IMG/VR virus record: IMGVR_UViG_3300014775_001342
Location: 1-29,660 of that record
Strand: one strand, 5' to 3'
Length of the DNA stretch: 29,660 bases
Source: a virus
Taxonomy: Duplodnaviria; Caudoviricetes
Shown: one piece after another, positions 1 to 29,660 of the stretch
Position numbering within the stretch: position 1 is the stretch's first letter
How the letters are laid out: every line of letters starts with the position of its first letter
Translations under genes and position numbers: made by a program
Notes under the pieces: generated by a model
Databases searched by the model: none
What the model was told of the DNA's origin: nothing
What the model saw: the letters and a program-made list of their open reading frames with translations, nothing else

Positions 1-164
1 TTCATAACATCTGTTGATTGCTGTCCGTACAATGGTTCTCGCTGTGCGAATGGTTGCGCTTTTTTACCTGCTATTTTAGCTAATATTTCGCTTAACTTGT
101 CTTTGCCGCCAAATCTTTTTGTACCTGCTCTTGACTTGCTCATGTTTGGTTCAAAGATTGCCAT
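1..164 (-). CDS. Truncated ORF (runs off the window), probable internal virion/ejection protein
   Basis: ATG at 164 preceded by GAGGAAG; open to the window edge (MAIFEPNMSKSRAGTKRFGGKDKLSEILAKIAGKK...); not in the ORF track. Function from position only. Confidence 0.6.
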   Translation of the reverse strand, partial: MAIFEPNMSKSRAGTKRFGGKDKLSEILAKIAGKKAQPFAQREPLYGQQSTDVM

Positions 165-173
165 AACTTCCTC

Positions 174-671
174 TTAACTGAATATCTGTGTTAATAATCC
201 ACCTTTCGGTATTGGTGTTGGTTTGTTTGCCATTTGCATTTTAGCAAGTGACATAACATCATTACCTGCCAAACTAGCATAGGCTAATGGTAAAGAAGTT
301 TGCAAAAATGATTGTCTCTGTATCTCCTGTCCTTCTCTAACCATCATTTGATCTTTAACACTGTCATTTAAAACAGTTTCCATATCTTGTTTTGTTTGTT
401 TAATACCTTGTTGATCGCCACCTGCCATTCTAGTCATTGCACCTAATGCACGACTACTTGAGCGCAATCTTTTTCTTGGCTTGTCGAATTGCTTTGCCTC
501 AAGACCTTTTTCTCTACCTGCTTTTATTCTTTGAAATGCTTCTCTGGCTTCTTTCCCATAATCTAGATCAGCGGTAACTTTTTTGGCTTCTTCTGCGCCA
601 ACTTTCATTCCTGCCACTCTTTCTTCTTTAATTCTATCCAGTATTTTTCTTTGTTCTTGTCTTCTAATCAT
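174..671 (-). CDS. Putative internal virion (ejection) protein
   Basis: Charged, Q/A/M-rich helical composition; lies downstream of the tail nozzle gene, where podoviruses place ejection proteins. Confidence 0.5.
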   Translation of the reverse strand: MIRRQEQRKILDRIKEERVAGMKVGAEEAKKVTADLDYGKEAREAFQRIKAGREKGLEAKQFDKPRKRLRSSSRALGAMTRMAGGDQQGIKQTKQDMETVLNDSVKDQMMVREGQEIQRQSFLQTSLPLAYASLAGNDVMSLAKMQMANKPTPIPKGGLLTQIFS

Positions 672-680
672 GATTAATTC

Positions 681-1322
681 CTAAAATAAGCCGCCGAAGA
701 TAGTACCTAGTAGACCTTGTCTTGGACTAGGTGCAGGTTGACTCGCAATATTTAACAACTCTCTACCTGTCTGTATTCCACCTCTTAATCCACCATATTC
801 AATTTGCAAAGATTCTCTAAGTAATTGTTGTTTTCTCAGCGAACTAGATAGCAATTCTTCATCACTCATTTGTTGCGCTGCTTCTCTTGCCGCTATATTT
901 CCGATTCCTTGTTGATATGTTTCTGTTAATTGTTGACCTGCTTCTTTTCCTCTTACACCAGTTCCTGCTAACGCCGCACGCCTTGATCTCATTGCGCTTC
1001 TCATCTTCGATTTTTCTTCTAATAACTCACCTTCACTGAGCCCACGAGCCGTTTTTGCTTTGAGTCGTTTGGTCCTTTCTTCCTGTTCTTTTTTTATGTC
1101 GGCTCCACCAAACTTTTCTTTAATTTTAATATTTTCTTGCTCTCTTTTTCTGGCTTCGGCTATATCTGCTGCATACTGAGCATTTATTTGCTTTCCCCTT
1201 TCGCCAAAATGAAGTTCGAGGTCAACACTAGAGTCACCTCCTACCATTTTTAGCTCATGAGGACTAAGGTCTTTTTTAATTCCGTATTTTTCTGCAATCT
1301 GTCTATCACTAAGGTTAACCAT
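681..1322 (-). CDS. Putative internal virion (ejection) protein
   Basis: Helical E/K/Q/R/G-rich protein (RRAALAGTGVRG), Gly-rich hydrophobic C-terminus, GGAG RBS, synteny. Confidence 0.55.
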   Translation of the reverse strand: MVNLSDRQIAEKYGIKKDLSPHELKMVGGDSSVDLELHFGERGKQINAQYAADIAEARKREQENIKIKEKFGGADIKKEQEERTKRLKAKTARGLSEGELLEEKSKMRSAMRSRRAALAGTGVRGKEAGQQLTETYQQGIGNIAAREAAQQMSDEELLSSSLRKQQLLRESLQIEYGGLRGGIQTGRELLNIASQPAPSPRQGLLGTIFGGLF

Positions 1323-1330
1323 TATTTCTC

Positions 1331-1705
1331 CTATAAAAAGATAAGCAGTTTTACCTCTTTACTTTTACTTGAGTATAAATCATTATCAAGCACAAAAGAT
1401 ACCTTGTTGTTCGTCCATTCAGTCTCACCTCTAAGAACACCTGCCACACCATTTACCACTAAAAACATAGAAGGAATTGCACCTAATTTATGATCCACTA
1501 AAACCTCTGCACTATCACTTGCTGTTAAAGTAAGCATTTCTGCCTTAAAATTATCCGTAAACTTTAAACTTACAATTCCGTTGTTAAAATCTGCGGCAAA
1601 GTCGTTCCATCTCTCAGCGTCTTTTTCTTTTTGAAATTGTTCTTCTAGTGAGATCCTCTCAGACTTCACTGGCTTTATTTTTATAATATCTCTGAATATC
1701 GCCAT
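1331..1705 (-). CDS. Small tail-associated protein
   Basis: TAATG-coupled to the nozzle gene; beta-rich C-terminal half with HKLGAIP (HxLGxxP) motif common in virion proteins. Confidence 0.5.
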   Translation of the reverse strand: MAIFRDIIKIKPVKSERISLEEQFQKEKDAERWNDFAADFNNGIVSLKFTDNFKAEMLTLTASDSAEVLVDHKLGAIPSMFLVVNGVAGVLRGETEWTNNKVSFVLDNDLYSSKSKEVKLLIFL

Positions 1706-4170
1706 TACTCTTTCATCTTCTTGTATGATGTTTCGTATTCAATTTCCCAACCTGTTAATGAGAAATCTTCATTTTCATTATTATTACTAAACCGTACAGC
1801 GAAAGAGTGAGCCTTATTGTCACCTGCTAATACTTTAACTTTATCAAACCTTTGCGCCGCAGTAAAACTTATAATGCTGTTAGTCTTAATCACATTATCT
1901 ACCCAATCCTTGAACGTCTGTACCGTTATGTCAGAATCAACAGCAGTTAATGCAAAAGCCTTTACATTGATAAATTTCTTAGGGATAGATGGCTCTCCTA
2001 AGTTCTCAAAATTACTTAGAATATATGCGTCTATTGCACCAGATGCAGGAGCTTTGTAGTCGTCATTTCTAGCAGATTGCTCTATTAATAACTGAGTTCC
2101 GTTACCCATGTGTAGTTTATTTTCAAAGTATGCCAAACCACCAGAGGCAGGAGTATCCCAAACCGTCCAAGCATCAAAGTCTTGGTTATAAACAAACATT
2201 CTGCTTCCACCACCCATTATCGGTATGTGCAGGTAGTAGCTCTCATCAGGTAGTGAGTAAGTGCTAGTTGCCTTGCTTTTCTCAAGGTTTGCTTCTAGGA
2301 ACAAAGGAGTAATTGCTTCACTGACGTTTCTTGGTGCGCCACCACCGACCACGCCATAAACCCCTCGTTCAGAGAGAAAAAAGACAAGACCACCTACTTC
2401 TTGAACCGAACCGTGCGAAACACAACCAATCTCACTTCCGTGGTATTTATCAACCCTAAATGCACCTGCTAAAACATTACCTGATATAAAATGTATGCCT
2501 CTTTCTTTGAATACAATAAGTTGATCGTTATGACTGTGTAATGCGGTAACATTCCCGTCATGGTCATCACCAACAGTTAATACATTTCCACCTAGTGTAA
2601 AGTTTTCTAGTGTAGCAAAACCGTCTGTACTACTAAAGGCAACATCAAGAGGTCTGTCTTGAAACAAAAAAGATCCATCTGATTTTTCTATTCTATCTTT
2701 TATGCCACCTTGGAAAAGTAAACCTTTGTGAAACTCTATGTATTTTGATCTGTATGGAGGTATATTTATATTTTCTCTACCAATTAAAGAATCGCCACTA
2801 ACATCTCGCAAGCCTCTATCAACATAAGTAATTGTTGTAGAACTATCCATTCTGATTGGTAATGACTCTAAATAAAAGTTATCACCAAAACCTGCCCCAG
2901 TGTCAGCGGCTCTATAAACATTCATTAACATATTACTAATATAAGTTGTTCCATTTATTTCAACTCTAGGTATAACATATACGTTCAGCAACCTATCATT
3001 ATTAACTGTAATACTTGTTGCCGTTGTTGATGTGACTTCAAAACATTCCCAAAGATTATCTTCGGGAAAAGCACCGCCGCCTTGTCCAAATAATATGAAC
3101 CCTGTTATCGTATGTTGTAAATATACTTTATCACCTGCTGAAATTGTATGACCTGCTGAAACTGGTATAGTAATTACTGATGAATTATCACTAGAACCCC
3201 AAGCGACAGGGTATCTATCAACTACTTCTGCATAGGCATTATTAAAACCGTCTATGGTAGTGTTGAGAGCATTTGGAAATTCAGATGTGTTTTGATATAC
3301 AGGGTAAACGTCCATACTAATTTGTGAGCGATTCGTTACCACATCAAATGTAACACTTGAGGCATCTGAAATAATTGTATTTTTTTTGGCATCGGTGTAT
3401 TCGTACTCAAAGCTGTATTTATAATTAGCAACTGCTAAAGTGCCAGTGTATCTAGAAAGGTTAGAAGAAAAATCCCAGTCAATAGCCGTACCTGTAGAGA
3501 GTACAAGTTCAAAAACATAACTGTCTCCAATTATATCAATAACTCTATGAATATTATCATTATCATCATATATTAAATCATTTACGTTTATAAAACCTAC
3601 GTTTAGAGGAGTTGATGCACCTTTTGATACGTTTGTAATTTCATTAACTTGAGAATCCCTCTGCCAATCTCCTGAGCCCGTGTCGTAAATAGTAGCTTCA
3701 CCAAGGATTCCAAAACTATATCTCTGTCTGGAAGGATTTTCTGCATAAGAAGTCGGTAATCCTGCTTTGTATATTTTGTTACCATCATACTTGAGAAGTT
3801 CTTTATCTTCTTTTGCAATATAAATTACACCATTAACTTCTGCCCAATCGGTTATTTGATTACTGGCTCCCGATAACGGATCTACTTCTACCGTAGTGAC
3901 TGCACCTTGATTTACACCATTCTTCCAAACAACAGGAGTAGGTGATAAAACCAAAAGTTCTTCTTCTGTGTGATACTCTGCCAATCCATCTAGAAAAGTA
4001 ATTGTCTCAGCTATCGCTAAACCTGCTCTTTTTCTATATGAAATGTCATTGTTATTGTTATCTTCTATGTAAACATTTAAAGCATCTCGTAAATAATTAG
4101 AGTCTTTTTGAAGATCGTTTCTTCTTACGTCTATACCTTTAAATGCGGTGAATCTTTTTAATTGAGCCAT
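1705..4170 (-). CDS. Tail tubular protein B / nozzle (T7 gp12 / P22 gp10-like)
   Basis: 821 aa, beta-propeller-like; N-terminal FKGID...DALNV; IGCVSHGSVQEVGGLVFFLSERGVY motif; follows the adaptor gene. Confidence 0.8.
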   Translation of the reverse strand: MAQLKRFTAFKGIDVRRNDLQKDSNYLRDALNVYIEDNNNNDISYRKRAGLAIAETITFLDGLAEYHTEEELLVLSPTPVVWKNGVNQGAVTTVEVDPLSGASNQITDWAEVNGVIYIAKEDKELLKYDGNKIYKAGLPTSYAENPSRQRYSFGILGEATIYDTGSGDWQRDSQVNEITNVSKGASTPLNVGFINVNDLIYDDNDNIHRVIDIIGDSYVFELVLSTGTAIDWDFSSNLSRYTGTLAVANYKYSFEYEYTDAKKNTIISDASSVTFDVVTNRSQISMDVYPVYQNTSEFPNALNTTIDGFNNAYAEVVDRYPVAWGSSDNSSVITIPVSAGHTISAGDKVYLQHTITGFILFGQGGGAFPEDNLWECFEVTSTTATSITVNNDRLLNVYVIPRVEINGTTYISNMLMNVYRAADTGAGFGDNFYLESLPIRMDSSTTITYVDRGLRDVSGDSLIGRENINIPPYRSKYIEFHKGLLFQGGIKDRIEKSDGSFLFQDRPLDVAFSSTDGFATLENFTLGGNVLTVGDDHDGNVTALHSHNDQLIVFKERGIHFISGNVLAGAFRVDKYHGSEIGCVSHGSVQEVGGLVFFLSERGVYGVVGGGAPRNVSEAITPLFLEANLEKSKATSTYSLPDESYYLHIPIMGGGSRMFVYNQDFDAWTVWDTPASGGLAYFENKLHMGNGTQLLIEQSARNDDYKAPASGAIDAYILSNFENLGEPSIPKKFINVKAFALTAVDSDITVQTFKDWVDNVIKTNSIISFTAAQRFDKVKVLAGDNKAHSFAVRFSNNNENEDFSLTGWEIEYETSYKKMKE

Positions 4171-4173
4171 ATT

Positions 4174-5067
4174 TTACCAAATTAAATAGTCTGTAGATGA
4201 TATTGGCACATGAACAACATCGCCATTATTGTCTTTGAATAGATCAATTATATCCTTTTCCATTGCACTTACCAAGGAAGATTGTGCCGTAGTGTCTGCC
4301 GATGAATCACGCATGAATATTTTCATCTCTGTATAAGATATTAAATAATGTTCACATAAGTCGGGCAGCTCTGAATGAGTTGTACTATGACCACCAAGCA
4401 AAACAAAATCATCAAGAGCAGCGTTGCTAATATCTGTAGAGGTAGTGATAACACCTGTACCACTATTCCAACCCTCCATAGCAACATCATCAACCTTTGA
4501 TACACCATTTTTATCAACAATAGTGAGAAAGTCAGCATCGTCAAAATCTGTGGCATCACCAAGAACAGATACTGTAAGAGGTGATAGGTTTGTAATTTTG
4601 CCTCTACGAATACCGAGATCCCGTAATTTCCCTGCATAAGTAATCCTAAGACCTTTATTATAAGTTCCCTGTGCCGTTGGAGATATAATAATATCTTTAT
4701 CCCTAACTATATAACCATAACCTGTAGTTCTTTCTTTTGGTGAAATAAACTTCAACGGATAATAAATATCACCTTGTGTTCTCTCAACCATTCTTAATGA
4801 ATTAAACAGTAATATTCTAGGTTTAAAACTATCGCCGTTTTCATCAACCATATTCTCTAAGCTGTATGTATCAGTTGTTGGTACAAGGTTTATGAATCCT
4901 TGTCTTTCAAAAAAACCTGTTTCAGGGTGAGCTTTTTGTATTAAGTTCTGCAATCTGTCTTGAGCATCATTCATATATTGCTCAAATTCAGCAGTTGATA
5001 TACCTGCTAAATCATTATTCTCAGTTGCTCTGCGAACTTGCTTTATTAAAAACTCAATTCTTCTCAT
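4174..5067 (-). CDS. Head-tail adaptor / tail tubular protein A
   Basis: N-terminal LIKQVRR...YMNDAQDRLQNLI helix pair, central beta region, C-terminal LPDLCEHYLISY; directly upstream of the nozzle. Confidence 0.75.
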   Translation of the reverse strand: MRRIEFLIKQVRRATENNDLAGISTAEFEQYMNDAQDRLQNLIQKAHPETGFFERQGFINLVPTTDTYSLENMVDENGDSFKPRILLFNSLRMVERTQGDIYYPLKFISPKERTTGYGYIVRDKDIIISPTAQGTYNKGLRITYAGKLRDLGIRRGKITNLSPLTVSVLGDATDFDDADFLTIVDKNGVSKVDDVAMEGWNSGTGVITTSTDISNAALDDFVLLGGHSTTHSELPDLCEHYLISYTEMKIFMRDSSADTTAQSSLVSAMEKDIIDLFKDNNGDVVHVPISSTDYLIW

Positions 5068-5579
5068 GACAACCCTCTACCTAAAACATTTATAATTCTA
5101 TTATATGCTCTGTCTTGTCTGTCTTGTGTTTCACTGATTGCGTTCATTGTCTCTGATCGCATTCTCATTTCATCTTGTATCTTTGCCATTCTTAACTGCT
5201 GCGCATTACTAATTGCACCTGCTACCAATGATCCTGCCACGCTAATTCCTGCAGCTTGTGCTTCTGGTGATGAAAATAGACCTGCCTTATTAGGTAACAC
5301 TGGTGGTTTTTTAACTGCGTTTTTTAATCCTTGCCCGATTGCTGCACCTGTCGCTGCACTTGCTGCATTTCCTGCTACGTTTTGTGATGGCACGTTTGCA
5401 GGGGCTCTAGATGTAAAAGGATTTTCACCTTGAGAGCTTTGAAGAACATAATTTTTTGGTATTTGAAAACTTTTCATTGATGTATAAGGATCTTCACCTT
5501 GAGAGCTTTGGAGAACGTAGTTCTTTGGTGTCTTTTTAGCGGCTATTGCGCTTAATTTGCTCAATCTATCTTCTTTCAT
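5064..5579 (-). CDS. Probable virion protein with an internal 17-aa duplication
   Basis: A/G/Q-rich ejection-protein-like composition; GGAG RBS; 4-nt overlap with the adaptor. Confidence 0.55.
   Translation of the reverse strand: MKEDRLSKLSAIAAKKTPKNYVLQSSQGEDPYTSMKSFQIPKNYVLQSSQGENPFTSRAPANVPSQNVAGNAASAATGAAIGQGLKNAVKKPPVLPNKAGLFSSPEAQAAGISVAGSLVAGAISNAQQLRMAKIQDEMRMRSETMNAISETQDRQDRAYNRIINVLGRGLS
5409..5528 (-). repeat. Two copies of a 51-nt unit with 69-nt period encoding PKNYVLQSSQGE(D/N)P(Y/F)TS
   Basis: Copies at 5478-5528 and 5409-5459, visible in DNA and protein. Confidence 0.95.
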
Positions 5580-5581
5580 TG

Positions 5582-5773
5582 TTACTCCATTTTTTGCAGA
5601 AGTTTTTTAACATCTTTTCTTATTTCTTTAACTTCTTCGTAAAGAAGCTCATATACTGCTTGTTGTTTAGCAACATCAGCTTTTACGCCTTGAAAATCCC
5701 AAATAGCACCAATTATACCTAGTATTCCAGATATGATTAACGCTCCTGCTATTTTACTATACGCATCATTCAT
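5582..5773 (-). CDS. Small single-TM membrane protein, holin candidate
   Basis: IAGALIISGILGIIGAIW hydrophobic segment followed by a charged coiled-coil tail; directly after a fibre gene. Confidence 0.5.
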   Translation of the reverse strand: MNDAYSKIAGALIISGILGIIGAIWDFQGVKADVAKQQAVYELLYEEVKEIRKDVKKLLQKME

Positions 5774-5774
5774 T

Positions 5775-7871
5775 TTAAAATTCCGTTGTTTCTACATAGG
5801 TTTCTGGCATTTCACACAAGGTTGCAAAAGTTTCGCTTTTAGTACCATCACCTTCGATTCTCTGAGTAGTACCTGATTCGGTGTAATAAAGAGTTACAAA
5901 TGTCTCTACTGCTTTAAAAACATAGGCATTACTTCTTGTTGTGAACAGTCCAGTGTTTGCACCTTGAAGTTGATATATTCGCCCTATTTTATTCGTAAAA
6001 ACATTGTCATCAGCATTGAAAATTTCAACTAATACAGTGTTATTGGGGTCGGTGAAAATTTGAGATTGAACATATAATTTATAAAATCTACTAGCTTTTA
6101 AATTTGAAAATTTTAAATCATTTATATGACTGCCATTCGTTGTAATATCACCTTGTAAAATTTTAGTCTGGCATTTTGTTTGACTAGATTCTGCCAAAAG
6201 GTTTTTTACGATTGATTCTGTGTCAGGTAGTTCTTGTATTTCAATATGGTGATAATCTTCACTATCGAATAAAGTTCTTGCAAAAGGCTCTCGTAAGGAT
6301 AAACGCTGACCTTGTGTTAATGTTACCTGACCGACAAAAGATAAAATTGCATCACTCGGTGAATAAGAAACCCTTGTTTCAGTGCTTGCGCCATCAATGT
6401 AAACAACCGCCTGAGTCGTTGCAACTGTTGTGAATCTCATCATACCAGTAATTAAATAATTAGCTGTTTTTGGTGCAGTAAAGCCTGAGCCGTCCCAAGC
6501 GTTATACGGGTCTTCAACTTCTTCTGAGAAAACTATGTCAGTAACACCGCCAGTTAGCACGTCATTATTATTGCCCTCGGCTTTCACTCTTACCAACTGA
6601 CTGCTATTTATATTTTCAAATTTTCCAACAATGGTGGCTGATTTGTTGTAATCGCCAGACCTTGAACAATACAAGTTAAATTGTGAATCTGTATTAGTCC
6701 CATTCGATGTTTGTGTTACAATCGTAACACTTGAAGTTGTAGCTTGTGGTGATATTAAAGCTGAACTTGTACTATTAACTGGTGTTGCAACACAGTTTGG
6801 TGCGCTAGAAAAAACACCAGAAATAAAATTACAAGTTGCCACACCTGCACCTGCATTTGTACAGTCACCATCAATCCAATCAAAATTTTCATCAACAACA
6901 ACGTCTGTACCTGATACTTTTGCGCTAAATTCATTCGCAGTTTGAGCCGTTAGTTCAGTCTCTTGTGTAACGACTGTAGACTTTTCAGAAGACCAACCGA
7001 CAATGGGTACGATTGCCTGCATGGAAAATCTACTACCAGCAGTAGCACTCGAACCAGCTGTTTGTGTATAGATGTTTGTTGGTAGACTTGAAATAGAAAG
7101 AGCATTATTTAATCTTATATCGCCAGTAAAATAAGTTGTACCAATAGAAGCTGTATTTCCACTATCATACTTTAATTTAGTTGTATCTATTTCATAACCA
7201 GCTGGTAAGGTTGCACCTACATTGCCACCAGCACTTCCATTTGTTGCCATGTTAAAAGCAACTTGTATAATCATCTTGTCACCAATGCGTGACCAGCTAC
7301 CTTCAACGCCTGTAACTGTACCAGTACCAATACCAATAATTGTGGGTGTATAATCTATGGAATCAGTAATACTTGTATCTAGAGCCGTTGGTCCAACACT
7401 TCCCCAATTCAGTCCGTTGTAGCCTTCAAATGTGCCATTTTCGGAGTTATACCTTATCTGTCCTGCTACTGGTGAGTTAGGTCTTGCGGCGGTCGTTCCT
7501 GATGCGATCTGCATTGCTCCACTACCAGTCTGTGCCACTTCGTCTGCTACTAAATTGATATTTCCCAAAGGAGCAAGAAACAGGTTTCCTGAGGTGTCAC
7601 CATAGGGAAGTACAGTCCAATTTGATGAATCCCCACTGTCACTTTTCCAAAAGGGAATCCCCGTGTCCTGCTCGATGTATAAACTCCCAAGCCCTGCCTC
7701 CTTTGAAACAGCGTTGGGTTTATCAGCATCACCTGTCATTATCTTTACTTCATTTTCTTTAAACTTAAGATTATTTTTCAAAAGTTTGATGTTGGGACCG
7801 TTAAATATTGCACCTGCCCCAAACACATCACTTATTAAAATCAGTGCTAAAATTACAATCAATTTTCTCAT
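5775..7871 (-). CDS. Mosaic tail-fibre/adhesin-like protein with an apparent N-terminal signal peptide
   Basis: Fibre motifs QIASGTTAARP...GQIRYNSENGTFEGYNG.NW, YTPTI...WSRIGDKM, FSSAPNCVAT and C1q-like DPYNAWDGSGFTAPKTANYLI; N-terminus MRKLIVILALILISDVFG. Confidence 0.75.
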   Translation of the reverse strand: MRKLIVILALILISDVFGAGAIFNGPNIKLLKNNLKFKENEVKIMTGDADKPNAVSKEAGLGSLYIEQDTGIPFWKSDSGDSSNWTVLPYGDTSGNLFLAPLGNINLVADEVAQTGSGAMQIASGTTAARPNSPVAGQIRYNSENGTFEGYNGLNWGSVGPTALDTSITDSIDYTPTIIGIGTGTVTGVEGSWSRIGDKMIIQVAFNMATNGSAGGNVGATLPAGYEIDTTKLKYDSGNTASIGTTYFTGDIRLNNALSISSLPTNIYTQTAGSSATAGSRFSMQAIVPIVGWSSEKSTVVTQETELTAQTANEFSAKVSGTDVVVDENFDWIDGDCTNAGAGVATCNFISGVFSSAPNCVATPVNSTSSALISPQATTSSVTIVTQTSNGTNTDSQFNLYCSRSGDYNKSATIVGKFENINSSQLVRVKAEGNNNDVLTGGVTDIVFSEEVEDPYNAWDGSGFTAPKTANYLITGMMRFTTVATTQAVVYIDGASTETRVSYSPSDAILSFVGQVTLTQGQRLSLREPFARTLFDSEDYHHIEIQELPDTESIVKNLLAESSQTKCQTKILQGDITTNGSHINDLKFSNLKASRFYKLYVQSQIFTDPNNTVLVEIFNADDNVFTNKIGRIYQLQGANTGLFTTRSNAYVFKAVETFVTLYYTESGTTQRIEGDGTKSETFATLCEMPETYVETTEF

Positions 7872-7875
7872 TTAT

Positions 7876-9492
7876 TTACCCCAAAAAGTTTATAGCAATT
7901 TTACCAGAACTTATCGTTGATCCAGTTTCACTAACCAAATGAACTACCGTTGCAGATGGAATAGAAACCTCTACTTCACCACCTCCAAGTGGTAAATATG
8001 CAATCAAAGATCCACCACTTGTTTTAAGTGACATAAATTCACCAATATCTTCTATTATTTGAATCTTTTTAACATCAGCAGCTAATGATGCTACGACTTG
8101 CACACCACCACCTGTAGTAATATTTGTAACAGATGTATCAACTAATCCAGAATCTAAAAAATCCACTGGAGAAAAAGAAGCATTCTGAACTACTTGGTCA
8201 CTAGCAAGCGTAACAGATAAACTGTTTGCTTGAGTTTGTTGCCCCAATGCCGCAGGTAATTTACCGTCAATACTTGTTGTATCTCCTGCAATAGTTGAAG
8301 CATCAGTTGCAATGCTCGAAGTATCTGCATCAATAGTCGTAAGCAATGCTTCCAAACCATCAATCATAGCTTCTTGCTCAGAAGATAAAACCACTGCCAT
8401 TGAATCAGCACTAGCTTTCTGCCCTAAAGTAGCAGGTAGCTTGCCGTTTATTTGCGTAGTGTTTATTGCCGTTCCTAATGTATTTGTAACTATATCTGTA
8501 GTATCACCATCTATGCTTGATAAAGATGAATCCATACTAGAAAGAATGGCTTCTTGTTCTGTGGCAAAAACTACCGCTATAGATCCTGCTTTTCCGAATT
8601 GTCCTAATGCTACCTTACCGTTAAGACTCGAAACTTCGGTTCTAATCGAGGTCGTGTCATTGTCGATGGAAGTGAGAGATGAACTCATACCAGAGAGAAT
8701 TGCCTCTTGTTCCGTAGAAAGCACTGTAGGTAACGAACTAGCACTAGCTTTCTGACCAAGTGAAGCAGGAAGTTTTGCATCAATACTTGTTGTATCTGAA
8801 TTAATAGCATCAAGAGCAGCGTTGTCTTCTGTTGATAAAGCAACTGGTAAAGAACTAGCCTCTGCTTTGCTACCTGCTGTGAATAATACTGTGCCATCAC
8901 CTAACGAGATAGAATCGTTTGTATGATCTGATGATATGTTGAGGTCATTTGCTGTTATATTTACATCACCAGTTATATCTGTAAGTTTTACTGGTAATGG
9001 ATCGTTATTTGCAGGAGTGACGGTATCTTCATTAACTAATACTAATGAACCGTCTTTTTGAAATGTAAGACCACCAAATGTAACAAATATATCACCTTCG
9101 GCATTTGTTCTAGGGTGAACAGGTCTTAATATGTCTATTTCATCACCTGCCATCGGTAATGGCTCAGATGACTTTATAGTTTCAGCTAAAACAATGGTAT
9201 CAGAGTCTAAAACCTCCCACACTCTTATTTGTCTATGCTGTTGGCTTCCATTTTTAAAGTGAATTAAATCACCTTTCATTGCGCCATGTGACATAACTGT
9301 AAGTTTGAATATATCGCCATTATCTTCTGTTATAACAGCGTCAATTAAGTCAGCATCGCTAATTATTTGGTTATACATTGAAACATTAACGTCTAATGCG
9401 TGTCGGTTTTCACCAACTGGTTGAATTGTAACAAATTCAGATTTTAGTCGTTCGTCTTTTTTCTGGGAAGGATAGCCGCTATCTGTTGCCAT
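7876..9492 (-). CDS. Repeat-containing fibre-like virion protein
   Basis: Five LGQKAxAxSLxVxL(S/A)xEQ-type repeats separated by S/T/D-rich heptad linkers; GGAG RBS. Confidence 0.7.
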   Translation of the reverse strand: MATDSGYPSQKKDERLKSEFVTIQPVGENRHALDVNVSMYNQIISDADLIDAVITEDNGDIFKLTVMSHGAMKGDLIHFKNGSQQHRQIRVWEVLDSDTIVLAETIKSSEPLPMAGDEIDILRPVHPRTNAEGDIFVTFGGLTFQKDGSLVLVNEDTVTPANNDPLPVKLTDITGDVNITANDLNISSDHTNDSISLGDGTVLFTAGSKAEASSLPVALSTEDNAALDAINSDTTSIDAKLPASLGQKASASSLPTVLSTEQEAILSGMSSSLTSIDNDTTSIRTEVSSLNGKVALGQFGKAGSIAVVFATEQEAILSSMDSSLSSIDGDTTDIVTNTLGTAINTTQINGKLPATLGQKASADSMAVVLSSEQEAMIDGLEALLTTIDADTSSIATDASTIAGDTTSIDGKLPAALGQQTQANSLSVTLASDQVVQNASFSPVDFLDSGLVDTSVTNITTGGGVQVVASLAADVKKIQIIEDIGEFMSLKTSGGSLIAYLPLGGGEVEVSIPSATVVHLVSETGSTISSGKIAINFLG

Positions 9493-9529
9493 TCTCTGCT
9501 CCTTGTGGGCTTCTGTGTAATGTCATTTT

Positions 9530-9558
9530 ATAGTATCAGGAATTGTGTGCCGTATCAA
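9530..9558 (-). promoter_or_regulatory. Sigma70-type promoter for the 9492 gene block
   Basis: TTGATA (9558-9553), 17-bp spacer ending in TGA (extended -10), TACTAT (9535-9530). Confidence 0.65.
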
Positions 9559-9562
9559 TAAC

Positions 9563-9594
9563 CCTGAAAAGGGGCGTTACCACCCCTAATCAGG
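9563..9594 (-). terminator. Intrinsic terminator after the haloperoxidase
   Basis: GGGGUG-GUAA-CGCCCC hairpin (GNRA loop) followed by UUUU; outer CCUGA/UCAGG pairing; just after the stop codon. Confidence 0.8.
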
Positions 9595-9601
9595 TAAAGG
9601 A

Positions 9602-11134
9602 CTATAGAGTAATCGTAGAACCGTCAAATCCAGTAAATACAATATCTCCAATAGCTTCGTTTTGTAACGCTTTTGAATCCTTGTAATACTGAATCGCAAC
9701 CTTCTCACCTAGTAATAGCTCAGAATCACTTCTATAATGCACTCCAGCATAGTCACGACCAAGCGCAACATTATGTGCTAGTTTATTGATCTCGCCGTGT
9801 ATTGTAATTTGTCCTGCATCGGCACCTGCATAGGCTTCTACGCTTAGACCATCACCTGCCGCTTGTCTCTCAGCAAGTCCAGTAGTTGACCATGCAGCAT
9901 CAGCAAGATAAATCTTAAGGATTGTAGCGCAAGCTCCTGAAATTGTTGCATGACCCGCTGGGTAAGCAGGGTGCGTTGGACTCCCCTCAGCATATTGTAA
10001 TGGAAGGAATGCTTTGTTCTCTCCACCTGCTGCAAGGTTAGCCGCTGCGATACTAGCAACAACTGCTGAGTTCTTAAGATCGGCGTGTACTGTTCCAACT
10101 GGTAAGTCACCGTCTAATTCTGCAACAACTCTAGCCGCTGTAGCTTCTGGACGTAATCTTAAGTGTTTTCTCCATTTCTGTACCCAAGCAGCCTTAAGAG
10201 CGTGTCTAGATACTTCTGCGATACCTGTAGTTAGCTCAACTGGACCACCTTGAGTAAGGAAAGCACCTTCATTTACTAAATCAGGGAAACCTGCATTTCT
10301 ACCAACACCTGCGTTAAGTAAAATTGCAGCAGCTTCATAAAAATGTTGGAACACCAAGTCAATGTGAACAGTAGATCCTAGTTGACGACCATTAAACATA
10401 TACTTAAGTACAGGATCAATAGTTTGAGCAACAGGCACGTTACCATTTTGAATATCAACAAAGTTTGCTTTAGTAATACCGTAAACACCAGTTTTAGTTG
10501 GTCCTTGTGGCTCATAAGCAAAGTTTCCTACACCAATAGTATGTAAGAATAGCTGAGAGATATAACCACCAACTGTACAACCTGGGGAAGAACCTCTAAA
10601 GAGAGTTTTAGCTGTAACTAATCCATTTTCTTTAGGTCCAACAAAGTCATCACCAAAAGCATTAATTGCGTCTAGTGCATCTTGGATCTCTTGAGAACCA
10701 TCTTCATAATCCTTGAATGGCTTTTCTCTAAGTAAATGCTTTGCATAAACTTCAACCATCTCAGCAGCGGTTTCACGACTGTTAAGCGCAGGAGCAGCAG
10801 CCATTGATAAACCTTCTGGATCTGCACCAGATAGTTCTAAACCTAGAGAACCTTGTGGTGATGCTTGCTTTCTAGTACCTGCTTTGTCTAGATCATCAAA
10901 ATCTGATTGTTTACCAGTTTCTAATGCTAGTTGTAGTTCTTTGATTCTTGATTCTTCGCACACCATAGTAGTTGCGTCATGAGTCATACCTTTAGAGTAC
11001 AAACCAACGTAAACGTCATTTTCAACGTCAGGATTTCTTACCTGACTTTCGTCTACCTCGATTGATCTTTTTGCGGCTTGCTCACTTCTACTTTTAAGCA
11101 ATGCGGATTTGATGTTCTTTACGTCTTTCTTCAT
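9602..11134 (-). CDS. Vanadium-dependent haloperoxidase (bromo/iodoperoxidase type, PAP2 superfamily)
   Basis: All three vanadate-binding motifs: ALKAAWVQKWRKHLRLRPE, EGSPTHPAYPAGHATISGACATILK, GEINKLAHNVALGRDYAGVHYRSD. Also the VBPO-type N-terminal elements YSKGMTHD and TLFRG...VGGYISQ. AGGAAGG RBS. Confidence 0.92.
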   Translation of the reverse strand: MKKDVKNIKSALLKSRSEQAAKRSIEVDESQVRNPDVENDVYVGLYSKGMTHDATTMVCEESRIKELQLALETGKQSDFDDLDKAGTRKQASPQGSLGLELSGADPEGLSMAAAPALNSRETAAEMVEVYAKHLLREKPFKDYEDGSQEIQDALDAINAFGDDFVGPKENGLVTAKTLFRGSSPGCTVGGYISQLFLHTIGVGNFAYEPQGPTKTGVYGITKANFVDIQNGNVPVAQTIDPVLKYMFNGRQLGSTVHIDLVFQHFYEAAAILLNAGVGRNAGFPDLVNEGAFLTQGGPVELTTGIAEVSRHALKAAWVQKWRKHLRLRPEATAARVVAELDGDLPVGTVHADLKNSAVVASIAAANLAAGGENKAFLPLQYAEGSPTHPAYPAGHATISGACATILKIYLADAAWSTTGLAERQAAGDGLSVEAYAGADAGQITIHGEINKLAHNVALGRDYAGVHYRSDSELLLGEKVAIQYYKDSKALQNEAIGDIVFTGFDGSTITL

Positions 11135-11146
11135 AACCCTTCCTTT

Positions 11147-12025
11147 TTAAATAGTTTGTGGTCCTAATCGTAGCATGATCAAAGACCTAGCGTTTATAGT
11201 AAAGTCTCCCACTGAAACTCTAACTTGTACTTCTAGATTCTCGCTCCCATTAAAAGATACTACAGCAGATAAAGCTAACAAGAAAACAAAATTTGAAGAA
11301 ACCGATTGAACTACTCTTTCCGTTCCTGAAACCTGTGTTCCACCCTTGTAAAAACTGAACCTGTTAAAAGCATTGTTGTTTTTACTACTTGCGTCAGCAT
11401 TAAAGTAAATGGCGTAATTTCCTGCTATTGGAGTAATTGAAAAATTAGGTATAGCTGAATCCATATTAGAGCTAGTCACATGGGAAACAGATGAATTTAC
11501 ATTGTAACTTAATATACCTGCTGCTTGAGCAATTTCAATACTAAACGGTGAAAATATGCCAACTGGACTACTGTTGTCTTGCAGTATTAACGATGTAACA
11601 GACTCTTGGGCTAATGTGCCAAGGGTTGTACCATCGCTGTATTTAACCATTATAGGCGCATCTGTTCTATTGTAAAGCTCATAGTTTGTGCCTATAGGTA
11701 TAGTCGTTGCATCTGGCAATATTATCGAGTAATTAACCTGCGTTCCTGTTACGAAATGAACTGATGTAGAGTTAGAGTTCAACAACAACATTCCATTATT
11801 ATTAGCTGTTGTAAATGTTGGGACAGTAATACTAGTTTTATTTGTTAGTTTTTTAACATTTTTAGCGTCATTGTCATTCATATCTAGATCGCCTTGCATT
11901 TTCCTTGAACCATCTAATTTCAAGAAGGTTAAATCCTCTGCAATTCTTTGCGCACTTTCATTGGCTAATTCTTTATCATCAGCTAACTCGGGCGAAATAA
12001 ATCTAGGTTTAATTAATGAAGCCAT
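11147..12025 (-). CDS. Fibre/spike-like virion protein
   Basis: FLKLDGSRKMQGDLDM fibre motif; IILPDATT beta domain; C-terminal beta-sandwich-like region. Confidence 0.65.
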   Translation of the reverse strand: MASLIKPRFISPELADDKELANESAQRIAEDLTFLKLDGSRKMQGDLDMNDNDAKNVKKLTNKTSITVPTFTTANNNGMLLLNSNSTSVHFVTGTQVNYSIILPDATTIPIGTNYELYNRTDAPIMVKYSDGTTLGTLAQESVTSLILQDNSSPVGIFSPFSIEIAQAAGILSYNVNSSVSHVTSSNMDSAIPNFSITPIAGNYAIYFNADASSKNNNAFNRFSFYKGGTQVSGTERVVQSVSSNFVFLLALSAVVSFNGSENLEVQVRVSVGDFTINARSLIMLRLGPQTI

Positions 12026-12026
12026 A

Positions 12027-12935
12027 TTATGATCTATACTTAAATCTTAATTCGTCACCAATTTGTATTTTCTGATTACCTGTTCCCACTAAAGTATTCA
12101 AAAATGTCACTTTGGCATTATCTACAATAAAATCTTCTGTCTCACCTTCAAAAATAGAAAGTCTATCAATATTCCCTATGACTGATCCTGTCTCTGGTAT
12201 TCTCTGTAACATGATAAAACCATTTGCAATTACAGTAGAATCAACCACTATCTTTTCGTCGTACCACACTATACTCTGTAGTTGTTGCACTTGCGACTCC
12301 GCTGCTGCTAGTTTTGCTTCTAGTGTGGCGTCTGCTAATATAGCTCTCTCTACCTCGGCGTTAATACTGTTTTGCAAAGCCTCGTCTGCTGCGATTCTTG
12401 CAGAAGTCTCAATTGCTAATTCACTGGTATGTGTACCTAACGCTGCATTGATTGCATCTTGTAAATCACTATCTGCATTCTGAAACGCTTCTACAATTTC
12501 AGTCAAAGAGTCCAAAGCACTTGGATCAATATTGCTTAGAATGTTATTGATTTGTTGCTGTAGGTTTTCATCTGCGGCTTGTCTTGTAGATGACTCTAAC
12601 ACTATGTCAGAGGTTAGCGCATCTATAAGTACCTGAAGGGCGTCATCTCTATCGTTTGATGTTGATTCTAAACTTACAATGTCATTAGCATTCTTGCTTA
12701 CAGATAATTCCAAAGCTGTGTCTGCTGCTATTCTGGCTGCTTCTTCTTGGCTAATATCAGCTTTAACTGCTGCTTCACCTGTAGCTAATTGCACTTTACC
12801 GTCACTATCTAGTTTAATTAGTTCTATATCGCCTAAGGCACCTTCTTGGATAATTGCTTGGTTGAGAAGAAGTCTTAGCTTTACGCCATCGACTGCCCCG
12901 TTTTCAATAAACTTCTTTTTTATTTGTGTAGCCAT
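12027..12935 (-). CDS. Coiled-coil fibre/whisker protein
   Basis: Repeated ExxARxAADxxLQ heptads and the DPSALDSLTEIVEA motif typical of phage fibres; GGAG RBS. Confidence 0.7.
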   Translation of the reverse strand: MATQIKKKFIENGAVDGVKLRLLLNQAIIQEGALGDIELIKLDSDGKVQLATGEAAVKADISQEEAARIAADTALELSVSKNANDIVSLESTSNDRDDALQVLIDALTSDIVLESSTRQAADENLQQQINNILSNIDPSALDSLTEIVEAFQNADSDLQDAINAALGTHTSELAIETSARIAADEALQNSINAEVERAILADATLEAKLAAAESQVQQLQSIVWYDEKIVVDSTVIANGFIMLQRIPETGSVIGNIDRLSIFEGETEDFIVDNAKVTFLNTLVGTGNQKIQIGDELRFKYRS

Positions 12936-12944
12936 TTATGTCTC

Positions 12945-13373
12945 CTACTCCCCAAGTAGTGTACTGTATATAATGATTATCTCATCCCCTATCTCAAAAA
13001 AATCTTCTAAACCCAACCCTGTAAATGATACCCCATTCTGCGTTCTATTATAATCTATATCTTCTATTTGCTGTATTCCACCAACAGGAAAAACAGAAAG
13101 CGGAAAGTTTCCAAGAGGTTCTGCTTCTAAGCCTATATTATTTGCATCTATGATTGCTTGATCGACTATTATTTTTTCTTTTATTTCTAAAACCCTGTTT
13201 GTTTCAATATGTGATTCAATCTGTTTTAAGGCTTCTACAACATTTGCATCATTTACAATGATTGACCCATTAAAATCTGCTAATTGCGTGTCACCTTCGA
13301 CAATACCTACGGCTTTGCATATCTGGTCAACCAGTTTGAGGGGAGATTTGAAACTTCGTAATACTGTAGCCAT
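12945..13373 (-). CDS. Virion accessory protein; C-terminal domain paralogous to that of 12027-12935
   Basis: EKIIVD...DY...VSF...EIGDEIIIIY aligns with EKIVVD...DF...VTF...QIGDELRFKY. Confidence 0.6.
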   Translation of the reverse strand: MATVLRSFKSPLKLVDQICKAVGIVEGDTQLADFNGSIIVNDANVVEALKQIESHIETNRVLEIKEKIIVDQAIIDANNIGLEAEPLGNFPLSVFPVGGIQQIEDIDYNRTQNGVSFTGLGLEDFFEIGDEIIIIYSTLLGE

Positions 13374-13374
13374 T

Positions 13375-13932
13375 TCAACCTAACTGTTCAATGTCTATAG
13401 TTTGAATACCGTTTGTACTTACTAAATACAACGATACCTCTGGTCCTACATCTCCGTATTGCCGTTCCTCCTTAGAAGCGATAGTTATTCCTTCTGTTAT
13501 TGGAGCAGTATTATCTGAATTAACTAAAATATCTCTATTGCTATTATTCTGTATTATCAAAATACTTCTATTATTTACATTAGGTATCTCAGTCCACGCT
13601 GTATCTGGCACAACTAAAGCAAAATGATCGTGAAATCGTGCTATGTCTCCAACTGGAGTTCCTGTTCCAACTGGTTGTGCCGCTGCATCTACATTGTCTT
13701 GGCAATCTTGTGTCCAAGTATCAATTGTTCTTTCTGTTGTGATTAACCTATTGCTTGTATTATATCCATAAGTAATTAAGACGCATGGACCACCGACAAC
13801 AACTTTTGGTTCTGCTCTATACTCAAAAGCTATCCTCCCATTAACATAAACATTACAAATTTTAGACAACTTACCTTGGTCATCTAATCTTAGTAATTCT
13901 TCGATTATGTGTAATGGTAAACTTTGTGTCAT
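13375..13932 (-). CDS. Putative virion structural protein
   Basis: 4-nt overlap with the upstream gene; beta-rich C-terminal domain (NRSILIIQNNS...GITI). Confidence 0.55.
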   Translation of the reverse strand: MTQSLPLHIIEELLRLDDQGKLSKICNVYVNGRIAFEYRAEPKVVVGGPCVLITYGYNTSNRLITTERTIDTWTQDCQDNVDAAAQPVGTGTPVGDIARFHDHFALVVPDTAWTEIPNVNNRSILIIQNNSNRDILVNSDNTAPITEGITIASKEERQYGDVGPEVSLYLVSTNGIQTIDIEQLG

Positions 13933-14288
13933 CTAGCATCTCTGAAACAAACCGCAACGTGCAAGTCTGAAACCTTTTCTTTCTCTTTGCCTTTCACTAA
14001 GGCAGACTCATCATAAATTACTCTAAAGTGAGCAAGCATATGCTCTTTCATGTCATGAAAAAATAATTCTTCCTCAAATTCCATTTTTGTGTCAGTAATA
14101 TCTTTCCAATCTTTTCCGTTTGGCGAAGTTTGAAATTTTAACTTAACAGCCTTTGATGGTTTGCCTTTTAACTTTGCAAAGATTGTAAAATTTTCTTGTC
14201 TTTGATTAAAAGAACAAGCCTTCTTACCTTTTTCGCCACGTTGACCTGTTTCGGTATCTATTAAAATATTTTGCGCTACACTTGCCAT
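13929..14288 (-). CDS. Putative small virion protein
   Basis: AGGGGGG RBS; LKFQTSPNGKDWKDI motif of small beta-sandwich phage proteins. Confidence 0.55.
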   Translation of the reverse strand: MASVAQNILIDTETGQRGEKGKKACSFNQRQENFTIFAKLKGKPSKAVKLKFQTSPNGKDWKDITDTKMEFEEELFFHDMKEHMLAHFRVIYDESALVKGKEKEKVSDLHVAVCFRDAR

Positions 14289-14300
14289 AATTCCCCCCTG

Positions 14301-14324
14301 TAGAAAGGGATTCCGAAGAATCCC
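14301..14324 (-). terminator. Intrinsic terminator/attenuator
   Basis: GGGAUUC-UUCG-GAAUCCC perfect hairpin with a C(UUCG)G loop followed by UUUCUA. Confidence 0.8.
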
Positions 14325-14329
14325 ATAAC

Positions 14330-14683
14330 TTAAAACTTATCTGATCGCTTACGCTTAATAACTAAAACATCAAAATCACCTTCGGCAGGAGTAGTTTCTG
14401 CTAGGTCGCTATGACATAGAACCTGTATAGTGCTATTGCTTACAGACTCTACTCTTGAAATAACACCTGCTGTTTTAGATGAAATTATTCCAACCAAATC
14501 TTCTTCTGATGCTTGGTCAAGCAAAGTCAATGTATAGTCACCAACTCCATTTGCCACAACTGAAAATTGCAGTGAATCCATACCTTCTAGTGAAGGTGTA
14601 CCTAATCCACTTTTAGATACATTATATAAGATGACTCCACGCTGAACCGCATGAATACATCTTTCAATCGTTTTTGTAGTCAT
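14330..14683 (-). CDS. Putative capsid decoration protein
   Basis: Directly after the major capsid gene and before a terminator; AAGGAG RBS; beta-rich, 117 aa. Confidence 0.55.
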   Translation of the reverse strand: MTTKTIERCIHAVQRGVILYNVSKSGLGTPSLEGMDSLQFSVVANGVGDYTLTLLDQASEEDLVGIISSKTAGVISRVESVSNSTIQVLCHSDLAETTPAEGDFDVLVIKRKRSDKF

Positions 14684-14695
14684 TGTAACTCCTTA

Positions 14696-14763
14696 TAGAA
14701 ACGGACAGGGCGCCCAATCCTAGACAACCCTGCCCAAAGTGAGGTGGGGAGATTCCTCACACC
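14696..14763 (-). terminator. Double hairpin after the major capsid gene (leaky terminator or RNA stabiliser)
   Basis: GUGAGG/CCUCAC stem (14739-14760) and GGGCAGGG/CCCUGUCC stem (14703-14735) followed by GUUUCU. Confidence 0.5.
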
Positions 14764-15948
14764 TTACACTGCTAAATTAGAAAGAACACCGTGAGCAGTA
14801 GGAGTAATGTAGTTTTCATAGTAACCACCATATCTCGCTTCATACTCATCTGAGCCACTCTTTCTTAAAAATACTGTTCCATCATCGTCAAACCAACCAA
14901 ACCCGGGTCTGTGGTGACACTCGATGAAGTTATCATTAAGGAAATACATTCTGTCTTCTTCACAAAAACGATCAGGGAATACACCAACTGCACCTCTTGT
15001 AGACATGAACTCTAGACCTTCAAACATGATAACGCCTTTTAACTTCTTGTCTCTTGCAGGTAGTGAATATCTCTTATGATCTTCGATTTCGTTCATAAGC
15101 TTTCTGTACTGAGTATATGAAGTAACAATTAAGTTAGGCGCACGACCAAACTTTCTTTCTACTTCAAGCATAACTTCGTTCATTCTGTCAGGAGTAATAC
15201 CTGCACCACTTGCATTGAATTGACTTGCTTGCCATCTTCTTGCAACTGGAATGTTGTATAATGAACCAGTAGTTGCATCAAGAACACCTTTTAATCCTTG
15301 AGGATCGTTGTTCTCTGAACCTTGCATGAAAATATCATCTGTACCAGCAGGTACTTGTGAACCAGTAACTCTAGTAACAACAACTTCTCTTGCAGAAGGA
15401 GTAACAGAGTCAACACTGAAAAGATCGCTGTTTCCAGATTCAATATTAACTAAGTCTTTTTCTTCAAAGTTTGCTTCTTTCCATGATGCTGCTGAAATTA
15501 CCAATGTATAGTTTCCACCACCATTGTCAGTAACAGAGTCAATGATACCAAGTTTACCGTCACCAGATCCAAAAAGGATTCTAGAGCAGTTTCTCATGTA
15601 AGACTCAACACATTTTTGTACAGTTTCTTTAGTAGCACGAACAAATGCACCCTTGTCATCTGCCGATGCTTTAATTGCTTCACGCTCAATTTCACAAGTA
15701 GCATAAACTTTCTTAGAAAGAATAAGAGCGTCACCATAGTTTGCAACACCTGCTACTGGTAAAGAACCAGAACCAACACCACCACTAAAAGAAAGCGGAG
15801 TCGCTACAAATCGTTGCTTACCTGTGAAGTCATATCTTTTCTTAATACGACCATGAAGCACGTTTGCACTGTTGTACATATTTTCAGATTTTTTGTAGTA
15901 ATTGATTTTAAAGAGGTTTGTAGCCTCTGATAAACTAAATGCAGTCAT
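14764..15948 (-). CDS. Major capsid protein (HK97 fold)
   Basis: 394 aa after portal and scaffold; PQGLKGVLDA...LYNI...W, PNLIVTS and MYFLN segments typical of podovirus capsid proteins; GGAAGG RBS. Confidence 0.88.
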   Translation of the reverse strand: MTAFSLSEATNLFKINYYKKSENMYNSANVLHGRIKKRYDFTGKQRFVATPLSFSGGVGSGSLPVAGVANYGDALILSKKVYATCEIEREAIKASADDKGAFVRATKETVQKCVESYMRNCSRILFGSGDGKLGIIDSVTDNGGGNYTLVISAASWKEANFEEKDLVNIESGNSDLFSVDSVTPSAREVVVTRVTGSQVPAGTDDIFMQGSENNDPQGLKGVLDATTGSLYNIPVARRWQASQFNASGAGITPDRMNEVMLEVERKFGRAPNLIVTSYTQYRKLMNEIEDHKRYSLPARDKKLKGVIMFEGLEFMSTRGAVGVFPDRFCEEDRMYFLNDNFIECHHRPGFGWFDDDGTVFLRKSGSDEYEARYGGYYENYITPTAHGVLSNLAV

Positions 15949-15973
15949 TTCTAAACCTTCCTAGTAAAATTTG

Positions 15974-17197
15974 TTAGTATAAATCATCGTAGTCGTTAAA
16001 CGACTCAATATGGTCATTATCAGCAGGGTCTTCGCTTCCGTAATATTTGTAATTACCCTTATTTTCTGGTGCTAGTCTTGCTTGACCTGTCTTTTGCGCT
16101 CTCTCTAGAAGTTCCCTGTCTTTTTGCTCTATGCCAAGCACATCTTTGAGCATTTCAACAGCTTCCTCGTCGCTCATTGACGGATCTTCTGCAAAAATAG
16201 TCGCCATTTCAACAACCAAATCATCATTGTTCACAGCTTCACTGTCTAAAGAACCAATGAGATGTTCAGACTTTTCAATTAGCGGCTTCATAAAAGCATG
16301 ATTTACCACTAATTCCTCAGTTATCCCTTCTTCACCTAATTCTTGCAACTCGTTATAGCTGCTAACAAAATCTTCCCGACTCACACCTCGGCTTCCCATC
16401 ATTTGCTCCAACGCAGCTTGAGACTCCCTTTGGCTTACCTCTTGCTGTTGTAGCTCCTGCATGGACCGCATTTGTTCCCTCAGGAATTGAGCTTCTTCGG
16501 ACGCTTGCTCTGCCTGTATCTGTTCTGGCGTCATATCAGCCATTCTGATAAAGTCAGGAGTAAGCGATTCCATAAGGGCTCTTTTAAAAGAATACTTATT
16601 TCCACCGCTTTGCGCAACTAGAAATTCTATAGCCTCATAAGCGTTTCCTTGCTGTATCATTTCGTGCATTTTGCCCAAATCGTTATACAGCCTATCTCTT
16701 TGCTCTACATACTCTTGTAATTCATAATCTTTTTCTTCTAACTCTGCTTGCCATTCTTGCATTTCAGAGTCTAACTCTTGGAATTTCTTATCCCATGCAA
16801 CTTGACCTGCTTCATGGTTTCTGAGATCAGATAGTTTCCTGTACTCTGTTTCGCCATTAACAATAACAGGTATTTCCGTGTCAGGATCTAATTCTAATTC
16901 GTTTTCGCCAAGCTTTGCTTTTAAAAACTTAATTTCTATTTTTTCTTCGTCTTTTTCAGCAGTATGCTCAATTTCTTTATCAGCAACTTCTCTTTCTTCT
17001 GTCTCAGCTTTTCCTTCGACTTCTGGCTTATCCTCTGGTTTCGCTTCAACTTTTTCTTCTCTACTTTCAACGTACTGCTCTCTTGATCTTTCTACAGATT
17101 CAAAATCATCAAAATCTGGTCCTTGACCGCCACTAACCGTGATCGTTCCATCTGGATCTCCGTCCATTCTTGATTCAATTACTTCTGTATCGCTCAT
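15974..17197 (-). CDS. Capsid scaffolding protein
   Basis: Very acidic E/Q-rich coiled coil, VIVNGETEYRKLSDL motif, between portal and capsid genes. Confidence 0.75.
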   Translation of the reverse strand: MSDTEVIESRMDGDPDGTITVSGGQGPDFDDFESVERSREQYVESREEKVEAKPEDKPEVEGKAETEEREVADKEIEHTAEKDEEKIEIKFLKAKLGENELELDPDTEIPVIVNGETEYRKLSDLRNHEAGQVAWDKKFQELDSEMQEWQAELEEKDYELQEYVEQRDRLYNDLGKMHEMIQQGNAYEAIEFLVAQSGGNKYSFKRALMESLTPDFIRMADMTPEQIQAEQASEEAQFLREQMRSMQELQQQEVSQRESQAALEQMMGSRGVSREDFVSSYNELQELGEEGITEELVVNHAFMKPLIEKSEHLIGSLDSEAVNNDDLVVEMATIFAEDPSMSDEEAVEMLKDVLGIEQKDRELLERAQKTGQARLAPENKGNYKYYGSEDPADNDHIESFNDYDDLY

Positions 17198-17205
17198 AAC
17201 TCCCC

Positions 17206-19302
17206 CTATGATTGTTTACTTACTGGTGTACTTAGTTCTTGTACAGGAACTCCTTCTTTCATTGGTTTAGACTTTGATTCCTGCGGTGGTGCTGCCATCT
17301 GTTGCAACATCTGCAATTCATCTGATGGAACTTTGAAAAACAAAGGAAAATGATCGTTCATCATTAACTTTTGTCTAAATAAAGCATTTTTCTTTGCTCT
17401 AACCCACATATGATATTCAGTAACTGTTAAATGCTCAATCAATGCCTGTTGCCTATCACTTGGTACTTCCTCTTTAAATTGTCTCTCTTGCAACTTTTGT
17501 AAATGTATATCGTAGTGAGTAAGTAAATCCTCGTATGGTTTTGGTTCCTCTACTTTCTCCCCTGCCAATATAGATTCGTTTTCACTCTCTGCTGACTTTA
17601 CAGCGATTGTTACAATGTCTTTAAAAGACTCATCTGTTCCAAGGTCAAGCATTTCTACAACTTGCTTTTGAGAAATCATATTAGGAAATCCCATATTCAA
17701 ATCTAATAACGATTGTATTTTTGCAGGTTTACTATCTGGTAAAGATGAGGTGTTTTGTATTTTCACATCGTATTTTAAATCCTTACTACTTCTCTTAAAA
17801 GATTTAAGCATATAAGAATTATCTCTACCTAAGATTCTAATAGTTCTGTTGTCATCGTCACGATAGTATTGCTTCATAATATCTATTGTATCTTTAGCAA
17901 CTTCTTTTATTATAGTGTTGCGTTTTGCAACCCCATTATTTTCTCTTTCTTGTTCCTGCTCTAATAGGAATTGCAATGCAACCCCTGCTCTAATACCTGC
18001 AGGTGGAGTCCCTCTCGATATGCCATGAATACCAGATAGTTTTTGAATATTTACTTCCAACTTCTCCATATAGCTGAATACTTCTGGACTTGTCGGACTT
18101 GTATTCTCTAATCTCGGTGGAACGCCGCCTTTATATTCTACGACTGTCACCTCATTGTTTAGTGCGGATATTTTACACGCTCCTGCTGGCATGACCCATT
18201 TCGGAGCAGATGCGAGACCATGGTTTCTGGCAATTCCACTAGCTAGATTGTTGTAATGACGCTGTAACTGCCTAACTTGCGAGATAAAGCTTCTTGCGTG
18301 AAGTTCGGTTGGTACGTCTATATCCGTCAATCTTCTAAATGGCAGCCTTTCGTGCTTCAACGGATAATCCTCCATGCTTAAGACCGCATCTTTTACAAAT
18401 ACAATTTTCAATCCTTTTGGAAGAAATTTTGTTGGTTTGTGCCAGAATGTTTTTATGCAAATATTGCCAGTACTCTTAGTTTCAGCAATAGAACCAGTGT
18501 CGTAATGATGATGACCTTGTTCACGGATAAATTCCTGCTTCTTTGGATAAAGTGCTTTGACTTCTTCTTTTGGTTTATACTCAAGTTCAGTAACATTGCA
18601 AACTTTATGCCAACTATTTACCTCTAACTCTGGATACACTCTGTCAGGTGCTAGGATTTCGTAATCAACGTCACCGACTTTAACTGGAAACTCTAAATTG
18701 ATTGTTTCTGATTGGTCAGTTTTTATGCTGACTTTATTATTGCTTGCCCTTCTTTGGAAGTAAGGATCTACTTGTCCTATTTCATCATTCCAATATGTTT
18801 TAATATATGCTTCGCCAAAAATATAAGCAGTTCTTTGTAACTCTCTGAAAAAACCATCAATATCAACTTCTTGCCATCGAGTATCTACAAGCATTTTGTA
18901 TGTTTTCGATAATATCTTGTCGTTATACTCATCGGCATTTTGAGGCAATACTGCAATAGCAGGTCTGAACCGTGACATTTTGGCAGTTTTATTCTCAACC
19001 ATATCATAGATATGATTTACAACAACCTTAGGATTACGAACGCTTCTGTCACCAGAGTCTCGTCTAAAATCTTGATTTCTAGTTTCCTGACTTCTGTAAT
19101 GTATGCCTTTGTATAAGGCTAATTGCTCACGGTATATTCTAATTCTTGAATCGGCTTTCTTCACCTTGTTATCAAAGTCTTTATTTAGCCATTTTAATAC
19201 TTCTCTTTCGTCATCAAGCTTTATAGCCCATATAGGAGGAACGTCTTTATATTCAAGCTCCCCTTCTAACTCAAAATCATCAAAAGTAGTCCCGTAACTC
19301 AT
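17206..19302 (-). CDS. Portal protein
   Basis: 698 aa after terL; VVVNHIYDMVE, QLQRHYN, LSGIHGISRG...AGVAL motifs of P22-like portals. Confidence 0.88.
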   Translation of the reverse strand: MSYGTTFDDFELEGELEYKDVPPIWAIKLDDEREVLKWLNKDFDNKVKKADSRIRIYREQLALYKGIHYRSQETRNQDFRRDSGDRSVRNPKVVVNHIYDMVENKTAKMSRFRPAIAVLPQNADEYNDKILSKTYKMLVDTRWQEVDIDGFFRELQRTAYIFGEAYIKTYWNDEIGQVDPYFQRRASNNKVSIKTDQSETINLEFPVKVGDVDYEILAPDRVYPELEVNSWHKVCNVTELEYKPKEEVKALYPKKQEFIREQGHHHYDTGSIAETKSTGNICIKTFWHKPTKFLPKGLKIVFVKDAVLSMEDYPLKHERLPFRRLTDIDVPTELHARSFISQVRQLQRHYNNLASGIARNHGLASAPKWVMPAGACKISALNNEVTVVEYKGGVPPRLENTSPTSPEVFSYMEKLEVNIQKLSGIHGISRGTPPAGIRAGVALQFLLEQEQERENNGVAKRNTIIKEVAKDTIDIMKQYYRDDDNRTIRILGRDNSYMLKSFKRSSKDLKYDVKIQNTSSLPDSKPAKIQSLLDLNMGFPNMISQKQVVEMLDLGTDESFKDIVTIAVKSAESENESILAGEKVEEPKPYEDLLTHYDIHLQKLQERQFKEEVPSDRQQALIEHLTVTEYHMWVRAKKNALFRQKLMMNDHFPLFFKVPSDELQMLQQMAAPPQESKSKPMKEGVPVQELSTPVSKQS

Positions 19303-19380
19303 TTTTACCCCTTAAGATAGGCGAAACCTCATTGCCTAAACCAGTACAGCCCTATCTGCTATCTGTACCTTCCCCACATT

Positions 19381-19593
19381 TTATAGAGAATCGTATTCTT
19401 CTTCTTCCCAACCCTCAGAAAGCTTTTCAGTCAGTGTCTTTGTGTCCTGTGCATCAGCCATTGTGACACCTCTCCATTCTATTTTATGCGTAGATAGACG
19501 ATGCCCTATCCATAAGGATAATGCCGCTATCGACACAACAAAATTTACTACGGTCAATACAAGACAAGCTATTAACATTGCGTCATTATTCAT
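19381..19593 (-). CDS. Small single-TM membrane protein (start revised to ATG 19593)
   Basis: GGGGAGG RBS before MNNDAML; hydrophobic segment LIACLVLTVVNFVVSIAALSLWI; overlaps the terL stop. Confidence 0.7.
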   Translation of the reverse strand: MNNDAMLIACLVLTVVNFVVSIAALSLWIGHRLSTHKIEWRGVTMADAQDTKTLTEKLSEGWEEEEYDSL

Positions 19594-21067
19594 AAAAATC
19601 CTCCCCAAGAACTTTGACTGTCCAATCACCATGTTCTTTATAATTTAACCTATCATCTTGCATAGTGACAAATCTTGGCTTTTGAACTTCATCCCTAGTG
19701 TCAATTCGCTCATGACTTGGCACCTGAGTGTAATAGTTTGCACCATTTGTATATCTTTCACAATCAAGTAAATGGTCATTCTCTTTAGGTATTTTACCAT
19801 TTTTATCTTTAATGTAATTAACGGTTTCAAAAATCAACTTTTCGCAACCAGATGAACATAACCAGAAACCATACAGCATCTGATCTTTGATTAATGATAT
19901 ACCGTGCTCTTTTTTGTCTCTTTGTTTATGGGTGGGCGCAAAGAAGATACCATTACCTTCGCCAAATACAAGCTCAGTAGCGTCATGTATTTCCGTTTGA
20001 AACCATTTTTCAGCTTCATCGTATGTAAAATTCCATTTATCATATCTAGGATTCCATTCTAATAACTTTTCACTGATTTTCTTCCACATTCTTCTGGTAG
20101 AAGTCTCTTTAGTATCAGATACATATAGCTCATCAACATGGTAAACAACTCTAGTATATCTATTGATTGCTGTAAATAATACGGCAAAAACAGATGCAGA
20201 AGCAGGGTCGGCAGTACAATACCAATCTAGAGCCCTAAATTCACGCTGTATGCGTTTTTTCATCTCTTCCTTAGGCAATACGTGCTTTTCCCTGTCAAAC
20301 ATCGGATAGATGGCATTTTTACCGCCTTTTACACGTTTTGCTTCGTACTCTCGATACCAAACATCTAACTCACCTCTAAGCCTTAACCTTTCCTTAGTTT
20401 TCGCAAGCCATTCTTTACTTATGTGAGGATTGGAAGATGATGGATAATTAAACCATGCACCATCTGGATCTATCATGACGCTATCGGCTAATTTTATGTA
20501 ATGATTATCGTCACTTTCTGGAGGAGTCCCAATTACTAGTAGCGGTGCAGTGTAAGTCGCAAGGTTTGGCTCCATTCTTTCGTGAAATTTAGGGTGGTGA
20601 TCTTTAAACTCGTCATAAGCCATAAAATGAGGGTTAATACCATCATATGCGATATAATTGTCACTACCATCAAGTTTTATAAAACTGCCATTAAAACCAA
20701 ATTTTATACGCATCTCAGAATTGTTAATACTGATCTTGTACTTATTTCTCATTTGCTTATTTAAAAAGAACTGTAGTCGGTTATTAGCCCATATCAGTTC
20801 TTTCGCCTGTTTTAAAAATGGAGCAATAAAGTAACACGCTGCGTTTGGTGTTGTCATAGCTGCTCTATACAGGCAATAAATAACAAAGTCGGTTTTGCCG
20901 TATTTACGTCCACACTCTAAGAAAATAAATTGCTTACCGTCATAGAATAATGCTTTTCCTGGGCTTAACTGTCCTTCGTGCGGTGACCAAATATCATGCA
21001 AGTCTTTCAGTATTGCCGCTTGAAGTTCTAGTGCGTTTAGTAGTTGTTTTTTCTCGTTTTCAGCCAT
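19586..21067 (-). CDS. terL: Terminase large subunit
   Basis: Walker A CGRKYGKT, Walker B FMAYDE, coupling motif IGTP, nuclease acidic residues TADP and NDHLLDCERY. Confidence 0.95.
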   Translation of the reverse strand: MAENEKKQLLNALELQAAILKDLHDIWSPHEGQLSPGKALFYDGKQFIFLECGRKYGKTDFVIYCLYRAAMTTPNAACYFIAPFLKQAKELIWANNRLQFFLNKQMRNKYKISINNSEMRIKFGFNGSFIKLDGSDNYIAYDGINPHFMAYDEFKDHHPKFHERMEPNLATYTAPLLVIGTPPESDDNHYIKLADSVMIDPDGAWFNYPSSSNPHISKEWLAKTKERLRLRGELDVWYREYEAKRVKGGKNAIYPMFDREKHVLPKEEMKKRIQREFRALDWYCTADPASASVFAVLFTAINRYTRVVYHVDELYVSDTKETSTRRMWKKISEKLLEWNPRYDKWNFTYDEAEKWFQTEIHDATELVFGEGNGIFFAPTHKQRDKKEHGISLIKDQMLYGFWLCSSGCEKLIFETVNYIKDKNGKIPKENDHLLDCERYTNGANYYTQVPSHERIDTRDEVQKPRFVTMQDDRLNYKEHGDWTVKVLGEDFYE

Positions 21068-21332
21068 TTTGCCTCATTTTATAAATTGACTTTTCGTGAC
21101 AAGTCCGTAAAATGGTGGGTGGTTGGGGAATTAATTTATCTATAATTCCTTCTAGATACATATAAAGTTTACATTCTTTTTTCTTTTCTTTTTTGGAGGA
21201 TTGTAACTGAGATTGAACACAGCTTTGATTTAAAGTTATAATCCAAGGGCTTTTCTTCTTCTTTTTTCTTGGTGGGTATAGTTTTACCTTTGTTTCATTT
21301 TTAAATAACAACGAGCTTTTGTGGTGCATCAT
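21060..21332 (-). CDS. Doubtful 90-aa ORF between terS and terL
   Basis: TAATG-coupled start and 8-nt overlap with terL support it; low-complexity Lys runs and overlap with an opposite-strand promoter and hairpins argue against. Confidence 0.3.
   Translation of the reverse strand: MMHHKSSLLFKNETKVKLYPPRKKKKKSPWIITLNQSCVQSQLQSSKKEKKKECKLYMYLEGIIDKLIPQPPTILRTCHEKSIYKMRQNG
21086..21130 (+). promoter_or_regulatory. Promoter-leader unit copy A (antisense to the late operon)
   Basis: TTGACT-16 bp-TAAAAT-GGTGGGTGGTTGGGGAA; homologous to 25746-25790 on the minus strand. Confidence 0.65.
21120..21270 (+). ncRNA. Candidate structured antisense small RNA
   Basis: Downstream of promoter A; hairpins at 21125-21151 and 21198-21244 whose G-U pairs form only on the + strand; U-rich tract at 21251-21270. 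Confidence 0.4.
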
Positions 21333-21904
21333 TAATCCTTATCTACTACTTTAGCTTCTGTAGGATATATACCAAAAGCAAATGGATCATCTTGTAAAAT
21401 CTTTTTAGCTTGTTGTGGTGTCAAGCCTGATTGATTGATAATCTCTGTTGCTTGACCACTCTCCAAGCGAGCTATGCGGTCTAGACTAGCGATAATCTCA
21501 GCAATACTTCTAATTTCACCAACTGATAACTTCTTTAAACCGCTTTCGACTTCATCTTTAATCGTTAATAAACCATCTTGAATCAAACTAAGTGCAATAC
21601 CGCCAGTTTTTTCTAATTGATCGTATTTTTTCTTAATAAATAGGTCTATAACTGTATCAGTATTGGCTTCTCGCATACGAAACCAACACGTTTTTTGATC
21701 TCCCTTACGATTTGTACCCAAGATCCAATATCTCAACACATCTTCGTCTATATTTATTGCACGATTAATGGATTCTATCTCCATTCCGCTAAAATACATG
21801 GTTTTTGCTTGTCTTTTGAGCTTACTTGGCACAAGTTTTGCCCGCTCAACAGCGTTACCGTATCTCTGAATCTGATTCTTCTCTGTATCTGTCTTCTTCG
21901 GCAT
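21332..21904 (-). CDS. terS: Terminase small subunit (probable start ATG 21904)
   Basis: Upstream of terL; N-terminal HTH-like AKTMYFSGMEIESINRAINIDEDVLRYW; helical oligomerisation region ending LDRIARLESGQATE; GAGG RBS before MPKK. Confidence 0.65.
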   Translation of the reverse strand: MPKKTDTEKNQIQRYGNAVERAKLVPSKLKRQAKTMYFSGMEIESINRAINIDEDVLRYWILGTNRKGDQKTCWFRMREANTDTVIDLFIKKKYDQLEKTGGIALSLIQDGLLTIKDEVESGLKKLSVGEIRSIAEIIASLDRIARLESGQATEIINQSGLTPQQAKKILQDDPFAFGIYPTEAKVVDKD

Positions 21905-22127
21905 AAAATTCTTCCTCATCTACCCATCGGGGAGGCGAACAAAAGTAACAAAATATACTATTAAAATCCTTAATTAAAGTAGAACGCCTTTCAGCACGCT
22001 CAACCTGTTCATCTGTTAAATCGTAAACATTAATCCGATCGTAATTCAGATGCCTATATGGTTCAGATACTATAATCAGATACAAACTAAACCATAATAA
22101 CAAAATAATACTACTGGTAGCTCTCAT
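21855..22127 (-). CDS. Hypothetical protein with an N-terminal hydrophobic segment
   Basis: IILLLWFSLYLIIV segment; overlaps neighbours at both ends, so uncertain. Confidence 0.4.
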   Translation of the reverse strand: MRATSSIILLLWFSLYLIIVSEPYRHLNYDRINVYDLTDEQVERAERRSTLIKDFNSIFCYFCSPPRWVDEEEFYAEEDRYREESDSEIR

Positions 22128-22299
22128 CTACTTCCATTGTCCCTTTTAAAAGAGCGTAATACTTCTTATTTTCAAGCAACCTCTCCTGTAACATACGAAT
22201 AGTATTCTTAGGCGCATGACCATGATAACCACTTTCGTACGCCTCAAGCATATTCTCTAACTCCATAATCCTCTTTGTAACTATCGCTAATACTGACAT
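22111..22299 (-). CDS. Hypothetical protein
   Basis: GAGG RBS; helical, 62 aa. Confidence 0.6.
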   Translation of the reverse strand: MSVLAIVTKRIMELENMLEAYESGYHGHAPKNTIRMLQERLLENKKYYALLKGTMEVDESYQ

Positions 22300-22449
22300 A
22301 AAACCTCGGTTTTTAGTTTTGATAAAAAAATTGCGGTGGGGATATACCTTTTTTTACCCCCTCCCCCCTGCGCTCATACCCCCCTAAAAAAGCTCTCTTT
22401 CTATTATCCTCTGGTAAAACTCTCCAAGTCGCTGAAATTATTACATATT

Positions 22450-22680
22450 TTACGACTCTGAAACAGTACTCCCCTCTATTTTCGGGGCATTCGACATCTC
22501 TATACATTGTTCCATTAGGTTACGGAGAGTCGAAGGAGAAAGGTTGTGGAGTTGTTCGTCAAGCTTTGACATTAATTGGCGTAGTAACTCTTGGTGCGCT
22601 CTATCGTGGATCAAGTCAGTTGTTTGTGTGTGTGGTAGATGTTCTTTTATGATTGTTTCTAGTTGCTTTATCTTTTCCAT
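22450..22680 (-). CDS. Hypothetical protein, first gene of the leftward unit
   Basis: G-rich RBS before ATG. Confidence 0.6.
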   Translation of the reverse strand: MEKIKQLETIIKEHLPHTQTTDLIHDRAHQELLRQLMSKLDEQLHNLSPSTLRNLMEQCIEMSNAPKIEGSTVSES

Positions 22681-22854
22681 ATTTCCCCCCTTTCATTCCT
22701 CTATTTTATGACAACTAGCTCAAATTATACAAATATCACACATTTATTTTTTTTTATTTTACTGCACTTTTCTTCTTTACACACAAAAGGCATTTTAGTA
22801 TATATTGACAAAAAACACTTTTATTAACCATCACAAAACAGGAGAAACAAAACG
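22681..22854. promoter_or_regulatory. Divergent promoter region between late and early arms
   Basis: AT-rich strand switch; + strand TTTACA-17-TATATA near 22776-22804; minus-strand TATAAT and TAAAAT hexamers upstream of 22680. Confidence 0.5.
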
Positions 22855-23145
22855 ATGGAAACAATTACAAACAAAACTCAAGGGCTTATTCAAAGAACCA
22901 AAAAGCAATGGAAAGATGCAGCTTCACAAAATGAAACGATCATCAAGCTAAAAACACGGGCAAACACTGAAAAAATACGTTTAAAATTTGAAGTGAATGA
23001 ACTACATGAAGCGTTGCTTCTTGCTTATTATGAAGACAATAAAACATACAATGACCGTTTAGACGATGCTATCGAGCGACTACAAAAATCACTAACTGAC
23101 TTAATTGATACTCGCAAGTTAATCAAATACATTGAGAGCAAGTAA
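22855..23145 (+). CDS. Hypothetical early protein (coiled coil)
   Basis: CAGGAG RBS; TAATG-coupled to the next gene. Confidence 0.7.
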   Translation: METITNKTQGLIQRTKKQWKDAASQNETIIKLKTRANTEKIRLKFEVNELHEALLLAYYEDNKTYNDRLDDAIERLQKSLTDLIDTRKLIKYIESK

Positions 23146-23744
23146 TGTTACACGTTACAACTAAAATGAATGGTAAAATGGATATGATGCAAAGCATAAG
23201 CAGTGGGTTTTCTGAGGCATGTTATAAACGTGCTTCAGATCCCGACTCGCCTTGTCATGGTTGTTATTCAATTAAAATGATGAAACGCTACAAAAATGCG
23301 TCAATATGCTTTGAAAATAATTCAGATATTTTAAAAGGTAGAATCTTGGAAAGGCACGAACTTCCAACCATAAACGCTGCCTTTTTTCGTTTTAACGCCC
23401 ATGGTGAAATTGAAAATAAGACGCAAGTTTTGAACTTTTTTAATATTTGTAAAAAGAATAAATTCACTAATTTTGCATTGTGGACACATGACCCGAAAAT
23501 AGTGCATCAAGCGTTAAAAGAACAAAAAAAGCCTAAAAATTTACGGTTGATTTATTCAAGCCAAAAGTTAAACAAAATTGATAAATTGCCTAAAAATTTT
23601 GACAAAGTTTTTACCGTTTTTACGAAAAAATACGCTGAAAGTAACCAAATTGGTATCAACTGCGGGCATAAAAAATGTATTGAATGCTTACAATGCTATA
23701 AACCAAACGACAAAAATACTTTTATTAACGAGCTAAAAAAATAG
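23145..23744 (+). CDS. Gp88-like Cys-rich protein
   Basis: NGKM, C-x9-CxxCY, FRFNAHGE, FALWT and C-terminal C-x4-CxxCxxCY match the recalled phage Gp88 family pattern. Confidence 0.7.
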   Translation: MLHVTTKMNGKMDMMQSISSGFSEACYKRASDPDSPCHGCYSIKMMKRYKNASICFENNSDILKGRILERHELPTINAAFFRFNAHGEIENKTQVLNFFNICKKNKFTNFALWTHDPKIVHQALKEQKKPKNLRLIYSSQKLNKIDKLPKNFDKVFTVFTKKYAESNQIGINCGHKKCIECLQCYKPNDKNTFINELKK

Positions 23745-23752
23745 GAGAAATT

Positions 23753-23971
23753 ATGGGAAGTAGAACAAGCGCAAAAACTAAAACAGTCAAAAGTGAGTAT
23801 ATTTTAAACGGAAAAGTTAGAATTACTTTTAAAAATGGTTCTTACTTTGTTGATTATGGAATTATAAAAGATTCTTTTTTAGTAACAAATAGACATGATT
23901 TTTATATGTCATTAATAAGCAATATGTCACACTACTACGCTGAAAAAATAACAAACCATTTTTTTAAATAG
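23753..23971 (+). CDS. Hypothetical early protein
   Basis: TAGGAG RBS. Confidence 0.7.
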   Translation: MGSRTSAKTKTVKSEYILNGKVRITFKNGSYFVDYGIIKDSFLVTNRHDFYMSLISNMSHYYAEKITNHFFK

Positions 23972-23979
23972 GAGAAATT

Positions 23980-24144
23980 ATGCAAACAAAAGAACAACTA
24001 CAAAAGACAATAGACTATGCGCTTAAACGTGCTGAAGTTTACAGAACAACCAAAGACGGAAGTTATGGCGCAGCGTTAGACGCCTATGGTTATTTTACAG
24101 CATTAAAAGAGTTAACAAAGCTAAACGAAAAGGAAAAGAAGTAA
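23980..24144 (+). CDS. Hypothetical 54-aa early protein (below the ORF-track cutoff)
   Basis: TAGGAGAAATTATG start; MQTKEQLQKTIDYALKRAEVY...KEKK; stop TAATG-coupled to 24144. Confidence 0.8.
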   Translation: MQTKEQLQKTIDYALKRAEVYRTTKDGSYGAALDAYGYFTALKELTKLNEKEKK

Positions 24145-24389
24145 TGTCATGTAAATATTGTAAAAACTTAGAACAAAATAGCACTGACTTTTTTAAGTCA
24201 AGAGCAATAGACTTCGACGACTTTACGCTTAATAAAAGTGACTTTATAGGCGACATATCCCAAAGTGTAGCGATTGACTTACAAGACCACTTGGAAAGCT
24301 TAGGTTTTGATTGTGAGATTATTCAAGACACGAACGAACAAGATCAAATATGTGACAATGACGATCATTGCGCTATTAAAAAACTTTAA
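24144..24389 (+). CDS. Hypothetical acidic protein, possible Zn binder
   Basis: N-terminal CKYC and C-terminal C-x4-HC; coupled start. Confidence 0.65.
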   Translation: MSCKYCKNLEQNSTDFFKSRAIDFDDFTLNKSDFIGDISQSVAIDLQDHLESLGFDCEIIQDTNEQDQICDNDDHCAIKKL

Positions 24390-24403
24390 AACAGGGGAAA
24401 ATT

Positions 24404-24697
24404 ATGGATATTTTAAGTTTATTCCACGCAACACAAAAGCAACAAAAAGAGTTAATGCAATTTATTGACGACTCGATTGACACGGTAAAAATGCATGAAA
24501 TTATTGACGAAAAATATAGCAAAAAAATAAATTTATCACTTCTGGAGCATAAAGATAATCTTTTCCAGATGAGGGCATTACTAAAAAAACAAATGGAAGA
24601 AAGTAAAAAGTTTTTAGACAATGATATCAATAACTATTACGTCGCATTTAAAAAGAATCTAGAAAATAATCACGTCGAATTATGGGGAAATTATTAA
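24404..24697 (+). CDS. Hypothetical early protein
   Basis: CAGGGG RBS. Confidence 0.7.
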   Translation: MDILSLFHATQKQQKELMQFIDDSIDTVKMHEIIDEKYSKKINLSLLEHKDNLFQMRALLKKQMEESKKFLDNDINNYYVAFKKNLENNHVELWGNY

Positions 24698-24900
24698 TGT
24701 TAACTTTAGAGGATAAAGAAAGAATCAAAAAAAGAACTTTAGAGCAAGACAAGCAAGCTTTTAATTTATGGCAAAAAGTAAACAATGATAAGCATTTAAC
24801 TTTGCTTGATGCGTGGCTTTGCGCTTGCAATTACAAAGAGGAACAAAACAAAGAGTTGTTAGGTTTATTAATGCAAATTGAAAGGAATAAAAAACTATGA
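24697..24900 (+). CDS. Hypothetical early protein (start revised to ATG 24697)
   Basis: TAATG coupling with GGGG upstream; same frame as track ORF 24682-24900. Confidence 0.65.
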   Translation: MLTLEDKERIKKRTLEQDKQAFNLWQKVNNDKHLTLLDAWLCACNYKEEQNKELLGLLMQIERNKKL

Positions 24901-25211
24901 ATGAAAACAAAGAAAATTGGGATTTTTTAGGACAAACAAAAACAATTAAGGTCCGTAAAAGAAAAGCGGGTAAGTTAATCCGTTTTATAATGGATAATGA
25001 CTGGCAAGCTTTAAACCGTCGCATAAAAGTAAGACGCTCGAAACATAGAAACGGCATGTTTTATGAATTTATTAATCCAATTGATAAGGAAATCTTTTGG
25101 CGTGTATTCAACCGTAAATCAAAAGAAAAGTTAATATCTCAAGATAAACTAGACTTTTTTAAGCTTTGCGGTTTACGTTTCTATTTAGTTAGAAGTGAAG
25201 AAGAAATATAA
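24897..25211 (+). CDS. Hypothetical basic protein
   Basis: ATGA overlap, AAGGA RBS, K/R-rich; followed by a terminator. Confidence 0.65.
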   Translation: MNENKENWDFLGQTKTIKVRKRKAGKLIRFIMDNDWQALNRRIKVRRSKHRNGMFYEFINPIDKEIFWRVFNRKSKEKLISQDKLDFFKLCGLRFYLVRSEEEI

Positions 25212-25243
25212 TGAATTAATTTATTTTTATTTTTTTTACTGTT

Positions 25244-25275
25244 AAGAGGGGAAGTTTTTACTTTCCCTTTTTTTT
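25244..25275 (+). terminator. Intrinsic terminator closing the early cluster
   Basis: AGGGGAAGU-UUUU-ACUUUCCCU stem followed by a U run. Confidence 0.85.
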
Positions 25276-25420
25276 GCCTAGGTGGAGACACTGCGGGCTT
25301 GCAATATTCATAAGACTAACAACAAATATTTCTCGCATAGTTCTTTGCTTGTTTGTTACCTTTCTTAATTCTACGAGATAACTCTTATTTTCTTTTCTTT
25401 TAACCTGAAAAAGGGCGCTG

Positions 25421-25605
25421 CTTTGCACAAGAAAACGCCAAGTGTTGTTCGTATTGCAGTGATATGCACAAAATTGGGTGTTTTATAGGTGATTTACAGG
25501 TGATTTATGCACAAGGTTTTTTTGCTCAAGGTTTAAAATAGTCGATCATTGGGAAAGTAGTTTTCTCAAATTGCCACTGGAATAAACTACCTCGCACTGC
25601 ACAAG
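25421..25605. repeat. Origin-like repeats: three tandem 11-mers and four TGCACAA boxes
   Basis: GGGTGTTTTAT / AGGTGATTTAC / AGGTGATTTAT at 25476-25508; TGCACAA at 25424, 25465, 25508, 25598. Confidence 0.6.
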
Positions 25606-25745
25606 CCCCCGTTTTTACTCACTTACTAGCCTAGCGCAAAGCGCAACATAAGATTGACTACTAGAAACAATGAAAGATAACGGAATTGCACTGATTTTCT
25701 TGACTATTCTTAAAAGGAATTATCTTTTAAAATAAGGTATTAGAT

Positions 25746-25790
25746 TTCCCCAACCGCCCACCATTTTATCGTTAGGCAACGAAAAGTAAA
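25746..25790 (-). promoter_or_regulatory. Promoter-leader unit copy B
   Basis: TTTACT-16 bp-TAAAAT-GGTGGGCGGTTGGGGAA; homologous to 21086-21130. Confidence 0.6.
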
Positions 25791-25813
25791 GAAAAAAGTG
25801 ATAAAATTTTAAA

Positions 25814-26017
25814 ATGAATAAGAATAAGTTTATATTAATTGAAAACAACGAAAGTAAAGACATAGATACAATAGAGTTAAGACTTTATTTATTAAGTGCA
25901 AGCTTGTCAGAAATGCAATGTGATGATGATGGCTACTTATGGAAAGTACAGGAAAAAGTTAGCGAAGCGATTTTTTGGTATAATGAATTATTAAAGTTAT
26001 ATAGAGAGATGGAATAA
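25814..26017 (+). CDS. Hypothetical protein
   Basis: Protein-like 67 aa but no clear RBS; 3' overlap with the convergent gene. Confidence 0.5.
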   Translation: MNKNKFILIENNESKDIDTIELRLYLLSASLSEMQCDDDGYLWKVQEKVSEAIFWYNELLKLYREME

Positions 26018-26593
26018 TACTGCGTCTTTGTTTTGATCTTCAAAGTAAATAGCATATTTTGATTCTAAGCTAGTTTTTTTAGGTTCCCCTAGTACAGCCA
26101 TGGCAGCATTTAAAAAACCTTTAAAATAGACAGTATTCTTATCCTTAACAACATTAAATGCAAATACCTCACCCATTTTTAAATTGTCTTTGAATAACTT
26201 GTCTTTTTTTTCCATTAAAAAACTTATGCCATAGTCTTTAACATTATGATGCAAAATAGACTTAACGTGTATATTAAATATATCCCCGTCAATATGCCCA
26301 CACTTTAAATCACTGTCAAAACTCTTTTCTGTATATATTTCCATATCAGGTTCATTACAGTGCATTCCTAAACGACTAGTAATCCAGTGATAGGTTGCCC
26401 ACTCTCCTAACTTTCCCGTTATAATTTGCCTTTTAATCAGTGTTTCATCGCTTTGACCTCTCCTGGAGTAGCATTCCTTATTTGTACTATAAACCTCTTT
26501 AGCAAACTCTTGGCATTTATTAAAAGTTCTAGTAGGAAGTTTAATCTCTATTCCTGTATAGGGTTCTAACACTAGCTTCATATTTTTAATCAT
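25997..26593 (-). CDS. Putative PD-(D/E)XK-fold nuclease-like protein
   Basis: GKLGEWA helix, PD, DSDL and IHVKS in restriction-endonuclease-like order; His at the usual acidic position. Confidence 0.55.
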   Translation of the reverse strand: MIKNMKLVLEPYTGIEIKLPTRTFNKCQEFAKEVYSTNKECYSRRGQSDETLIKRQIITGKLGEWATYHWITSRLGMHCNEPDMEIYTEKSFDSDLKCGHIDGDIFNIHVKSILHHNVKDYGISFLMEKKDKLFKDNLKMGEVFAFNVVKDKNTVYFKGFLNAAMAVLGEPKKTSLESKYAIYFEDQNKDAVLFHLSI

Positions 26594-27156
26594 ACGCCTA
26601 CTTCCTCGGTTGAAGTTTTCTTAAACCAATTAATTAAAAATTCTGCATAATCTTCATATGGAATAACGTCATTTTCATTGTCACCAAAAAAAGGCTCAAC
26701 AATAACTGCAATTCTAGCCCCGAAACCCTTAACCTTTTTTAAATTATTATAACCCCTATCACCCTTGGCTAATTCTTTAACCCCTCGGTTGCGCTTTTTA
26801 AATTTTCTGCTTAAGGCTTTCAATAAGTTTTCAGCATAAAGCAATGAAACTGCATCACCTTCCAAGACTAAAACTTCACTGCCCGAGGTAAAAGAGTTAT
26901 AAGCATTACAATGTAATTCCAATGAGACAAAATCATCGTGCGTAAGTTTAACTAGATCATCTTCTAATTCATTAAAAAATCTAATTCTAACTTCAGGCAT
27001 TTTATTTAAAATATAGAATGCAACTTTAGAATTATATTTATATTCATTTCCGTGACCTACAACCACTGCACCACCTGACCTTTCATCGTGACCTACGATC
27101 AATAATGGATAATGCGTAGGCTTTCTTTTAAAGAATCTTTTTAAACAACCAAACAT
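26590..27156 (-). CDS. N-acetylmuramoyl-L-alanine amidase (Amidase_3), probable endolysin
   Basis: Zn ligands and catalytic residues in IVGH, NEYKYN, ELHCNA, VIVEPFF; also GSEVL and NRGVK. Confidence 0.88.
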   Translation of the reverse strand: MFGCLKRFFKRKPTHYPLLIVGHDERSGGAVVVGHGNEYKYNSKVAFYILNKMPEVRIRFFNELEDDLVKLTHDDFVSLELHCNAYNSFTSGSEVLVLEGDAVSLLYAENLLKALSRKFKKRNRGVKELAKGDRGYNNLKKVKGFGARIAVIVEPFFGDNENDVIPYEDYAEFLINWFKKTSTEEVGV

Positions 27157-28005
27157 CTATATCTCCCTCTTTTCATTAAATTTATATCTGTCTGCAAACA
27201 ATGCCTTAAGATCGTTAAAAGTAATCTCACGGTCATTCACATAGGTTGCCTTGTCTCTATTATAGTTTAACGCAAAAAATCTGTTTACCGCTATATCGTG
27301 AAAGCGACTTTTCGCTATTCTAATTGTAGCATTATTACCAAAGTCATTCTTAAAATTTTGGAATACATAAAAATATGGTGCCATTAACGCACTCTGTTGT
27401 GATCCTCTGCAATCCTCTGGTTGTATAAGATTTCGAACAGTTGTGTCTGTTATATCTTTTTTGGTATGAAGGACATGAAAGAAAGTTAAGCCAGTATCTT
27501 CTGCGATATTATTAAACTTAACCAATGCTTCTTCTTGTCCTTTTAACCCTAAACTTGTCCATAAATAACTAGTAGTTAAATTATCAAAAAACACCACTTC
27601 TGGTTCAAATGTTTTAATGTTGTTTTCAAACCAATTGAAAAAGTTAGTAAAGCCTTGCTTGAAATAATTATCTCTTTGGTTTTCAGATACAATAAAAATA
27701 TTTTTGAGGATCTCTTTATCGTTCAATTGTGTATTTAATTTATATTTATAATCTTCAATTTTTTCTTCTGATAAATGGATTAATATTTTCTTATTTTTTG
27801 CACAATCTATTTGTATAGCCCTTGATAACGATGACTTGCCACAACCTGCTGTACCTAATAAAAAATGGTTTTGCGCAGGTCTTAGTCCTAGATGTGCTTG
27901 TAAAAAATTAAACCTAGTCTTATGGAATTGACCTTGGTGTCTTTTCTCTGCTGTATTAAATTCTTTTTGCGTCATTAAAGCGCAATTTGGATGAATATTT
28001 TTCAT
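27157..28005 (-). CDS. SF4 (DnaB / T7 gp4-like) helicase ATPase domain
   Basis: Walker A GTAGCGKS, LSEE, Walker B VVFFDNL, VLHTKK, EDCRGS, IAKSR arginine finger. Confidence 0.85.
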   Translation of the reverse strand: MKNIHPNCALMTQKEFNTAEKRHQGQFHKTRFNFLQAHLGLRPAQNHFLLGTAGCGKSSLSRAIQIDCAKNKKILIHLSEEKIEDYKYKLNTQLNDKEILKNIFIVSENQRDNYFKQGFTNFFNWFENNIKTFEPEVVFFDNLTTSYLWTSLGLKGQEEALVKFNNIAEDTGLTFFHVLHTKKDITDTTVRNLIQPEDCRGSQQSALMAPYFYVFQNFKNDFGNNATIRIAKSRFHDIAVNRFFALNYNRDKATYVNDREITFNDLKALFADRYKFNEKREI

Positions 28006-28376
28006 GGTAATTCCCCTACTTTCTCAAATTTAAAAACATTTTCATGTTGTTCTTTTTTTTCCTGTTCTTCTTCTAAACGATTCTCTCTATGCTCATAAAA
28101 CCATACCCAGTTAGGCTCTCCTTCTTGTTTTCCGCCTCTGTTTTGAAAAAACCATCTTATACCCTGTTTCCTCTTTCTACTGCGCCAAAAGTCGTCATTA
28201 TCCATTAGGTGCTTTATTTCCATAATTGCTGACATAGCTATATCTAGCTCTAGCTCACTATCTGTGAACCTTTTCATTAATAATTTGTCTTTCAACAATG
28301 GTTTAATTAAGCGATGTGTTTTGAGATAACCCTTACCTTGGGTATTCCAAACTTTTAAAAAATCCTCAAATTCCAT
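28002..28376 (-). CDS. Hypothetical protein, possible replication initiator/helicase partner
   Basis: AGGAGG RBS; 4-nt overlap with the helicase; FEDFLKVW...DDFW...IRWFF resembles C-termini of phage initiators (weak). Confidence 0.5.
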   Translation of the reverse strand: MEFEDFLKVWNTQGKGYLKTHRLIKPLLKDKLLMKRFTDSELELDIAMSAIMEIKHLMDNDDFWRSRKRKQGIRWFFQNRGGKQEGEPNWVWFYEHRENRLEEEQEKKEQHENVFKFEKVGELP

Positions 28377-28403
28377 AGATCCTCCTGTTTGTGAAAAAAT
28401 ATG

Positions 28404-28433
28404 TTGACATGACCAGATGCGAATGACCAGAAT
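28404..28433 (+). promoter_or_regulatory. Promoter overlapped by a direct-repeat operator
   Basis: TTGACA (28404)-18 bp-CAGAAT; ATGACCAGA at 28409-28417 and 28423-28431. Confidence 0.55.
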
Positions 28434-28463
28434 TATTTTAGTAACAAAAAACAGGAGAAAATT

Positions 28464-29255
28464 ATGTTACAAGTAAAAGAAGTTAAAGGTTTACCAGACG
28501 AGGATTATCACGGTAATTCAACGCACCTATCATCAAGCCAGATTAAAATAGCATATAAAGACTTAAATAAGTTTCATGCTAGTGTTTATGAAGGTTTACA
28601 AAAATATGATACTAACGCACTTAAGTTTGGTCGTGCGGCTCACGCATTAATCTTGGAACCTAAAACATTTAATAATAAATATGCAATTTTTGACGACTCT
28701 ATGGACATGAGAAGAAAAGAGTCCAAGGAAATTAAAAAAGATTTTTTAGAAAGCATAAAAGGTACAGGTCAGGAACTTTTAAACGCTAGTGATTATGACA
28801 AAATTTGCAAAATGACCGAAGCTGTAGAGAAATATGCTCCTGCTAAAGAATTGTTATCAGGTGGTGATGCAGAGGTTAGTTATTTCTTTAATAATGGTGA
28901 GTTAGATTTAAAAATTAGACCTGATTATATTAATCACACGACTAAGACTATCGTTGATTTAAAAACAAGTAGAGATGCAACAGAATATTCTTTTGCTAGA
29001 GATGTTAAATTTAACTTTCATTATGATTTAAGTGCAGCAATGTATCTCGATGGTATCAAAAGATACACAGGTGAAGATTATAGCTATTATTTCGTTGTAG
29101 TTGAAAAAGATGAGCCATATTCAATAGCTGTTTATAAATTAGGTGAAGAAACTTTAAAATTTGGCAAACAAAAATATGAGAAAGCGTTAGAAAAAATTAT
29201 ACAAGCCAAAGAAAGAAGTGATTATAGATTGCAAACAAGAATACAAGAAATATAA
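28464..29255 (+). CDS. Exodeoxyribonuclease VIII (RecE)-like PD-(D/E)XK exonuclease, DUF3799 type
   Basis: YH...LSSSQIK, ALKFGRAAHALILEP, KIRPD, IVDLKT, YDLSAAMY, FVVVEKDEPY. Confidence 0.9.
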   Translation: MLQVKEVKGLPDEDYHGNSTHLSSSQIKIAYKDLNKFHASVYEGLQKYDTNALKFGRAAHALILEPKTFNNKYAIFDDSMDMRRKESKEIKKDFLESIKGTGQELLNASDYDKICKMTEAVEKYAPAKELLSGGDAEVSYFFNNGELDLKIRPDYINHTTKTIVDLKTSRDATEYSFARDVKFNFHYDLSAAMYLDGIKRYTGEDYSYYFVVVEKDEPYSIAVYKLGEETLKFGKQKYEKALEKIIQAKERSDYRLQTRIQEI

Positions 29256-29266
29256 GGGAGTAGGTT

Positions 29267-29461
29267 ATGACATCAGGGAGAAGATTAGTCGGCAAGCGTA
29301 AGCAACAACTCATTTCAAAGATTGAATCAATGTTAAAAAAATTACATCTAAAAGGTTTAAATGTGCGGTTTGTTGAGAAAACCTATCTAAACAAAAATTT
29401 CTATACCACTAAGGAGCTCTCTGGTGTCATTTCTGAATTGGTTAGATTGGAAGCCCAGTAA
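29267..29461 (+). CDS. Hypothetical protein
   Basis: GGGAG RBS; in operon with the exonuclease. Confidence 0.6.
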   Translation: MTSGRRLVGKRKQQLISKIESMLKKLHLKGLNVRFVEKTYLNKNFYTTKELSGVISELVRLEAQ

Positions 29462-29467
29462 AAGGTT

Positions 29468-29659
29468 ATGAAAGCAATACTTGAGTTTGATTTAAATGAT
29501 TTTCATGACAAGTTGGCACATAAGCGTTGTATCAATGCTACCAATGCGTATTTGTGTTTGTTTGATATTAGAGAAAAATTATTGGAGACAGAATATAAAG
29601 CAATTATGTTCAATGAAATTTTAAATAAATATGGTGTTGATTTATATGACTTGGAATAA
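29468..29659 (+). CDS. Hypothetical phage protein
   Basis: AAGG RBS; MKAILEF start recurs among small phage proteins. Confidence 0.6.
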   Translation: MKAILEFDLNDFHDKLAHKRCINATNAYLCLFDIREKLLETEYKAIMFNEILNKYGVDLYDLE

Positions 29660-29660
29660 A

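Follow-up and report, generated by a model that had tools for sequence, protein, structure and literature searches.

Why would a small podophage carry a gene for a vanadium-dependent haloperoxidase behind its capsid gene, is the product an enzyme of this kind, and what could it do for the virus? The gene lies in the 29,660-nt IMG/VR record IMGVR_UViG_3300014775_001342, which was analysed at full length and is called the window below. It is linear, comes from an SU10-like podophage and has a CheckV completeness of 79%.

The gene and its host phage

The haloperoxidase gene occupies positions 9602..11134 on the minus strand and encodes a 510-aa protein of 54 kDa with an ATG start. A check of the first 70 residues revealed neither a Tat motif nor a hydrophobic stretch, in agreement with the initial annotation, which had described a 510-aa ORF without a signal peptide, starting 12 nt after the upstream gene and preceded by a good ribosome-binding site. 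The 12 nt between the stop codon of the upstream 292-aa gene and the ATG (11135..11146, minus strand) hold the strong ribosome-binding site AAGGAAGG. The terminator proposed behind the gene stood in part: a hairpin is present at 9563..9594 (minus strand; -23.5 kcal/mol, z -4.3), and the terminator scan did not call it because it is followed by four T only. The gene has a GC3 of 0.23 and phage-like codon use, and dN/dS was 0.07-0.15 in eight of nine homologue pairs, with one pair saturated and dS near saturation. The gene is intact and under purifying selection, with a dN/dS of about 0.1.

The virion operon was recovered by Pfam and PHROGs, which called the major capsid protein, the portal and the large terminase in a head module at 14764..21067 (minus strand), together with a scaffold that is putative and assigned by position, and also an adaptor in the flanking head/tail operon. 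Further members of the variable cassette that follows the capsid gene (11147..14683, minus strand) are ORFs of 117, 119, 185, 142, 302 and 292 aa, which are likely accessory virion proteins. The cassette is closed by a 538-aa gene (7876..9492, minus strand) with homologues in 36 of 73 loci that encode a related capsid protein. The slot between the capsid gene and this 538-aa gene (9493-14763 in the window; L203-L269 among the relatives) varied from 0.1 to 6.7 kb and contained 63 protein groups over the 36 loci plus the window. This slot is an accessory hot spot, and judged by eye it was mostly filled in the relatives by decoration- or fibre-like proteins. The 292-aa gene had been taken for a fibre gene, which found no backing: it gave no informative Pfam or PHROG family (a weak Glyco_hydro_92N match had an E value of 0.005) and no relatives in IMG/VR, and its look-alikes in the Atlas were viral and unnamed. 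No host was found in this way: matches to the terminase and capsid proteins in cultured phages reached only 23-33%, and the labels on relatives of the portal and amidase were few and mixed. Elsewhere in the window, an opposite-strand block of lower GC (about 0.31) lies at 22855-25211 (plus strand), with a GP88-like gene (PF17338) at 23145-23744.

Fold and vanadate site

A sequence search of the PDB returned ten matches, all of them algal or cyanobacterial vanadium bromoperoxidases (VBPOs), with E values of 1e-38 to 2e-48. The AlphaFold2 model had a pLDDT of 96.6, and Foldseek aligned it to VBPOs over the full-length helical fold of 500-600 aa with TM scores of 0.84-0.89. PAP2 acid phosphatases have a domain of about 200-250 aa and a K-x6-RP spacing in motif 1. 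They share the three-motif phosphate/vanadate site with the phage protein, as do the fungal and actinobacterial vanadium chloroperoxidases (VCPOs) and the Zobellia vanadium iodoperoxidase (VIPO), whereas the structural comparison gave a TM of 0.22 or less over the phage query and E values of 2e-3 or worse for all three. Membership in the acid phosphatases was rejected on a Pfam PAP2 score of 19.3 bits, below the cut-off of 27.2, on the K-x7-RP spacing of the phage protein, and on Foldseek E values of 0.17 or worse. Membership in the VCPOs or in the flavobacterial VIPOs was likewise rejected (TM 0.22 or less, profile E 0.017 or worse). At the level of sequence and predicted structure, these comparisons confirmed the original assignment of a protein built like the algal and cyanobacterial VBPOs, with their fold and full vanadate site, rather than a PAP2 phosphatase.

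The three motifs of the vanadate site were found where they had been placed, with a correction to motif 1, which is spaced K-x7-RP as in VBPOs (1QI9, K341...R349) and not K-x6-RP. Motif 1 (10148..10186, minus strand) contains W317, K320 (at 10177) and R328-P329 (at 10153-10148), and W317 occupies the second-shell position of Am R425 and Cp R397. Motif 2 (9950..9973, minus strand) contains H388 (at 9973) and P392-A393-G394-H395 (at 9961-9950), and motif 3 (9725..9757, minus strand) contains R460 (at 9757), the predicted vanadate-binding histidine H466 (at 9739) and D470 (at 9727); a 2-residue gap makes the alignment column of D470 untrustworthy for sequences beyond the phage clade. K320, R328, H388, G394, H395, R460 and H466 align with the site of 1QI9, and the vanadate ligands K320, R328, G394, H395, R460 and H466 also align with 7QVW. 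All seven residues were kept in 58 of 59 representatives of the phage clade described below. H388 was kept in all 59; it aligns with H411 of 1QI9, which we take to be the second active-site histidine. A393 replaces the serine of the algal enzymes. Alanine at this position was rejected as a sign of a shift to iodoperoxidase activity, since it occurs in 50 of 57 GTDB relatives and in AmVHPO (5LPC) and no literature support was found.

The haloperoxidase is predicted to dimerise. The homodimer model scored 0.88 compared to 0.00 for the best control, the runs agreed on at least 97% of contacts, and the pLDDT was at least 92. When the same mark was applied to 30 solved pairs and 23 single chains, 20 of the former and 1 of the latter attained it, and the score expresses likeness only, because similar dimers are already solved. 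Residues 8-29 fall in the predicted interface, and the N-terminus was for this reason rejected as a capsid-targeting tag.

A phage clade of signal-less enzymes

Among the best 120 of 1,568 matches in the protein search, 119 lay outside the window's own cluster, at 44-85% identity, and nearly all were unnamed. A search of IMG/VR with the homologue alignment gave 38 loci, of which 12 were 43-76% identical, including one complete 33.8-kb genome. GTDB gave 253 confirmed stretches, and the top identity among the best 80 of 253 that were kept was 42%. Seven distant matches of about 30% identity were found on plasmids, and none among the 50,697 INPHARED records of cultured phages. In a FastTree phylogeny of 148 representatives, taken at 80% clustering with sequences shorter than 420 aa removed, the window fell in a clade of 59 rows with a support of 100 that contained none of the 57 GTDB rows, and a 42-row IQ-TREE agreed on this clade with a support of 99. 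The description 'phage-only' holds just for the clade rows with loci, because many rows are proteins without context, and there were two exceptions, the diatom-labelled protein described below and a partial 74% homologue labelled as a Flavobacteriales MAG on a 1,023-bp contig. By a simple heuristic, an export signal (Tat motif or hydrophobic leader) was present in 0 of 58 non-diatom clade members compared to 24 of 57 GTDB relatives. The phage versions had a median length of 515 aa compared to 586 aa for the cellular ones, and CheckV puts the genomes of the carrier phages between about 34 and about 370 kb.

P0110 (L074:28-1839), a 603-aa protein that bears the label of the diatom Corethron pennatum, nests inside the phage clade and has a hydrophobic N-terminus and a serine in motif 2. 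A position outside the clade was not rejected (AU p 0.055), and a phage-to-diatom transfer or contamination are both possible. Many giant-virus contigs (L013-L038, with BFVD matches) encode proteins of 30-35% identity with an intact site that branch apart from the phage clade, and a 40% identical sister version was found on viral contigs of high GC (59-64%) whose size CheckV estimates at roughly 520 kb (L012, L018 and L020). In L046 two enzyme genes stand in tandem (2-1108 and 1239-2801), the second with an asparagine for the predicted vanadate-binding histidine and a PSAH motif 2; a similar loss was seen in P0101 and in the giant-virus locus L033. A Gp23 search in five records gave no matches, and the controls also gave none.

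An accessory gene exchanged between phages

None of the 73 IMG/VR loci that encode a related capsid protein shows the haloperoxidase gene, and this includes the 36 closed by the 538-aa gene. A search of whole records found it in none of 25 capsid relatives, 17 of which were near-complete (at least 90%), and in five of five controls; the 25 were picked for length, plus the two closest relatives, which are uninformative on absence because their records end before the slot closes. The same capsid-fibre arrangement, which was to be looked for among homologues, was not kept. The complete 33.8-kb phage L008 has the same backbone as the window (terminase 42%, portal 35%) and carries a 55% identical copy at the far end of the virion operon. 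A sister relation of this copy to that of the window was rejected (p 2e-8), and this podophage apparently gained the gene separately. The nearest copies sit on other phage backbones. L039, with an 86% identical gene, has the same hairpin core behind it followed by a different gene than in the window, and in L001 (76%) the haloperoxidase precedes head-tail adaptor, tail and tape-measure genes. The haloperoxidase gene is an accessory gene and not a core virion protein of this podophage group.

Its patchy presence, its own terminator-like hairpin and its movement between unrelated phages are traits of a moron-type gene. A sigma-70-like site matching at 11 of 12 positions was found at 11676-11649, inside the upstream gene; the total of 43 such sites compares with 45 expected by chance. 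In L064 (4810-6530), a near-identical unit of sigma-70-like promoter and hairpin flanks the enzyme gene on both sides, as if the gene had entered by recombination between repeated units.

Genomic contexts and expression timing

The context survey covered 30 distinct loci (90% clusters), of which 22 were readable and eight were too short or unannotated. Sixteen of the 22 had virion genes beside the haloperoxidase, across podo-, sipho- and T4-like backbones (12 recognised by PHROG, HMM or BLAST, two of them via near-identical loci, and four judged by eye on their resemblance to these 12). The other six (L004, L005, L007, L009, L051 and L064) were non-structural, with replication or stress genes, and they show that the enzyme can do without virion neighbours. 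The earlier suggestion of a virion-associated enzyme is thus in keeping with the 16 contexts, and is weakened by these six and by the 0 of 25 capsid relatives, which argue against a conserved part of the virion. Copies in jumbo phages lie among stress and metabolic genes for ClpP, Hsp20, GroEL, a member of the IMPDH/GMP-reductase family and PsiE, the last of these three genes upstream of the haloperoxidase in L009. In L047 and L049, the enzyme gene is followed by a long series of repeat-like ORFs on the opposite strand, in which lengths of 74 and 102 aa alternate.

A hairpin directly behind the gene was seen by eye in about 22 of 29 loci with downstream sequence. No promoter would fit into the 12-nt spacer, and transcription of the gene therefore probably continues from the virion operon. 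The haloperoxidase ranked fourth of the 26 window genes in codon bias toward the capsid gene. The motif TAAATA, which we take to be the core of the T4 late promoter, was found upstream of the gene in 11 of 34 loci. It lay within 90 nt upstream in six of six loci whose other genes use TAAATA at least twice, compared to a background of 26 of 96, in a subset that was chosen post hoc and in which four of the six loci are related. Half of these six loci are non-structural contexts, and several jumbo-phage copies lie behind the motif. Operon position, codon bias and the late-promoter motif in relatives agree with the late expression that had been proposed, and the gene is likely expressed late and strongly. 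In L005 (8411-12590), the enzyme gene and the one after it share an identical 30-nt upstream leader, TATAAATA. Neighbouring genes in L005 start with short K..LFE/YEE motifs, presumably resembling T4 capsid-targeting leaders, and the enzyme itself lacks one.

Proposed function and alternatives

Tentatively, and with slightly less than even confidence, we favour an enzyme of VBPO type without an export signal that would be made late and act, likely as a free dimer, by using H2O2 to oxidise bromide or iodide at about the time of lysis. The gene would be transcribed together with the capsid genes as far as the hairpin that follows it, and the product, lacking the Tat route used by many cellular relatives, would stay cytoplasmic and meet seawater bromide mainly at lysis. 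Full activity would be expected at and after lysis, because phosphate competes with vanadate in the cytoplasm and seawater supplies bromide and trace vanadate. Vanadate on H466 would then react with H2O2 and yield free HOX. Since the enzyme needs no cellular reductant, it could clear peroxide around the released progeny, with HOBr or HOI spent on organics of the lysate, including 3-oxo-AHL where present. HOBr can damage virions, which counts against this reading. The title of a work cited in the accessible part of PMC13198595 speaks of virucidal activity of a vanadium chloroperoxidase mutant. The family chemistry itself, uptake of H2O2 by the vanadate-bound enzyme and oxidation of halide to free HOX, is described in the excerpt of PMC8407142, and seawater bromide is about 1 mM (PMC8213229, excerpt). 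A diatom haloperoxidase inactivates AHL quorum signals (PMC3917277, excerpt), and the phage enzyme may do so by analogy. Any gain after lysis would be shared in part with others and gives weaker ground for selection.

The 16 virion-side contexts and the slot of decoration- or fibre-like genes fit equally well with an accessory virion protein, on or in the particle, that clears peroxide, brominates or cross-links particle proteins, or, during adsorption, targets the cell surface or a biofilm, a reading that is possible and on balance doubtful. It also draws on the missing export signal, on a two-gene island in L047 and L049 whose other, small gene matches a 'virion structural protein' PHROG, and on a relative of the 302-aa protein adjacent to the enzyme in 4 of 31 loci (L003, L039, L045 and L075). 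However, 8 of the 73 capsid-related loci, none of which has the enzyme, also encode a member of this 302-aa family, and the family was rejected as a dedicated partner; its tip domain is 21-28% identical among enzyme-linked copies (65% for L039) compared to 33% to unlinked ones. Moreover, no docking domain has been added, the phage versions are shorter than the cellular ones, residues 8-29 are taken up by the predicted interface, and unrelated capsids would all have to accept one closely similar protein (70-86%). We regard as unlikely the bolder proposal that unrelated aquatic phages swap a plug-in virion VBPO, with free particles catalysing reactive bromine from seawater peroxide and bromide and thereby hardening or shielding themselves, or disarming quorum signals or biofilm at attack. 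Action inside the infected cell late in infection, either to remove peroxide or to halogenate one particular molecule of the host or phage, with incidental release at lysis, would give a benefit private to the phage, and a haloperoxidase has been proposed as a ROS sink in algal viral infection (excerpt of PMC8213229). The cytoplasmic location, the likely late expression and the jumbo-phage copies among stress and metabolic genes agree with it. Nevertheless, phosphate in the cytoplasm and a shortage of free bromide or vanadate would limit activity there, no conserved substrate-supplying or partner gene lies nearby, and we hold this to be quite unlikely.

The shared phosphate/vanadate site could also serve a repurposed phosphatase that works without vanadium. 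Vanadium haloperoxidases and acid phosphatases share an ancestor (PMC10427571, excerpt), and the weak PAP2 match and the PsiE gene of L009 point the same way. Against it stand the sub-threshold PAP2 score, the second histidine kept throughout the clade and the retention of the whole 500-residue VBPO scaffold where a 200-aa enzyme would be a cheaper route, which makes a phosphatase very unlikely. Finally, the absence of IMG/VR relatives for the 292-aa gene and the short contig labelled Flavobacteriales might suggest an assembly chimera or a stray cellular gene. This is barely conceivable given the phage-like GC3 and codon use, the 12 IMG/VR loci with 43-76% homologues, one of them a complete genome, and a best GTDB match of 42% among the best 80 of 253; in addition, L039 independently ties its 86% homologue to the 302-aa family and the same hairpin.

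Relation to known enzymes and significance

The two VBPOs of Ascophyllum nodosum (I, 1QI9; II, 5AA6) have the same fold as the phage protein (TM 0.89, rmsd 2.6-2.9 Å), the same K/R/H/H/R/H site, an invariant aspartate (D259 in the phage protein, D278 in the algal enzymes) and a tryptophan at position 317; a dimer is predicted for the phage protein. The identity is about 28%, alanine replaces Ser416, and unlike the algal proteins the phage protein is virus-borne, lacks an export signal and is a predicted enzyme only. The Corallina VBPOs (1QHB and 1UP8) and AmVHPO of Acaryochloris marina (5LPC) gave the top sequence scores and have the same motif flanks; they are dodecamers (PMC8407142, excerpt), are longer by about 90-150 residues and have an arginine in place of W317. 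According to the excerpt of PMC11871015, AmVHPO is a working bromoperoxidase that brominates and weakly chlorinates, and a tryptophan at the second-shell position marks the chlorinating Ci and An enzymes. The same excerpt reports that R397W raised chlorination in Cp, whereas R425W made little change in Am (10% compared to 8%). By analogy W317 may bear on chlorination, with an effect of tryptophan that differs between enzymes. Giant-virus proteins listed as 'PAP2' or uncharacterised (Sylvanvirus A0A3G5AI90, Hokovirus A0A1V0SGK0 and Yasminevirus A0A5K0U6L7) resemble the phage protein in structure (TM 0.78-0.93), with 22-30% identity, separate branches and no annotation as haloperoxidases.

The open literature, with most subscription journals outside the coverage, held no report of a virus-encoded vanadium haloperoxidase. 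The excerpt of PMC8407142 gives algae, fungi and bacteria as sources of vanadium haloperoxidases, and that of PMC11312541 mentions only bacterial ones, near phage-associated integrases. By term search, a 2026 halogenase survey (10.64898/2026.01.20.700248) did not mention virus, viral or phage, the accessible text of PMC13198595 did not mention virus, and that of a jumbo-phage paper (PMC12619734) did not mention peroxidase, PAP2 or vanadium; the gene tables of an ocean AMG survey (PMC11360552, available in part) could list such genes under PAP2. For the suggested phage-directed halogen chemistry, a precedent exists in VirX1 of cyanophage Syn10, likewise a phage-encoded halogenating enzyme (PMC8407142, excerpt), with an unrelated fold and with flavin instead of vanadate and H2O2. 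What is known already is the VBPO kind of enzyme and a phage halogenase of another class; what is new here is the small podophage carrier, the signs of late expression, and data that point to an optional gene passed between phages. The suggested marine origin has support from labels on relatives ('marine metagenome' for L061, 'TARA' for L068 and P0076) and none from the window itself.

The enzyme, compact at 510 aa, should be simple to express for use as a biocatalyst. Its gene takes up 4% of the genome of a phage of about 37 kb, an outlay that implies a real benefit. The locus belongs to a large, conserved branch without export signals that is found almost only on phage or unassigned contigs, next to separate giant-virus branches. 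Whether halogenated compounds arise at viral lysis is a question already posed for an algal virus (PMC8213229, excerpt). If the proposed function is true, viruses would count among the marine producers of reactive bromine and iodine, and halogenated compounds released at viral lysis would have a testable origin.
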